Shown here: positions 1 to 44,149 of the stretch, one piece after another
How positions within the stretch are numbered: the first letter of the stretch is position 1
How the letters are laid out: every line of letters starts with the position of its first letter
DNA from: a virus
Lineage: Duplodnaviria > Caudoviricetes
IMG/VR virus record: IMGVR_UViG_3300022177_000069
Coordinates: 1 to 44,149 of that record
DNA length: 44,149 nt
Strand: one strand, 5' to 3'
The notes under the pieces: generated by a model
What the model was told of the DNA's origin: nothing
Databases searched by the model: none
Seen by the model: the letters and a program-made list of their open reading frames with translations, nothing else
Translations under genes and position numbers: made by a program

Positions 1-1197
1 ATGAGAACAAAAATTGCCACAGTTCCGCGCTTGAAGCAATCAGGCAATAAGGACTGGTACGTTTATTTTTCTGTCCTCGATCCGATGACAGAAAAAATGA
101 AACCAATGAAAATCTACAGAGGCTTTAGCAGCTGTCAGACCAAGCAAGCGAAAATTGCATGGGGTGAGAAACTTGTTGCTGAGCTTACGGAGAAACTAAA
201 AAACGGCTGGAATCCGCTGGATGATAAGGAGGTTTATATCTATTCCGATCAGACGGAGTACCTGACTCTCACTAAGAAGTTTAACAGACTACGAAGCTCG
301 GTTAAAAATGTCCGGTATCATGTCACGGAATACCTTAACAGCAGAAAAACAGAGTTGAAGCCCAAATCCTATTCAACCTATCAGAGTAAACTGAGAATCT
401 TTATTAAATGGTTGGAGGAAAATAAGTATGATGAGTATGATGTTTCTGCAATAACTAATAAACACATCCAGAAGTTCTTCCAGTTCCTTATCCAGGACAG
501 CAATTTAGACCGAAGAACCGTAGAAAAGTACTTCCAGATATTAAGAAGCTACTTTGAGTACTTAAGAAAGAAAAGTAAGGTTTTGAATAATCCGGTTATG
601 GATATCAAAATCCCTCCGAAGACTAAAGATATGGCTGCCAGGCCTATCCATGACAGAGACATGAAGCTGCTTCTTACCCATATCCGGGAAGCCAACCCTC
701 AATTGTATCTTGCCTGTATGTTTCAATTCTACCTTGCAATCAGGCCGGGACAGGAACTCCGGCTTATCAAGGTCAGGGATGTAGATGTCTACAATTATAA
801 GGTCGTTGTCGCGGATGAGACAGCCAAAACGAGTCGACGGGTGATTGATCTTCCTAAAGCCTTGGCTGACATAATTATAGATTTCCAGATTGACCGGTAC
901 AACCGGGATTATTATATTTTTGGGAAATTTGGCCTGCCAGGGCCTGATCCTCTGGGACATAACACCCTTCGAAATCGCTTCAATAAATTCCGTGACGCAC
1001 TAAATTTGCCAAAAATCTACAAGTTCTACAGCATGAAACATTCCGGAGGAGGAAAATTACTGGAAGCTGGATTGACTATTGAGGAGATCAGAAACCACTT
1101 TGGGCACAAGAGTATTGAAACTACGGATCATTACTTGCGGAGACACTTCGGAAATAGAAATGCCAGGATTATTAATAAGTTTCCAGCGCCATGGTGA
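1..1197 (+). CDS. Tyrosine recombinase / phage integrase
   Basis: SAM-like core-binding region followed by catalytic motifs AIRPGQE (R), TAK (K), FYSMKH, FGHKS and TTDHY (Y nucleophile). Confidence 0.92.
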   Translation: MRTKIATVPRLKQSGNKDWYVYFSVLDPMTEKMKPMKIYRGFSSCQTKQAKIAWGEKLVAELTEKLKNGWNPLDDKEVYIYSDQTEYLTLTKKFNRLRSSVKNVRYHVTEYLNSRKTELKPKSYSTYQSKLRIFIKWLEENKYDEYDVSAITNKHIQKFFQFLIQDSNLDRRTVEKYFQILRSYFEYLRKKSKVLNNPVMDIKIPPKTKDMAARPIHDRDMKLLLTHIREANPQLYLACMFQFYLAIRPGQELRLIKVRDVDVYNYKVVVADETAKTSRRVIDLPKALADIIIDFQIDRYNRDYYIFGKFGLPGPDPLGHNTLRNRFNKFRDALNLPKIYKFYSMKHSGGGKLLEAGLTIEEIRNHFGHKSIETTDHYLRRHFGNRNARIINKFPAPW

Positions 1198-1221
1198 CTT
1201 GAATAATCTACAAGTAGATTC

Positions 1222-3054
1222 CTAACTTATTTTTACAACATTCAACTGCGTTGCCCCTGCTTGACCTGAGGTGATCGTTGATCCGCCAATGCCCCAAACA
1301 CTTGCCGTATTCGACCATGCCTGCAGTTCCACCCAGCTTTTCCCGCTCACGGTGATGATTGTGCTAAGATGAATGCTTGCACGGTTTACGCTTAGGGATG
1401 CAGGAGCCTGTTCACCGGAGGCTTTTGTCCCGGCCGGGGTGTAAATTCGTGCGGCAATCACACTTAATCCGGTTGAATTGCGGTACATGTGTACCTGGGC
1501 GGTAACCAGGTATGTACCTGCCCCTTCAAGGTCAATGTAGAGCCCGGTAATAGGAACCCAGGTGTTAGCCGCAATTGGGGCCATGGAAGACTGAAGCGCT
1601 GCGTTTTGAGCAGTCAGTGAAGCTGGTGCAGGGGTTGCGGTGAAGATAATGTTTAGTAACCCGGCGCCATCTATGTACGGCGACAATGAAATATTGTTAC
1701 CTGCAACAATTTTCAATCCCCTACTCCCTCCTATCGGCAGCACTCCGTTAGCTCCAACGCAATCTGAGGATCCATTCATTTGACCGCTCTCGTACGCGAT
1801 CTTAAATTTTTCGTACTTATCGGCATCAAGAGTTTTAGTATCTACTCCCACAACATGCCCCTCCCCATTTACCTTAATTCTGGAGATAACCTCAAGTCCT
1901 GGCAACGCTGTGGCCGGTTGAGAAGTAAACCCCGAAGGGTGTGTATATCCGGAGCCCTGTGCCACTGCGTTAATAAAATCAGCGGCCAATACTTTAAAGA
2001 TTGTGCCCCCCTTTGTTATAAGAATATACCCATCCGTATCCAGCCCGGCAAAACTAGCCGGGTCACGTGTCATATAAGCACTATTTGATTCGGTTACTGT
2101 AGACTCTGTATAAGCGGTTTCATCGTGATGAAAGGTAAAGCTAGTCTGAGCGCTTTGTTTTACGAAGCTAAAGGCCAGGCTGGTACTTTTGTTTGTGTTT
2201 TCACCGCCAATATGGTCTGTAACGTTCACCCTTATATTGGTTGTTGATGCCCCTACGAACGTATGACTGATCTGTAGAGGCGCGTAATTCATTATCGAGC
2301 CATTATTATGCGTTGAAATCCTGCACCGGTTAAAGTTGAAGATAACACCAGCATTATTGGCCATGTTCATGGCAACACTGATCACAGGGCTATCAATGCC
2401 ACACAATACATCGTAAAAGTTGCAACTTTCAAAATTTACAGTAATGGACTCCCCGGTATAAGTAGTGTTTAGTTCAATAATATGCCTGTTTGTGCCCGAT
2501 TCAAGAGCAAGGCTGCTTTGCCCTGAGCTTCCGTAAAAAGTTACTCCCCGGAAAGTCGGGCTCCCACGGGTGATAATAATTTTGTATACATCCGCAGGAT
2601 TGGGGTTCAGCAATGTTGAATTATAATGCCTCCATATGCAGAACCGACCAATTATCTCAATGCCGCGGAGATCCAGAAGAAGGTTCTGGGTCATCACAAT
2701 CTCACCAGTGATAAAAATATTCCCACCGGAATAATTTGCCCTTATGGCATTATAGGCTGCAAGAAATTCTGCTAAGCTTGTTACGTAGTAGTTCGGAATG
2801 ATCCCGGCATTCATTTCATCCAGAGCATTACGGATCCCCGTTTCTGATACAACTTCTTCCCCTGTTTGACCAGAAGGCCTTACATCATCTCTGGCACCGC
2901 GAAACTCAACTATGGATTCAATACCTCCGCTTGTTTTCTTTCCATAAATCTTCCCATCGTTGTAATTATAAGACAACTCCGAGGTGGTAAGATCCGTTAC
3001 CTGAGGCACCTTCCCGGCAATTCCAGATTTCTTGAGCCTTATTGGATTTGACAT
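1222..3054 (-). CDS. Tail fibre / receptor-binding protein
   Basis: N-terminal IRLKKS...P...L...EL.YN..DG fibre-attachment-like motif, beta-rich middle and jelly-roll-like C-terminus; last gene of the structural block. Confidence 0.65.
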   Translation of the reverse strand: MSNPIRLKKSGIAGKVPQVTDLTTSELSYNYNDGKIYGKKTSGGIESIVEFRGARDDVRPSGQTGEEVVSETGIRNALDEMNAGIIPNYYVTSLAEFLAAYNAIRANYSGGNIFITGEIVMTQNLLLDLRGIEIIGRFCIWRHYNSTLLNPNPADVYKIIITRGSPTFRGVTFYGSSGQSSLALESGTNRHIIELNTTYTGESITVNFESCNFYDVLCGIDSPVISVAMNMANNAGVIFNFNRCRISTHNNGSIMNYAPLQISHTFVGASTTNIRVNVTDHIGGENTNKSTSLAFSFVKQSAQTSFTFHHDETAYTESTVTESNSAYMTRDPASFAGLDTDGYILITKGGTIFKVLAADFINAVAQGSGYTHPSGFTSQPATALPGLEVISRIKVNGEGHVVGVDTKTLDADKYEKFKIAYESGQMNGSSDCVGANGVLPIGGSRGLKIVAGNNISLSPYIDGAGLLNIIFTATPAPASLTAQNAALQSSMAPIAANTWVPITGLYIDLEGAGTYLVTAQVHMYRNSTGLSVIAARIYTPAGTKASGEQAPASLSVNRASIHLSTIITVSGKSWVELQAWSNTASVWGIGGSTITSGQAGATQLNVVKIS

Positions 3055-4100
3055 TAATAGCTTCCTCCGTCGATTGTGGCATTCTTGATCAAATTATTGA
3101 CAGACACCTTGCCGATCACAGCCCCAGAGGCATCATAAACAGGAACCATGTCAGTCGAAGCATCGATGTCTGCTGCAATGGTGTTCATGCCGTTGATATC
3201 TATCTCAAGCATTACCTTATCTCCTGAAACAGTCTTTTTTAGCCCCCTTGCAGCAGTTACATCGATTTTATCATCCAGATAACCGGCTGCTCCACCGGCA
3301 TTTACTTTGACCTGATATGTGTCACTTACAATACCTGAGAGAAAATTTGTCCGGGTAATTTTGCGTTGCCTTGCCTGGCCGGATTCACTGACATCAATAA
3401 TGATGACAAAGTCATCTGCAGCGATTGCGGTTCCGGTTGCCAGTTCTTCCATGGCAATATCAATTGTGTTACCTGTGATTGATATTCCCAGACCGGCCAC
3501 CATGTTTTTAATTCCTGTAAACGGCTGGATGTCGATATTGGTGGTACCAATAGTAATCGTATCAGAAAATACCCTCCAGATAGTGTCAGCCTGGGTGGTA
3601 CCTTGTGCCACCCCAAACGTAGCACCCATAAGTTCTGAATTGCTATTGGCGTCAGCTGACCTTTGCCAGGCTGAAGCACCGGCAATGTAAATACCGTTCT
3701 GGGTTGCATTGGTTTGCGCAACAACTCCAACACGTGCGCCAGCCGGAACCGAAACACCATCAATGGTCTGTAAACCTGATAAGGTGATATTCCCGGTGGT
3801 AACTACAAGAACATCCGATTTCCAATTCAATCCGGACAACAAATTATCGACTTCTCCCTTTGAATAAACATCAAGGTTGGTCCGTGCTACTGCCTTGTCC
3901 GGTAAATCATTCAGGTTTTGAGCCTTCAGCAGGTAATCACCAAGCTGCGAAGCCTGGCACAAAAGAATTTTAGTGGTTGCCGTCCAGCATATATACAGGT
4001 TCCCCGTATCTACAGCCATTATAAACTCCCCGGGGTTCAGCCCCGTGGTTGGGATGTTGGCATCCACAGCATACCTTTTAATCTTGATCGTATTAGCCAT
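3054..4100 (-). CDS. Phage fibre protein
   Basis: N-terminal IKIKR...L.PGE motif, QNLNDLPDKAVARTNL fibre repeat, TTGNITLSGLQTIDGV...QTNATQNGIY domain common in phage fibres, C-terminal IDGGSY. Confidence 0.75.
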   Translation of the reverse strand: MANTIKIKRYAVDANIPTTGLNPGEFIMAVDTGNLYICWTATTKILLCQASQLGDYLLKAQNLNDLPDKAVARTNLDVYSKGEVDNLLSGLNWKSDVLVVTTGNITLSGLQTIDGVSVPAGARVGVVAQTNATQNGIYIAGASAWQRSADANSNSELMGATFGVAQGTTQADTIWRVFSDTITIGTTNIDIQPFTGIKNMVAGLGISITGNTIDIAMEELATGTAIAADDFVIIIDVSESGQARQRKITRTNFLSGIVSDTYQVKVNAGGAAGYLDDKIDVTAARGLKKTVSGDKVMLEIDINGMNTIAADIDASTDMVPVYDASGAVIGKVSVNNLIKNATIDGGSY

Positions 4101-4111
4101 ATTTGAAAAAT

Positions 4112-5383
4112 TTAAAATTCACCACAATCTATTATTCCACCTTCCTGAACCACAAGATCATTCAGGATAAGGTTCTCTCCGGAGGCAGGTTTAACCTCAT
4201 TGGTTTTAACCGGCTGCAGGAAAGTTTTTACGCCATCCACACTCTGATCACCAAACACCCTGACATAGATATCATCCCAGATTAGAGGCATTCCGGAAAA
4301 TTCAGAGATCATTCCCGGCAGCTGTGCAATAATGGATGAATTATTCAGGTACCGGCTTTGCCTTGAATATGAGAAGTTGAAGCTGTAATGGTTCAGCTCA
4401 GTCTTTACATCTTTGGCCTCAAATGAGTTTATAACAATGCGCAATGGCAAACCGTTTACATAATGATACCGGTTAATACTGGCCAGAAAATCATTGGTCC
4501 AAAGCAGCTCGTACCCGTTCCTGAAGTAACCGGTACTCTTATCGAAAACCTTTTTGAAAATGAGATCATATTCCAGGGTATCCTTGTCAAAGAGTGCACT
4601 CTTATATTCATGGTTTACACCATGACTGAGCTCACCGGTAAACCTGATTACATCGAAACCGCCAAGGGAGTTCTCAAACGCAAAGAGGTCATCAAATTCA
4701 TGGTACTCATCTGTTAGGACAAACCGCTGAGAATATGTTTTTTTATCCTGGCCTTCGTCCTCTATCCAGCAGTCAATGTAATATGGAGCGCGGTCCTCAT
4801 CTGCAAACTGCTCCCAAAGCAGTTGAAATTTCACATTCATGGAGGTCTTCCTCCCATAAGGTAGAGAATAAAACAGAATTGGATCAGAAGTAATCAGTTC
4901 TCCATTCTCCAGCCAAGTAGCCTGGATAAATAATCTTGATTCTGCGACAGCATAATATGTGAGCCACTGAGGATCCAGGTACTTAACTTTCTTTACCCGT
5001 GGCATCCATGAAAGGAAATTAGACCTAAGAAATGCTGCAGAATCAACCATTTCAGAATTTACTCCACCCTTGACCAGTCTGAAGGCATAAACACCTGTTC
5101 CATGCTGTTCAGGTATGTGTATCTCAAAATCAGCAACAGAATTACTTTGATCTACCAGAGTGCCGGTAACAGGTACGATCGTGGAAAGCTGACCATCCAG
5201 CAAATCTCTCAACTTGAGGCTGATCACGTTATTACCGCTTTGTACATACTCTTCTTCGAGAAGCAGAACACCGTTCTTGTATATTGATACAATAGCTGAA
5301 TCATCCTGAAAAACTACTTCTTCAGGGAAGTTGCCGCTCAGCATAAGTTCAGGCAAATCAGCGATTCCTACTTTTTGCGCCAT
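4112..5383 (-). CDS. Putative tail-tip / structural protein
   Basis: 423 aa; FENSLGGFD motif of the kind seen in Bacteroidota phage tail proteins; GDQSVDGVKTF fibre repeat near the C-terminus; position in the tail block. Confidence 0.55.
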   Translation of the reverse strand: MAQKVGIADLPELMLSGNFPEEVVFQDDSAIVSIYKNGVLLLEEEYVQSGNNVISLKLRDLLDGQLSTIVPVTGTLVDQSNSVADFEIHIPEQHGTGVYAFRLVKGGVNSEMVDSAAFLRSNFLSWMPRVKKVKYLDPQWLTYYAVAESRLFIQATWLENGELITSDPILFYSLPYGRKTSMNVKFQLLWEQFADEDRAPYYIDCWIEDEGQDKKTYSQRFVLTDEYHEFDDLFAFENSLGGFDVIRFTGELSHGVNHEYKSALFDKDTLEYDLIFKKVFDKSTGYFRNGYELLWTNDFLASINRYHYVNGLPLRIVINSFEAKDVKTELNHYSFNFSYSRQSRYLNNSSIIAQLPGMISEFSGMPLIWDDIYVRVFGDQSVDGVKTFLQPVKTNEVKPASGENLILNDLVVQEGGIIDCGEF

Positions 5384-5829
5384 AAAAGAAGAAGTATAAT
5401 CGAACCTACCAGGGCACCCAGGGAAATCAATAAGAAACCATCGACAAACCTTTCAAGTAAGCCAGGCTTTTTCTCAACAAACCTTATAACGGATGTTGTA
5501 TCAGTCTGGCTTTCGAACCTCCTGTACATATTCAGGTAAACCGCCATACTGTCAACTTTGCAATCAAAAATTGCCTTGTTTTCCTTTACTGTCAATGAAG
5601 GTCTCACAGCCCTGCCGGTCATAAGCTTTTCAATTTCGCTCAAGTAGGCATTTCCCAGGCTGTCGCAGCGAATGAGAGCAACAATGCTGGCACTATCTGG
5701 TAAGGTATACACGACAGTATCAACCTGTCTTTCGATTACCATGCTCCTGCTTATAGTGCTGGACAATGGCTTGTTGCTTTTGCAGGAAGCCATTGCTAAA
5801 AGTAGTAGCAAGAAAATGATCTTTTTCAT
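5368..5829 (-). CDS. Lipoprotein with C-terminal TM helix; candidate unimolecular spanin
   Basis: Signal/lipobox MKKIIFLLLLLAMASC and C-terminal hydrophobic segment FLLISLGALVGSIILLLLW-RKK; directly after the endolysin. Confidence 0.65.
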   Translation of the reverse strand: MKKIIFLLLLLAMASCKSNKPLSSTISRSMVIERQVDTVVYTLPDSASIVALIRCDSLGNAYLSEIEKLMTGRAVRPSLTVKENKAIFDCKVDSMAVYLNMYRRFESQTDTTSVIRFVEKKPGLLERFVDGFLLISLGALVGSIILLLLWRKK

Positions 5830-5836
5830 AGCGTAA

Positions 5837-6382
5837 TTATGAAATACCTAAAACCTGTTTGCACCTTTCGTAATGCTTCAATCGATCTTGAAATCCGTTT
5901 AGACCCCCGTTAATCTTGATAGTTATTTTTTTAAAATCTCCCGCATCAGCAAGATCATTCAGGTTGTGCCGAAACCAGTACCAACCTGATACCAGGGCAG
6001 CCCAGCGGGGTTGCTCAAGCAGCTCAGGATTCTTTAGGAAATCAACCCCAAAATATTCTGAAGCTTTCCGGTAGTTTGCTGTGCCGGTCAGTTGAATAAG
6101 GCCCCTGCCCTTGTAGCGTTCACCATCATCATCGTCCTCCGGAGTGTTCCCCAGGCGAACCGCCAAAGCTCCCACATCATAAGCCTGGCCGCTGGCAATT
6201 TCTTTGACGTATTTCAGGGATCCTGACTCATGAGTTATCTGCGCGATAAAAGCAGCCTGTCTCCGGGGTGTGTTTATGGCAAACCGTTGCAGGGTTTCAT
6301 TAAGTGGCGTTAGGAACCTGGTAATATTGATGCCCGATGCATTGGGCATCATTTTTTTGAGTTGATCTCCGGATAGCTGCAT
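5837..6382 (-). CDS. Endolysin, glycoside hydrolase family 19 (chitinase-like)
   Basis: AAFIAQITHES, YKGRGLIQLTG..NY and KINGG.NG..DR motifs. Confidence 0.9.
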   Translation of the reverse strand: MQLSGDQLKKMMPNASGINITRFLTPLNETLQRFAINTPRRQAAFIAQITHESGSLKYVKEIASGQAYDVGALAVRLGNTPEDDDDGERYKGRGLIQLTGTANYRKASEYFGVDFLKNPELLEQPRWAALVSGWYWFRHNLNDLADAGDFKKITIKINGGLNGFQDRLKHYERCKQVLGIS

Positions 6383-6747
6383 GATGGAATCTTTTCGTCG
6401 TAATTTTTGTTGAATTTCTTTAATTCATCCAATAACTTCCTATTTTCATTCCTGGCTTCTTTCAGTTGCCTTTCCAGTGAAGACATCTGTTCTTTTAAGG
6501 CTTTATTTTCAAGTAAAACTGTGCTAAACCTCTCCTGGATGGAGGAGTTCTCCTCTCTCAGCTCACGGATCTCATCTTTCAGTCTCTTTTCCAAATCTTC
6601 ACTGAGTTCGCGCCAGATCTTGGCTGCCTTTTCAACGTTATCCAGTTCATTAGTTGTTGTTTCAGCTTTGTATTTTCGTCGGCTCAGAAACCATGTAACT
6701 ATGGCCGTAAAAGCGGAAGGAAGTGATACAAGGAGGATGTCATTCAT
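6349..6747 (-). CDS. Holin-like protein (single N-terminal TM plus coiled coil)
   Basis: Hydrophobic N-terminus followed by SRRK and a long coiled coil; first gene of the lysis cassette. Confidence 0.5.
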   Translation of the reverse strand: MNDILLVSLPSAFTAIVTWFLSRRKYKAETTTNELDNVEKAAKIWRELSEDLEKRLKDEIRELREENSSIQERFSTVLLENKALKEQMSSLERQLKEARNENRKLLDELKKFNKNYDEKIPSCSYPEINSKK

Positions 6748-6761
6748 TTTACCCGTTTTAT

Positions 6762-6800
6762 GGCAAAATAAAGTCGTGAAGATTCGGAAGAAAAGGACAA
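6762..6800 (-). promoter_or_regulatory. Late-promoter motif copy 1 (upstream of lysis/fibre genes)
   Basis: Minus strand TTGTCCTTT-N21-TATTTTGCC; the same motif and spacing recur at three other operon starts. Confidence 0.7.
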
Positions 6801-6801
6801 C

Positions 6802-8610
6802 CTAACACTCAATCAGATCCACATCTACAAGGCTGAGATGCATGTGAGACAATGAATAATTGAGTTTCTGAATGTAAAATAACCGGCCTTTCAAAAACAC
6901 TTTATCCCGGATGTCCAGTTTCTTAAGCTCGAGGGGTGAAAGCAGAAAAGACCCTTTCACTTTCATTTTATCCTTTTCAGTCCAGGCTTTCATCATTCCG
7001 TGATATTTCTCAATAAGGCCATCAGGCCCCTCCGGATGGAGAGAAGTATTAAGGTGTTTCACCCCAAAATGATCAGTATGGTGCGACATGATGAGCGGAT
7101 ATTCACTGCCATCATTCTCAAGTGTGCCCGCCATTCCAGCCCAGAACATAATACTAGGTGGTTCTGAAAGCCCCTTTTTCTCAATTACAGGAACCCACCA
7201 GTGTTTCTTCTGGATGATATCTGCATAGGGCGCTTTATCCTGCCACCAATACTGATCAATGGCCATATCTGCCGGCCGGATATCTGAAATGACTTCTGTC
7301 TTGTCCCGGCTGCCATCTGGTTCGCGGGAAGCAAGCGGGCTGTGCCTGATATCAAAAGTTAACCATGGAAGCGAATCCAGGCCCCGGAGTTTCCGGGTGA
7401 TGTTATACTGGCCACCGGTGGATCCATCTGCGTATACAGTCCCGGATTCGCTCCCAGATGAGACTGCAGTGTCAAAAATTTCTTTAACAGAGCTATAGGT
7501 TCTAAGCATATCTTCTTCCGACTTATCAACTCCATCATACCGGAAGATATAGTCCCTCGCTTCTTCATAAGTTATAATCGGATCCCCCGCAAGTTTTCCA
7601 TCCCAGTTTAGCCTTACCTGCCGGTTCATAACATCATTTGAAAACTCCATGCGGTATTTCACGCCAGGATATGCCGTAATGCAAAAGATTTTCATGAGGT
7701 TTTTCAGCAATTCCCTGAAGGGATAAGATTGCAGAAATGACTTCATTTCCCAGGATATGGGGATTAAACCATTCGAAGCGTTATAAGAGTCCACCAGCGG
7801 GAACATTACATCCTGGCGATGCTCCTCCATTGGAGGGATCCAGTACCAGCTATACAAGTTATCAAAACTGAAGTACTTATGGTTCATGCTGATAAGAACC
7901 AGTTTAGCCAGGTCTCCGGAGGCAAAAGGGTTTGACGCCAGGTATGTCCCGAACGCCTGCTCTATAATTTTATGCACAAAAGGGAAAGGCAGGATAGGCG
8001 TGTGGGCTTTCTCCTGATCTGTGATAAAGAAGTTCTTTGTTACCGGGTTAAAGTAATTGATGTATTGTTTAACACTGTTTACCATCCCTCCGGCACTTTC
8101 AGATCCTGACCAGGAAACCTCCCTCAGCCTGACCGGTGCAATAACATAATCTGAGCCCTGGTAGGCCATGCCCCTCATGGATAAGACATATTCTTCCAAT
8201 TCCTGGGACTGGTAGTTCAGGTCTTCAGCATGATACTGGAAAGAACCATACTGCCTTGACCCCAGATCGATTTTATTCAGGTTTACGGCTATTTGCTCAG
8301 GCTCCCGGCTTCCTTTAAATTGTAGTTTAATGGTTGGATCTGTTTCAATAAGAAGTATTTCCCCCCGGGCCAATACTAACCCGCTGAAACGGATCTCGGC
8401 CGGCAAGCGCTTGTGTATTGAAGCTGAAGAAATGCGCACAGGGAAACCCAGCACTTTCAGGTTCCAGGGCGTTGGAGGAACATCAAACGAAAGTGAATAG
8501 GGGGCAGGAACCCTATCATCCATGAACAAAGGGTTTTCCTCAATAAAATTAACTACAATGTCATTTGACAAGTTAAGGGCTAAGCCTTGCCCCACAATTA
8601 CTTCAAGCAT
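6802..8610 (-). CDS. Tail protein (hub/tip) downstream of tape measure
   Basis: 602 aa immediately after the TMP; N-terminal ENPLF...YSLSFDVP.TP.N motif typical of Bacteroidota phage tail proteins. Confidence 0.6.
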   Translation of the reverse strand: MLEVIVGQGLALNLSNDIVVNFIEENPLFMDDRVPAPYSLSFDVPPTPWNLKVLGFPVRISSASIHKRLPAEIRFSGLVLARGEILLIETDPTIKLQFKGSREPEQIAVNLNKIDLGSRQYGSFQYHAEDLNYQSQELEEYVLSMRGMAYQGSDYVIAPVRLREVSWSGSESAGGMVNSVKQYINYFNPVTKNFFITDQEKAHTPILPFPFVHKIIEQAFGTYLASNPFASGDLAKLVLISMNHKYFSFDNLYSWYWIPPMEEHRQDVMFPLVDSYNASNGLIPISWEMKSFLQSYPFRELLKNLMKIFCITAYPGVKYRMEFSNDVMNRQVRLNWDGKLAGDPIITYEEARDYIFRYDGVDKSEEDMLRTYSSVKEIFDTAVSSGSESGTVYADGSTGGQYNITRKLRGLDSLPWLTFDIRHSPLASREPDGSRDKTEVISDIRPADMAIDQYWWQDKAPYADIIQKKHWWVPVIEKKGLSEPPSIMFWAGMAGTLENDGSEYPLIMSHHTDHFGVKHLNTSLHPEGPDGLIEKYHGMMKAWTEKDKMKVKGSFLLSPLELKKLDIRDKVFLKGRLFYIQKLNYSLSHMHLSLVDVDLIEC

Positions 8611-8612
8611 AG

Positions 8613-11600
8613 TTACAGGTTTGCATTATTTTTCAACCGGGTATCTTCTTCCATTGTCTCGTAAAACCCTCCGCGCCCGTGAAGCGCTACTGTTGATTTG
8701 ATTGGCTTTTCCAACCGGGTTTTGAGCGCTGCCATTACAATGGTATTCTGACGAATAATCTCGAGTAATGCCGGATCCTGGGCAGGAGCAGATGAAGGCT
8801 GATTGCTTGACGGATTATTGCCTGACATATCACTGATATAACCTCCCTGCTGGCGGCCGGGATAGGTCCTTGTGCTCTCAAGGATTGCCGGAAGGTTAAT
8901 GGTTGAAAGGTTTCCATTCAGCCTGCCCATTTCAAGGATATCCAATATTGGCCTAATGGTGGGGTTATTTACCCCTGCATCAGAAACAATGTACTCAGAA
9001 GACCCCTGCTTTTCTCCGGCTATTATAGTCGGAGTACTTACATAGCCCCGTTTTCGGGGATCATGTTTTGCCCTGAAGCGCTTGCCATCCTGAGCACGTT
9101 GCACATCCAGGTAACCACCGGTTTCGCGCCCTGGTAACTCCGGAAGCGGAGTTTTTATGATAGCGCCAACCTGAAGCCCACCCATTGCTCCTACGATACT
9201 GGCTAGAATCAGACCCAACGGTGGGGCTACCGTCAGAGCTGATGTAATTGCAGCAGCCGTATTAACAATTGCATTCATAAGTGCGACATTGCGCGAGCGC
9301 ACAGCCTGCCGATACTCAAATTCTGCTTTCTTCTTATCCAAGTCTTCATCCAGTTTTGAAACCTGGTAGTTGTATGCCTCCTGAGAAATTAAGCTATTAT
9401 CAAGATAATGCTGAAGTTGATCCTTTTGCTTGTCTACCGACCGCTCAAATTCTACTAGTCTTGATTCCTCACCGGCTGAAACATTATCATAATAAGCTTG
9501 CCAGACCATCCCCAGGGCCTTCACACCCATGATCAGCTCATCGATGCCGCCTTTCCCGTCTTTCAGGTTCTGAAACAACAACTCCCAATCCTCCGGAGTA
9601 AAGCCCAGGATATCGGTACTCATGCCCCCGATCCTGCCCGCTTTCGGATCTGTTTCCTCTGAACCTGCAGTAAGGCCGGAGAGCAGTTTCTTCACTTCGT
9701 TGATCCGCTCAACAAGCACCTGTCTTTCTTCTTCAGACAATAATGTGTCACTCAGGTTCAGGCCTTCCCAGTCTCCGGATCCCATAACCTGCTGAAGGGT
9801 CTCAAGCAGCTTCTGCAGATGTTCCCGGGTAAACTGCTCCTCCTCTATGGCCTGTTGCCTGCGGAGAATTCGTTTTGCCTTATCCAGGCTCCGGATCTTC
9901 TGAAGCTCTTCGTTCGACATGAACTCAGAAAGGATCTCTTTTGCCTGGGCGAGCGATGTAATTGAATTGAGTTCATCAGCATTGCGGAGCCGCATTGTGG
10001 CCATGATTGTTTCATACTCCTGCTGGATCCGCTCAATCTCATCCTTCATGGCATCCGCATCCAGTTTGGCCAGCTTTTGATGATGCAGTTTTTCCAGGCT
10101 TTCAAGGGCTGCCAGTTCCAGGGCGGTCATTTCTTCACGCGATTTTCCAAAAAGCTTCAGTTCAATTAACCGGTCTTCATGCTCCTGCTTTTCCCTGTCA
10201 ATTGCAGATTGCCCTTTCAGAGAGGCCTCAGTCAACTCTCCGGAGCGTTTTTCTTCCTCCTTGCGTATCTCAATAATTTTATCTGCAATGGTTTGCTGCA
10301 GGGCCAGCAGATCCTCTCCGGATTCTTTGCCTGAGAGTATCCTGTTTTTCAGGTACTCAATCTCCAGGGCCCTCAGCCGTTGCTGTAGTTCCTGTTCTGT
10401 GGCTATTACTCCTTCATTATAATCCTGTTTGAGTTTTAATGACTCCCTCAGGAAATTAATGTCAGAGTTAAGAGACCATTTTTTGTTTTTATTGTCCGGA
10501 GCTGGAGGCTCCGGAGGCCGGTTGTCCGGATCCAGGTTATCACCATCATTCAAACCAGCAGGAGATCCTTCCAGTGATTTCTCATACGCCTGAACTGCCT
10601 TTTCAACTTCACCCCGCATGGTTTCAAGGGCTTTAACGGTTTGCAGGTGCTCCTTCTCAGCCCGGTCACGCCGGTTTTTCGCCCGGTTAACAATGCCTGA
10701 ACGTGCGGCCTGGGCAGCAACACCGGCCTCCCCTCCCCCGACCACTTCATTCAAGGGGTTTTGGGCCATTGCTGACTGATACTCATTCTCTGCTTTCTGC
10801 AATTCCCGCTGGGCAGCAGATTCTTTTTTTATCAGTTCAATCATTTCTTCCTCGGCTGCCTGCTTCCGGAATTTCATCTCAAGCATTACCAGGTAATCTT
10901 TGATGGCTTGAGTATTATGATTGATTAGGCGCCCTTCCTCGGTTAACTCAGCATTATAGCCAGGCATGATACGTTTGAGTTCTTCAATGGCCTGCTTTCT
11001 TAAATTGTTGGATACATTTTCGCTTTCAATACGCTCCACCAGGAATTTGATTTTTGATGCTTGATCATCCAAGAATTCATTTGTCTTCCGGGATACATTA
11101 TTGAGCGCCTGTTTCTCTGCAGTAGCTTCTCGGGTGCGCTTTGCATAGGTAAAAAGCGCACCGGCAGCCAGGGTAACAATCCCAACCAGGAAACCAACGG
11201 GGTTCATCTTGGTAGCGGCTGAAAATACCCGCATTGCCTGGGCTGCCCCTTTCAGATTCCCGGTGAGCAACATGGTTGCAGCGGCATAAAGCTGAGTAGC
11301 TGCAATGGCTGCATTCTCAATAGTAATTTTGACTTTTGTAGCGATAATCTGCCTCAATGTAGCCTGGGTTTGCCGGTTCTGCCATAGGGTAGCCAGTTTT
11401 GTGGCAATCGTATAGGCCGCAATCGTAGCCGCTAGCTTTAGAATAGCGCCTGAATGTTTGATAAAGAACTCCGTCATCACAATTCCAGCTTTTACGAAGT
11501 AACTGAATCCAGAAGTAGAAACTGTGAGAGCCGGCATAAGTTTCTCTCCCAACTCTATTGCCAGATTATTTAAGGCCTTCCTTTTCTTTTCAAGGATCGC

Positions 11601-12773
11601 CTGGGCATTGTTGTTTTTGACGTTGAATTCTTCCTGAAGCGATGTGCCCTTTTCGAACTCCCGATTACTTATTTCTTGCTGCTCCCGGAGGATTTTGACA
11701 TTATTTGAAAGTACCCCAATAACACTGATTGCTCTTTTCCCTTCCAGATCAAGATCGCCCATGCTCTTAATAAGCTCTTCCATTCCGGCATCATTATTAT
11801 TCAAACCCTCAAGCAGTTTGATAAATGCTTCGTTGGCATCCTTTTTCAGAAGGTCAGAAAAGTCCTTTACATCCATTCGGGCTGCCCGGGCAAAGGCCGC
11901 AGTATCCTTAAACATGCCGGTTATTACCTGGCTGTATGCTGTACTCGACACTTCACTGGTTTGTCCCAGGTGATCGAGTGTAGCAGCCAATCCCATTACA
12001 TTTTGCAGTGAAATATTAGCTGAAGGAGCAATACCGGCCACTCGCTTTGTAAAGTTTACGATATATGCTTCATTGGCCGTACTTGCCATACCCAGCTCAT
12101 TGAGGGCGCTGCCGGTTTTGGTTATTGATTCTTCTATTCCAAACTCATCCCTTACCCCGAACACTGTTACGAGCTTACCGATCTGCCGTACAGCTTCCTC
12201 TGCATTGTCCCCCAGATCTTCCTTCAATGCGACGACTACTTTATCTGAAGCCCGGATAAAACCTTCAACATCTTTCTCCGCATTAATCCCCAGTTTTCCA
12301 GCAATGCGCCCGAGATCCAAAAGCTCCAGCTGGGCAGTTCGAGTGTCCACCTTTTTCAGCTCCTCGTTCATGGCCACTACCTGCTCACGGGTGAGGCCGG
12401 TTGTTTTGCGCACGTCTGATACTTTGTCATCAAACTCTGCAAACATGGTAATGGCTTTCTTTCCGGAGTACAGAAGGCCACTTACACCGGCAACAAAAGT
12501 GGAGACTGCCAGGAAGTATTTATTAATCAAGTTGCTTATATTCTTAAAGTTCCATGATTTGCTGACCGTTCTCAATTGGTCGTTGTGCTCCTGAATAATC
12601 CCTTTAAGAACCCGGATCCGTTTGCCGGCTTCCACATATTCGCGGCTGCCCCGAGTCATACGAGCCTGTTCATTAACGAGCTTACTCATCTCGGCCTTGA
12701 TAGAAGCTATATCGTTTTTAACCTCTTTGCCGTTGATGTATAAATTAATGCGCCTGGTGTAACTGCCTGCCAT
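8613..12773 (-). CDS. Tail tape measure protein
   Basis: 1386 aa, helical and Ala-rich; FDDKVSDVRKTTG TP901-type TMP core; hydrophobic segments; GGY...AGE C-terminal motif. Confidence 0.92.
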   Translation of the reverse strand: MAGSYTRRINLYINGKEVKNDIASIKAEMSKLVNEQARMTRGSREYVEAGKRIRVLKGIIQEHNDQLRTVSKSWNFKNISNLINKYFLAVSTFVAGVSGLLYSGKKAITMFAEFDDKVSDVRKTTGLTREQVVAMNEELKKVDTRTAQLELLDLGRIAGKLGINAEKDVEGFIRASDKVVVALKEDLGDNAEEAVRQIGKLVTVFGVRDEFGIEESITKTGSALNELGMASTANEAYIVNFTKRVAGIAPSANISLQNVMGLAATLDHLGQTSEVSSTAYSQVITGMFKDTAAFARAARMDVKDFSDLLKKDANEAFIKLLEGLNNNDAGMEELIKSMGDLDLEGKRAISVIGVLSNNVKILREQQEISNREFEKGTSLQEEFNVKNNNAQAILEKKRKALNNLAIELGEKLMPALTVSTSGFSYFVKAGIVMTEFFIKHSGAILKLAATIAAYTIATKLATLWQNRQTQATLRQIIATKVKITIENAAIAATQLYAAATMLLTGNLKGAAQAMRVFSAATKMNPVGFLVGIVTLAAGALFTYAKRTREATAEKQALNNVSRKTNEFLDDQASKIKFLVERIESENVSNNLRKQAIEELKRIMPGYNAELTEEGRLINHNTQAIKDYLVMLEMKFRKQAAEEEMIELIKKESAAQRELQKAENEYQSAMAQNPLNEVVGGGEAGVAAQAARSGIVNRAKNRRDRAEKEHLQTVKALETMRGEVEKAVQAYEKSLEGSPAGLNDGDNLDPDNRPPEPPAPDNKNKKWSLNSDINFLRESLKLKQDYNEGVIATEQELQQRLRALEIEYLKNRILSGKESGEDLLALQQTIADKIIEIRKEEEKRSGELTEASLKGQSAIDREKQEHEDRLIELKLFGKSREEMTALELAALESLEKLHHQKLAKLDADAMKDEIERIQQEYETIMATMRLRNADELNSITSLAQAKEILSEFMSNEELQKIRSLDKAKRILRRQQAIEEEQFTREHLQKLLETLQQVMGSGDWEGLNLSDTLLSEEERQVLVERINEVKKLLSGLTAGSEETDPKAGRIGGMSTDILGFTPEDWELLFQNLKDGKGGIDELIMGVKALGMVWQAYYDNVSAGEESRLVEFERSVDKQKDQLQHYLDNSLISQEAYNYQVSKLDEDLDKKKAEFEYRQAVRSRNVALMNAIVNTAAAITSALTVAPPLGLILASIVGAMGGLQVGAIIKTPLPELPGRETGGYLDVQRAQDGKRFRAKHDPRKRGYVSTPTIIAGEKQGSSEYIVSDAGVNNPTIRPILDILEMGRLNGNLSTINLPAILESTRTYPGRQQGGYISDMSGNNPSSNQPSSAPAQDPALLEIIRQNTIVMAALKTRLEKPIKSTVALHGRGGFYETMEEDTRLKNNANL

Positions 12774-12788
12774 TTCAATGAAATTTCA

Positions 12789-12827
12789 GGCAAAATACAG
12801 CCAGGCGCACCCTGGATGAAAGGACAA
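12789..12827 (-). promoter_or_regulatory. Late-promoter motif copy 2 (upstream of tape measure)
   Basis: Minus strand TTGTCCTTT-N21-TATTTTGCC. Confidence 0.7.
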
Positions 12828-12832
12828 CCAAA

Positions 12833-13132
12833 TCAGGCGTTATTAACCAGCCAGTAAATGGTTCCTTCTATGGTTTTCGAATTGAAGCCGATGCTGATCA
12901 TTGCATCATACACAGCTTCACTTTTTACCTTTACCAATGTCCCCCGGATGGATTCAACCATGTCAGGATGACTGATAAGGTCATCAGAGGATTCGGCATC
13001 ATGAGCCGGAAGGTACATACTGGAAATTACTTTCACAATAGTTTCCGGATCCAGCGGATCATCAGAGGCCTCTCCCTGAAGCCCGAAAAAAGGAAACATT
13101 CCCATAGCCAGCCCTCCTTTAAACAGCCTCAA
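12833..13132 (-). CDS. Small hypothetical protein (true start may be ATG at 13105)
   Basis: ORF coupled to the upstream small genes; no family recognised. Confidence 0.5.
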   Translation of the reverse strand: MRLFKGGLAMGMFPFFGLQGEASDDPLDPETIVKVISSMYLPAHDAESSDDLISHPDMVESIRGTLVKVKSEAVYDAMISIGFNSKTIEGTIYWLVNNA

Positions 13133-13373
13133 GGCTTTGAAGCATTGCTGCTACATTTGACAATGCAACTATTGATCTGAGGGCCTGCTGATCATCCTGA
13201 TTGTCCGGATCAAACCCGTCCAGATTCCTGCCGATCCACAACACAACATTTCCCAGTTGGCAGATATGTTCGCGCAACTGTTCATTGTCATTGCGCTGAA
13301 GTTCAACAATAGTTTTAAGAGCATTAGCGGTGATGGTATTATCGCCGCCCAGTTGGTTGGTGTTGGTTTTCAT
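13119..13373 (-). CDS. Small hypothetical protein
   Basis: 84 aa ORF overlapping its neighbours in an operon-like manner. Confidence 0.55.
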   Translation of the reverse strand: MKTNTNQLGGDNTITANALKTIVELQRNDNEQLREHICQLGNVVLWIGRNLDGFDPDNQDDQQALRSIVALSNVAAMLQSLEAV

Positions 13374-13678
13374 CTTATAGTTTCCTTTCCTTTTGAGATT
13401 TGTAAAATACCCCTCCTTTCACCTAATAGGATCTCAAGCATTTGATCAGGACTGTCCACTATCCAGGTTTCTTCACCACAGTTTTTCAGCTTCACAGAGT
13501 AACTGACGCATTGCCTGCGCTGAAGCAAGGCGATCTTAACCGCGCGAAGCTGCACCGGGGAAGCCTGGCCAATAAACGCCAGAACTTCGGATAAATTAGT
13601 TTTCTCCTTAAAAGGAATTGCTGCCGGCATTTGCCGACGCTCACGCCTGAACAGGCTGAGCTGGTGAGCTGCATTCAT
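13370..13678 (-). CDS. Small hypothetical protein behind a structured leader
   Basis: 102 aa; ATG follows an A-rich stretch right after the long hairpin. Confidence 0.55.
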   Translation of the reverse strand: MNAAHQLSLFRRERRQMPAAIPFKEKTNLSEVLAFIGQASPVQLRAVKIALLQRRQCVSYSVKLKNCGEETWIVDSPDQMLEILLGERRGILQISKGKETIR

Positions 13679-13688
13679 TTGTTTTTCT

Positions 13689-13790
13689 CCTTAACAGGCG
13701 AAGCCCTGAGTGTTGTCTCGGCTGCGAGCAACCGCCTGCCACCTCGCGATGGCAAGACACTCAGGGCTTCGCCCTATGTAGATGTTAAGG
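13689..13790 (-). repeat. Long inverted repeat / structured 5' leader
   Basis: Perfect 17-bp arms GGCGAAGCCCTGAGTGT (13697-13713) and ACACTCAGGGCTTCGCC (13757-13773), extended by CCTTAACA (13689-13696) and TGTTAAGG (13783-13790). Confidence 0.8.
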
Positions 13791-13821
13791 AAACGCATTG
13801 GCACTCGCTATTTAGACAGTA

Positions 13822-13829
13822 CAAAGATA
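13822..13829 (-). promoter_or_regulatory. Bacteroidota -7 promoter element
   Basis: Minus strand TATCTTTG matches TAnnTTTG, about 30 nt upstream of the hairpin. Confidence 0.55.
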
Positions 13830-13917
13830 CTGTACTTATCCAATACAAGAACAATACCACGGTAAAAATATTCTTTTACCGTGGAGAGTCAATACGGGAA
13901 AATGGGGACAGGGAAGA

Positions 13918-14328
13918 TTATCCTAAAGACATCAAAGCGGCAATTGCTGCATACATCTGATCTGCTTGCTTACCAGCTTTAAGAATCACATCTACCTCTC
14001 TACCTTTTGGTGCTATTGTAATATAGAGTAAAGAAGTATTCTTCTTTCTGCCACCAAGCAATCCACCTGCGACCAACCCAATACCACCGGTAAGAATACC
14101 ACCGACTACAGCACCTGCAGCAGCTTTACCGAGCGAACGCTTGCTTTTCTCATCAAGCGACAAATTCAGAATTTCATCGTAATCGATATAAACTGGTAAT
14201 TGAGTGCTCCAAGAGAGCTTTATTAGCCTTATGCATTTATCAAAATCATCAACTTCAACGTTAACAAGACATGGTAATGGCAGATCAGGGTGCCCTCCTT
14301 TGTATTCTATGTTAATGAATTTTTGCAT
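13918..14328 (-). CDS. Hypothetical protein with glycine-zipper membrane segment
   Basis: AAAGAVVGGILTGGIGLVAGGLLGG-RKK; lies downstream of the methyltransferase. Confidence 0.65.
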   Translation of the reverse strand: MQKFINIEYKGGHPDLPLPCLVNVEVDDFDKCIRLIKLSWSTQLPVYIDYDEILNLSLDEKSKRSLGKAAAGAVVGGILTGGIGLVAGGLLGGRKKNTSLLYITIAPKGREVDVILKAGKQADQMYAAIAALMSLG

Positions 14329-14392
14329 TTCTATTTAGGAGTTACTGAAAAGACTTTGGGTTGGAAACTCGTGACAAAAACTTAGCATGAAA

Positions 14393-16456
14393 TCAAATAT
14401 TGATTTCAACAATTTTACTCGTGTCAATTCCAAGAATGTCAACGACCTTCACCATTATCTTGTATTTCCCAGGTTGTTTATATTCGTAAGAAGTGCTTGT
14501 AAATTCAAGGGACGGGCTTTTCTTGGTCCGGAAACTTTGCCACTCGTTTTCAAACAGATAATTGCCTGTCCATTTTTCTTCAACTTCGCCTTTTTCGTTG
14601 TGGACTTTTATTATTTCTTTTTTGTCTTCGTAGTTGAAATCAATTGCCCAGTAATCAATCCAATCGTACCAGTTTTCGGTAAGTACAGTTCTTGTAATAA
14701 TACCGTTTTTGTCTTTAACCACTTTTACTATTTGTCCGTCCTCAATTACTACTTTGCTTCCAGCTCGCATTGATTGTTGAATATCTTCAATATCGTCTTG
14801 TGTGTAATGAGTTACAAAGTCGGTTAATTCAACTGTTACTTTTTTGCCATTGATTATTTCCTTTGTGTTTAAATAAGCAACATCGTAAAATTTGGCTTGC
14901 CCTTTTTCTACGGCACGTTTATCGAACACATCTTTGGGAATGTATTTTAATGTGATTGCAACACCTTTCTCTTTGAGTTCCTGAATAAATTGTGGTGTTA
15001 AACCCATTTCAAATTCAAAACCTAATACATCGACTTGAGTGTAAAGTTTTTGGCGACACTCTTCAAAAATATCCAACAAACGACTCTGTGTTACGGGAAC
15101 ATCTAAAGGACCAACATTGATAAATCTGCCTGCTTTACTTCCGTGCAGGGTTTTATGTCCTTCAATCCGTTTGGCTTTGTATGCTTCCAGAATTAAATCT
15201 ACATACAAATCTTCTTTGGCTTTTAGTTTTCCGTTGGTGAGGTCGTCCATAAAAAACTGGCGTTCGTACTTGCCAAGATTTAGTATTTCAAAAGCACGGA
15301 AATCTTTACCGCTTTCCTGCAATTCCCTTTGTATGCCAATCATTCGCTTACGTGTGGTGTGAACAGAAAACCTGCCCAAATCGGTAGTTATCCATTTTCT
15401 GCCCAATTTTTCGGCAACTGCTGCAGTTGTACCACTACCACAGAAAAAATCAGCAATTAAATCGCCTTCGTTGCTACTGGCTTTAATGATTCGTTCTAAT
15501 AGGGCTTCAGGTTTTTGAGTAGGATAGCCAAGTCTTTCATTACCAACTGGATTAATCATAGAAATTTCCCACATATCAGGCATTGGGACTCCTTTTGAAA
15601 CTTCATCAGTTAAAATAGAACGTCTAACACCATCTTCTCCAATTACACTGACCCATGCTTTACCATCACCAGAAGATTTATCTGATTTAGGAATGTAAAG
15701 CTGGTTAAAAATATGATTTCCTTTTGATTTAGAATAAAGGAAAATAGTGTCCCAATTTTTCGCAAATGCTTTACCAGCAATATTCCACCTTCGATAATAC
15801 CAAGCAACTTGATTGATAAAATTATCAACTCCAAAAATATCATCAAGTAAGAACTTTATGTAAGCATTAACTCTTCCATCAATATGCACATAGATACTTC
15901 CATCTTCCGATAATAAACTGTGCATTAATTTTAGGCGTTCGTACATCATTGTCAAGTAGGAAGAAATCCCCTTCCCCCATGTATCACGATAAGCAATTTC
16001 TTCAATAATGCTTTGTTTCTTTTCGGCTTTTTCTCCACCAATTTCGATTTCAAAACCAAAGTCGGCCCCAACGGCAAAAGGTGGGTCAATGTATATGAGT
16101 TTTAGTCCGCCTTCTTTTTCAATTTCTTCACGTATTGGTCCGTTTGCCAAAGAAGAAAGGATGAGTTTGTTATCACCCCAAATGAGTTTGTTTGTCCAGC
16201 CTTTTAATTGCCGTCCACGCATATCGAACATTTCAAACATATCGCCAGCTTGTTTGGCTTCTTTGCGAGGTTCGTCTATGTGTTCAATACTATGGAAAGG
16301 CAACGCAATGTTTGTTACATCTTCTTTTCTGCCATTCCAAAACAGGAAAACATCTTCTTCGTCTGAGAAAAGTTTATAAATATCTTCTTTGGGCAGTTTT
16401 TGTCCTGCTTTTATGATTTCAATAATTCGGTTTTTATCGTTGTCGTTCAAATTCAT
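14393..16456 (-). CDS. mod: Type III-like R-M DNA methyltransferase (Mod), N6A/N4C beta class, with long C-terminal extension
   Basis: LIYIDPPF (motif IV) precedes YPTQKP and DFFCGSGTT (motif I); translationally coupled to the Res gene. Confidence 0.88.
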   Translation of the reverse strand: MNLNDNDKNRIIEIIKAGQKLPKEDIYKLFSDEEDVFLFWNGRKEDVTNIALPFHSIEHIDEPRKEAKQAGDMFEMFDMRGRQLKGWTNKLIWGDNKLILSSLANGPIREEIEKEGGLKLIYIDPPFAVGADFGFEIEIGGEKAEKKQSIIEEIAYRDTWGKGISSYLTMMYERLKLMHSLLSEDGSIYVHIDGRVNAYIKFLLDDIFGVDNFINQVAWYYRRWNIAGKAFAKNWDTIFLYSKSKGNHIFNQLYIPKSDKSSGDGKAWVSVIGEDGVRRSILTDEVSKGVPMPDMWEISMINPVGNERLGYPTQKPEALLERIIKASSNEGDLIADFFCGSGTTAAVAEKLGRKWITTDLGRFSVHTTRKRMIGIQRELQESGKDFRAFEILNLGKYERQFFMDDLTNGKLKAKEDLYVDLILEAYKAKRIEGHKTLHGSKAGRFINVGPLDVPVTQSRLLDIFEECRQKLYTQVDVLGFEFEMGLTPQFIQELKEKGVAITLKYIPKDVFDKRAVEKGQAKFYDVAYLNTKEIINGKKVTVELTDFVTHYTQDDIEDIQQSMRAGSKVVIEDGQIVKVVKDKNGIITRTVLTENWYDWIDYWAIDFNYEDKKEIIKVHNEKGEVEEKWTGNYLFENEWQSFRTKKSPSLEFTSTSYEYKQPGKYKIMVKVVDILGIDTSKIVEINI

Positions 16457-19131
16457 TATGATTCTTTATTTTCGGTTACGGTAAAAATTTTAACTACTTC
16501 GGAAAACGATTTAAAATCGTTTTTAATATCGTCCCATTTTTCCTGATTAATGTAAACAGGCGAATAGGTGTAATCCTTTTGTGCTGTGTTTATATCTTTA
16601 CACCACACAAAGAGCCGTTGAATTTTGCGAATATCGTCTAAATCTTCACGCCCTTTAGTTTCTACAATATAAAAGGTTTTGTCGCTGGTTTTTACAAAAA
16701 AGTCGGGGTAATATTCTCGTATGTTTCCGTCTTGTGCCTGATATTCAATTTTAAAATTGATACCACCTTCGCCCATTGTATTTTTTGCATACGAAACTAC
16801 ATCGTCAAAACGACTTTCGAGAAATGAAGCAAATTCTAATTCAAAAGGATTGTCGCCAATAATTTTATTGAACACCGATTTTTTAGGCACAATAAAAGGT
16901 TGGTTTTCTGCAATTTTAGGTTTCGATAATTTCAGGGAAATGTAGTTTTTAACTTCGGCTGTTCCTTTGTCAGTTACAGTTAATTCGTCAATTGCTTTTT
17001 TGAATGTTGATTTTAGTATTTCTTTTGGCTGAATTTCAGAGAGATTACGCAATGTTTGAGCATCGCTTAGTTCTACTTCTTTTGTAAAGAGTTTGTATTT
17101 TATAAAACTTTCAACCTTTGGATAAAGAATATCAAAACCACTTACCAAACGGCTGTCTTTTAATATTGTAGCTGTGAAAAAGCCAATTACATTACGATAA
17201 TCGGGAACGGTATCTTTAAATATAGTTTTGTGTGAAAAATCACCTTCAATATCGTTGAAAATGATTTCTTTCAATTCATCATTGCTGAATTTTTTAAGTG
17301 GTGATTTTTCGTTGGTAAACTTGCTAACGTCTATTAATTCAAGATTTTTAAACTCTCTATAAATACGTGGACTCATTTGTGGAATTGGAATATCTAATTT
17401 GTCCAAATCTTTATTCGGGTTTTCCTTGTCAACCTCCACAATAACAGGCGATTTCCCTTTTGTGCCTTTACCCATTGGGCTGTATTGAAATTCAACCCCT
17501 TCGGTTTTTAAACTTTCAACAAACTCCAAAAACGCTGGAGTACCAACAACAACCAAATTTTCTGGCGTATCTAACGAAAACATTTTTCGCAAGCCTCTGC
17601 CTATGGTTTGTTCGGGTAATATTTTAGAATCGGCACCAAACGGACGTAAACCAACAACAGTTGAAACATTTCTTACATCCCAGCCTTCACGAAGCATTAA
17701 AACTGAAACAACCGCTTTGTATGGCGAATCATCTTTATCAATGTCATCAGCCGCTTTTCTTAATTTCTCTAACTCTTCTTTTGCCTTCTTGGAAGTTGCT
17801 GTTTCGCTTATTTCACCCGAATTATTAGTATGAATAGTAAGTACTGAATTTTTCATTTTAGGATAAGTGCTTTCCAAAAAAGCGGCTGCCTGGTCGGCTT
17901 CCTTAGTGCTCATTGTCATTATGAAAAGAATGGGTATTTTTTGGCTTTTCAATTCTTCGTATTGTTGCTCCCATTCCAAGTATCCCAAATGAATGTAATC
18001 ACGGTAACGTTCAACAAAATCGGAAGAATCTTTCTCCTGAATTTTTTGTCGTGATGCTTCATCAGGTAATACAGGCGACTTAACAACATTTTGTTTTATA
18101 GCTTCGACCAAAGGATAATCGCAAATAGTCTGAACAAAAATAGCTCCGTTGTTATGTTTAGGTGTTGCTGAATAATCGGCCTGTAAACTTAAACCATTGC
18201 CGTTTTTAAGCTTTAGTTTATTGCTAATATCCTCAATGCTTTTAAACCAAGCCAATGAACTATCGTGAATGTGGTGGGCTTCATCGTTCAAGACAATCAA
18301 GTCTTTTATTTTATCGGTACGCAAAACCTTACCTAAGTCTAACCCTTTTGAGATGTCGGCATCGGGTTTTGGTTTCACGCCTAAGAAAGTATCTTCAAAA
18401 CTTTGTTCGGGTTCTTCGTTCAAAAATACTCTGTGTATGTTGGTTAGAAAAATATTTCCCGATTCGGTTATTGGTTTAAGCTCGTCCTGAATGTGTAAAG
18501 TTAGTTGAAAATCGTTTTTCCAGTCTTTGTCGGCATATCCATTTTCTGGGATAAAAGGCTCGTCAAAAAACATTTTTAAGCCGTCAAAGTCTTTACGTAA
18601 ACGATTCAAAACAATGATATTCGGCGCAATTACCAAGAAATTTTTTGAGAGAGAACTGTCAGTTTCATAGAGGTTATGAAAGTAGCTCCAAACCAAAGTC
18701 AAACCCATTACTTTTGTTTTACCTGCACCAGTTGCCATCTTCACAACATATCGTGTCCAACTTTCATCAAACATTCCAGTACTCACACGCCCAGAAGAAT
18801 CAAAACGCATCAGTTCGTATTTGTCCTTTGCTTTTGCAACTTCGTACAAATAGACTATTGATTCTATGGCTTCACGCTGCGAAAAGAAAAAACAAAATTT
18901 AGATTGTCCGATTAAGTGTTCTTGATTAAACCAAAAGTTCATCAATAGTTTAGAGGTCTCAGAAGCACCTGAATAATTATCTTCTCTCCATTTTGCGACT
19001 GCAAGCCGGATTTTATATACTAAAGGAGGGAGAAGTTTTTCATAAGCATTCTGGAACAACTCCATCTGAATCTGTGTCGGAGCCCAACGCTCATTTGGTG
19101 CTAATATTTCAAAGGGACTAGAGAATTTCAT
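16456..19131 (-). CDS. res: Type III-like restriction endonuclease (Res): SF2 helicase plus PD-(D/E)xK nuclease
   Basis: MATGAGKT Walker A, DEAHH, SATP, LREGWDV, EQTIGRGLR, and C-terminal YYPDF...VETKG. Confidence 0.9.
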   Translation of the reverse strand: MKFSSPFEILAPNERWAPTQIQMELFQNAYEKLLPPLVYKIRLAVAKWREDNYSGASETSKLLMNFWFNQEHLIGQSKFCFFFSQREAIESIVYLYEVAKAKDKYELMRFDSSGRVSTGMFDESWTRYVVKMATGAGKTKVMGLTLVWSYFHNLYETDSSLSKNFLVIAPNIIVLNRLRKDFDGLKMFFDEPFIPENGYADKDWKNDFQLTLHIQDELKPITESGNIFLTNIHRVFLNEEPEQSFEDTFLGVKPKPDADISKGLDLGKVLRTDKIKDLIVLNDEAHHIHDSSLAWFKSIEDISNKLKLKNGNGLSLQADYSATPKHNNGAIFVQTICDYPLVEAIKQNVVKSPVLPDEASRQKIQEKDSSDFVERYRDYIHLGYLEWEQQYEELKSQKIPILFIMTMSTKEADQAAAFLESTYPKMKNSVLTIHTNNSGEISETATSKKAKEELEKLRKAADDIDKDDSPYKAVVSVLMLREGWDVRNVSTVVGLRPFGADSKILPEQTIGRGLRKMFSLDTPENLVVVGTPAFLEFVESLKTEGVEFQYSPMGKGTKGKSPVIVEVDKENPNKDLDKLDIPIPQMSPRIYREFKNLELIDVSKFTNEKSPLKKFSNDELKEIIFNDIEGDFSHKTIFKDTVPDYRNVIGFFTATILKDSRLVSGFDILYPKVESFIKYKLFTKEVELSDAQTLRNLSEIQPKEILKSTFKKAIDELTVTDKGTAEVKNYISLKLSKPKIAENQPFIVPKKSVFNKIIGDNPFELEFASFLESRFDDVVSYAKNTMGEGGINFKIEYQAQDGNIREYYPDFFVKTSDKTFYIVETKGREDLDDIRKIQRLFVWCKDINTAQKDYTYSPVYINQEKWDDIKNDFKSFSEVVKIFTVTENKES

Positions 19132-19299
19132 ATTAGTTGATATCTTTAATGATCTTTGGGATCATGCTAAAACAGTATTTGAATTATTTCATAAAACTTG
19201 TGACTACATTATACCAATCAAAAGCTCTTACAATATTAGGCAATAAAACTCATTATGTACACATTCTATACATAAAAAAAACACTTAATACATTGTTAT

Positions 19300-19815
19300 C
19301 TACTTCACCCTCATCCTCAACGCATTCACAACAGCATCCGCATTCATTTTAGCCACCTTATCAGCAAGTTCCGGAACGTGCTGATCCAGAATCGGGTTAA
19401 ACCATTCCACCGGTTGCCGACGACCGGGTCCTATCAGGACAGATTTTTCAGCTGATCGGTTTTTACTTTTTGCATAAGCTTTTAATATATCCCCAGGCCT
19501 GGAACCCCGGACGACCATCCCTCCAACCATAACATATCCTCTTCCAACGCCTTTATGTACAAATACACCATGGCGCTCGAACCGGAATCCTACGCCATCA
19601 ATAATACCGTAATCCTGGTGCGTTCGATAAGCCATATTATCCCTTAGCTTAAACTCTGTCCGACTCTGCAGACGTTTTACTCCTCTGGTAACAGCACCAG
19701 ATTTACCTTTTTGCATACGCAGAACGCTACCAACGAGTTTTCGCCTGACCATGGCAGCCCATCGACGAATCATTTGGTTGTAATCTGTCGATAATTCGGG
19801 AGTCATTGAAGCCAT
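19300..19815 (-). CDS. Putative tail-completion / neck protein
   Basis: Basic 171 aa protein (HGVFVHKGVGRG) in the head-tail gene block. Confidence 0.45.
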   Translation of the reverse strand: MASMTPELSTDYNQMIRRWAAMVRRKLVGSVLRMQKGKSGAVTRGVKRLQSRTEFKLRDNMAYRTHQDYGIIDGVGFRFERHGVFVHKGVGRGYVMVGGMVVRGSRPGDILKAYAKSKNRSAEKSVLIGPGRRQPVEWFNPILDQHVPELADKVAKMNADAVVNALRMRVK

Positions 19816-20297
19816 TTCTCAAAGTTAACTTCGCGGGAATACCTGCAATCGATATCAAAAGTAAATCGAATCCCGTAATGGTTGCCCATCTCAGTCGCCA
19901 GGAGATTACCCTCCACACTCTCCAGGTCAAAATCCCGCACCGGTGATGTTTTATCCCTTTTGTCAGCATTGATGCGCGAAAGGATATCATCCCCGATCTC
20001 CTCCAACCGGTCCCAAGCTTCATGAATCTTGTCATGGTTCCCGGGATCCCCCACGTGATCCAGCAGTATGAAAGCACCCTGGCGTTTCTTCACCGGATTA
20101 TCAGCTTTCATATCCTTATACGTAAACCGATAGCCTTCCAGAATAAAAGCAGGGTATTTCAGCTTATTGATTCCGGTGAGTACTTCATCCACTTCAAAAC
20201 GGTAAAAATGTTTCTCGGTTTCGGAGTGCCTGATTTCTTTATGGTTTGTTGCCAGTTTTTTAAAATAGGTTATTAGCTCGCTGAATGTCGTTCTCAT
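19803..20297 (-). CDS. Putative tail terminator / head-tail protein
   Basis: YPA motif and acidic alpha/beta pattern; position in the head-tail block. Confidence 0.45.
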   Translation of the reverse strand: MRTTFSELITYFKKLATNHKEIRHSETEKHFYRFEVDEVLTGINKLKYPAFILEGYRFTYKDMKADNPVKKRQGAFILLDHVGDPGNHDKIHEAWDRLEEIGDDILSRINADKRDKTSPVRDFDLESVEGNLLATEMGNHYGIRFTFDIDCRYSREVNFEKWLQ

Positions 20298-20301
20298 TTT
20301 G

Positions 20302-21036
20302 TTATGACATTGTAGATTCCTTTATCTTCCTGCTGATCCATCTCAGAACAACATGGACCGGCAGCTCTGAATATTTATCCTGGTTGACAATATCATCCCC
20401 CACCACTGATTCAAAAACCTTTACCCATCCGTCTCCCCCTTTTCGTTTCTCCCCCGGTTTTGGTTTCTGGAATACGAGCGGATAGGCATGTGTAAGAAAC
20501 TCTTTAACCAAGCGGTAATTGATGGCTATTGCACAACGGACAACAAGCGGGGCCTTTCCGGCAATTAATGCCAACGGCTCAATATTCTCACTCTTGAATT
20601 TTGAGCCTTCAGGAAGGTACAAACAACCGATAAATTTGTCAAGGTCCACATCCTTTTGGCTCTCTGCCCAGGTTGAGTAATAAGTATCAGCGAACATAAA
20701 CTGCCCGAATGTCATATCCTGTAGCCTGGGTCTGGGGGCTCTCAGAACACCGGCTTTCCTGATAATAAAATGACTGAAGGGTTTATAATCAGTCAGAAAA
20801 TTCAATTCCTGAGCCAGGGAAAAGCGCTGATATGTATCCAGGCGTTTGATAATCCACTTTCTCACCCCGCACATCTCGGCCAGCATCTTTTCTTCCGAGG
20901 TTTCACCCAGGTAATTCAATGCTATTACAATAAGCTGCCTGGGGCTAACCTCACTCCAGCGCTCAGGAATATTGCTTTGGACGCTCCCGCGCATCCAGAA
21001 TGTCCGGTAATCAATTTCAATGGTTTTCATGCCCAA
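20302..21036 (-). CDS. Phage protein, possible tail-assembly chaperone
   Basis: IPERWSEV and MTFGQF..AD internal motifs; position in the morphogenesis block. Confidence 0.4.
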   Translation of the reverse strand: MGMKTIEIDYRTFWMRGSVQSNIPERWSEVSPRQLIVIALNYLGETSEEKMLAEMCGVRKWIIKRLDTYQRFSLAQELNFLTDYKPFSHFIIRKAGVLRAPRPRLQDMTFGQFMFADTYYSTWAESQKDVDLDKFIGCLYLPEGSKFKSENIEPLALIAGKAPLVVRCAIAINYRLVKEFLTHAYPLVFQKPKPGEKRKGGDGWVKVFESVVGDDIVNQDKYSELPVHVVLRWISRKIKESTMS

Positions 21037-22007
21037 AAGGTTCTTTTACCAGAGTTATCACGATTATGTAATCCATGCCGGGGAAACTGATATCCACCCC
21101 AGGCATCTGCATTTTCATTCAGATATTGCTTGAGCTGCAGCAGATAACTTTCACCCAGTCCCTTGTTACGTTTAACCAGGTTTTGTACCCTCTCAATTTC
21201 AGCCGGTGATTTAACAGTATCGCTCATCATTGTGAGGCCCCGGCCTTCAAAAAACAAGCCTTTGTCAGTCAGATCCGCCCCGCTGTCCTCCATCAGCATT
21301 GCAACGGCCAGAAATGCAACAGGCTTTCTGATCAGGGGAAGGATGGCTGAGACTTTGAGATCCGGTTCATCCTTCAGCATCTCAGCTTTAATAAAATCCA
21401 TGTTCTCCTGGTTGATGATATGGCGTATGCTCAGATCTTCAACTACTTTTACATAAGGCTGCAACCTCATAAATATCAGCCGGCTGCTGCCGATAAAGTA
21501 AATGGAATTGAACGTTTTGGTATCCGGGACAAATGCCCCCTTCAGGAACTTCCAGGATTCAGACTCTTTGAATACTTCAAAATGCTCAATGTTGGATTCA
21601 ATGTAATCCAGAACGGCATCCAGGCTGTTAAAACCAGTGGATTTGAAATAATCCTTCAGACTGTCCTCCTGGTACTTGAACAGGCCTTTTACTTTGTCAG
21701 TCTCTATTCTCCGGAACCCACCGTCAGAGATATAAGCATTCAGCACATCATAACCTGACCAGTAAGCCAGGTGAACCTCTGAGCGGTGTACCAATTTTAA
21801 AAGCTCACGGAATTGCGTTTCATGCTCCTGTAGGTTATCAGGAATAGTCTCGCTTGTAAAACTCTCCAGGCTATCGTAAAGCTCACCAAGTAGGGGCTTA
21901 AGGTAAGTCTGTTCTGCCGTTTCCAGATGTGGCCGCAACCGGTCCGGATCGACAGCATCACTCACCGGCAGAATTTCTTTAATATCCTCAAGTGATTTAA
22001 TAAGCAT
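21027..22007 (-). CDS. Putative head-tail adaptor (DUF6712-like)
   Basis: Two internally similar halves (AEQTYLKPLLG / VEDLSIRHII); immediately after the portal. Confidence 0.5.
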   Translation of the reverse strand: MLIKSLEDIKEILPVSDAVDPDRLRPHLETAEQTYLKPLLGELYDSLESFTSETIPDNLQEHETQFRELLKLVHRSEVHLAYWSGYDVLNAYISDGGFRRIETDKVKGLFKYQEDSLKDYFKSTGFNSLDAVLDYIESNIEHFEVFKESESWKFLKGAFVPDTKTFNSIYFIGSSRLIFMRLQPYVKVVEDLSIRHIINQENMDFIKAEMLKDEPDLKVSAILPLIRKPVAFLAVAMLMEDSGADLTDKGLFFEGRGLTMMSDTVKSPAEIERVQNLVKRNKGLGESYLLQLKQYLNENADAWGGYQFPRHGLHNRDNSGKRTFWA

Positions 22008-22009
22008 GG

Positions 22010-23356
22010 CTATGAAAGTTTTTTAGTGGTACCTGCTCCTGTGTCAAGAGTTGTCAGAATTGTACTCCGGAAGCGAAGCTGAATATCTTTAACACCATTG
22101 AAATGGAGATAGAGCTCCAGAGGATCCAGCAGATTCTGGCGGTCCAACCATGAGTTGGCAATATTCACCAGGAAAGCTTCCCGGATATTACTCCCCCCCT
22201 GGTTCCCTGAGTATGTCCCCCCGGGCATACCGGCACCCAGAACATTCGGGTTCAGCATCAGGCTGAAAAGGATTTCTGAATTTGCAGCTGCAGAAGTAAT
22301 TAGTTTATCATTCTCCTTGTACTTGTTGTCCAGGGCTGTGATGATCCACTGTTCTTCAGCTTTTCCATTCTGAGGATTGATTTCGAAGAATGTGAATATG
22401 GGTTTATCAGCATTCTCCATACCACACAGGTTTTCTTCAATCCTGTCCATGTATTGTTCAATAGCCTGTTGCCTGGCTTCAATACTTTTATACTCTGCTG
22501 CCGGAAACTTACGGTCCCAGAAGGCATAAGGGATTTGCACATGCCATTTCCAGGTAATCTGGTTTTTGAATGCTTTCTTCAGGAATGCCGGCACCAGGCG
22601 GGCAACTTCCACCCATCCGGCCAGGTATGCAGCATACCAGATTGGCTCTGAATAGTAGTCGTTATTACTCCAGGAATCACGGATAGAGTAAACGAAAGAA
22701 TTTCCCTTAATCTGCCCTAACAAGCGACGGCGCTCCAGGTCGAAAAAAGGGTCATACTCATCCAATAGGTCAAAAACCTCAAACTCTCCCTCCCCTGGCT
22801 GATCAGGCCAGCGGCCACTTACCACACACTTTTCTATTACCCCGGCCTTTGCTTCAGTATACCGGGAATACATGGCATTGATGGTATGTATCCCGGCCAT
22901 CTGGGATCCGGAAGCATCAGGGATCAGCTGAACATCTGCCTTCCCGAATTTAAAGTAATCCCGGGCAGCCTTTTCCAGGTACCGGCGGACCATTCTCCCC
23001 TGGCAGAAGTTCACAATTTTCGGATCATCAATTACCTTAAGCTGCTCATTTCCCTGATCATCGTAACCGCTTACGATACAGGGAAAAATACCCTGTCCAA
23101 GTGTGAAGTTTCTGATAAATTTTAAACCGGTGTTCAACACTCCGACACTCCTGATAAGTTCATTTGCTTTGGTCGGAAAATCGTTATTGCTCCCCCAGGA
23201 GACAACAGTTCTCCCATCGACGGTAACCTTGTCATCCTGTTTCTCCAGCTGCTTCGAAATGGCAGGTTTTGCCGGCACCCCTTTGGTTTCGGCATTGTAC
23301 TTACTTCCAAAGGCAAGTAAGGGCGCCCCCTCTTTGTTGAAAAGTACATTACTCAT
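22010..23356 (-). CDS. Portal protein
   Basis: 448 aa; WGSNNDFP, YYSEP.W and GGSNIREA motifs typical of Bacteroidota prophage portals. Confidence 0.75.
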   Translation of the reverse strand: MSNVLFNKEGAPLLAFGSKYNAETKGVPAKPAISKQLEKQDDKVTVDGRTVVSWGSNNDFPTKANELIRSVGVLNTGLKFIRNFTLGQGIFPCIVSGYDDQGNEQLKVIDDPKIVNFCQGRMVRRYLEKAARDYFKFGKADVQLIPDASGSQMAGIHTINAMYSRYTEAKAGVIEKCVVSGRWPDQPGEGEFEVFDLLDEYDPFFDLERRRLLGQIKGNSFVYSIRDSWSNNDYYSEPIWYAAYLAGWVEVARLVPAFLKKAFKNQITWKWHVQIPYAFWDRKFPAAEYKSIEARQQAIEQYMDRIEENLCGMENADKPIFTFFEINPQNGKAEEQWIITALDNKYKENDKLITSAAANSEILFSLMLNPNVLGAGMPGGTYSGNQGGSNIREAFLVNIANSWLDRQNLLDPLELYLHFNGVKDIQLRFRSTILTTLDTGAGTTKKLS

Positions 23357-23625
23357 AAGATCACCCTTTTACCGTTCCATTCAATGATGTTGTCAATTCT
23401 CACAGGGTAAACATGTCCGGTTTTCTCTCCCTTCGGATCCACCGGCATTACCCCTCTCTGTCTGTTCGCTGCCACTTTCCAGGGAAGGCCTGAGGCGATT
23501 GCCCTCGGCAGGAATACCAGTTCGCCGGCCTTATTAACAAACTTGATTGAAAAAATCACCCTTTTCCCCTGGGGCGTTTCCTTGATATCGTACTCTCGTA
23601 AAACATCAGCTCTCCGGATCTTCAT
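23353..23625 (-). CDS. Small phage protein preceding portal
   Basis: 90 aa, FSIKFV...G and IIEWNG motifs; first gene after a late-promoter motif. Confidence 0.6.
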   Translation of the reverse strand: MKIRRADVLREYDIKETPQGKRVIFSIKFVNKAGELVFLPRAIASGLPWKVAANRQRGVMPVDPKGEKTGHVYPVRIDNIIEWNGKRVIL

Positions 23626-23640
23626 TTACTCTTGATTTTT

Positions 23641-23679
23641 GGCAAATCTATTTGTGCCGGATCCTTGTTAAAAGGACAA
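23641..23679 (-). promoter_or_regulatory. Late-promoter motif copy 3 (upstream of portal operon)
   Basis: Minus strand TTGTCCTTT-N21-AGATTTGCC; contains TAGATTTG, which matches TAnnTTTG. Confidence 0.7.
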
Positions 23680-23701
23680 CTTGAGCCACTTTATCAATCC
23701 C

Positions 23702-23868
23702 CTTTTCCAAGCTTACTGCAGCCTGCAGAAAATCAAAAAGCAGTAAGGGTGGAAAAGTCAGAAAAATCCGTGAGGATGGTGGGCTATCCCTATAAAAAAA
23801 AATAGGCGGACCATAGCCCACCATCCGAACACCGCTTAAGCGGCGGCAGGTTACGTATACACGTAACC
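23702..23868. repeat. Cluster of four inverted repeats downstream of radC-like gene
   Basis: CTTTTCCA..CTTACTGC/GCAGTAAG..TGGAAAAG (23702-23757); 14-bp GGATGGTGGGCTAT/ATAGCCCACCATCC (23774-23826); CCGCTTAAGCGG (23832-23843); GGTTACGT/ACGTAACC (23849-23868). Confidence 0.7.
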
Positions 23869-23887
23869 CACATATATAATTATCGCC

Positions 23888-24349
23888 CTAGATCATTCCA
23901 TCATCTGCAAAACTATAGTAGTTCCCTTCGGGGGTCAGAATTATATGATCCAGTAAATTAATATCAAGGAACCCAGCGCCCTCTTTGATCTTCTTGGTTA
24001 GCTTTATATCTGCCTCGCTTGGCCGGGTGTTCCCGCTCGGGTGGTTGTGGCATAGTATAATACTGGCGGCATGCGACAACAAAGCGGACTGCAGTATCAT
24101 TTTCGGGTCGGCCACAGTTCCGGCCTGCCCTCCTTCGCTTACGTTCATTATTCCGATAACACGGTTAGCCCGGTTTAACAGCATAACTTTAAAGCTTTCC
24201 CGGTAGGCAATTTGCGACATATCCCAAAAGTAAAAAAAGGTTTCAAAGCTTTGTTTGCTGCTTGTCATTATTGGCCTGTTCTTAGTATCCGGTTTCGAGG
24301 GTACATAAGAGAGTTTAACTTCTGCTATTTGATTAAAAAGAGTTTGCAT
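23888..24349 (-). CDS. RadC-like JAB/MPN domain protein (stand-alone)
   Basis: E...LLNRAN, HNHPSG..PS.AD and LLDHII motifs. Confidence 0.9.
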   Translation of the reverse strand: MQTLFNQIAEVKLSYVPSKPDTKNRPIMTSSKQSFETFFYFWDMSQIAYRESFKVMLLNRANRVIGIMNVSEGGQAGTVADPKMILQSALLSHAASIILCHNHPSGNTRPSEADIKLTKKIKEGAGFLDINLLDHIILTPEGNYYSFADDGMI

Positions 24350-24368
24350 AGTTCACAAGTTTTAAGAG

Positions 24369-24866
24369 TTAAAAAATATCATCCGTTACAGTTTCCGCGT
24401 GGGCGTGCTCAGTTTTCATTACCTGACCTTCGGGTTTATGATCCTTTTGTTTTTCCTCAGCTTTTCTTACCTGCTTTTCAGAAAAAAGGTAACAAAGCGG
24501 AAAAAAAAGGTTTTCCATGTCCTCAGTAGATATTCCCTTTTCCTTTTCCTCATCCCCTTCACGGGTTCCCACCGGCTGCCCCCACACGATAAAGGCTTTT
24601 TCACCTTTTTTTACCGTTGCTCCTTCTGCTTTCCATTGCATGAAGGTTTTAAACTCCTTTGCCCCGTCGGTCTGATATATGTAATTAAGCAACATAAAAT
24701 TAATGGTTCTGCTTGCCCAATAAAAAGCCTTCCCAGATTGGCCGGCTTCTTCGGCTTCTTTAATCAGCCTTGCCCGCAAGGCTTCGGCATCTCTGCTTAA
24801 GTTGCTTAAAATAATACGCTTTTGCCTCGTGGGGTTCTCTTCTTTTGTATCTTTGTTGCTGTTCAT
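24369..24866 (-). CDS. ArdC-like N-terminal ssDNA-binding domain protein
   Basis: FKTFMQWKAEGATVKKGEKA motif, ending in YLFSEKQV; no C-terminal HExxH protease domain. Confidence 0.7.
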   Translation of the reverse strand: MNSNKDTKEENPTRQKRIILSNLSRDAEALRARLIKEAEEAGQSGKAFYWASRTINFMLLNYIYQTDGAKEFKTFMQWKAEGATVKKGEKAFIVWGQPVGTREGDEEKEKGISTEDMENLFFPLCYLFSEKQVRKAEEKQKDHKPEGQVMKTEHAHAETVTDDIF

Positions 24867-24885
24867 AGCTGCGTTTTTTAACGTG

Positions 24886-24929
24886 GTTAAACATTTAGTA
24901 CTTTGGAGCGGGGGCGGCTACCCCCGCTC
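24886..24929 (-). repeat. Duplicated leader element, copy A
   Basis: Minus strand GGGGTAGCCGCCCC hairpin (extended 9-bp stem) followed by TACTAAATGTTTAAC, then CAGCTATG start. Confidence 0.75.
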
Positions 24930-24937
24930 TGTTTTTA

Positions 24938-25435
24938 TTAGGAAATGATTTCATTTTCAATGGCTTCCCGCTTCTCAATCATCCGGGACAAAACAAAGCT
25001 CAGAAGCTCCGTTATTACAGTAGGGTTCCGGAATTTAAAAACTTCCTCCTCACTTGAATAGCCTTTTTTTGATGACAGGCGAAGGGCGTAAACTTCTGAG
25101 GAAAAAACATCCTCCTCCGCTTCCTTCCTGACTTCTTCACCATGCTTTTCAAGTGTCAGAATAGAATTGTTCAGGGTGTTCAACCTGCTAACTAACTGCT
25201 GTTTTCGCTGGAAATAATTGATTTGATCGTCAAGGCTCTGCGGTGCTTTTGCGACCTGGGCGCGGAGTTGTTCCACCTCCCTGCGCAATTCCCTGACCTC
25301 TGCCGGTTCCGCTTGCATTGTGCGGATGGGGGTTTCCGTTTCTGCCTGCTCGGCAGCAGCTTCAATGGCGGTTTTTGTTTCCTCCGGAAGTTCTCCGGTA
25401 CCCATAGCTTGGGCGGGCTTCGTCTTTTTTGACAT
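24938..25435 (-). CDS. Hypothetical coiled-coil protein (165 aa from ATG 25435)
   Basis: Start chosen because it shares the CAGCTATG context of the next gene; the upstream ATG lies inside the repeated leader. Confidence 0.65.
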   Translation of the reverse strand: MSKKTKPAQAMGTGELPEETKTAIEAAAEQAETETPIRTMQAEPAEVRELRREVEQLRAQVAKAPQSLDDQINYFQRKQQLVSRLNTLNNSILTLEKHGEEVRKEAEEDVFSSEVYALRLSSKKGYSSEEEVFKFRNPTVITELLSFVLSRMIEKREAIENEIIS

Positions 25436-25450
25436 AGCTGTAAAAATTGA

Positions 25451-25483
25451 GTTAAACATTTAGTAATCCGGGGCGGCTACCCC
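25451..25483 (-). repeat. Duplicated leader element, copy B
   Basis: Identical GGGGTAGCCGCCCC (14 bp) and TACTAAATGTTTAAC (15 bp) blocks with a shorter spacer than copy A. Confidence 0.75.
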
Positions 25484-25496
25484 TTTAAAACTGATA

Positions 25497-25528
25497 CTAA
25501 TTTACAGCAAAAATTAATACTATGCAAA
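25497..25528 (-). promoter_or_regulatory. Host sigma-type promoter for RadC/ArdC module
   Basis: Minus strand TTTG-N20-TAAATTAG; near match to the Bacteroidota -33/-7 consensus with canonical spacing. Confidence 0.55.
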
Positions 25529-26146
25529 TAAAAACTGATGTTATAAATCTATATTTCAGTACGTTACATTCTATTATCATTCAGTTGACTTAATTGGCCT
25601 CTGTGCAGGAATAAAAAAATTTTCATCCTTTTTTACTCAAATTACTGCCAATAATTCTGCAAATCGCCTGTAATGGATCGGATTATTTAGAATAGGTATA
25701 AATTACCGGATTGTTACAGGTTAGCAATCCGGACTATATTTCAATAATGATCTGAATTTGTTTTACTTCCCCGGAATTTTAGGAAAAATTCCGGGTTCCT
25801 CTCAGAGAGACTGCCGAGCCTGCCCTATCCCGATAGGCAGAAAAAACGGCAGAAATGGCAGGATATATGCTATTAAACTACATGTATTTTCTTCTACTTA
25901 AGAAACGCCAGCCCTGCGGACAGTCCTATTGTGTCGCAAAACTTAAAGTTTTGCTCCGCTTTAGTATCATTGTCTATGACTGCTACAATTGCAGAAAAAC
26001 AAGCAGAAATTAAAATCTGAAACAGGACTGATCTTCCTGAAGGATGTGCAGTCCTTCCTATAGAAAAAAAGCGAAACTCTTAAAGCGGAATTGAATGCAG
26101 CTATATGTGTTGAGCTACATGCTATCAAAGATTCAATGGGGATAGA

Positions 26147-27850
26147 TTACAATCTGGGATCTATAAAAGTCCCAGATCTGAAAAGTCTGGAAGAATACTT
26201 CGTCCAAATTCTTTTATCTACGGCATCGCCAAAATGTGTGGCCTCCTCCGGAAGTACAGTTTTCTTTCGTTCCGAGCTTTTGTCTTTCTCATACCTTCCT
26301 TCCTTCTCAACCACTCTGGTGTTATTCATTGAGATAAGGGTGAACTTGCAATTCTTACCGTTAAATATAACCTTTGGATATAATGGATTTGACCCCTTCA
26401 GGATGTTGGACCATAACAGGTATTTTTCATGCTGCGGAGGTTCCTGACCTTTGTGCACCCGGGGGAAAACATTCCAGCCGTTTTTCTGGAAACGCTCTAT
26501 TGCCTGCTCATTATATGGCTTACTCCTTTTTGCATTAGGCTGCCGGCTGTCTCCATACCGATCCCGGTAATAAAACATTTCTTTGCACGCGTGATGCTCG
26601 TAGTACTCACATACTTTATCCACAACATCATCGATCACCACCCCTTCAGAATCATCAGGCTTACTGTAAAACTCATTGATTACGCAATCCACCGGCTCAA
26701 CAATCTTGGTAGCAAAATTATAATTGCGCTCCTGGCCAACACTGAAAAGGCAGATATGGGCACCCCAATCAGGAACAATCTCCAGGGGTTTGTTCGGATC
26801 ACAATCCAGGTCGAACCGGCTATCATGTTTCTCGAGCTTATTAAAATCCCAGTTTGTATTCTCGGCATAATCCCGGATAAAAGAATCATTAGAAGCATCA
26901 TAATAGACATGGCGCTGGCTGTCGATATGATAATAACAGTCCTCCACCCTGTCGATGATCCAGTTCATGATCTCAATAAGAAAGGTAAGCAGGGTTTGTT
27001 TTTTATATTCCCGGGCAATGTATGACATTCCCAGGTTAGTGATATTGTCAAAGGCATTAGCCAGGGTAAACAGTATACCATCTTTTGACACGAATGGAGT
27101 GATCTGCTTCTTGAGGCGGACCACTTCATTCCAGATGTCTTTAAAAAGGGCGGGCTTTTTATCCAGGTAAGCAGTAATCAGCTCCAGCTGGAGCTTTACA
27201 ACACGGTTCCAGATATCAAACAGCATGATACCGGCTTCCTCCTCATAATACTTACCATAATCCAATAGCCACTTCTGTTCCTGAAGGAATGGCATGGAAG
27301 AAACATAACGGAAACCGTGATGTTGCCGGATAGGTTTGGGCGATTTGAAACCAAAATATTCTTCATTCCCCCGGGATGTCGGGGATACCTCCTGATCATA
27401 CTGGGTTTTATCAATGGTTAGAGCTTCATCCACTATTTCCCTGTCCAGGTTGGGACCACGAGCAGAACCGGAACGATCCTGAGAAAGCATGAGATACCCG
27501 TTCCCATTCCGGAAACTGATAAAATTGTCATATTTCAGAATCCTCTCATAAGGCGAAAGCCCCCACCCTTTCGGGGGTTTGCGCCCGATAAGATAATCCT
27601 TGTCCTTTTCATATCCGAGCGATTCCAGGAATTTAAAAGTAGATGGCAGCGTTCGTGTTAACAGCTGCCCATAAGTCTGCCCGGTGATACCGGTAACGGC
27701 CCTGGGCATATTCCGGTTTATCTGGTTAATTTCCCAGCCAACAATAAAAGATTTACCGGTACCACGTCCCCAGATATCAACTTCCGAAACCGGATTATTG
27801 ATAACGGAGATCTGCTGGGGGTTATTGAGGGAAATTAATTCATTGATCAT
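26147..27850 (-). CDS. Terminase large subunit
   Basis: Walker A WGRGTGKS, Walker B EIVDEA, RNase H-like nuclease with PDWG and THFGDAVD. Confidence 0.85.
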   Translation of the reverse strand: MINELISLNNPQQISVINNPVSEVDIWGRGTGKSFIVGWEINQINRNMPRAVTGITGQTYGQLLTRTLPSTFKFLESLGYEKDKDYLIGRKPPKGWGLSPYERILKYDNFISFRNGNGYLMLSQDRSGSARGPNLDREIVDEALTIDKTQYDQEVSPTSRGNEEYFGFKSPKPIRQHHGFRYVSSMPFLQEQKWLLDYGKYYEEEAGIMLFDIWNRVVKLQLELITAYLDKKPALFKDIWNEVVRLKKQITPFVSKDGILFTLANAFDNITNLGMSYIAREYKKQTLLTFLIEIMNWIIDRVEDCYYHIDSQRHVYYDASNDSFIRDYAENTNWDFNKLEKHDSRFDLDCDPNKPLEIVPDWGAHICLFSVGQERNYNFATKIVEPVDCVINEFYSKPDDSEGVVIDDVVDKVCEYYEHHACKEMFYYRDRYGDSRQPNAKRSKPYNEQAIERFQKNGWNVFPRVHKGQEPPQHEKYLLWSNILKGSNPLYPKVIFNGKNCKFTLISMNNTRVVEKEGRYEKDKSSERKKTVLPEEATHFGDAVDKRIWTKYSSRLFRSGTFIDPRL

Positions 27851-28440
27851 GTCCTGAACAATTCTTCAGCTTCAGCTTCTGTTATCTCTTTGCCACCAAA
27901 CAAAGCACGGTTAAGTTCCTGAAGGGTCCCGGCAGGCAATTTCTCCAGGTTATTCATGTCTATCTTGACCGAGGTATTGTTATTCTGCACCAAGATGTAG
28001 AATGAATGCTTTTCAGTCCTGCGGGGATCCTCCAGTTCGGCTGGCCGTTCGCCCAGAATCTTTATAAGATTTGCATGCTCCATCGCGATAACCCGGTAAG
28101 CCTGCGGCGTGGCATTATTCCTGCAACGCTCAATATTTCTGACAATATCGTTAATGGTCCAGGTTTGCCAGAAATCATAATCGAACGTGTGGATGGTATT
28201 GAACAGGCGCATGGACAGGCGAAGATCTTCATAAGCCTGGGAGCGAGAAAGCTCGGGGAACTTCACCTGGTGAATTGCGACAGCCTGTTTTTGGATAGGA
28301 TTTTTATCCAGGACTTTTGCAATGGAAATTACCCTATCCAGTATCTCCTGCTGCTCTGGATTCAGTGGGGAATTATCCGGCTCCAGAATATGTGCCTTTA
28401 TCAACTCAAACCGGGTATCTTCAAGGGCCTTTCTACTCAT
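27847..28440 (-). CDS. Putative terminase small subunit
   Basis: Helical protein with HTH-like LSRSQAYEDL, directly upstream of and overlapping TerL. Confidence 0.5.
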   Translation of the reverse strand: MSRKALEDTRFELIKAHILEPDNSPLNPEQQEILDRVISIAKVLDKNPIQKQAVAIHQVKFPELSRSQAYEDLRLSMRLFNTIHTFDYDFWQTWTINDIVRNIERCRNNATPQAYRVIAMEHANLIKILGERPAELEDPRRTEKHSFYILVQNNNTSVKIDMNNLEKLPAGTLQELNRALFGGKEITEAEAEELFRT

Positions 28441-28732
28441 ATTTTGACCGATTATGCCAGTCTCGCATCATCTGCTGTGCCGGTGTGGAACCATGAAGGG
28501 CTGCCTGCTGGATGGCTTTTCGAAGATCAACCTCACTGTTCAATCTGCCTTTAGTGTATCTTCTGAAAGCTTCACTGGATTGTGCCCTCAGTTGAGTTAT
28601 AAACTCTTCTGGATCTACCTCAATATTAATGGCAATTTCTTCGGGAGTGAAGAATAAGGATGCCATACTTTCAATTTCCTTAAGTTGATCCTCTGTCAAA
28701 TACATCCGAAAGTGTTTTATAGTCAAAATCAA
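28433..28732 (-). CDS. Small HTH-like packaging-region protein
   Basis: FTPEEIAINIEVD HTH-like segment and A..GS.PA motif; true start probably MYLTED. Confidence 0.5.
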   Translation of the reverse strand: MILTIKHFRMYLTEDQLKEIESMASLFFTPEEIAINIEVDPEEFITQLRAQSSEAFRRYTKGRLNSEVDLRKAIQQAALHGSTPAQQMMRDWHNRSKYE

Positions 28733-29267
28733 AAATTGCAGGATCAGTATAGATCACACCTCGTTCAAGTTTTGGATTATCGGTAGCGTTCTGACTGGTA
28801 ATAACACTGATCTTCCAGGTTTCATTCCAGATCAGTGCTACTTTGGCATGTACCGATGTACATCGATAATCGAAGGATCCGGCTAGCATCTGAAATGGTT
28901 TCGGACTCATCACTTTAACACGATTATCTACCAGCACTTTTATTTCCCTGATTAGTCCTGAAGCCTTTCTTGCATTAAGGGATTCGATGCTCTTTTGACT
29001 GAAACTGTATGAAGTCATAAATAAACTGGCCGGACCCGTTTGCTTTAACAGGTAAAGAATGAGCTTAACCAGGTTAAAGTTTGCCCAACTGTAGAAATGG
29101 ATATTTCTATCCGGATCCAACACTCCAATAGATTTGGTAAGCAAAACATCCGGATCCGCCAGCAACCTGACAAATCCGGTATTTCTTTTTAAGATCACCG
29201 GTTGATCCGGATAAATCAAACCCTCGGGTACCGGTTTTTCAAATGCTTCACTCGTTTTGATTATCAA
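28680..29267 (-). CDS. Phospholipase D-like (HxK) nuclease-family protein
   Basis: TSYS, HAKVALI and ITSQN...N...E motifs. Confidence 0.65.
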   Translation of the reverse strand: MIIKTSEAFEKPVPEGLIYPDQPVILKRNTGFVRLLADPDVLLTKSIGVLDPDRNIHFYSWANFNLVKLILYLLKQTGPASLFMTSYSFSQKSIESLNARKASGLIREIKVLVDNRVKVMSPKPFQMLAGSFDYRCTSVHAKVALIWNETWKISVITSQNATDNPKLERGVIYTDPAIFDFDYKTLSDVFDRGST

Positions 29268-30054
29268 GGCTCAAAATTTTATAATCGATTTCTTCAATTT
29301 GAGCTATTCTATCCTTGATTCTGAACTCTAACTTCTGACGTTTTGGTCCAGCCGGCATTGGATTTGGCTTATCCCCCTTTTTTGCATCCTGAAATTCCAG
29401 CATATTCTGGTCTTTCGTATTTGCAGATTGAAGGTTTTTTTTCAACTTCTTAAGCTCTGCAGGATCAGAAGGCAGTAAGCTGGCTCCTGGATCATCGGCC
29501 GGCGGTTCCGGAAAAAGGATTTTCATATCAGGCAACATACCTTCGGTGTAAAAGGATTCTTTTGCAGCGAACATAAGATCAATACGCGGCGAAAGTTGTG
29601 CAATGGAATCCGACAAATTTTTACGCTTTTTGACTGTTTCCTGGCTGTTATCTTCAGGCAGCTCTGTCATTTGTTCGTGGAGTTGAGCTCTTAATTTAAA
29701 GAGGTCTGAGTGCTCTTTAATTACCCGCTGAACATTATCCGGTAGAGCTTTTGCTTCCACAGTTTCTGGTTTGTGTTCTGCAGTCATTCCAGGATTGTCC
29801 GAATTAGAAATTCCGGTATTCTCTCCATCCGATTGTTCAGACGACGATAAAAGCGATTCCTTCATTTCCTGAAATTCATGCATTGAGAAACCACCTGCTT
29901 TACAGAGTTCATAAAGAAGTTTACCGGCATATCTCTTTTCACTGCCTGCCATTATCCTGGGAAGCTGTTTGTTTTTCCCGATCACAGTCAAAAGTTTAAG
30001 CCCATGATCGAAATTGCAACCTTCCCGAATCCATTCTTGTACCTTATTTTTCAT
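29248..30054 (-). CDS. Hypothetical phage protein
   Basis: 268 aa helical ORF coupled to the downstream gene. Confidence 0.65.
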   Translation of the reverse strand: MKNKVQEWIREGCNFDHGLKLLTVIGKNKQLPRIMAGSEKRYAGKLLYELCKAGGFSMHEFQEMKESLLSSSEQSDGENTGISNSDNPGMTAEHKPETVEAKALPDNVQRVIKEHSDLFKLRAQLHEQMTELPEDNSQETVKKRKNLSDSIAQLSPRIDLMFAAKESFYTEGMLPDMKILFPEPPADDPGASLLPSDPAELKKLKKNLQSANTKDQNMLEFQDAKKGDKPNPMPAGPKRQKLEFRIKDRIAQIEEIDYKILSLDNQNE

Positions 30055-30071
30055 TGGATATGGTTTTAACG

Positions 30072-30094
30072 AAAAAGCCCTGGTTAACAGGGCT
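30072..30094 (-). terminator. Intrinsic terminator after capsid/tail-tube genes
   Basis: Minus strand AGCCCTG-TTAAC-CAGGGCT followed by TTTT. Confidence 0.6.
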
Positions 30095-30098
30095 AAAA

Positions 30099-30290
30099 TT
30101 ATGATTCTGATTTCGGGGCCAACCTTTTTGCGCCCTCCGTGGTCAGCTCCAGGTAGGGAAACCCGGAAAAATAGAGTTCTTTTAAGACCGGCAGTGGAAT
30201 CTTCTCTCTGAAGTCCAGCAGACCAAACTTTTTAGTCACTATTTTCCCAGGTTCGACACCTTTCAGTTTAAAATACTTGTGGACGGTCAC
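30099..30290 (-). CDS. Small phage protein
   Basis: 63 aa between the tail tube gene and the terminator; LY.SGFPYL motif. Confidence 0.5.
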   Translation of the reverse strand: MTVHKYFKLKGVEPGKIVTKKFGLLDFREKIPLPVLKELYFSGFPYLELTTEGAKRLAPKSES

Positions 30291-30835
30291 GGTATTGTTG
30301 CGATGGTCAACGGGATGCTACCCTCATATAGATAGAGGTTGGCTGTTTTGTACGTGAACTCCATAGAAGCTCCGCGCCTTCCAGCTGTCTCTTTTGAGGT
30401 ACCGATACCATCAGGAGAACCCGAATAGGTAGCAGGACGCAGTGCATCACCCATCAGGTACATATTACCATTGTTGTCCGGGACAATGAAAACAAGGTTT
30501 TCGTTCTTTGCAGCATTCATAAAGCCCAGAACTTTGGAAGAGAGTCCTGGATGGAAGAATGAAAGCCTTGAAACAAACGACTTTCCATCGGATTCACCGA
30601 CCGGTTCAATTTTAAATTCTCCGGTGTCGTCTGTTAGGTACATTTCAAACATGCGCTTTCCTTCCTTCATCGTCAGATCGCCAGTAAGAACGGCTTGCTC
30701 GTCGATATTGAGGGGAGCTGCCGGTTTCGTCGGCCAGGTCGCCACATCGGCATGATAGCCGAAATACACTTTTTGTGGTAGACCTCCCATGTTCTCACCA
30801 TCGGGTAGGTCTTTAAGAATATCAGTAAAATCCAC
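30287..30835 (-). CDS. Putative major tail (tube) protein
   Basis: 182 aa beta-rich protein, GENMGG and VFIVPDNNG..YLMG motifs; follows the capsid gene. Confidence 0.6.
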   Translation of the reverse strand: MDFTDILKDLPDGENMGGLPQKVYFGYHADVATWPTKPAAPLNIDEQAVLTGDLTMKEGKRMFEMYLTDDTGEFKIEPVGESDGKSFVSRLSFFHPGLSSKVLGFMNAAKNENLVFIVPDNNGNMYLMGDALRPATYSGSPDGIGTSKETAGRRGASMEFTYKTANLYLYEGSIPLTIATIP

Positions 30836-30902
30836 TTTACTTGAGATTAAAGGTTTGTAAATAAGTCCTCAGGCAATTGAGGGCTGTTTTCGTAATTATG
30901 AA

Positions 30903-31868
30903 TTAACCTCCTTGGACTTCCTTCTGAAGGTTAGTCCACACTGCTGCGTTCATCCCAAAGCCAATACCTTCCCACCAGTCGCAGTAGAAGCTCACATTTC
31001 TGCGGTACTCTTCAATTTTGATGTTTGTTTTGTTCTTGGATTTCTTGGTCAGATGAAGCAGATTGTTCTTCGGAGTTGCGAAAATGGTATCAGTCCCGGA
31101 GATGGAGGGCAGCGCCTTTACCTGCTGGGGAGTGAAGTCGATTTCAGCATTGATATCACGGCTCGACTTGTAGTCATAGAATCCGTTTGCACGCTTATCG
31201 CGGAAGTAAGCTTTGTACCAACGGGGAGAAAGGCAGACATCCATTTTTACATGCTGATAAACTTCAGCAATGCCATCCACAAACAATTCAACCTGGTCGA
31301 AGATGGTATCAGCACTGAGCGCACCGATGTTGATGGAGTTGATGGTTTCAGCTTCAACACCAGCCTGAAGCTGATGAATGAGGCCGTTCATAGATTTACC
31401 GGTATCACCGGGGGTTCCGGGGGTCGGATCCTGGTAAACACCCTTGCCGTATTCTTCAAGTTCCATATCGGAATTGATCTTGGCCAGGTAACCCTGGTCA
31501 GGATGCTCGATAAGGTACTTGATAAGAGGCCATTCAGCACGGCTGACGGCTTCTGAGGCAAGGAACCCGAGCCAGCTGGCTTCAACATCATCAGGCCAGA
31601 TATCTTCATCCACTTTAAAGTGGAAAAGCTTCAGCTCGTTGGGGGTAAATGCTGTTGCATGTTTTGGGGTCCAACCCTTCTGGAATGACTGAACGATTTT
31701 CTGGATAGTAAGCTGGGCCAGCTTATAAATAGTATCATCAGTCTTGATGGGAGTACAGATCCCGGGGGTTACCAACCCCTGGGTAAGCATTCCCAGGATA
31801 CGGTTTTTGTTCTGGGCACTTTTCTCATAATATGCCCCGAACGCGGTTACAATTTCACTAACGTCCAT
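30903..31868 (-). CDS. Major capsid protein
   Basis: 321 aa immediately after the protease/scaffold; FQKGWTP and DWWEGIGF motifs. Confidence 0.7.
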   Translation of the reverse strand: MDVSEIVTAFGAYYEKSAQNKNRILGMLTQGLVTPGICTPIKTDDTIYKLAQLTIQKIVQSFQKGWTPKHATAFTPNELKLFHFKVDEDIWPDDVEASWLGFLASEAVSRAEWPLIKYLIEHPDQGYLAKINSDMELEEYGKGVYQDPTPGTPGDTGKSMNGLIHQLQAGVEAETINSINIGALSADTIFDQVELFVDGIAEVYQHVKMDVCLSPRWYKAYFRDKRANGFYDYKSSRDINAEIDFTPQQVKALPSISGTDTIFATPKNNLLHLTKKSKNKTNIKIEEYRRNVSFYCDWWEGIGFGMNAAVWTNLQKEVQGG

Positions 31869-31885
31869 TTCTGCGGATTTAAAGA

Positions 31886-32959
31886 TTAGTCAATATCCTG
31901 CATGTGGGGCAGGCTGTTAAGGGTATCCCAGTCGACACCGTCGTCCTTCGGATCATTATCCTTTTTTCCCTGAACGCCGGCAGGCTTGCTGCCAGGTTTC
32001 GAGGCCAGGAGGGTTTTGATTGCGGCTACTTTGTTCTCGATTGTGTCTGCATTTCTTACAGACTCATCGATGGAATCCAATGCGGTTGTTGCATTGGTAA
32101 GGGAGGTTTCAGCAGTAGTCCTGGCAGTTTCGGCCCGGGCATGTGCAGCAAGATCCTGATCGATGGCTGAAAGCTGATCTTCATTAAGGTAAACACCTTC
32201 TGCTGAAGCTTCCAGCTTATCCACTTTCAGAACCTTGTTCAGGTTCAGGAATTGCTTCTTCATTGAATTTTCGGAATTATGTTTGGGTTTGAAAAATTCA
32301 GCAAGGCGGCCTGACAGGCGATTGAAGAGGGATTCTTCATCGATTTCGGTTTCCCCGGTTTGCGCCGGCACCGGGAGACCGTTGGCATGCAGCATGGCAA
32401 CAATGGAGAGATCCTCAGCGAAGTTGACGACTTTTGACGGCGCGTAAACTTCATCGATGAAGCCCCAGCTCTTTGCTTCATCAGCGGTAAGCCAGGTTTC
32501 CTTTTTCATGAGGTCCAGGATATCTTTGACCCCTTTGCCGGATTTGGTTGCATACATTTTCGCAACCAACAGGGTTACTTTCGCAACTTCGTTTTTCTCC
32601 TTCTCGAGTTTGGCAATGAGTTCATCGATATCATCTTCATTCAGTGTGCCCCATTCATCGATCCATATCATGGCTTTATGGATCAGGTACATCGAATTCT
32701 GACTCATGCGGGTAGATTTTGCACCCAGGGCAATAATAGTTGCAGAGCTGGCAACCATACCGGTAAGGATAGCGGTTACATTGCCATGGGAAGCAAGGCG
32801 GTCATGCATTGAAATTGCATGATCTACAGAACCTCCGAGGCTCGAGATCTGAACCTCAATTTCATCGTTATCGGCACCGTTGAGCATATAATTGAGCCAC
32901 TGTTTTGAGTAGCCATATTGCCCGATGCTGCCATCAATAATTAAAATTTTCTTCGCCAT
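31886..32959 (-). CDS. ClpP-like prohead protease with C-terminal scaffold (start at ATG 32959)
   Basis: ISSLGGSV, GMVASSAT (Ser), YLIH, ETWLTADEA..WGFID; the longer TTG start overlaps the promoter motif. Confidence 0.88.
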   Translation of the reverse strand: MAKKILIIDGSIGQYGYSKQWLNYMLNGADNDEIEVQISSLGGSVDHAISMHDRLASHGNVTAILTGMVASSATIIALGAKSTRMSQNSMYLIHKAMIWIDEWGTLNEDDIDELIAKLEKEKNEVAKVTLLVAKMYATKSGKGVKDILDLMKKETWLTADEAKSWGFIDEVYAPSKVVNFAEDLSIVAMLHANGLPVPAQTGETEIDEESLFNRLSGRLAEFFKPKHNSENSMKKQFLNLNKVLKVDKLEASAEGVYLNEDQLSAIDQDLAAHARAETARTTAETSLTNATTALDSIDESVRNADTIENKVAAIKTLLASKPGSKPAGVQGKKDNDPKDDGVDWDTLNSLPHMQDID

Positions 32960-32972
32960 TGCAGTATTTTTC

Positions 32973-33012
32973 TGCAATGATACTGCCCGCCAGCTGTCGT
33001 TAAAAAGGACAA
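32973..33012 (-). promoter_or_regulatory. Late-promoter motif copy 4 (upstream of protease/capsid operon)
   Basis: Minus strand TTGTCCTTT-N22-ATCATTGCA. Confidence 0.65.
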
Positions 33013-33032
33013 AAAGGAGATAGAAAAGCAGG

Positions 33033-33497
33033 TTATTCCGTTGAAAACGGCAATTTGACAGACTTTTGGGGAGTTAATACAGCACCGGAAAATGAGAAAG
33101 CGTAACCGTGTTGGCCGGCAGGATCCGGAGAGGTTGAGTATTCATAACCGAATTTAAGGGCATGGTTCAGATCCCCTGTTCTCGTGTATTTGCCATCTGC
33201 ATTCCGGAGCACAACAACAAACCGGAACCGGAGCATCAGATCCAGAATGGTATCATTATCAGAAGACCTTCCGGGAATAAAGCCTGAAATAACAGGCTTG
33301 TAAGCGTTACCAGGTTGAGAGTATTCCGAGGGTAACTGAAGCTTTATGCTTTCCCTGGCACAGATAAGTTCAAACACGAATTCAGGATCCCGAAGGGTGA
33401 TCTGTGAACCCGATATTCCTGCAATGTTTGACTGTGGGACCGCCAGAACCTCAAGGTGACCACTGAGCTGATCAGATTGCTTGTTTACGCTTTTCAT
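33033..33497 (-). CDS. Hypothetical beta-rich phage protein
   Basis: FVVVLRNADG...G pattern loosely resembles the tail-tube candidate. Confidence 0.55.
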   Translation of the reverse strand: MKSVNKQSDQLSGHLEVLAVPQSNIAGISGSQITLRDPEFVFELICARESIKLQLPSEYSQPGNAYKPVISGFIPGRSSDNDTILDLMLRFRFVVVLRNADGKYTRTGDLNHALKFGYEYSTSPDPAGQHGYAFSFSGAVLTPQKSVKLPFSTE

Positions 33498-34053
33498 AGT
33501 TCTTTTTGAATTGCGGGCAAATTGTCCCCAATTCCGACAAATTGTCCAAAAAAATGCTTTCTGTTTTTTCTATTAAATGAGCGGCAAAAGATGTTGCCGG
33601 AAAACTCCCATGGCGGTCGAAGTCCTTCCGGATGGAATCATAACTCCAGGTGTCTTCAGGGTAATTGAAATTTTCCTGAAACAGCAGGATGGCATCTTTC
33701 AGGTTCATGAATGAAACATACAGGGAAACCATGTTCCGCATAAAGAATTTTGCCCGGTTCTCCAGCTCGCGGTTGAATGAGATAGAATCAGTCCTGGTGA
33801 GCTCCCAGCCATACCTGTAGAAGTCGTCAGAAGAAATCAATATCCTGGACTCGCAGGAATACTTGGCCAGCTTTAACCTGGCATAGTTTACATGGCGCCG
33901 GCGGGATGGTTTTCTCAGGCACCGTCGAAGGTAATTCTGGAGGCGTGGATCTGCAGAGATATCTGCCGGGTTACCATAGTTCTGGGTCAGAAACTGATGT
34001 ACGTAAGGTTTAGTAGGGAGCAACAAAGTGAACATGCGTAAATATAAAATCAC
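33472..34053 (-). CDS. Hypothetical protein, candidate late-gene regulator
   Basis: Basic N-terminus and HTH-like AI..FQ...WSYDSIRKDF.R; lies just before the structural operons. Confidence 0.5.
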   Translation of the reverse strand: MILYLRMFTLLLPTKPYVHQFLTQNYGNPADISADPRLQNYLRRCLRKPSRRRHVNYARLKLAKYSCESRILISSDDFYRYGWELTRTDSISFNRELENRAKFFMRNMVSLYVSFMNLKDAILLFQENFNYPEDTWSYDSIRKDFDRHGSFPATSFAAHLIEKTESIFLDNLSELGTICPQFKKNYEKRKQAI

Positions 34054-34147
34054 TTTGCAGATTCTGTCAAGTTTTGACAGGCTGAAGGATTAACATGTTA
34101 ACTCAAAAAACACACCCCTGTTAAAAGTCCTGAAAACAGGCAAAAAT

Positions 34148-34416
34148 TTGTAATTCACCCTTAAATATGGTTCTATATATTTGATATTAAATTCATTACA
34201 AATTACAATCCGATTTGTAAGGCATTTCTATTGCTCTGATTATCAAGCCTTACAAAATTACAGAAGTTTGTAAGGCTCAAATTTTAAGCTTCTTTAGCAG
34301 GTAAGTAAAATTACAAACCCGAAAAAATTACAAATTGCCGGAATTTTTGTAATAAATTTGTAATACTATAACTTTGTGTTTTCCAATTAGATTACCATTA
34401 TTATTACAAATTACAG
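34148..34416. repeat. AT-rich TTACAA/TTGTAA iteron cluster; candidate replication origin
   Basis: 11 exact hexamers (34148, 34196, 34203, 34215, 34250, 34268, 34311, 34328, 34347, 34358, 34404) plus TTACAG at 34258 and 34411. Confidence 0.65.
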
Positions 34417-34632
34417 TAATAAAATACTTTTGGGGGTTGGGGGGTGGTTTTGCAAATATGCAAATGGATTGAATTGGAAAACAGGTAAATATATGGTGTT
34501 CGCTGCGCTCACTAGTGTGCGGCAGAAGCCGCGGCATAACGTGAATTAATATATTGGTTGCCGGATGGCCAAAAATAATCCCGGTTGATTGAAATATGGG
34601 CATGGATTGGCTAGTGAGTAATTATACAGGCG

Positions 34633-34665
34633 ATTGTAGAATGGTTGCAGGTATAATTATATTTG
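34633..34665 (+). promoter_or_regulatory. Pc-like promoter reading into the cassette array
   Basis: ATTG-N21-TATATTTG; perfect TAnnTTTG at 34658-34665. Confidence 0.6.
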
Positions 34666-34744
34666 ATTACAAGCGATTACAAGCAATTGCAAACGCTTAA
34701 ACCTTAAAAGTTTATGCGTTTATTTACAAGTTAGCGGTAATTAT
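34665..34744 (+). other. attI-like site
   Basis: Direct repeats GATTACAAGC x2 (34665-34684) upstream of TTTACAAG|TTAGCGGTAATTAT (G at 34730), which is complementary to the end of cassette 1. Confidence 0.5.
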
Positions 34745-34770
34745 AACAGACACGATAGAAACAATTAAAT

Positions 34771-35619
34771 ATGAGAGAAAAACCATTTGTATTTATAGGT
34801 TCATCAGCAGAAGGACTTGAAGCAGCGAAAGGAATTCAAGCCAATCTTGACTACACTTGTGAATGTCAAATATGGTCACAAGGATTATTCGGACTATCAG
34901 GAGGAACACTTGAAACATTGGTAAAATCGTTAGACAACTTTGACTTTGCTATTCTTGTTCTAACTGAAGACGACATTACTATAAGCAGAGACCAAGAACA
35001 AGCATCGCCAAGGGACAATGTAATTTTTGAATTAGGGTTGTTTATAGGTGGTCTTGGCATTGAAAGAACTTTTATGGTTGTAGACAGACAAGCAAAATTG
35101 AAATTGCCTTCTGACTTAGGAGGAATTACTCCTGCGACTTTTGAGCCACCGAGAAAAGGAACAATTCAATCAGCACTTGGTAGTTCTTGTTTGGCGATTG
35201 AACAAGCAATAAAAAAACTTGGTGCAAGAAATGAAGTAGGTGTAACTGCACACTGGTGGACAAAGTGTGCGGAAGACGGAGTTACAGATACACCTAATTA
35301 TTATATGACCGTGTTTAATAGGACAAATAAGGATTTGCCCTGGTTAAACGTTCACGTTTTCCCATCAAATACTTTTAAACTAACTCCGATAACACCGCAA
35401 CGGGACAGAATTATGGCTGGTCAATACGCTATGTATGAATTCAAAATGTATGACGACACAGACACCGACCAATTAACGAAATGGGCTGAAAGGTTTTCAA
35501 ATGAGAAAGAGGAAGAACTATCAATTCGCATTTTTAAGGAGAACACAGCTGACGAACCTGTTTTGATTAGTTACGAACTTGGGACAAAACTTCATAAACG
35601 AATTTTGAAATACAAATGA
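34771..35619 (+). CDS. Cassette 1: TIR-like nucleotide-binding domain (Cap12/Pycsar-type) with unknown C-terminal domain
   Basis: VFIGSS.E, FDFAIL...DD, PRDNVIFELGLF.G.LG and LPSDLGG motifs. Confidence 0.85.
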   Translation: MREKPFVFIGSSAEGLEAAKGIQANLDYTCECQIWSQGLFGLSGGTLETLVKSLDNFDFAILVLTEDDITISRDQEQASPRDNVIFELGLFIGGLGIERTFMVVDRQAKLKLPSDLGGITPATFEPPRKGTIQSALGSSCLAIEQAIKKLGARNEVGVTAHWWTKCAEDGVTDTPNYYMTVFNRTNKDLPWLNVHVFPSNTFKLTPITPQRDRIMAGQYAMYEFKMYDDTDTDQLTKWAERFSNEKEEELSIRIFKENTADEPVLISYELGTKLHKRILKYK

Positions 35620-35621
35620 GA

Positions 35622-35768
35622 ATAACTACCGCTAACAGCCGTTTTGCAAAAGCGGGGATTTCGTGCTTCTAAGACAGTGAAGTGCTAAATTAAAGCTTTG
35701 TGCATCTAATGAAGTTTAGTGCTGAAAATCCCCGCCTTCGCAAAGCGGCAAAACGTTGGCGGCAAGCG
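35622..35768 (+). other. attC-like recombination site (imperfect palindrome, about 132 bp core to core)
   Basis: CGCTAAC (35630-35636) ... GTTGGCG (35755-35761) enclosing 24-nt arms GCCGTTTTGCAAAAGCGGGGATTT / AAATCCCCGCCTTCGCAAAGCGGC (21/24 complementary). Confidence 0.75.
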
Positions 35769-35828
35769 TAAGTGCGACTACATCAATATTTCAATATCGA
35801 AAAAAATCTATACCTTAACAGCAAAAAA

Positions 35829-38159
35829 ATGGCAAAAGCATTTCTTTCACACAGCAGCAAAGACAAGGGACTAGTTGAGAAAATAGCTACTCAACTGGGC
35901 AAAAACAATTGTCACTATGACAAATTCACTTTTGAGGCAGGTAATCTAACTTTAGACGAGATATTTAAAGGTTTAGAAGATACAGATGTTTTCGTCTTAT
36001 TTATTTCTCAACCAGCACTTGAGTCTGAATGGATTGAGAAAGAAATAACTCATGCTAGAGTACTTTCGACAGACAAGCGAATAGATAGAATTTTTCCAAT
36101 AATAATTGATAAGTCAATCCATCATTCGGACAAACGAATACCCGAATGGATAAGAAAACCTTATAATCTAAGAGTTTTTGACAATGAAGTAATTATTTTA
36201 AAAAAAATAAAACAGTTACTTCGGGAAAGCAACTTTAAGCAGTTTTCTCATCTAAGAGATATAAATGACTTATTTGTTGGGAGAAATGATATTATGCAGG
36301 AATTCGAAAGGCGAATCATAAATATTGAAAATACAAAGCCGACCTGCATCATTGCTTCAAGTTTTTTCGAAGGCATGGGAAGAAGAACTTTTTTAAGAAA
36401 TGGACTTATAAAAACCAGAGTAATTGACAAATGGTATGAACCTGTACCTGTTTCAATTGGATCAAAGGAAAGTATTGAAGACTTCCTATATAAGCTCAAT
36501 TTTATTGAAATAATCCCTGAAGTATTTAAAAAGAATTTTGCAACTGATGACCTTGAAACAAAAATAGAGCTTGGAAGAAAATTCTTAAAGAAATATTCTG
36601 AAACAAAAGAATTACTTTTTATTATAGATGAAGGTAGTATTGTACTTCCCAATCATACCTTGGTTGGTTGGTTTCGTGAAATAATATCTACACCAGATCT
36701 TTTAAACCAAGTTTCAATTTGTTTAATATCTAAATTTAAACCTTATGGACCCCATATTAAGAAATTGGGGAATGTTCTCAATTTTCAAATTGACGAACTT
36801 TCCCAAGAGGACACTCAGACATTGTTTATCCAGTATCTTAATATTATCAAACAACAACTACGTCCGGAAGATATTAAATTCTTCTTTCAATATTTACATG
36901 GTATTCCAGGCCAAATAATTTATGCTGCAAATTTAATAGAAAGCATGGGGCTTGTGGACTCAAAAGCCTTTGTGAAAGACATAGAGGAATTTGATGAGTT
37001 AAGAGCCCTGTCAATCTTAGAATTTTTAAAAGACGACCCTTTATGTACACAAATGCTGATTGCTTTATCAAAATTTGAAATAATAAGTCACGATCTGGTG
37101 TTTAAGATATTTGGAGAGACAGATGAAGTTTATAAAGCAATCCAGAAGTTGTTTGATTTAACATTGTTCTTCTCAGTTAGCTCAACCCATGACTATCTAA
37201 AATTAAACAGTTCAATTTCTGATTATATAAATCGTTCTAGATTAGAACTTAACCAATCTATTAATAACCGTATAAAGGAAATTGCAAGAGAAGCAATTCA
37301 GAAGCCACTTGAGTTGACCGAAACTTCTGACTATTCTGAATTTCTTTTCACTTTGGAAAATATGATTAAAGAAAATATTGCGATTCCAACAAAGTACTTA
37401 ATTCCATCATTCATTTTAAAATCCATTATTAAAGAATATAATGACCGGCAGTATAAAAAAGTAATTCAACTTGCAACAAAATTACTTGAAAATGAAAATA
37501 AATTTGATTTCCAAATTATTCGAGAGACAAGAAATTGGCTGTGTCTAGCTTATTGCAGAACTCAAAATGAAAAGTTTTTTGAATTGATTAATTTTTTCAA
37601 TAATCAAGATAACGAATCGCAAATTGACTTTCATTTTCTATTTGGCTTCTATTACAGAAATGGAGATAAAATGGATGAAGCGGAAGATCATTTTTTAGAA
37701 GTTTTAAAACTTGATGAAAATCATTCAAGAACAAAACGCGAACTTGTAAATGTTTATCTGAGGAAAGGTGAGTACATGAAAGCACTCAATTGGTCAAGAG
37801 ATAATTATAAGAAGTTTAAAACTAATATTCTCCATATACAAGCATATTTCACTTGTCTAATAAAGAAAGCTGATAAAAGTGAATTTGACTTAGATACAAT
37901 CAAAGAACTTCTACAGAATGCTTCAAAAAGTTTAGATAAAAAAGCTAATAATGTAATGAGGGAAATGCAGGCAGAGTATGACTTTTACATTAAAAACAAT
38001 GCAAGTAGTGCAATTACTACCTTGAATGAATCTTTGAGAATGAATCAACATAACTACTTCGCATTTAGAGCACTTTTTGAAATATACAAAAAGAAACACA
38101 TGGCCTTTGAATTGGGCGAACTTGTATCAAAGTATCCAGACCTATATGAGTTCGAATAA
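35829..38159 (+). CDS. Cassette 2: TIR + degenerate P-loop NTPase + TPR protein (776 aa from ATG 35829)
   Basis: AFLSHSSKDK...SEWIEKEI TIR; LFVGRN, EGMGRRTF, LFIIDE and GIPG STAND-like motifs; TPR-like C-terminus (GFYYR..D..DEA..HFL.VL.LD.NH). Confidence 0.8.
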   Translation: MAKAFLSHSSKDKGLVEKIATQLGKNNCHYDKFTFEAGNLTLDEIFKGLEDTDVFVLFISQPALESEWIEKEITHARVLSTDKRIDRIFPIIIDKSIHHSDKRIPEWIRKPYNLRVFDNEVIILKKIKQLLRESNFKQFSHLRDINDLFVGRNDIMQEFERRIINIENTKPTCIIASSFFEGMGRRTFLRNGLIKTRVIDKWYEPVPVSIGSKESIEDFLYKLNFIEIIPEVFKKNFATDDLETKIELGRKFLKKYSETKELLFIIDEGSIVLPNHTLVGWFREIISTPDLLNQVSICLISKFKPYGPHIKKLGNVLNFQIDELSQEDTQTLFIQYLNIIKQQLRPEDIKFFFQYLHGIPGQIIYAANLIESMGLVDSKAFVKDIEEFDELRALSILEFLKDDPLCTQMLIALSKFEIISHDLVFKIFGETDEVYKAIQKLFDLTLFFSVSSTHDYLKLNSSISDYINRSRLELNQSINNRIKEIAREAIQKPLELTETSDYSEFLFTLENMIKENIAIPTKYLIPSFILKSIIKEYNDRQYKKVIQLATKLLENENKFDFQIIRETRNWLCLAYCRTQNEKFFELINFFNNQDNESQIDFHFLFGFYYRNGDKMDEAEDHFLEVLKLDENHSRTKRELVNVYLRKGEYMKALNWSRDNYKKFKTNILHIQAYFTCLIKKADKSEFDLDTIKELLQNASKSLDKKANNVMREMQAEYDFYIKNNASSAITTLNESLRMNQHNYFAFRALFEIYKKKHMAFELGELVSKYPDLYEFE

Positions 38160-38175
38160 TAATCGCCAGCCGCCA

Positions 38176-38260
38176 ATCGAGTAGACGGCCGGTGAGCCAT
38201 AAGCCCACCGGTGCGCCTCTCACACCACCGTACGTACGGGTCACGTATACGGCGGTTCAA
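38176..38260 (-). mobile_element. Group IIC intron 3' remnant (domains V-VI only)
   Basis: Minus strand GAACCGCCGTATACGTGACCCGTACGTACGGTGGTGTGAGAGG (DV, CGC triad), then DVI stem ending GTCT-A-CTCGAT with bulged A; no RT ORF. Confidence 0.88.
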
Positions 38261-38337
38261 ACACCATCATCGAATTTGGTGCATCTGCAATAATTACAAG
38301 TTCCGTAACTCATAATTCTTATTCCGCTTGGAGATTA

Positions 38338-38535
38338 TTAATCATGAATAGTTCTAATATCCTGCAGCAATTCTTTAAACCGCCTGTCCCGTGCCGCCTT
38401 AGTTTCAAATTTCTCCAAAGTTCTCCATTCATAGTTACCGTTCTCTTTTACTTTGATTCTCGGGGATGGCTGATCATCAGTCCTGATGATCCGGAACCCG
38501 GCAGCCATTACTTTCATTTGTGAGTTTGTGTCCAT
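38338..38535 (-). CDS. Small hypothetical phage protein (start at ATG 38535)
   Basis: 65 aa MDTNSQ..., last gene of the replication operon. Confidence 0.6.
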   Translation of the reverse strand: MDTNSQMKVMAAGFRIIRTDDQPSPRIKVKENGNYEWRTLEKFETKAARDRRFKELLQDIRTIHD

Positions 38536-38539
38536 AGCT

Positions 38540-38785
38540 TTATTGGTTGGTTGATTTAACATATACCCGGCCATCCTCAATCCATGGCCGGAATTTTTCC
38601 ACTACCCCATGTTTCGAAACATGGTGCTCGAATTCATTGGAATGGTAGGTATGAACCAGAAAATTTATTCCCTCCGGTTCCACTCCCCTCTCAGTTCTGA
38701 AATCATCGATTCCGGCCACCCGCATTCCTTGAGGAAGGGTTTTGTATATCCAGCGGCCAAATTCTCCCAGATATGGATCTTTCAT
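38540..38785 (-). CDS. Small hypothetical phage protein
   Basis: 81 aa, coupled to the upstream gene. Confidence 0.55.
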   Translation of the reverse strand: MKDPYLGEFGRWIYKTLPQGMRVAGIDDFRTERGVEPEGINFLVHTYHSNEFEHHVSKHGVVEKFRPWIEDGRVYVKSTNQ

Positions 38786-39216
38786 AGCATGATTACATTA
38801 TATCCAAGATGGCTGGCCACCAGGAACTGGGTTTGCGCATCGCGGCTCCTGCCCCACTCCGGGAACAGCGCAATGGATGTACAGTTTTTAATAAGGGCTG
38901 TAAGGCTGATCCGCATTGCCGGCTGCCAGCCGGAACCTTCAGGAATAAGTGAAAGCGGATTAAGCGGTTTATGTCCGTATGCTTTCAGGAGGTTTTCAGC
39001 GTCTGAATTTCGCTGCATCTGTAGCTTCCTGTCAGCAGAAAACAGATCTCCGGCAATAAACACCGAGTTTTCTCCCGCGGCCGGGATAGATACATTATCA
39101 GTGGTAACAAGATCCAGCAGTTCAAGGAGAGGATCCACTACCTCAAGGATTGCTTCAGCAGGCAAGGATCCCTTCCTGATCTGCCTGAGCCTTAACATTA
39201 AATAATCAGCATTCAT
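38782..39216 (-). CDS. DUF4406-like protein
   Basis: VFIAG, LNP, W...MR..L..L..C..I...PEW..S..A pattern. Confidence 0.65.
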   Translation of the reverse strand: MNADYLMLRLRQIRKGSLPAEAILEVVDPLLELLDLVTTDNVSIPAAGENSVFIAGDLFSADRKLQMQRNSDAENLLKAYGHKPLNPLSLIPEGSGWQPAMRISLTALIKNCTSIALFPEWGRSRDAQTQFLVASHLGYNVIML

Positions 39217-39725
39217 CAGTCTATGGTTAATTGAAGTGAGTAATTATGTTTCCTGGCCAGGCGTTCAATTCTGTCCTTCAGGATACCTTCCAGTACCTGC
39301 TGTTTTGAAGCCGGGATATAGATAGTTTTCTCCGGACCGGAGACTTTGATTCCTGCCTGGGTAATAAGGTAGTGCAGATTGTACCGCTGTTTGGTCCGGC
39401 ATGGAGTATACTCCTGATAATACTGCTTACACTTGCTTACCTTTTCCCCGAAAAGCGGATCTGTAGCCACAAGTCCGCTGATGGTTTTGTGTGCATTGAT
39501 GCTGGTTGCATGGGCTTTCTTATTAAAGTACCTGGCAATAGCCGGGTGTGAAAGCCTGAGCAATTCCTTCTGCAGGTACATGGCCGTAAGCCTTGCATCA
39601 GTTATGGTCCTCAGGGTAGTGTTCCGGTGCAGCTCACGCAGTGTGATTCCGAAAACATCGCACACTATCCGGTCCAACCGGCGCTGCTCCCTTCTAGAAT
39701 GGCGGTTTGCTGTTGTCCTCTTCAT
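39216..39725 (-). CDS. DnaA C-terminal (domain IV)-like HTH protein
   Basis: IVCDVFGIT..EL...T..R.I..AR..AMYL...LS...IA..F....H.T.I.A pattern. Confidence 0.7.
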   Translation of the reverse strand: MKRTTANRHSRREQRRLDRIVCDVFGITLRELHRNTTLRTITDARLTAMYLQKELLRLSHPAIARYFNKKAHATSINAHKTISGLVATDPLFGEKVSKCKQYYQEYTPCRTKQRYNLHYLITQAGIKVSGPEKTIYIPASKQQVLEGILKDRIERLARKHNYSLQLTID

Positions 39726-42672
39726 GTTGTTGGATATTAGTGTTATCTCCGGGCTTTGTTGAGATATAGAAACACTCCATTGATTTGCCTTCCACGGATT
39801 TGATGATCCGTCTGAGTGATTCGGTACTGTTGCCGGTGCAGAGCTGAATAGGGTTCAGTTCAAAACCATAGTAATCGCACCACGCCTGAATGTGTGATTT
39901 GAATTTTCCGCTCCTGTAGTCGCTTTGCTGTTTTTTCGAAAGCCTGGCTTTGAAGTTCTCAAAGGCATATTCCCGGACAACGTAGGTGTTAAAATACCCG
40001 TTATCAATAGGTGATATCTGAGGCTTTTCAGGAAGTGGGCAGTTAATGAAGTAGTCATTTGCCCAGGTAAAGAAGTCTTCATCCCGGCCAAGGCCTTGAG
40101 CCATGGTTCTGCGGAGCTGGCGCTTCTCGAGGTTCATTAGCGGGGGCTGGATTTTGTAAAAGCGCATTGTTAACTGGATACAGTATGCAATGAGGTTGTA
40201 GAATTTGATCCACTCTTCATCAGTAAAATCATCATAGAGCCGGCGCCCGAACTTTGTAAGGGGGGTGCGCGTTTCCTTGTAATCGTTGAACTTTGTTGCC
40301 TCGTGGTAATAGTCGGAGACCCCGCAGTTCAACAGCCTGGCCACTGTGCTCGAGTCATAATTCTGAAGCTCGAAATTTGAACTGATAAGCATTTTCCCGG
40401 AGTCTTCATACTCCAGGGTGAAAGGGGTGTAATTTTTTGGATTTACTTCTCTTTTGCCAGTTACCTGAGTGTAAAAGAAAGCAAAGTCTGCATATTCATG
40501 CATGTCGTCTACCTCAATGAAGTCATGGAACTCTGTCATTCCATCATAAAAGAACTGGTATTGGTTTTTGTCATCCAGAGAGCGTCCACCTTTATAAAAT
40601 GATGCCCTTACATAGCTGACAGCTTTTGAAAGCAAACTTTTTCCTGACCTTCCCGAGCTCTGGCCAATCTCGCTGATACGCATATCCTGCAGGAAAGTAA
40701 GCCAGGGTTTGCCTGGATCCTTGTATTGTGCGCAATGATATCCAAGAACAAAAAGGAAGTTGGCAAGTGTTAGGTTTTCCTCTTTGCGTTCATCAGGCGT
40801 TAATGTTTGGCGAAGCTCGAGCTCCTTGCGCCAGTAAAGCCTGGACAGATCGCGCAGGAAACGGACGAAAATAAAATCTTCATCGTGTATTTTTACTTCG
40901 TACTTATCCAGGTCTGAGAGCTGAGCCAGCTGAAGGTTGTAGAGCTCACGTTCTTCATCAGTCCGGGATGAATTAAGTTTTGATAAAAGATCCTGATATG
41001 CTGGTGTTGGATCTACAGTAATTGCAGGCTTTTCAATTATTCTGATGTCACGCTGAATTAAATGGCTGACTGGTTCCTTTTTTACTTCGAGACTTCCAAG
41101 GATAAAATTTGGTAAATCCTCGTGCTTAACCTTTTCAATTTTATCCTTTGATATTTTTATAGATCCATTTCTGAAATTAAGATATTCGGTATCCCTGCTG
41201 TGATTTTTGAAGTTAATTTTTATCTCATCTATTGCTTCCAGATTCCCTTCAGTAATTTGATTGGAGGTGTTGATTTTATTCAGCAAATCAATACCATCCA
41301 TTAAATTCTTACTCTTAATCCATTCCTTTGTAAATCTCTTAACGATACGCTTTATTGAGTCTGGCGCTATCAGATCCACCACTTTCCCCTTTATCCAGGC
41401 ATAGCAGTAATTTGCACCTTTGTGATAGATTGACTCCATTTGATACAACCCCTGAGCGCGAAGAAAGAAATAGTAAAATTCCATGTTGATGGAATAACTA
41501 ATCTTGCCGGTCTTATCATCAGTTGATTTCTGCCAGAATTTAATTCTCCTGGCATTGCGCTTGAGCACAAGAAAATTGTAATAAGTCTGATCCTGATAAT
41601 CTCCACTGAGATTAATAAAATCCTTCAAGTCCTTACATGGATTGCCCCGCCAATCCTTTTTATGCTTCAGCCACTCAGGAAGCTCAATTGTATACAGGTT
41701 GATATGCTTCAGGGCATTCTTCAATGCCTGAGCCTGGCCGGTACGGTCCAGATCCATTACCTGGTAGTGATTCTCACAAAGATCGTCCAGCTGCTTAAAT
41801 TGTTCATAAGTAAATTCAGCAGATTCACTATTCAGCCAATAAACATGAAAGCCCAGGGCATGAAGATTCATGGCATCAGACTCACCGGAGCAACGGAACA
41901 GATCCCTGACCTTTGCTGAGGGCTTATCCTGAGGCGGTGTCAGATCTGCCTGCTCTTCGTCCAGAAATTCATTATCGCATTCAAGGATTTGCTCCAGGCC
42001 ATAAACGTACTCCTTAGGTTTCTGCCCGATATAAAGGAACCGGTGTTTTTTCTCAATTTCATGCGGCCGGTAGAGCTTCTGGAAATCCTTATAGTCAAAC
42101 AGGAAGATCGGATAATCCTTTGTTGCCTTAAATACATGTACTACATCCCGGTTATGCTTTTTTGAATTACCGCAGTACTCATACTTTTCGACCACCCGGC
42201 AATGGAAATAATCCAGGGTGTCTTCCGTTACATAGCGCCCGATGGCGGAGAGGTCCTCAGCTGAGGGGTGTTCCTTGAAAGTGAAATTGTATGCCCCTTT
42301 CTTATCAGCAGGAAGCATTTCCCGCATTTCATATTCCGGAGCCCATTTTACCTTCTGAAACTCCTTGCCTTCAACAGTTCTCCCAATAATTACCTGTTCA
42401 ACAAAAAGCAAGGCATCGTAAAAGCTCAGACCTTCCCTCCAGACAACAAAATCTATAGCCTTGAGGCCGTTAATCTGATCCTGCTGGCCAAAGTCAGTTA
42501 TCCGCCAGAAACCATCATACCAGGTAACCCTGGCCGAAGCAGTTTTTTCATTATCCCGGATTTTAAAGAAGCTTTTGGGATCAGTCAGATTGACAGCCGG
42601 GAAATAATGTTTAAAGACGTCCAGGCCGCCATCAGTAGCATCATAAATCTTATCCTGATCAATATAGCGCAT
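39694..42672 (-). CDS. Primase-helicase replication protein
   Basis: N-terminal R..EKTAS..TDFG, Toprim-like SGESD...D.D.TG...KD..D, C-terminal P-loop SGRSGKS and Walker B EVDD. Confidence 0.8.
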   Translation of the reverse strand: MRYIDQDKIYDATDGGLDVFKHYFPAVNLTDPKSFFKIRDNEKTASARVTWYDGFWRITDFGQQDQINGLKAIDFVVWREGLSFYDALLFVEQVIIGRTVEGKEFQKVKWAPEYEMREMLPADKKGAYNFTFKEHPSAEDLSAIGRYVTEDTLDYFHCRVVEKYEYCGNSKKHNRDVVHVFKATKDYPIFLFDYKDFQKLYRPHEIEKKHRFLYIGQKPKEYVYGLEQILECDNEFLDEEQADLTPPQDKPSAKVRDLFRCSGESDAMNLHALGFHVYWLNSESAEFTYEQFKQLDDLCENHYQVMDLDRTGQAQALKNALKHINLYTIELPEWLKHKKDWRGNPCKDLKDFINLSGDYQDQTYYNFLVLKRNARRIKFWQKSTDDKTGKISYSINMEFYYFFLRAQGLYQMESIYHKGANYCYAWIKGKVVDLIAPDSIKRIVKRFTKEWIKSKNLMDGIDLLNKINTSNQITEGNLEAIDEIKINFKNHSRDTEYLNFRNGSIKISKDKIEKVKHEDLPNFILGSLEVKKEPVSHLIQRDIRIIEKPAITVDPTPAYQDLLSKLNSSRTDEERELYNLQLAQLSDLDKYEVKIHDEDFIFVRFLRDLSRLYWRKELELRQTLTPDERKEENLTLANFLFVLGYHCAQYKDPGKPWLTFLQDMRISEIGQSSGRSGKSLLSKAVSYVRASFYKGGRSLDDKNQYQFFYDGMTEFHDFIEVDDMHEYADFAFFYTQVTGKREVNPKNYTPFTLEYEDSGKMLISSNFELQNYDSSTVARLLNCGVSDYYHEATKFNDYKETRTPLTKFGRRLYDDFTDEEWIKFYNLIAYCIQLTMRFYKIQPPLMNLEKRQLRRTMAQGLGRDEDFFTWANDYFINCPLPEKPQISPIDNGYFNTYVVREYAFENFKARLSKKQQSDYRSGKFKSHIQAWCDYYGFELNPIQLCTGNSTESLRRIIKSVEGKSMECFYISTKPGDNTNIQQHEEDNSKPPF

Positions 42673-42690
42673 GAAGTGAATTACAGAAGA

Positions 42691-42873
42691 TTAATAGGTG
42701 ATTTTGAATTTACCACCGGCATACAAAGGATCCTGCCTGAGTATAGACCGGTAATATGAAAGCAATGCGAAAGGCCCGGAATGGATCAGATGCTCATTAT
42801 TACTGCGATCGATCCAGATAAGCCTGCCGGTTGCCGGTTTTTGCTTTTTACACCTGTATTCTGGTTTCTTCAT
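42691..42873 (-). CDS. Small hypothetical protein
   Basis: 60 aa in the early operon. Confidence 0.45.
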   Translation of the reverse strand: MKKPEYRCKKQKPATGRLIWIDRSNNEHLIHSGPFALLSYYRSILRQDPLYAGGKFKITY

Positions 42874-43036
42874 CGAGCTGCCTGGTTAGCATCCTCAGAA
42901 ATCTCTTGTCTTCTTTGGTCAGATCCGGATCAGGAGCCTTCTGCAACCTGGTTTCAATTGCAGTGATGATAGCAGGAATATAATCTCCCGGGATTGACAT
43001 TATGTTAAAGCCTTCGGCTGTTTGTTCAACGTACAT
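42848..43036 (-). CDS. Small hypothetical protein
   Basis: 62 aa in the early operon. Confidence 0.45.
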   Translation of the reverse strand: MYVEQTAEGFNIMSIPGDYIPAIITAIETRLQKAPDPDLTKEDKRFLRMLTRQLDEETRIQV

Positions 43037-43109
43037 CAGAGTATGAATAAAATGATCGATAATTCAGTTAAAAACAGTAGAAAGAAAATGATAAGGCCGC
43101 GACGCCTGG

Positions 43110-43352
43110 CTAGATCTCGTTCACCCATGCCGGAAGAATTACAGTTTCAGCAAGTGCGTACATTTCTTCTTTTATGAGTGCCAGCTTCAGCTGCTCAGAC
43201 TTCAGCCGTTCACTCCGGATACGGAGTTGATGCATATTCACAAGCCTCCAGTCCTGGAACCTCATGATGTTTTCAATTTTCCTTACCATGCGCTGTTGAG
43301 CTCTCAGCCGGGCAGAAATTTCGGAGAAGGATTCAAGAATGTCAGTTTTCAT
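43110..43352 (-). CDS. Small hypothetical coiled-coil protein
   Basis: 80 aa in the early operon. Confidence 0.5.
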   Translation of the reverse strand: MKTDILESFSEISARLRAQQRMVRKIENIMRFQDWRLVNMHQLRIRSERLKSEQLKLALIKEEMYALAETVILPAWVNEI

Positions 43353-43382
43353 AAGCTTTTTGTTTGCGTGGGGACGCGGTTG

Positions 43383-43934
43383 TTAAACACCTTTTTGCAT
43401 TGCCCAGAAGGCAATTTCAATTCTGTTATTGATACAAAGCTTTTCTCGGATTCTACACAGGTATGTGCGAACGGTAGAAACTTCAATCGAAAGTTCGGAG
43501 GCGATCTCCTTATCGAGTTTACCTTGACTGATCAATCGGATAATCAAGTATTCTTGCCGGGTCAATCGGCCATTTGGCACGGGCGGAATTTTGCAAACTA
43601 CATCGAAGCCAGGGCAAGTTGACAAACAATCGCAATAAGGTGCATCAGAACAGGTTTTATTACCGGCGAGGTCCGGTGTCGAATCCAGAGCACCGTACCG
43701 ACAGGCCACAAACCTCTTTTCAATCTCATCTGGATCAGATACTCGCATATCGAACTTAATACAGTTCAAAGCTGCTTGATCGGCAATGAGTTCTGCCTGA
43801 AATGGCTCTCGCAGTAGTGATGGCAACTCGAGATAGTCCAATTTGTTACCATTCACCAATACACGCAGTTCGCTACCGTACCGGTATATTTCAATTGAGC
43901 CTTCAAGCCCGGCCGGCATCTTATTGATTAGCAT
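43383..43934 (-). CDS. LuxR-type C-terminal HTH regulator with Cys-rich linker
   Basis: LTRQEY.IIRLISQG..DKEIA.EL.I..STV.TY..RI.EKL; C..C...C...C upstream. Confidence 0.85.
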   Translation of the reverse strand: MLINKMPAGLEGSIEIYRYGSELRVLVNGNKLDYLELPSLLREPFQAELIADQAALNCIKFDMRVSDPDEIEKRFVACRYGALDSTPDLAGNKTCSDAPYCDCLSTCPGFDVVCKIPPVPNGRLTRQEYLIIRLISQGKLDKEIASELSIEVSTVRTYLCRIREKLCINNRIEIAFWAMQKGV

Positions 43935-44149
43935 AAGTCAGCAATTTTCTTTTTTAGAAGTTCCTCTTTGGCTTGATATTCCTCGATAATCTGAAGAGCT
44001 GCTTCTACTACCTCCGGGACACAAAGTGAGTTATTGTATTGGAAGGTTTTAAAGATTGAGCTGTAGGATTTTCCTGTTTTTTCCTTGATAAGCCTGGCGT
44101 AATTCCTGGGTAGCTTGCTCTTGATTTTTTGTAAAGTGGCTTTGTCCAT
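43928..44149 (-). CDS. Small Cro-like HTH protein
   Basis: 73 aa, basic, IKEKTGKSYSSI; first gene of the early operon. Confidence 0.5.
   Translation of the reverse strand: MDKATLQKIKSKLPRNYARLIKEKTGKSYSSIFKTFQYNNSLCVPEVVEAALQIIEEYQAKEELLKKKIADLC

Follow-up and report, generated by a model that had tools for sequence, protein, structure and literature searches.

How does a temperate phage come to hold an array of integron-like cassettes when it encodes no integron integrase? The question is raised by a 44,149-nt viral record (IMGVR_UViG_3300022177_000069; the whole stretch is hereafter the window), in which two plus-strand open reading frames, at 34771-35619 (282 aa) and 35772/35829-38159 (795/776 aa), lie inside a minus-strand phage operon. 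The GC content of the cassette bodies is 37% and 31%, compared with 44% for the backbone. An earlier note, made from the letters alone, had proposed that the phage carries a promoter and an attI-like docking site that captures defence cassettes using a recombinase supplied in trans; the sequences and coordinates it gave were as described on rechecking, and comparative genomics supports its main inference, each of the three refuting conditions named in the note having turned out in its favour. We consider it likely that 34730|34731 is an attI-like site at which whole cassettes are precisely gained and lost, probably via a host tyrosine recombinase acting in trans, as part of an integron-like system of Bacteroidota that is separate from the IntI integrons. 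This reading rests on sequence comparison: different and nested arrays begin at the same base, the same type of site adjoins recombinase genes, and cassette ends match themselves. No IntI was found in the window, beside the docking site or elsewhere, in agreement with the note; the sole tyrosine recombinase is the prophage integrase (1-1197, plus strand).

Cassette 1 (34731-35755, plus strand) consists of the 282-aa gene and a hairpin site. Its product matched PF10137 (E 3e-31) and the PADLOC effector TIR model (E 5e-49), suggesting a CAP12/Pycsar-type TIR protein, and was matched by Cap12 models below cut-off and in its N-terminal part only. Pfam searches revealed no cyclase partner among the 43 window proteins, and the CBASS/Pycsar arrangement, a cyclase beside a TIR effector, was not found in the window. 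Cassette 2 (35756-38175, plus strand), which ends in a split R'' box at 38171-38175, carries the gene at 35829-38159; homologues of its product are 776 aa long. The protein matched the PADLOC TIR-NLR model PDLC03015 over residues 20-771 (E 1.2e-126), and its predicted architecture is that of a TIR-NLR, with TIR, NTPase and TPR parts in one protein, the TPR matches being weak. The label "defence gene cassettes" used in the note holds in part: four of the seven annotated cassettes were clearly defence-like, two had no recognisable domain and one showed helicase homology only. Defence activity of the cassettes is predicted from such homology. Diverged homologues of the TIR genes with flanks were found by protein in none of 401 genomes and in no viral contigs, and by DNA again in 0/401 genomes, with only two candidates per genome scored. 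Three distant plasmid matches to the TIR genes, at 25-30%, were also seen.

The two cassettes are separated by a 132-bp attC-like hairpin (35630-35761, plus strand), which is chimeric, its left end fitting cassette 1 and its right end cassette 2. The bottom strand folded with z=-4.0, and none of 200 shuffles was equally stable; the top strand gave z=-2.5. The structure comprises a 1 nt x 5 nt asymmetric loop followed by a stem of ~20 bp, and among 42 non-redundant sites the 1x5 loop recurred with a constant +4 register over stem positions 2-21. The cores are degenerate beyond AAC/GTT, and the canonical attC features (RYYYAAC/GTTRRRY and two single extrahelical bases) were not seen; chimeric hairpins with AAC...GTT cores bound the cassettes. 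A plain nucleotide HMM of the 42 sites gave one match at E<0.01 in the window, which holds one intact hairpin and one split site, both non-canonical; a CALIN is defined by two or more attC sites away from any integrase. Hairpin homologues flanking unrelated genes, on which the earlier reading depended, were found in 57 of 151 Bacteroidia genomes. Rfam held no family for the hairpin, returning a chance miRNA match only (E 0.15), and an exact 28-nt hairpin arm had no matches in viral contigs.

Each cassette had been said to be complementary to its own far end rather than to the neighbour's half of the hairpin, and the counts agree. The ends of cassette 1 are complementary at 14/15 positions to each other and at 9/15 to the hairpin's other half; 0/300 mononucleotide shuffles reached 13/15. 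For cassette 2 the ends match at 10/12; the final A that the note had included belongs to the 3' end of a group II intron. Across five chromosomal arrays, 102 of 119 cassettes matched their own left end at at least 6/7 bases, and 8/119 matched the neighbour's end. Both window cassettes are also present in other runs without the phage backbone, where they keep the same start boundary: cassette 1 in run X9 starts exactly after 34730, behind non-phage sequence that ends in C, and cassette 2 in run X3 extends from 35754 to the intron.

Comparison of near-identical sister phages located the boundary. Five alleles (the window, L001, L082, L089 and that of run X5) share a site that ends at 34730; from G|TT, the very position at which related prophages had been expected to diverge, each continues into a different first cassette. 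An empty docking site was not found among these five. They have in common an accessory segment that accompanies the site (34519-34707, plus strand) and is missing in the non-cassette alleles L002 and L003. Among the loci compared, 34519-34730 matched sister phages only, and no captured recombinase 3' end was seen there by eye. The left flanks of L001 and L082 show 100.0% identity across 4,620 bp. In L001 the AbiJ cassette lies directly at the docking site. In G001, the genome of L082, a second contig holds, in this order, the rest of a hairpin, a 276-aa cassette, a hairpin, the AbiJ cassette, a 300-aa cassette and a broken end; beginning at the GTT of AbiJ, 2,179 bp agree with L001 without a mismatch. 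The two arrays appear to be nested, L082 having at least two extra whole cassettes at the site-proximal end; the G001 array was pieced together over a contig break that falls at a multi-copy intron, and gain and loss are not distinguishable in it. Together, the five alleles and the nested arrays point to a site that takes cassettes at the first position by a G|TT crossover.

The locus is also an ordinary hotspot, because non-cassette cargo without the site occupies it in L002, L003, X6 and X7, the alleles of X7 and X6 leaving the shared sequence at 34518. Illegitimate recombination might have brought pieces of host arrays into the phage on one or a few occasions, to be swapped later between phages via homologous flanks, with the site and hairpins as passengers. 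Such a history would suit the unrelated genes at ~34518-38338 in L002 and L003, the joining of 34518 to 38372 in X6, and the right ends, which are ragged deletions that are unlike between the window and L001. Moreover, P2/P4 hotspots carry TIR-NLR, and cos-linked and homologous recombination turnover has been proposed for them (PMC9122126). However, it leaves unexplained five cargoes that start from one base after a phage-specific site, as well as nested L001/G001 arrays whose breakpoints have only GTT in common and which retain the same phage-specific broken right end. We regard this explanation as unlikely overall and, at the left boundary, as largely refuted.

The phage itself has no array recombinase, and the note had pointed to Bacteroidota genomes as a place for arrays with a linked tyrosine recombinase; a scan found both. 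In Bacteroidia chromosomes, a co-oriented tyrosine recombinase heads large arrays of hairpin cassettes, with hairpins downstream of it at 10/25 loci and upstream at 0/25. At 33-34 of 40 loci the recombinase stop is followed within about 125 bp by an attI-like core. A first hairpin was called at ten loci, and at five of these the right end of the cassette itself places the crossover in the core. A candidate trans-acting recombinase of 596 aa is encoded in G001, the host genome of a sister phage (not the window's own host). The array recombinases gave a split TIGR02249 match of 207-211 bits, against a cut-off of 265, and the IntI-specific insertion (alpha-I2 region) was not found in them: residues 262-286 of the 368-aa G121 recombinase span VchIntIA 175-242, about 43 aa shorter. 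The system appears to work like an integron yet falls outside the IntI/attC class, because its recombinase is without these ~43 IntI-insertion residues and its hairpins have the 1x5 loop. It is very improbable that another enzyme (the prophage integrase, host XerC/D or a canonical IntI elsewhere) or a group II intron mobilises the cassettes, even though the phage has no array enzyme of its own and an intron 3' end follows the cassette in the window and in L082. The prophage integrase is just 19% identical to the array recombinase, which marks it as not the array enzyme, and G001, an incomplete MAG, held no IntI above the TIGR02249 cut-off. As for the intron, the L001 arrays are intron-free at the same crossover, and it behaves as a parasite in the R'' boxes of many unrelated cassettes.

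The docking site (34708-34732, plus strand) resembles the recombinase-adjacent chromosomal sites, being identical in register at 18/25 positions to that of G001, with a core one position off the consensus TATA. Scored with an attI profile, it ranked second of 1548 GTT sites and first of 415 AGTT sites in the window, where an unrelated site at 3999 outscored it; the profile was trained on sites chosen by a rule containing part of the motif, and the score is therefore partly circular. A search of metagenomes with the site pattern gave eight matches: the source contig, the sister phage L089 and six others, which were dismissed as chance because they had neither phage nor cassette context. We also weighed whether the same host recombinase acts here on a decayed right arm of an attC-like hairpin, or on a secondary site, instead of an attI. 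Region 34600-34745 shows a weak bottom-strand fold (z=-2.3, 5/200 shuffles), and one X3 contig, which was not recovered on repeat, has 34717-34730 after another upstream sequence. On the other hand, GTT is preceded by A, as in recombinase-adjacent sites, and not by the C found in 68/68 hairpin right arms (37/42 in the non-redundant set); the profile gave +7.2 for the phage site against -14.7 or lower for arms, the in-register identity to the G001 site also speaks against an arm, and L001 and L082 have lost the foldable part (34629-34707, 79 bp) and yet differ from each other by whole cassettes. A decayed arm is thus highly unlikely, and we retain the attI-like site.

The promoter that the note had placed upstream of the array fared less well. 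The TAnnTTTG box TATATTTG is present at 34658-34665 (plus strand) as claimed, but is intact in just one of the five alleles, that of the window; two consensus positions are altered in L089 and X5, and L001 and L082 have lost it by deletion. In the host family, all five chromosomal sites have a perfect TAnnTTTG at exactly -23, where the phage has a degenerate promoter-like box (34707-34714) that overlaps the docking site. Overall, TAnnTTTG lay within 130 nt of 16/33 chromosomal sites versus 22/234 background windows. Scans for sigma-70 promoters (18 vs 16.7) and terminators (2 vs 2.6) were at chance level, and in RNA runs just 5-15% of words were present.

At the right end of the array lies a feature absent from the earlier note, the dead 3' stub of a group IIC-type intron (38176 to ~38277, minus strand), consisting of domains V-VI and the last codons of a reverse-transcriptase frame. 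Rfam RF00029 matched 38176-38257 on the minus strand (E 3.7e-5), its 39 bits falling slightly short of the gathering score, 40. The stub sits antisense at A|AC of the R'' box, with the remaining intron and the remaining hairpin deleted, so that domains V/VI stand antisense inside the R'' box of a cassette site, as in group IIC-attC introns. A short ORF across the intron/phage junction was rejected as a chance fusion with the reverse-transcriptase tail. In the source run X1 the intron is multi-copy, its homology reaching about 38277, and five copies in G001 occupy the same base, the own left end being found for four of them. Its 5' junction was seen in L093, in L161 it also occupies the hairpin that comes first behind a recombinase, and a full-length relative in L184 (83% at the 3' end, YADD reverse transcriptase) is inserted after a hairpin. 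No reverse transcriptase was found in G001, where repeat collapse is likely.

Taken together, we propose that cassettes travel as circles and that recombination acts on the hairpin's folded bottom strand. New cassettes would be inserted at the docking site and displace the older ones downstream, with the host recombinase doing the chemistry during the prophage state or phage replication. The far end would be trimmed by deletions, here after the intron had invaded the last hairpin, and the oldest cassette would therefore be locked, in this case by the dead stub. The cargo likely protects the lysogen from competing phages. We lean slightly towards a broader reading, in which an enzyme-free docking site in temperate Bacteroidota phages taps a host cassette library belonging to a second integron lineage that does not depend on IntI and that occurs, with arrays of 40-60 cassettes, in roughly half of the Bacteroidia genomes sampled; feeding defence genes singly into the phage, it would provide a site-specific mechanism for the turnover of prophage defence hotspots. 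If active, this would be an overlooked Bacteroidota gene-capture system with a library of defence genes still to be mined. This single hairpin was enough to find, with ease, large integron-like arrays that have a recombinase and a site design of their own, and the phage offers a testable mechanism for cargo change in prophage defence hotspots. The minimal parts, a 25-bp site, a 132-bp hairpin and one recombinase, are defined enough for a direct assay.

The system shares with IntI integrons the G|TT crossover, promoterless single-gene cassettes with self-matching ends, hairpin sites of the 57-141 bp class (PMC3053210), polarised change at the attI end and, as reported for integrons, defence cargo (bioRxiv 2024.07.02.601686). 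It differs in that the linked recombinase has no such insertion of about 43 residues, is extended at its N terminus and points in the same direction as the array, and in that the hairpins, unlike attC, hardly vary in length, have the 1x5 loop and show no 1-nt shift of register up to stem position 21. IntegronFinder 2.0 is described as finding almost no complete integrons in Bacteroidetes (PMC9024848). Phage-borne attI and cassettes without an integrase are already known for canonical integrons: Qi et al. 2023 (PMC9892861) describe integrase-less cassette arrays in phages with canonical IntI-type sites, including Polaribacter phage attC sites recombined by IntI1 and the Shewanella prophage M16-3, thought cryptic, which has a CALIN with its own attI and also a complete integron; a set of sister phages whose cassettes at a single site are swapped or nested does not appear in the available text of that paper. 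The P2/P4 hotspots (Rousset et al. 2022, PMC9122126) are similar in having a variable defence locus between conserved phage genes and cargo of the TIR-NLR family, but they adjoin cos, their exchange mechanism is presented as speculative and the word "integron" is absent from the accessible text, whereas here exchange is base-precise at a recombination site. Finally, group IIC-attC introns (Leon et al. 2010, PMC3001079) likewise insert antisense into the bottom strand of cassette sites, often in the last cassette; here, by contrast, only a ~100-bp stub remains, and the target is a Bacteroidota hairpin.

The window is a temperate phage (integrase, tape measure, head protease and endolysin) and sits, 100% identical, inside a 281-kb host contig (L083); a sister prophage, L082, was found in a Bacteroidales MAG (G001). 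An earlier note described an integron-like cassette array in this prophage, and that description was accurate: two plus-strand genes lie within a minus-strand operon, in cassettes 1 (34731-35755) and 2 (35756-38175), whose bodies have a GC content of 37% and 31%, against 44% for the backbone. Between both genes lies a 132-bp hairpin (35630-35761), the bottom strand of which is more stable than 200/200 shuffles (z=-4.0). The claimed self-complementarity of cassette 1 also held, as its left end matched its own right end at 14/15 positions and the other hairpin half at 9/15; complementarity of 13/15 was reached by 0/300 shuffles. The ends of cassette 2 are complementary at 10/12 positions. Gene 1 encodes a TIR protein of CAP12/Pycsar type that has no cyclase partner, and gene 2 a TIR-NLR (PADLOC E 1e-126) of 776 aa, the same length as many Bacteroidota homologues. 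Both cassettes were also found apart from the phage: in run X9, cassette 1 starts exactly at 34730 behind different upstream DNA ending in C, and in run X3, cassette 2 runs from 35754 on into an intron.

The earlier note overlooked this intron, of group II (RF00029), whose 3' end (38176-38257, minus strand, with homology to about 38277) interrupts the second cassette site. Both the hairpin and the intron have otherwise been lost from the window; therefore, a complete right site is impossible for cassette 2. Intron depth in source run X1 was roughly 10- to 25-fold above that of the phage. In G001, five intron copies all end at the same base, and the matching left end of the cassette was found on the contig for four of them, while locus L093 shows the intron 5' junction followed by the remaining AAC core and stem. 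The window intron thereby resembles group IIC-attC introns in inserting into a cassette site, a behaviour already described in PMC3001079.

A search with the gene left of the slot returned 80 loci, three of which were close relatives; two more came from pattern scans and one from contigs. The docking site (34708-34732) is common to L001, L082, L089 and run X5 up to 34730 plus TT, after which the DNA differs in each, with left flanks 97.5% (L001), 97.5% (L082) and 92.9% (L089) identical to the window. Five different first cassettes occupy the five alleles, window included. Own-end complementarity was 13/16 and 10/14 in L001 and 12/14 in L082, the only alleles covered by these counts, as the right end is out of view in L089 and X5. 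L001 does not differ from L082 at any position in 4,620 bp of left flank (100.0% identity). Contig C57 of G001 carries, in order, a partial hairpin, a 276-aa REase-ARP cassette, a hairpin, the AbiJ and 300-aa cassettes of L001 and a broken end, with no mismatch to L001 over 2,179 bp from the AbiJ cassette on. Past the broken end, the right arm differs by a few percent; therefore, the two phages are distinct. The arrays are therefore nested: given an inferred join of contigs C32 and C57 across the intron, they differ by two or more whole cassettes next to the docking site. The breakpoints have only GTT in common, and the difference could reflect either gain or loss. In L001 (reverse-strand 8490-8710), the terminal site is cut directly after the core and followed by about 210 bp without a match among the compared loci; G001 has the same end.

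Hairpin matches were present in 57/151 Bacteroidia genomes. Five fetched chromosomal regions hold 131 sites, including 64 in G121 and 41 in G101. Among consecutive cassettes, 102/119 matched their own left end at ≥6/7 bases and 8/119 that of their neighbour; the site finder behind this count fixed the length range and a purine after AAC, and a looser finder likewise gave mostly 123-127 nt spacing. In 78 cassettes the longest ORF runs sense, in 18 antisense. The stem register is constant (+4) from position 2 to 21, forming a 1x5 loop. Irregular features of G121 (C1 4397630, 4400125, 4338118 and 4384758; also 4305600, 4338979 and 4373085) include some reversed hairpins or cassettes, two occurrences of a second, 87-bp hairpin type, and three small ORFs of 159-162 aa that resemble recombinases and lie antisense within the array. 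The hairpin family also occurs in GenBank Flavobacterium phages (H1-H6), adjoining a DNA methyltransferase gene, and in eight Bacteroidota plasmids; a Chryseobacterium plasmid carries a 53%-identical recombinase.

The G121, G101 and G138 arrays each begin, at the 5' end, with a tyrosine recombinase of 368-388 aa in the same orientation; its relatives occur in 82/151 genomes at E 1e-50 and in 10/39 of the G001 family. Of 25 loci whose sequence extends far enough, 10 have hairpins ≤1.5 kb downstream of the recombinase and none has them upstream. A TATA-N4-AG|TT core follows the recombinase stop in 33/40 loci by a strict rule and 34/40 by a loose one, each tally holding about two probably wrong picks; the crossover was independently confirmed in 5/10 loci with a called first hairpin. 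Within the window, the phage docking site ranked 2 of 1,548 GTT sites and 1 of 415 AGTT sites on the core profile, which is partly circular, and hairpin right arms scored far below it. It is identical to the G001 chromosomal site at 18/25 positions, in register. The tallies include one site (L165) and one genome each from G089, flagged unpublished, on which the conclusions do not depend. Comparison of the sequences shows whole cassettes changing base-precisely at an attI-like phage site, and a matching platform in the host. Window 3975-4001 (plus strand) scores above the docking site, yet is antisense in a structural gene with GG|TT and is probably a chance match. Downstream of the recombinase stop, L143-L182 show two site types. 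The short one (20-40 bp off the stop) belongs to the G001 family, whose 596-aa enzyme has a long N-terminal extension; the long one (about 100 bp) contains the core flank repeated in direct and inverted orientation.

TAnnTTTG occurs within 130 nt of chromosomal cores in 16/33 cases, versus 22/234 background windows; the five G001-type loci all have it precisely at -23. At the phage docking site the -23 box is degenerate, with a nearly intact version in L089. The TAnnTTTG box at 34658, proposed earlier as a promoter pointing into the array, is present in the window but intact in just 1/5 alleles; three more matches lie 300-380 nt upstream, in conserved backbone.

The docking module itself is one of the occupants of an older variable locus, because the site is missing from L002 (92%) and L003 (75%), which carry non-cassette genes (a DndB/DpdB-like pair and an unknown 514-aa gene), and the X6 and X7 alleles diverge at 34518. 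Just left of the slot (34200-34420), short direct and inverted TTACAAA-type repeats, a possible origin or packaging signal, are kept in all close relatives. Elsewhere, a type III restriction-modification pair (14393-19131, minus strand; N6_N4_Mtase, ResIII; 33-37% GC) forms a second cargo slot within the structural region, and adjacent RadC/JAB and ArdC-N genes (23888-24866, minus strand) are possibly anti-defence. By domain, the cargo is clearly predicted to be defence-type in four of seven readable cassettes (CAP12-type TIR, TIR-NLR, AbiJ_NTD4/PDC-S32, REase-ARP); one has helicase homology to DpdF/PsyrT only, and two have no recognised domain. The first cassette of L089 and L098 (G001:C43 2240-2400) have in common a ~130-bp leader from the crossover, behind which the genes are unrelated (a RecQ-like helicase versus a likely type I methylase subunit), which hints at how cassettes are constructed.

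We propose that cassettes would move as circles, their hairpins recognised as single strands by a host enzyme acting in trans on the phage site; arrays may be trimmed from the far end, and the cargo might protect the lysogen. Integron cassettes with defence genes are reportedly the subject of a 2024 bioRxiv study. A literature search, with few subscription papers and no supplementary tables, which might list such arrays, found no published description of the Bacteroidota hairpin-array system. Another study (bioRxiv 2024.07.02.601686) likewise places defence genes on integron cassettes, and PMC9122126 has TIR-NLR originating from P2/P4 hotspots, with a speculative exchange mechanism. For Bacteroidetes, the IntegronFinder 2.0 report (PMC9024848) gives lone integrases only, plus one complete integron. 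Examples of true IntIs in co-orientation are known (PMC4889954). The array recombinase here scores under the integron-integrase cut-off and spans the IntI insertion with about 43 fewer residues than VchIntIA; unlike IntI substrates as described in PMC3053210, the hairpins have no single extrahelical bases. The locus seems to function like an integron, yet is not an IntI integron. For canonical integrons, CALINs carried by phages are known, including one headed by attI in a cryptic Shewanella prophage (PMC9892861), whereas the array here is of non-IntI type; this locus contributes a phage docking site that is enzyme-free and comes in five alleles, two of them nested.

Follow-up and report, generated by a model that had tools for sequence, protein, structure and literature searches.

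Truncated 3' end of a class C group II intron closing a defence cassette array in a probable prophage

The phage, its cassettes and the attI-like site

The window, by which we mean the whole stretch of 44,149 nt analysed here, holds a 44-kb temperate phage with an integrase (1-1197), a tape measure protein, an endolysin and a head protease. Since 12,025 nt of the window are identical to part of a larger, 281-kb metagenome contig (L218, which is probably the source assembly), the sequence is likely to be that of a prophage; its closest genome-borne sibling comes from a Bacteroidales bacterium (L125). The phage is mosaic, in that its left arm matches those of two further siblings, L128 and L225, at 96.5% and its right arm at 87-88%. 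A low-GC insert (34708-38277) carries two plus-strand genes, one for a CAP12/Pycsar-type TIR protein and one for a TIR-NLR-like protein (PADLOC TIR-NLR, E 1.2e-126; Pfam TIR_2), which together with the sites that flank them make up the array described below (Table 1). Elsewhere in the phage, a second defence hotspot in the tail region (14393-19131) holds a low-GC type III restriction-modification pair, and the structural module at 23888-24866 includes RadC-like and ArdC-like anti-restriction genes.

Table 1. Coordinates of features at the end of the cassette array (positions in the window)
Feature	Position	Strand	Remarks
attI-like site	34708..34732	+	four phage copies: window, L125, L128, L219
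Cassette 1, CAP12/Pycsar-type TIR gene	34731..35755	+	ORF 34771-35619, 282 aa; Pfam/PADLOC
Intact attC-like hairpin, cassettes 1/2	35622..35763	+	crossover G|TT placed at 35755/35756 by inference
Cassette 2, TIR-NLR-like defence gene	35756..38175	+	ORF 35772-38159, 795 aa
Inverse core (R''-like) of cassette 2	38163..38175	+	cut at A|AC by intron; rest of hairpin absent
3' stub of class C group II intron, 102 nt	38176..38277	-	last RT codons, domain V and domain VI
Domain VI, bulged A, AU 3' end	38176..38222	-	fold z -4.63, 0/200 shuffles
Domain V, CGC triad	38224..38257	-	Rfam alignment, fold
End of RT ORF, E-I-R-stop	38267..38277	-	stop codon 38269-38267
Truncation junction, intron stub/phage right arm	38277..38278	.	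bridged by X3 contig
First right-arm phage gene, phrog_34157	38338..38580	-	convergent on array

Each of the two genes sits in a cassette of its own, both cassettes point the same way, and in each the inverse core is complementary to the 5' core of the same cassette, at 14/15 positions for cassette 1. The intact hairpin between them folds better on the bottom strand (z -4.39) than on the top strand (z -2.58), and has two 24-nt arms of equal length with a mismatch and wobbles, and with no bulge or extrahelical base. Canonical attC sites possess an L box with extrahelical bases. At the other end of the array, four sibling phage copies of the attI-like site agree as far as the G|TT (~34730) and then run into four different first cassettes. 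In addition, a prophage in the Bacteroidales genome G001 appears to consist of the L128 array preceded by two or more additional cassettes, if two G001 contigs are taken as joined, and its first cassette is interrupted by the same intron as that of the window. Because one of its contigs (C57) starts inside an attC-like hairpin, the intron of this prophage is probably longer than the stub. We rejected L125 as a case of another cassette on the same stub; the G001 prophage has an L128-type right arm.

In these respects the hairpins behave like attC sites and the cassettes turn over at the attI-like site, which supports the proposal of a first-pass annotation of this DNA that the Bacteroidota hairpins are attC-equivalent. 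The same annotation had suggested that the stub may mark how the array arrived. Here the siblings point the other way: in L128 and the G001 prophage an attI-like site and cassettes are present but not this stub, the stub is absent from the siblings examined in IMG/VR or G001 (L128, L129, L130 and L225), and no intron remnant was found at the L128 array end or at five other sibling loci. Since the siblings share the attI-like site and hold different cassettes and no stub, the intron does not explain how the array arrived. In two of these stub-free siblings, L128 (reverse ~8500-8510) and L225 (reverse ~1275-1285), the inverse core of the last cassette forms the exact end of the array (after ...AA), and neither hairpin nor intron follows; recombination between the R'' side and a secondary site may account for such ends.

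The insertion of IntI1 (I2 region) is absent from the window integrase, from the candidate recombinase of G001 (TIGR02249, 211 bits against a cut-off of 265) and from the integrase of the related phage L212. This L212 protein, an integron-integrase-like recombinase of 286 aa (17004-17864), is encoded at the same locus, beside a small gene bounded by attC-like cores (16620-16988). Cassette turnover at the attI-like site is seen in siblings (L125, L128, L219, L240) with no IntI in the phage, and this site is probably of more interest than the stub itself. A search for a chromosomal attI-like motif found none, the matches in 2/39 genomes being one prophage and one site within coding sequence. In three siblings without the attI-like site (L129, L130, L308) this locus is occupied by low-GC defence-like genes of other kinds, which means that the hotspot is older than the cassette system or persists after it.

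The intron stub and its two junctions

A cmscan search of the whole window returned a single match, to the Rfam family Intron_gpII (RF00029; 38176-38257, minus strand), covering the full model (1-77) at 39.0 bits (E 2.7e-4), which is 1 bit below the gathering score of 40. The stub RNA folds as domain V (DV) plus domain VI (DVI) (z -4.19, 0/200 shuffles), with an unpaired A in DVI seven bases from the intron 3' end. This match and fold bear out the first-pass identification of the element as an antisense group IIC DV-DVI remnant. The class C features present in the stub are DV, DVI with its bulged A, an AY 3' end and the CGC triad of DV, which we take to be a class C label.

The remnant is longer than the ~85 nt reported at first. 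Matches to three relatives (L127, L299 and L300) carry the intron DNA on to 38277, giving 102 nt that include the RT stop codon, and the encoded RT C-terminus is the same as that in the L127 ORF fragment and in the full-length RTs P0001 and P0002. It had also been proposed that removal of 38176-38260 rejoins the core to ACACC; because the intron runs on to 38277 and ACACC (38261-38265) lies within it, by the same matches, this part of the proposal is refuted. The stub lacks the 5' GUGYG end, domains DI-DIV and a complete RT ORF, whereas 5' ends and RTs exist in relatives. Judged by its sequence it cannot splice, since DI-DIV and the 5' end are absent. Past 38277 we found no intron 5' end and no remainder of an attC-like hairpin, the DNA from 38278 onward being that of the phage arm, and a consensus scan at the stub found no terminator-like site and no promoter excess. 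An 18-codon ORF that spans the junction of stub and arm was given no weight.

On the cassette side, the intron 3' end adjoins 38169-38175, seven bases that, read on the opposite strand, are identical to 35757-35763, which follow GT in cassette 2's own 5' core. This 7-mer is expected 3.26 times per 88 kb (both strands), or with a probability of ~4e-5 at one pre-set position. The complementarity supports the first-pass claim that the intron splits the second core at A|AC, and the placement is antisense, on the bottom strand inside the R'' core. Of the target, the window keeps the IBS3 T and has lost exon 1, with the hairpin and IBS1. In another run, a contig (X6; window 38100-38190) follows the cassette 2 end with 4 other letters in 91 and then, from the same base on, passes into another variant of DVI, which shows cassette 2 to be intron-tagged elsewhere too.

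We then asked how secure the junction with the right arm is. An assembly chimera at a collapsed intron repeat could create such an adjacency, and two runs that are possibly the source sample (X1 and X2) show how: their left and right arms meet only through a 103-nt stretch that is a high-depth repeat contig (1796 against ~200-209 in X1, 1312 against ~142-147 in X2, where depth is not copy number), the intron branch departing from the window path right after 38277 and the right arm leaving at 38278. Furthermore, none of the pieces listed reaches across 38175-38278 with flanking sequence on either side, and the G001 contigs break at the intron repeat. However, a collapse would leave an intron 5' end and an attC and not a join in mid-intron, the arm-side contigs start at 38248 at left-arm-like depth, and a contig from another study (X3) bridges the junction over 38184-39288, with 94 nt of intron and 28 other letters plus 2 gaps in 1105 nt. 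The flanking synteny is that of L128-L130, and the identity to L218 points the same way, with the reservation about its origin made above. We therefore regard a chimera as very improbable. The phage arms that carry the junction differ by ~2.5-3%, and the stub on them is nearly unmutated.

Several contigs were weighed conservatively. The arm contigs of X1, X2, X4 and X5 start at 38248, overlap the stub by only 30 letters and were not counted as bridges, those of X4 and X5 being one letter short of the bridge criterion. The X9 contig matches 38278-38367, has other DNA beyond 38278, and is read as a putative arm allele without the stub. Holes at cassette 2 (X3, 35912-38122) and at its end (X3, X4, X9) belong to filtered contigs and carry no evidential weight, cover in X5 is low and partial, and the X5 joint at 35758-38174 is unreliable. 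That cassette 2, the stub and the arm belong to one molecule is taken from the original assembly and from the synteny with L128-L130. When viral contigs were scanned for sequence patterns of the stub, the junction and the 60-nt spacer, each gave 0 matches; the 40-nt match that crosses the junction in genome G012 belongs to an HsdS-like gene (E 6.5e-4) and was taken as chance.

Insertion sites and reverse transcriptases of relatives

A DV-DVI pattern scan found at least 123 loci, the first 80 of which were analysed, with their titles and flanking sequence. Short flanks excluded six, and the 75 rows left comprise 23 Bacteroidota, assigned by record title, and 52 others, among which we placed a Rikenellaceae row (L050) whose RT groups elsewhere. 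Among the matches listed, the exon ends in YA| in 23/23 Bacteroidota-lineage rows as against 20/52 others, a long ORF or cassette stop lies at most 45 nt away in 15/23 as against 11/52, and the own core matches at 9/10 positions or better in 13/23 as against 4/52; row by row, the own-core permutation p is below 0.05 in only 4/23 Bacteroidota rows. Empty sites rebuilt from these matches read A|AC in 10/11 Bacteroidota cases and in 0/7 others; the eleventh has a mis-called end and reads A|AC once corrected, and the seven others follow short hairpins. All ten correctly rebuilt Bacteroidota sites end in GT/T and five of the ten carry TTGT/T, again among the matches listed, where a fold of z <= -2.5 is reached by only 3/9 foldable sites with rough site ends. 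The IBS1-side bases vary among the relatives (TTGT, GTGT, CTGT, TGGT). Taken together, the relatives prefer the core over ordinary terminators, in agreement with the first-pass expectation.

The genome G001 provides the most direct comparison for the stub. Five different cassette ends in it, one of them in the sibling prophage, are each followed by a near-identical intron at the same position of the core, and the five contig ends match the stub at 99% over 94-98 nt, with a sole difference at 38243. In the genus of G001, 20/39 genomes match the stub, some of them via terminator-type introns, and cassette-core insertion by the lineage is seen across Flavobacteriia, Cytophagia and Bacteroidales. 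After hand correction of L054, L303 (first copy) and L015, about 12/35 rows are 5'-truncated with room beyond, and the stubs of L299 and L300 also terminate arrays. The searches brought up no full-length DNA copy of this exact sub-lineage that keeps both flanks: L127 has a gap of Ns and the proteins P0001-P0028 come without genomic context. A search for the RT in G001 found none, its repeats being probably unassembled, and a back-translated RT-tail scan of genome contigs gave, among the matches listed, one locus, which is unrelated.

The scan also brought up other forms of the intron. ORF-deleted mini-introns of ~410-760 nt with both ends intact sit at A|AC in L058, L059, L060, L283, L303 (second copy) and L304, L058 holding two copies of equal length in consecutive cassettes, suggesting that such elements may be mobilised in trans. 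Very short stubs of ~14-50 nt follow chromosomal cassette ends in L127 (~2451-2465), L221 (~3486-3530) and L231. On a Chondrinema plasmid (L248, 4468-5628), a gene annotated as a site-specific integrase is immediately followed by a cassette that an intron interrupts.

With the RT tail of L127, which belongs to the stub's sub-lineage, as query, we obtained 28 proteins from 36 candidates, the best of which (P0001, 424 aa, PF00078 and PF08388) is 88% identical to that tail. The RTs, known from the relatives only, group with class C-type RTs and have no endonuclease domain. Our tree comprises 30 rows (4 of the sub-lineage, 9 Bacteroidota, 3 integron-borne plasmid introns, a Vibrio sister and 13 other RTs), with five rows of an earlier set omitted for run time or a long branch. 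The IIC-attC clade is represented by 4 rows only and there is no outgroup of another intron class, so the class C assignment rests partly on the RNA features. H34 and H36, candidates for attC introns, turned out to be introns of the IncC backbone. In the tree, the sub-lineage and the other Bacteroidota RTs are sister groups (100/100), the attC intron group forms a separate 100/100 clade, and a forced union of the two is rejected (p-AU 0.017, or 0.020 under a simpler model) in topology tests that were run after the first tree had been seen; one root-side arrangement differed between the first and final trees. Membership of the IIC-attC clade, as entertained at first, thus does not hold. IIC-attC introns are defined as monophyletic in PMC3001079, which places a Microscilla and a Bacteroides intron-encoded protein in ordinary class C. 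On these comparisons, the intron is one that would work like an IIC-attC intron and is not a member of that clade, which points to a second, presumably convergent, origin of cassette-site homing.

The likeness is close. Like the IIC-attC introns S.ma.I2, E.c.I7 and Kl.pn.I1 as described in PMC3001079, the stub has a class C tail, lies antisense to the cassettes and adjoins A|AC (bottom-strand ...GT/T), and three integron-borne plasmid introns (after blaIMP-4, arr-2 and dfrA14) have the same layout; TTGT/T is given as the consensus for IIC-attC introns (PMC7923331). The differences are that the RTs of the stub lineage fall in another clade, that its IBS1 side is variable, that its hairpin is ~135-140 nt without a clear extrahelical base, that no IntI with the integron-specific insertion was found in the setting, and that the window copy is only a 102-nt stub, in which the DI/DII part that holds the outward promoter Pout of IIC-attC introns is deleted. 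Ordinary class C introns of Bacillota and Proteobacteria (L017, L048, L052 and others) share the DV-DVI motif, an RT of ~420-480 aa and an adjacent DNA hairpin, but their hairpins are short and T-tailed, they follow no A|AC rule (0/7) and they have no link to cassettes.

These data bear on whether the stub could be left over from the formation of a cassette, or the delivery of the array, by an intron, or could be a true IIC-attC intron from Proteobacteria. The shared strand and core position, the TTGT/T in half of the correctly rebuilt sites listed and the different DVI variant after the cassette 2 end in X6 would fit such an origin. It nevertheless seems to us improbable, given the separate RT clade, the inverse core of cassette 2 that matches its own 5' core as in a mature cassette, and the sibling prophages, where attI-like site and cassettes occur but the stub does not. 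Moreover, in the model of Leon and Roy for intron-mediated cassette formation, as presented in PMC7923331, the intermediate keeps the attC that is lost here.

Origin of the stub and its role in cassette exchange

The comparisons above show the stub to be the terminal 102 nt of a Bacteroidota class C intron, placed antisense at A|AC of the last cassette's core; we read it as likely a dead scar. Going by class C biology, intron RNA would have entered the bottom strand, in its single-stranded form, by reverse splicing at the base of the hairpin. The cDNA would start on the cassette side, with DVI, DV and the RT tail copied first, so that an aborted copy or a deletion would leave the order cassette, core, 3' stub and unrelated DNA. 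The 5' part and the rest of the hairpin would then have been lost through aborted retrohoming or reverse transcription or through a later deletion, two routes that sequence alone cannot separate. Fragmentation is described as commonplace among bacterial group II introns (PMC2504315, PMC7923331), and the 5'-truncated array introns UHB.F1, H.ha.F1 and H.ha.F2 described in PMC7923331 are likewise reduced to their DV-DVI 3' end and a portion of the intron-encoded protein. Those are IIC-attC or IIB introns in chromosomal or metagenomic arrays, whereas the window stub is shorter and sits at an array end in a prophage. As the R' arm is missing, the cassette recombinase would be unable to cut out cassette 2, and new cassettes would still be able to enter at the attI-like site. 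Fixation of cassette 2 against integrase excision is thus plausible, though homologous exchange through the stub would bypass it.

A nearly unmutated stub on arms that differ by ~2.5-3% is less well explained by a purely neutral scar. The stub could instead be a working homology linker, at which recombination with intron copies after other cassettes swaps the terminal cassette and needs no intact attC. Such a role would fit the 99% identical introns after other cassettes in G001, including its sibling prophage, the high-depth repeat contig in X1 and X2, the recurrence of the junction on the diverged X3 right arm and the mosaic arms of the phage relative to L128 and L225. Yet no contig joins a different cassette via the stub to the right arm, the four siblings named above lack it, and 102 nt is short for RecA-type exchange; we consider this role unlikely. 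A wider scheme built on it is, we think, an equally long shot: the phage would have its own attI-like dock and draw defence cassettes from a non-IntI host system, the stub would be the right-hand linker through which the terminal cassette is traded with intron-tagged cassettes in the host or a sibling prophage, and the lineage's homing, independent of IIC-attC, would now serve as a second route of cassette exchange.

Phage-borne cassette arrays are already known. The phage-borne integron parts and CALINs in the text of Qi et al. 2023 (PMC9892861) resemble the present case in having an attC-type array in a temperate phage, no cassette integrase of their own and defence-type cargo; the window differs in its Bacteroidota-like host, its non-canonical sites and the attI-like turnover among siblings. 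A term search found the word intron 0 times in the main text of that paper. Complete integrons found by IntegronFinder are only rare in Bacteroidota, as reported in PMC9024848, and a literature search by title and start of abstract, mostly among freely accessible papers, found none describing a cassette-site class C lineage of Bacteroidota.

Returning to the preferred reading of a scar, the stub is in itself an ordinary broken retroelement, and its value is that of a marker. That its lineage finds the same core base across three Bacteroidota groups suggests that the Bacteroidota hairpins form in single-stranded DNA as attC sites do. Finally, the sibling prophages document, in a few natural steps, how cassettes were gained at a single attI-like site, and this opens the Bacteroidota cassette recombinase to direct testing.
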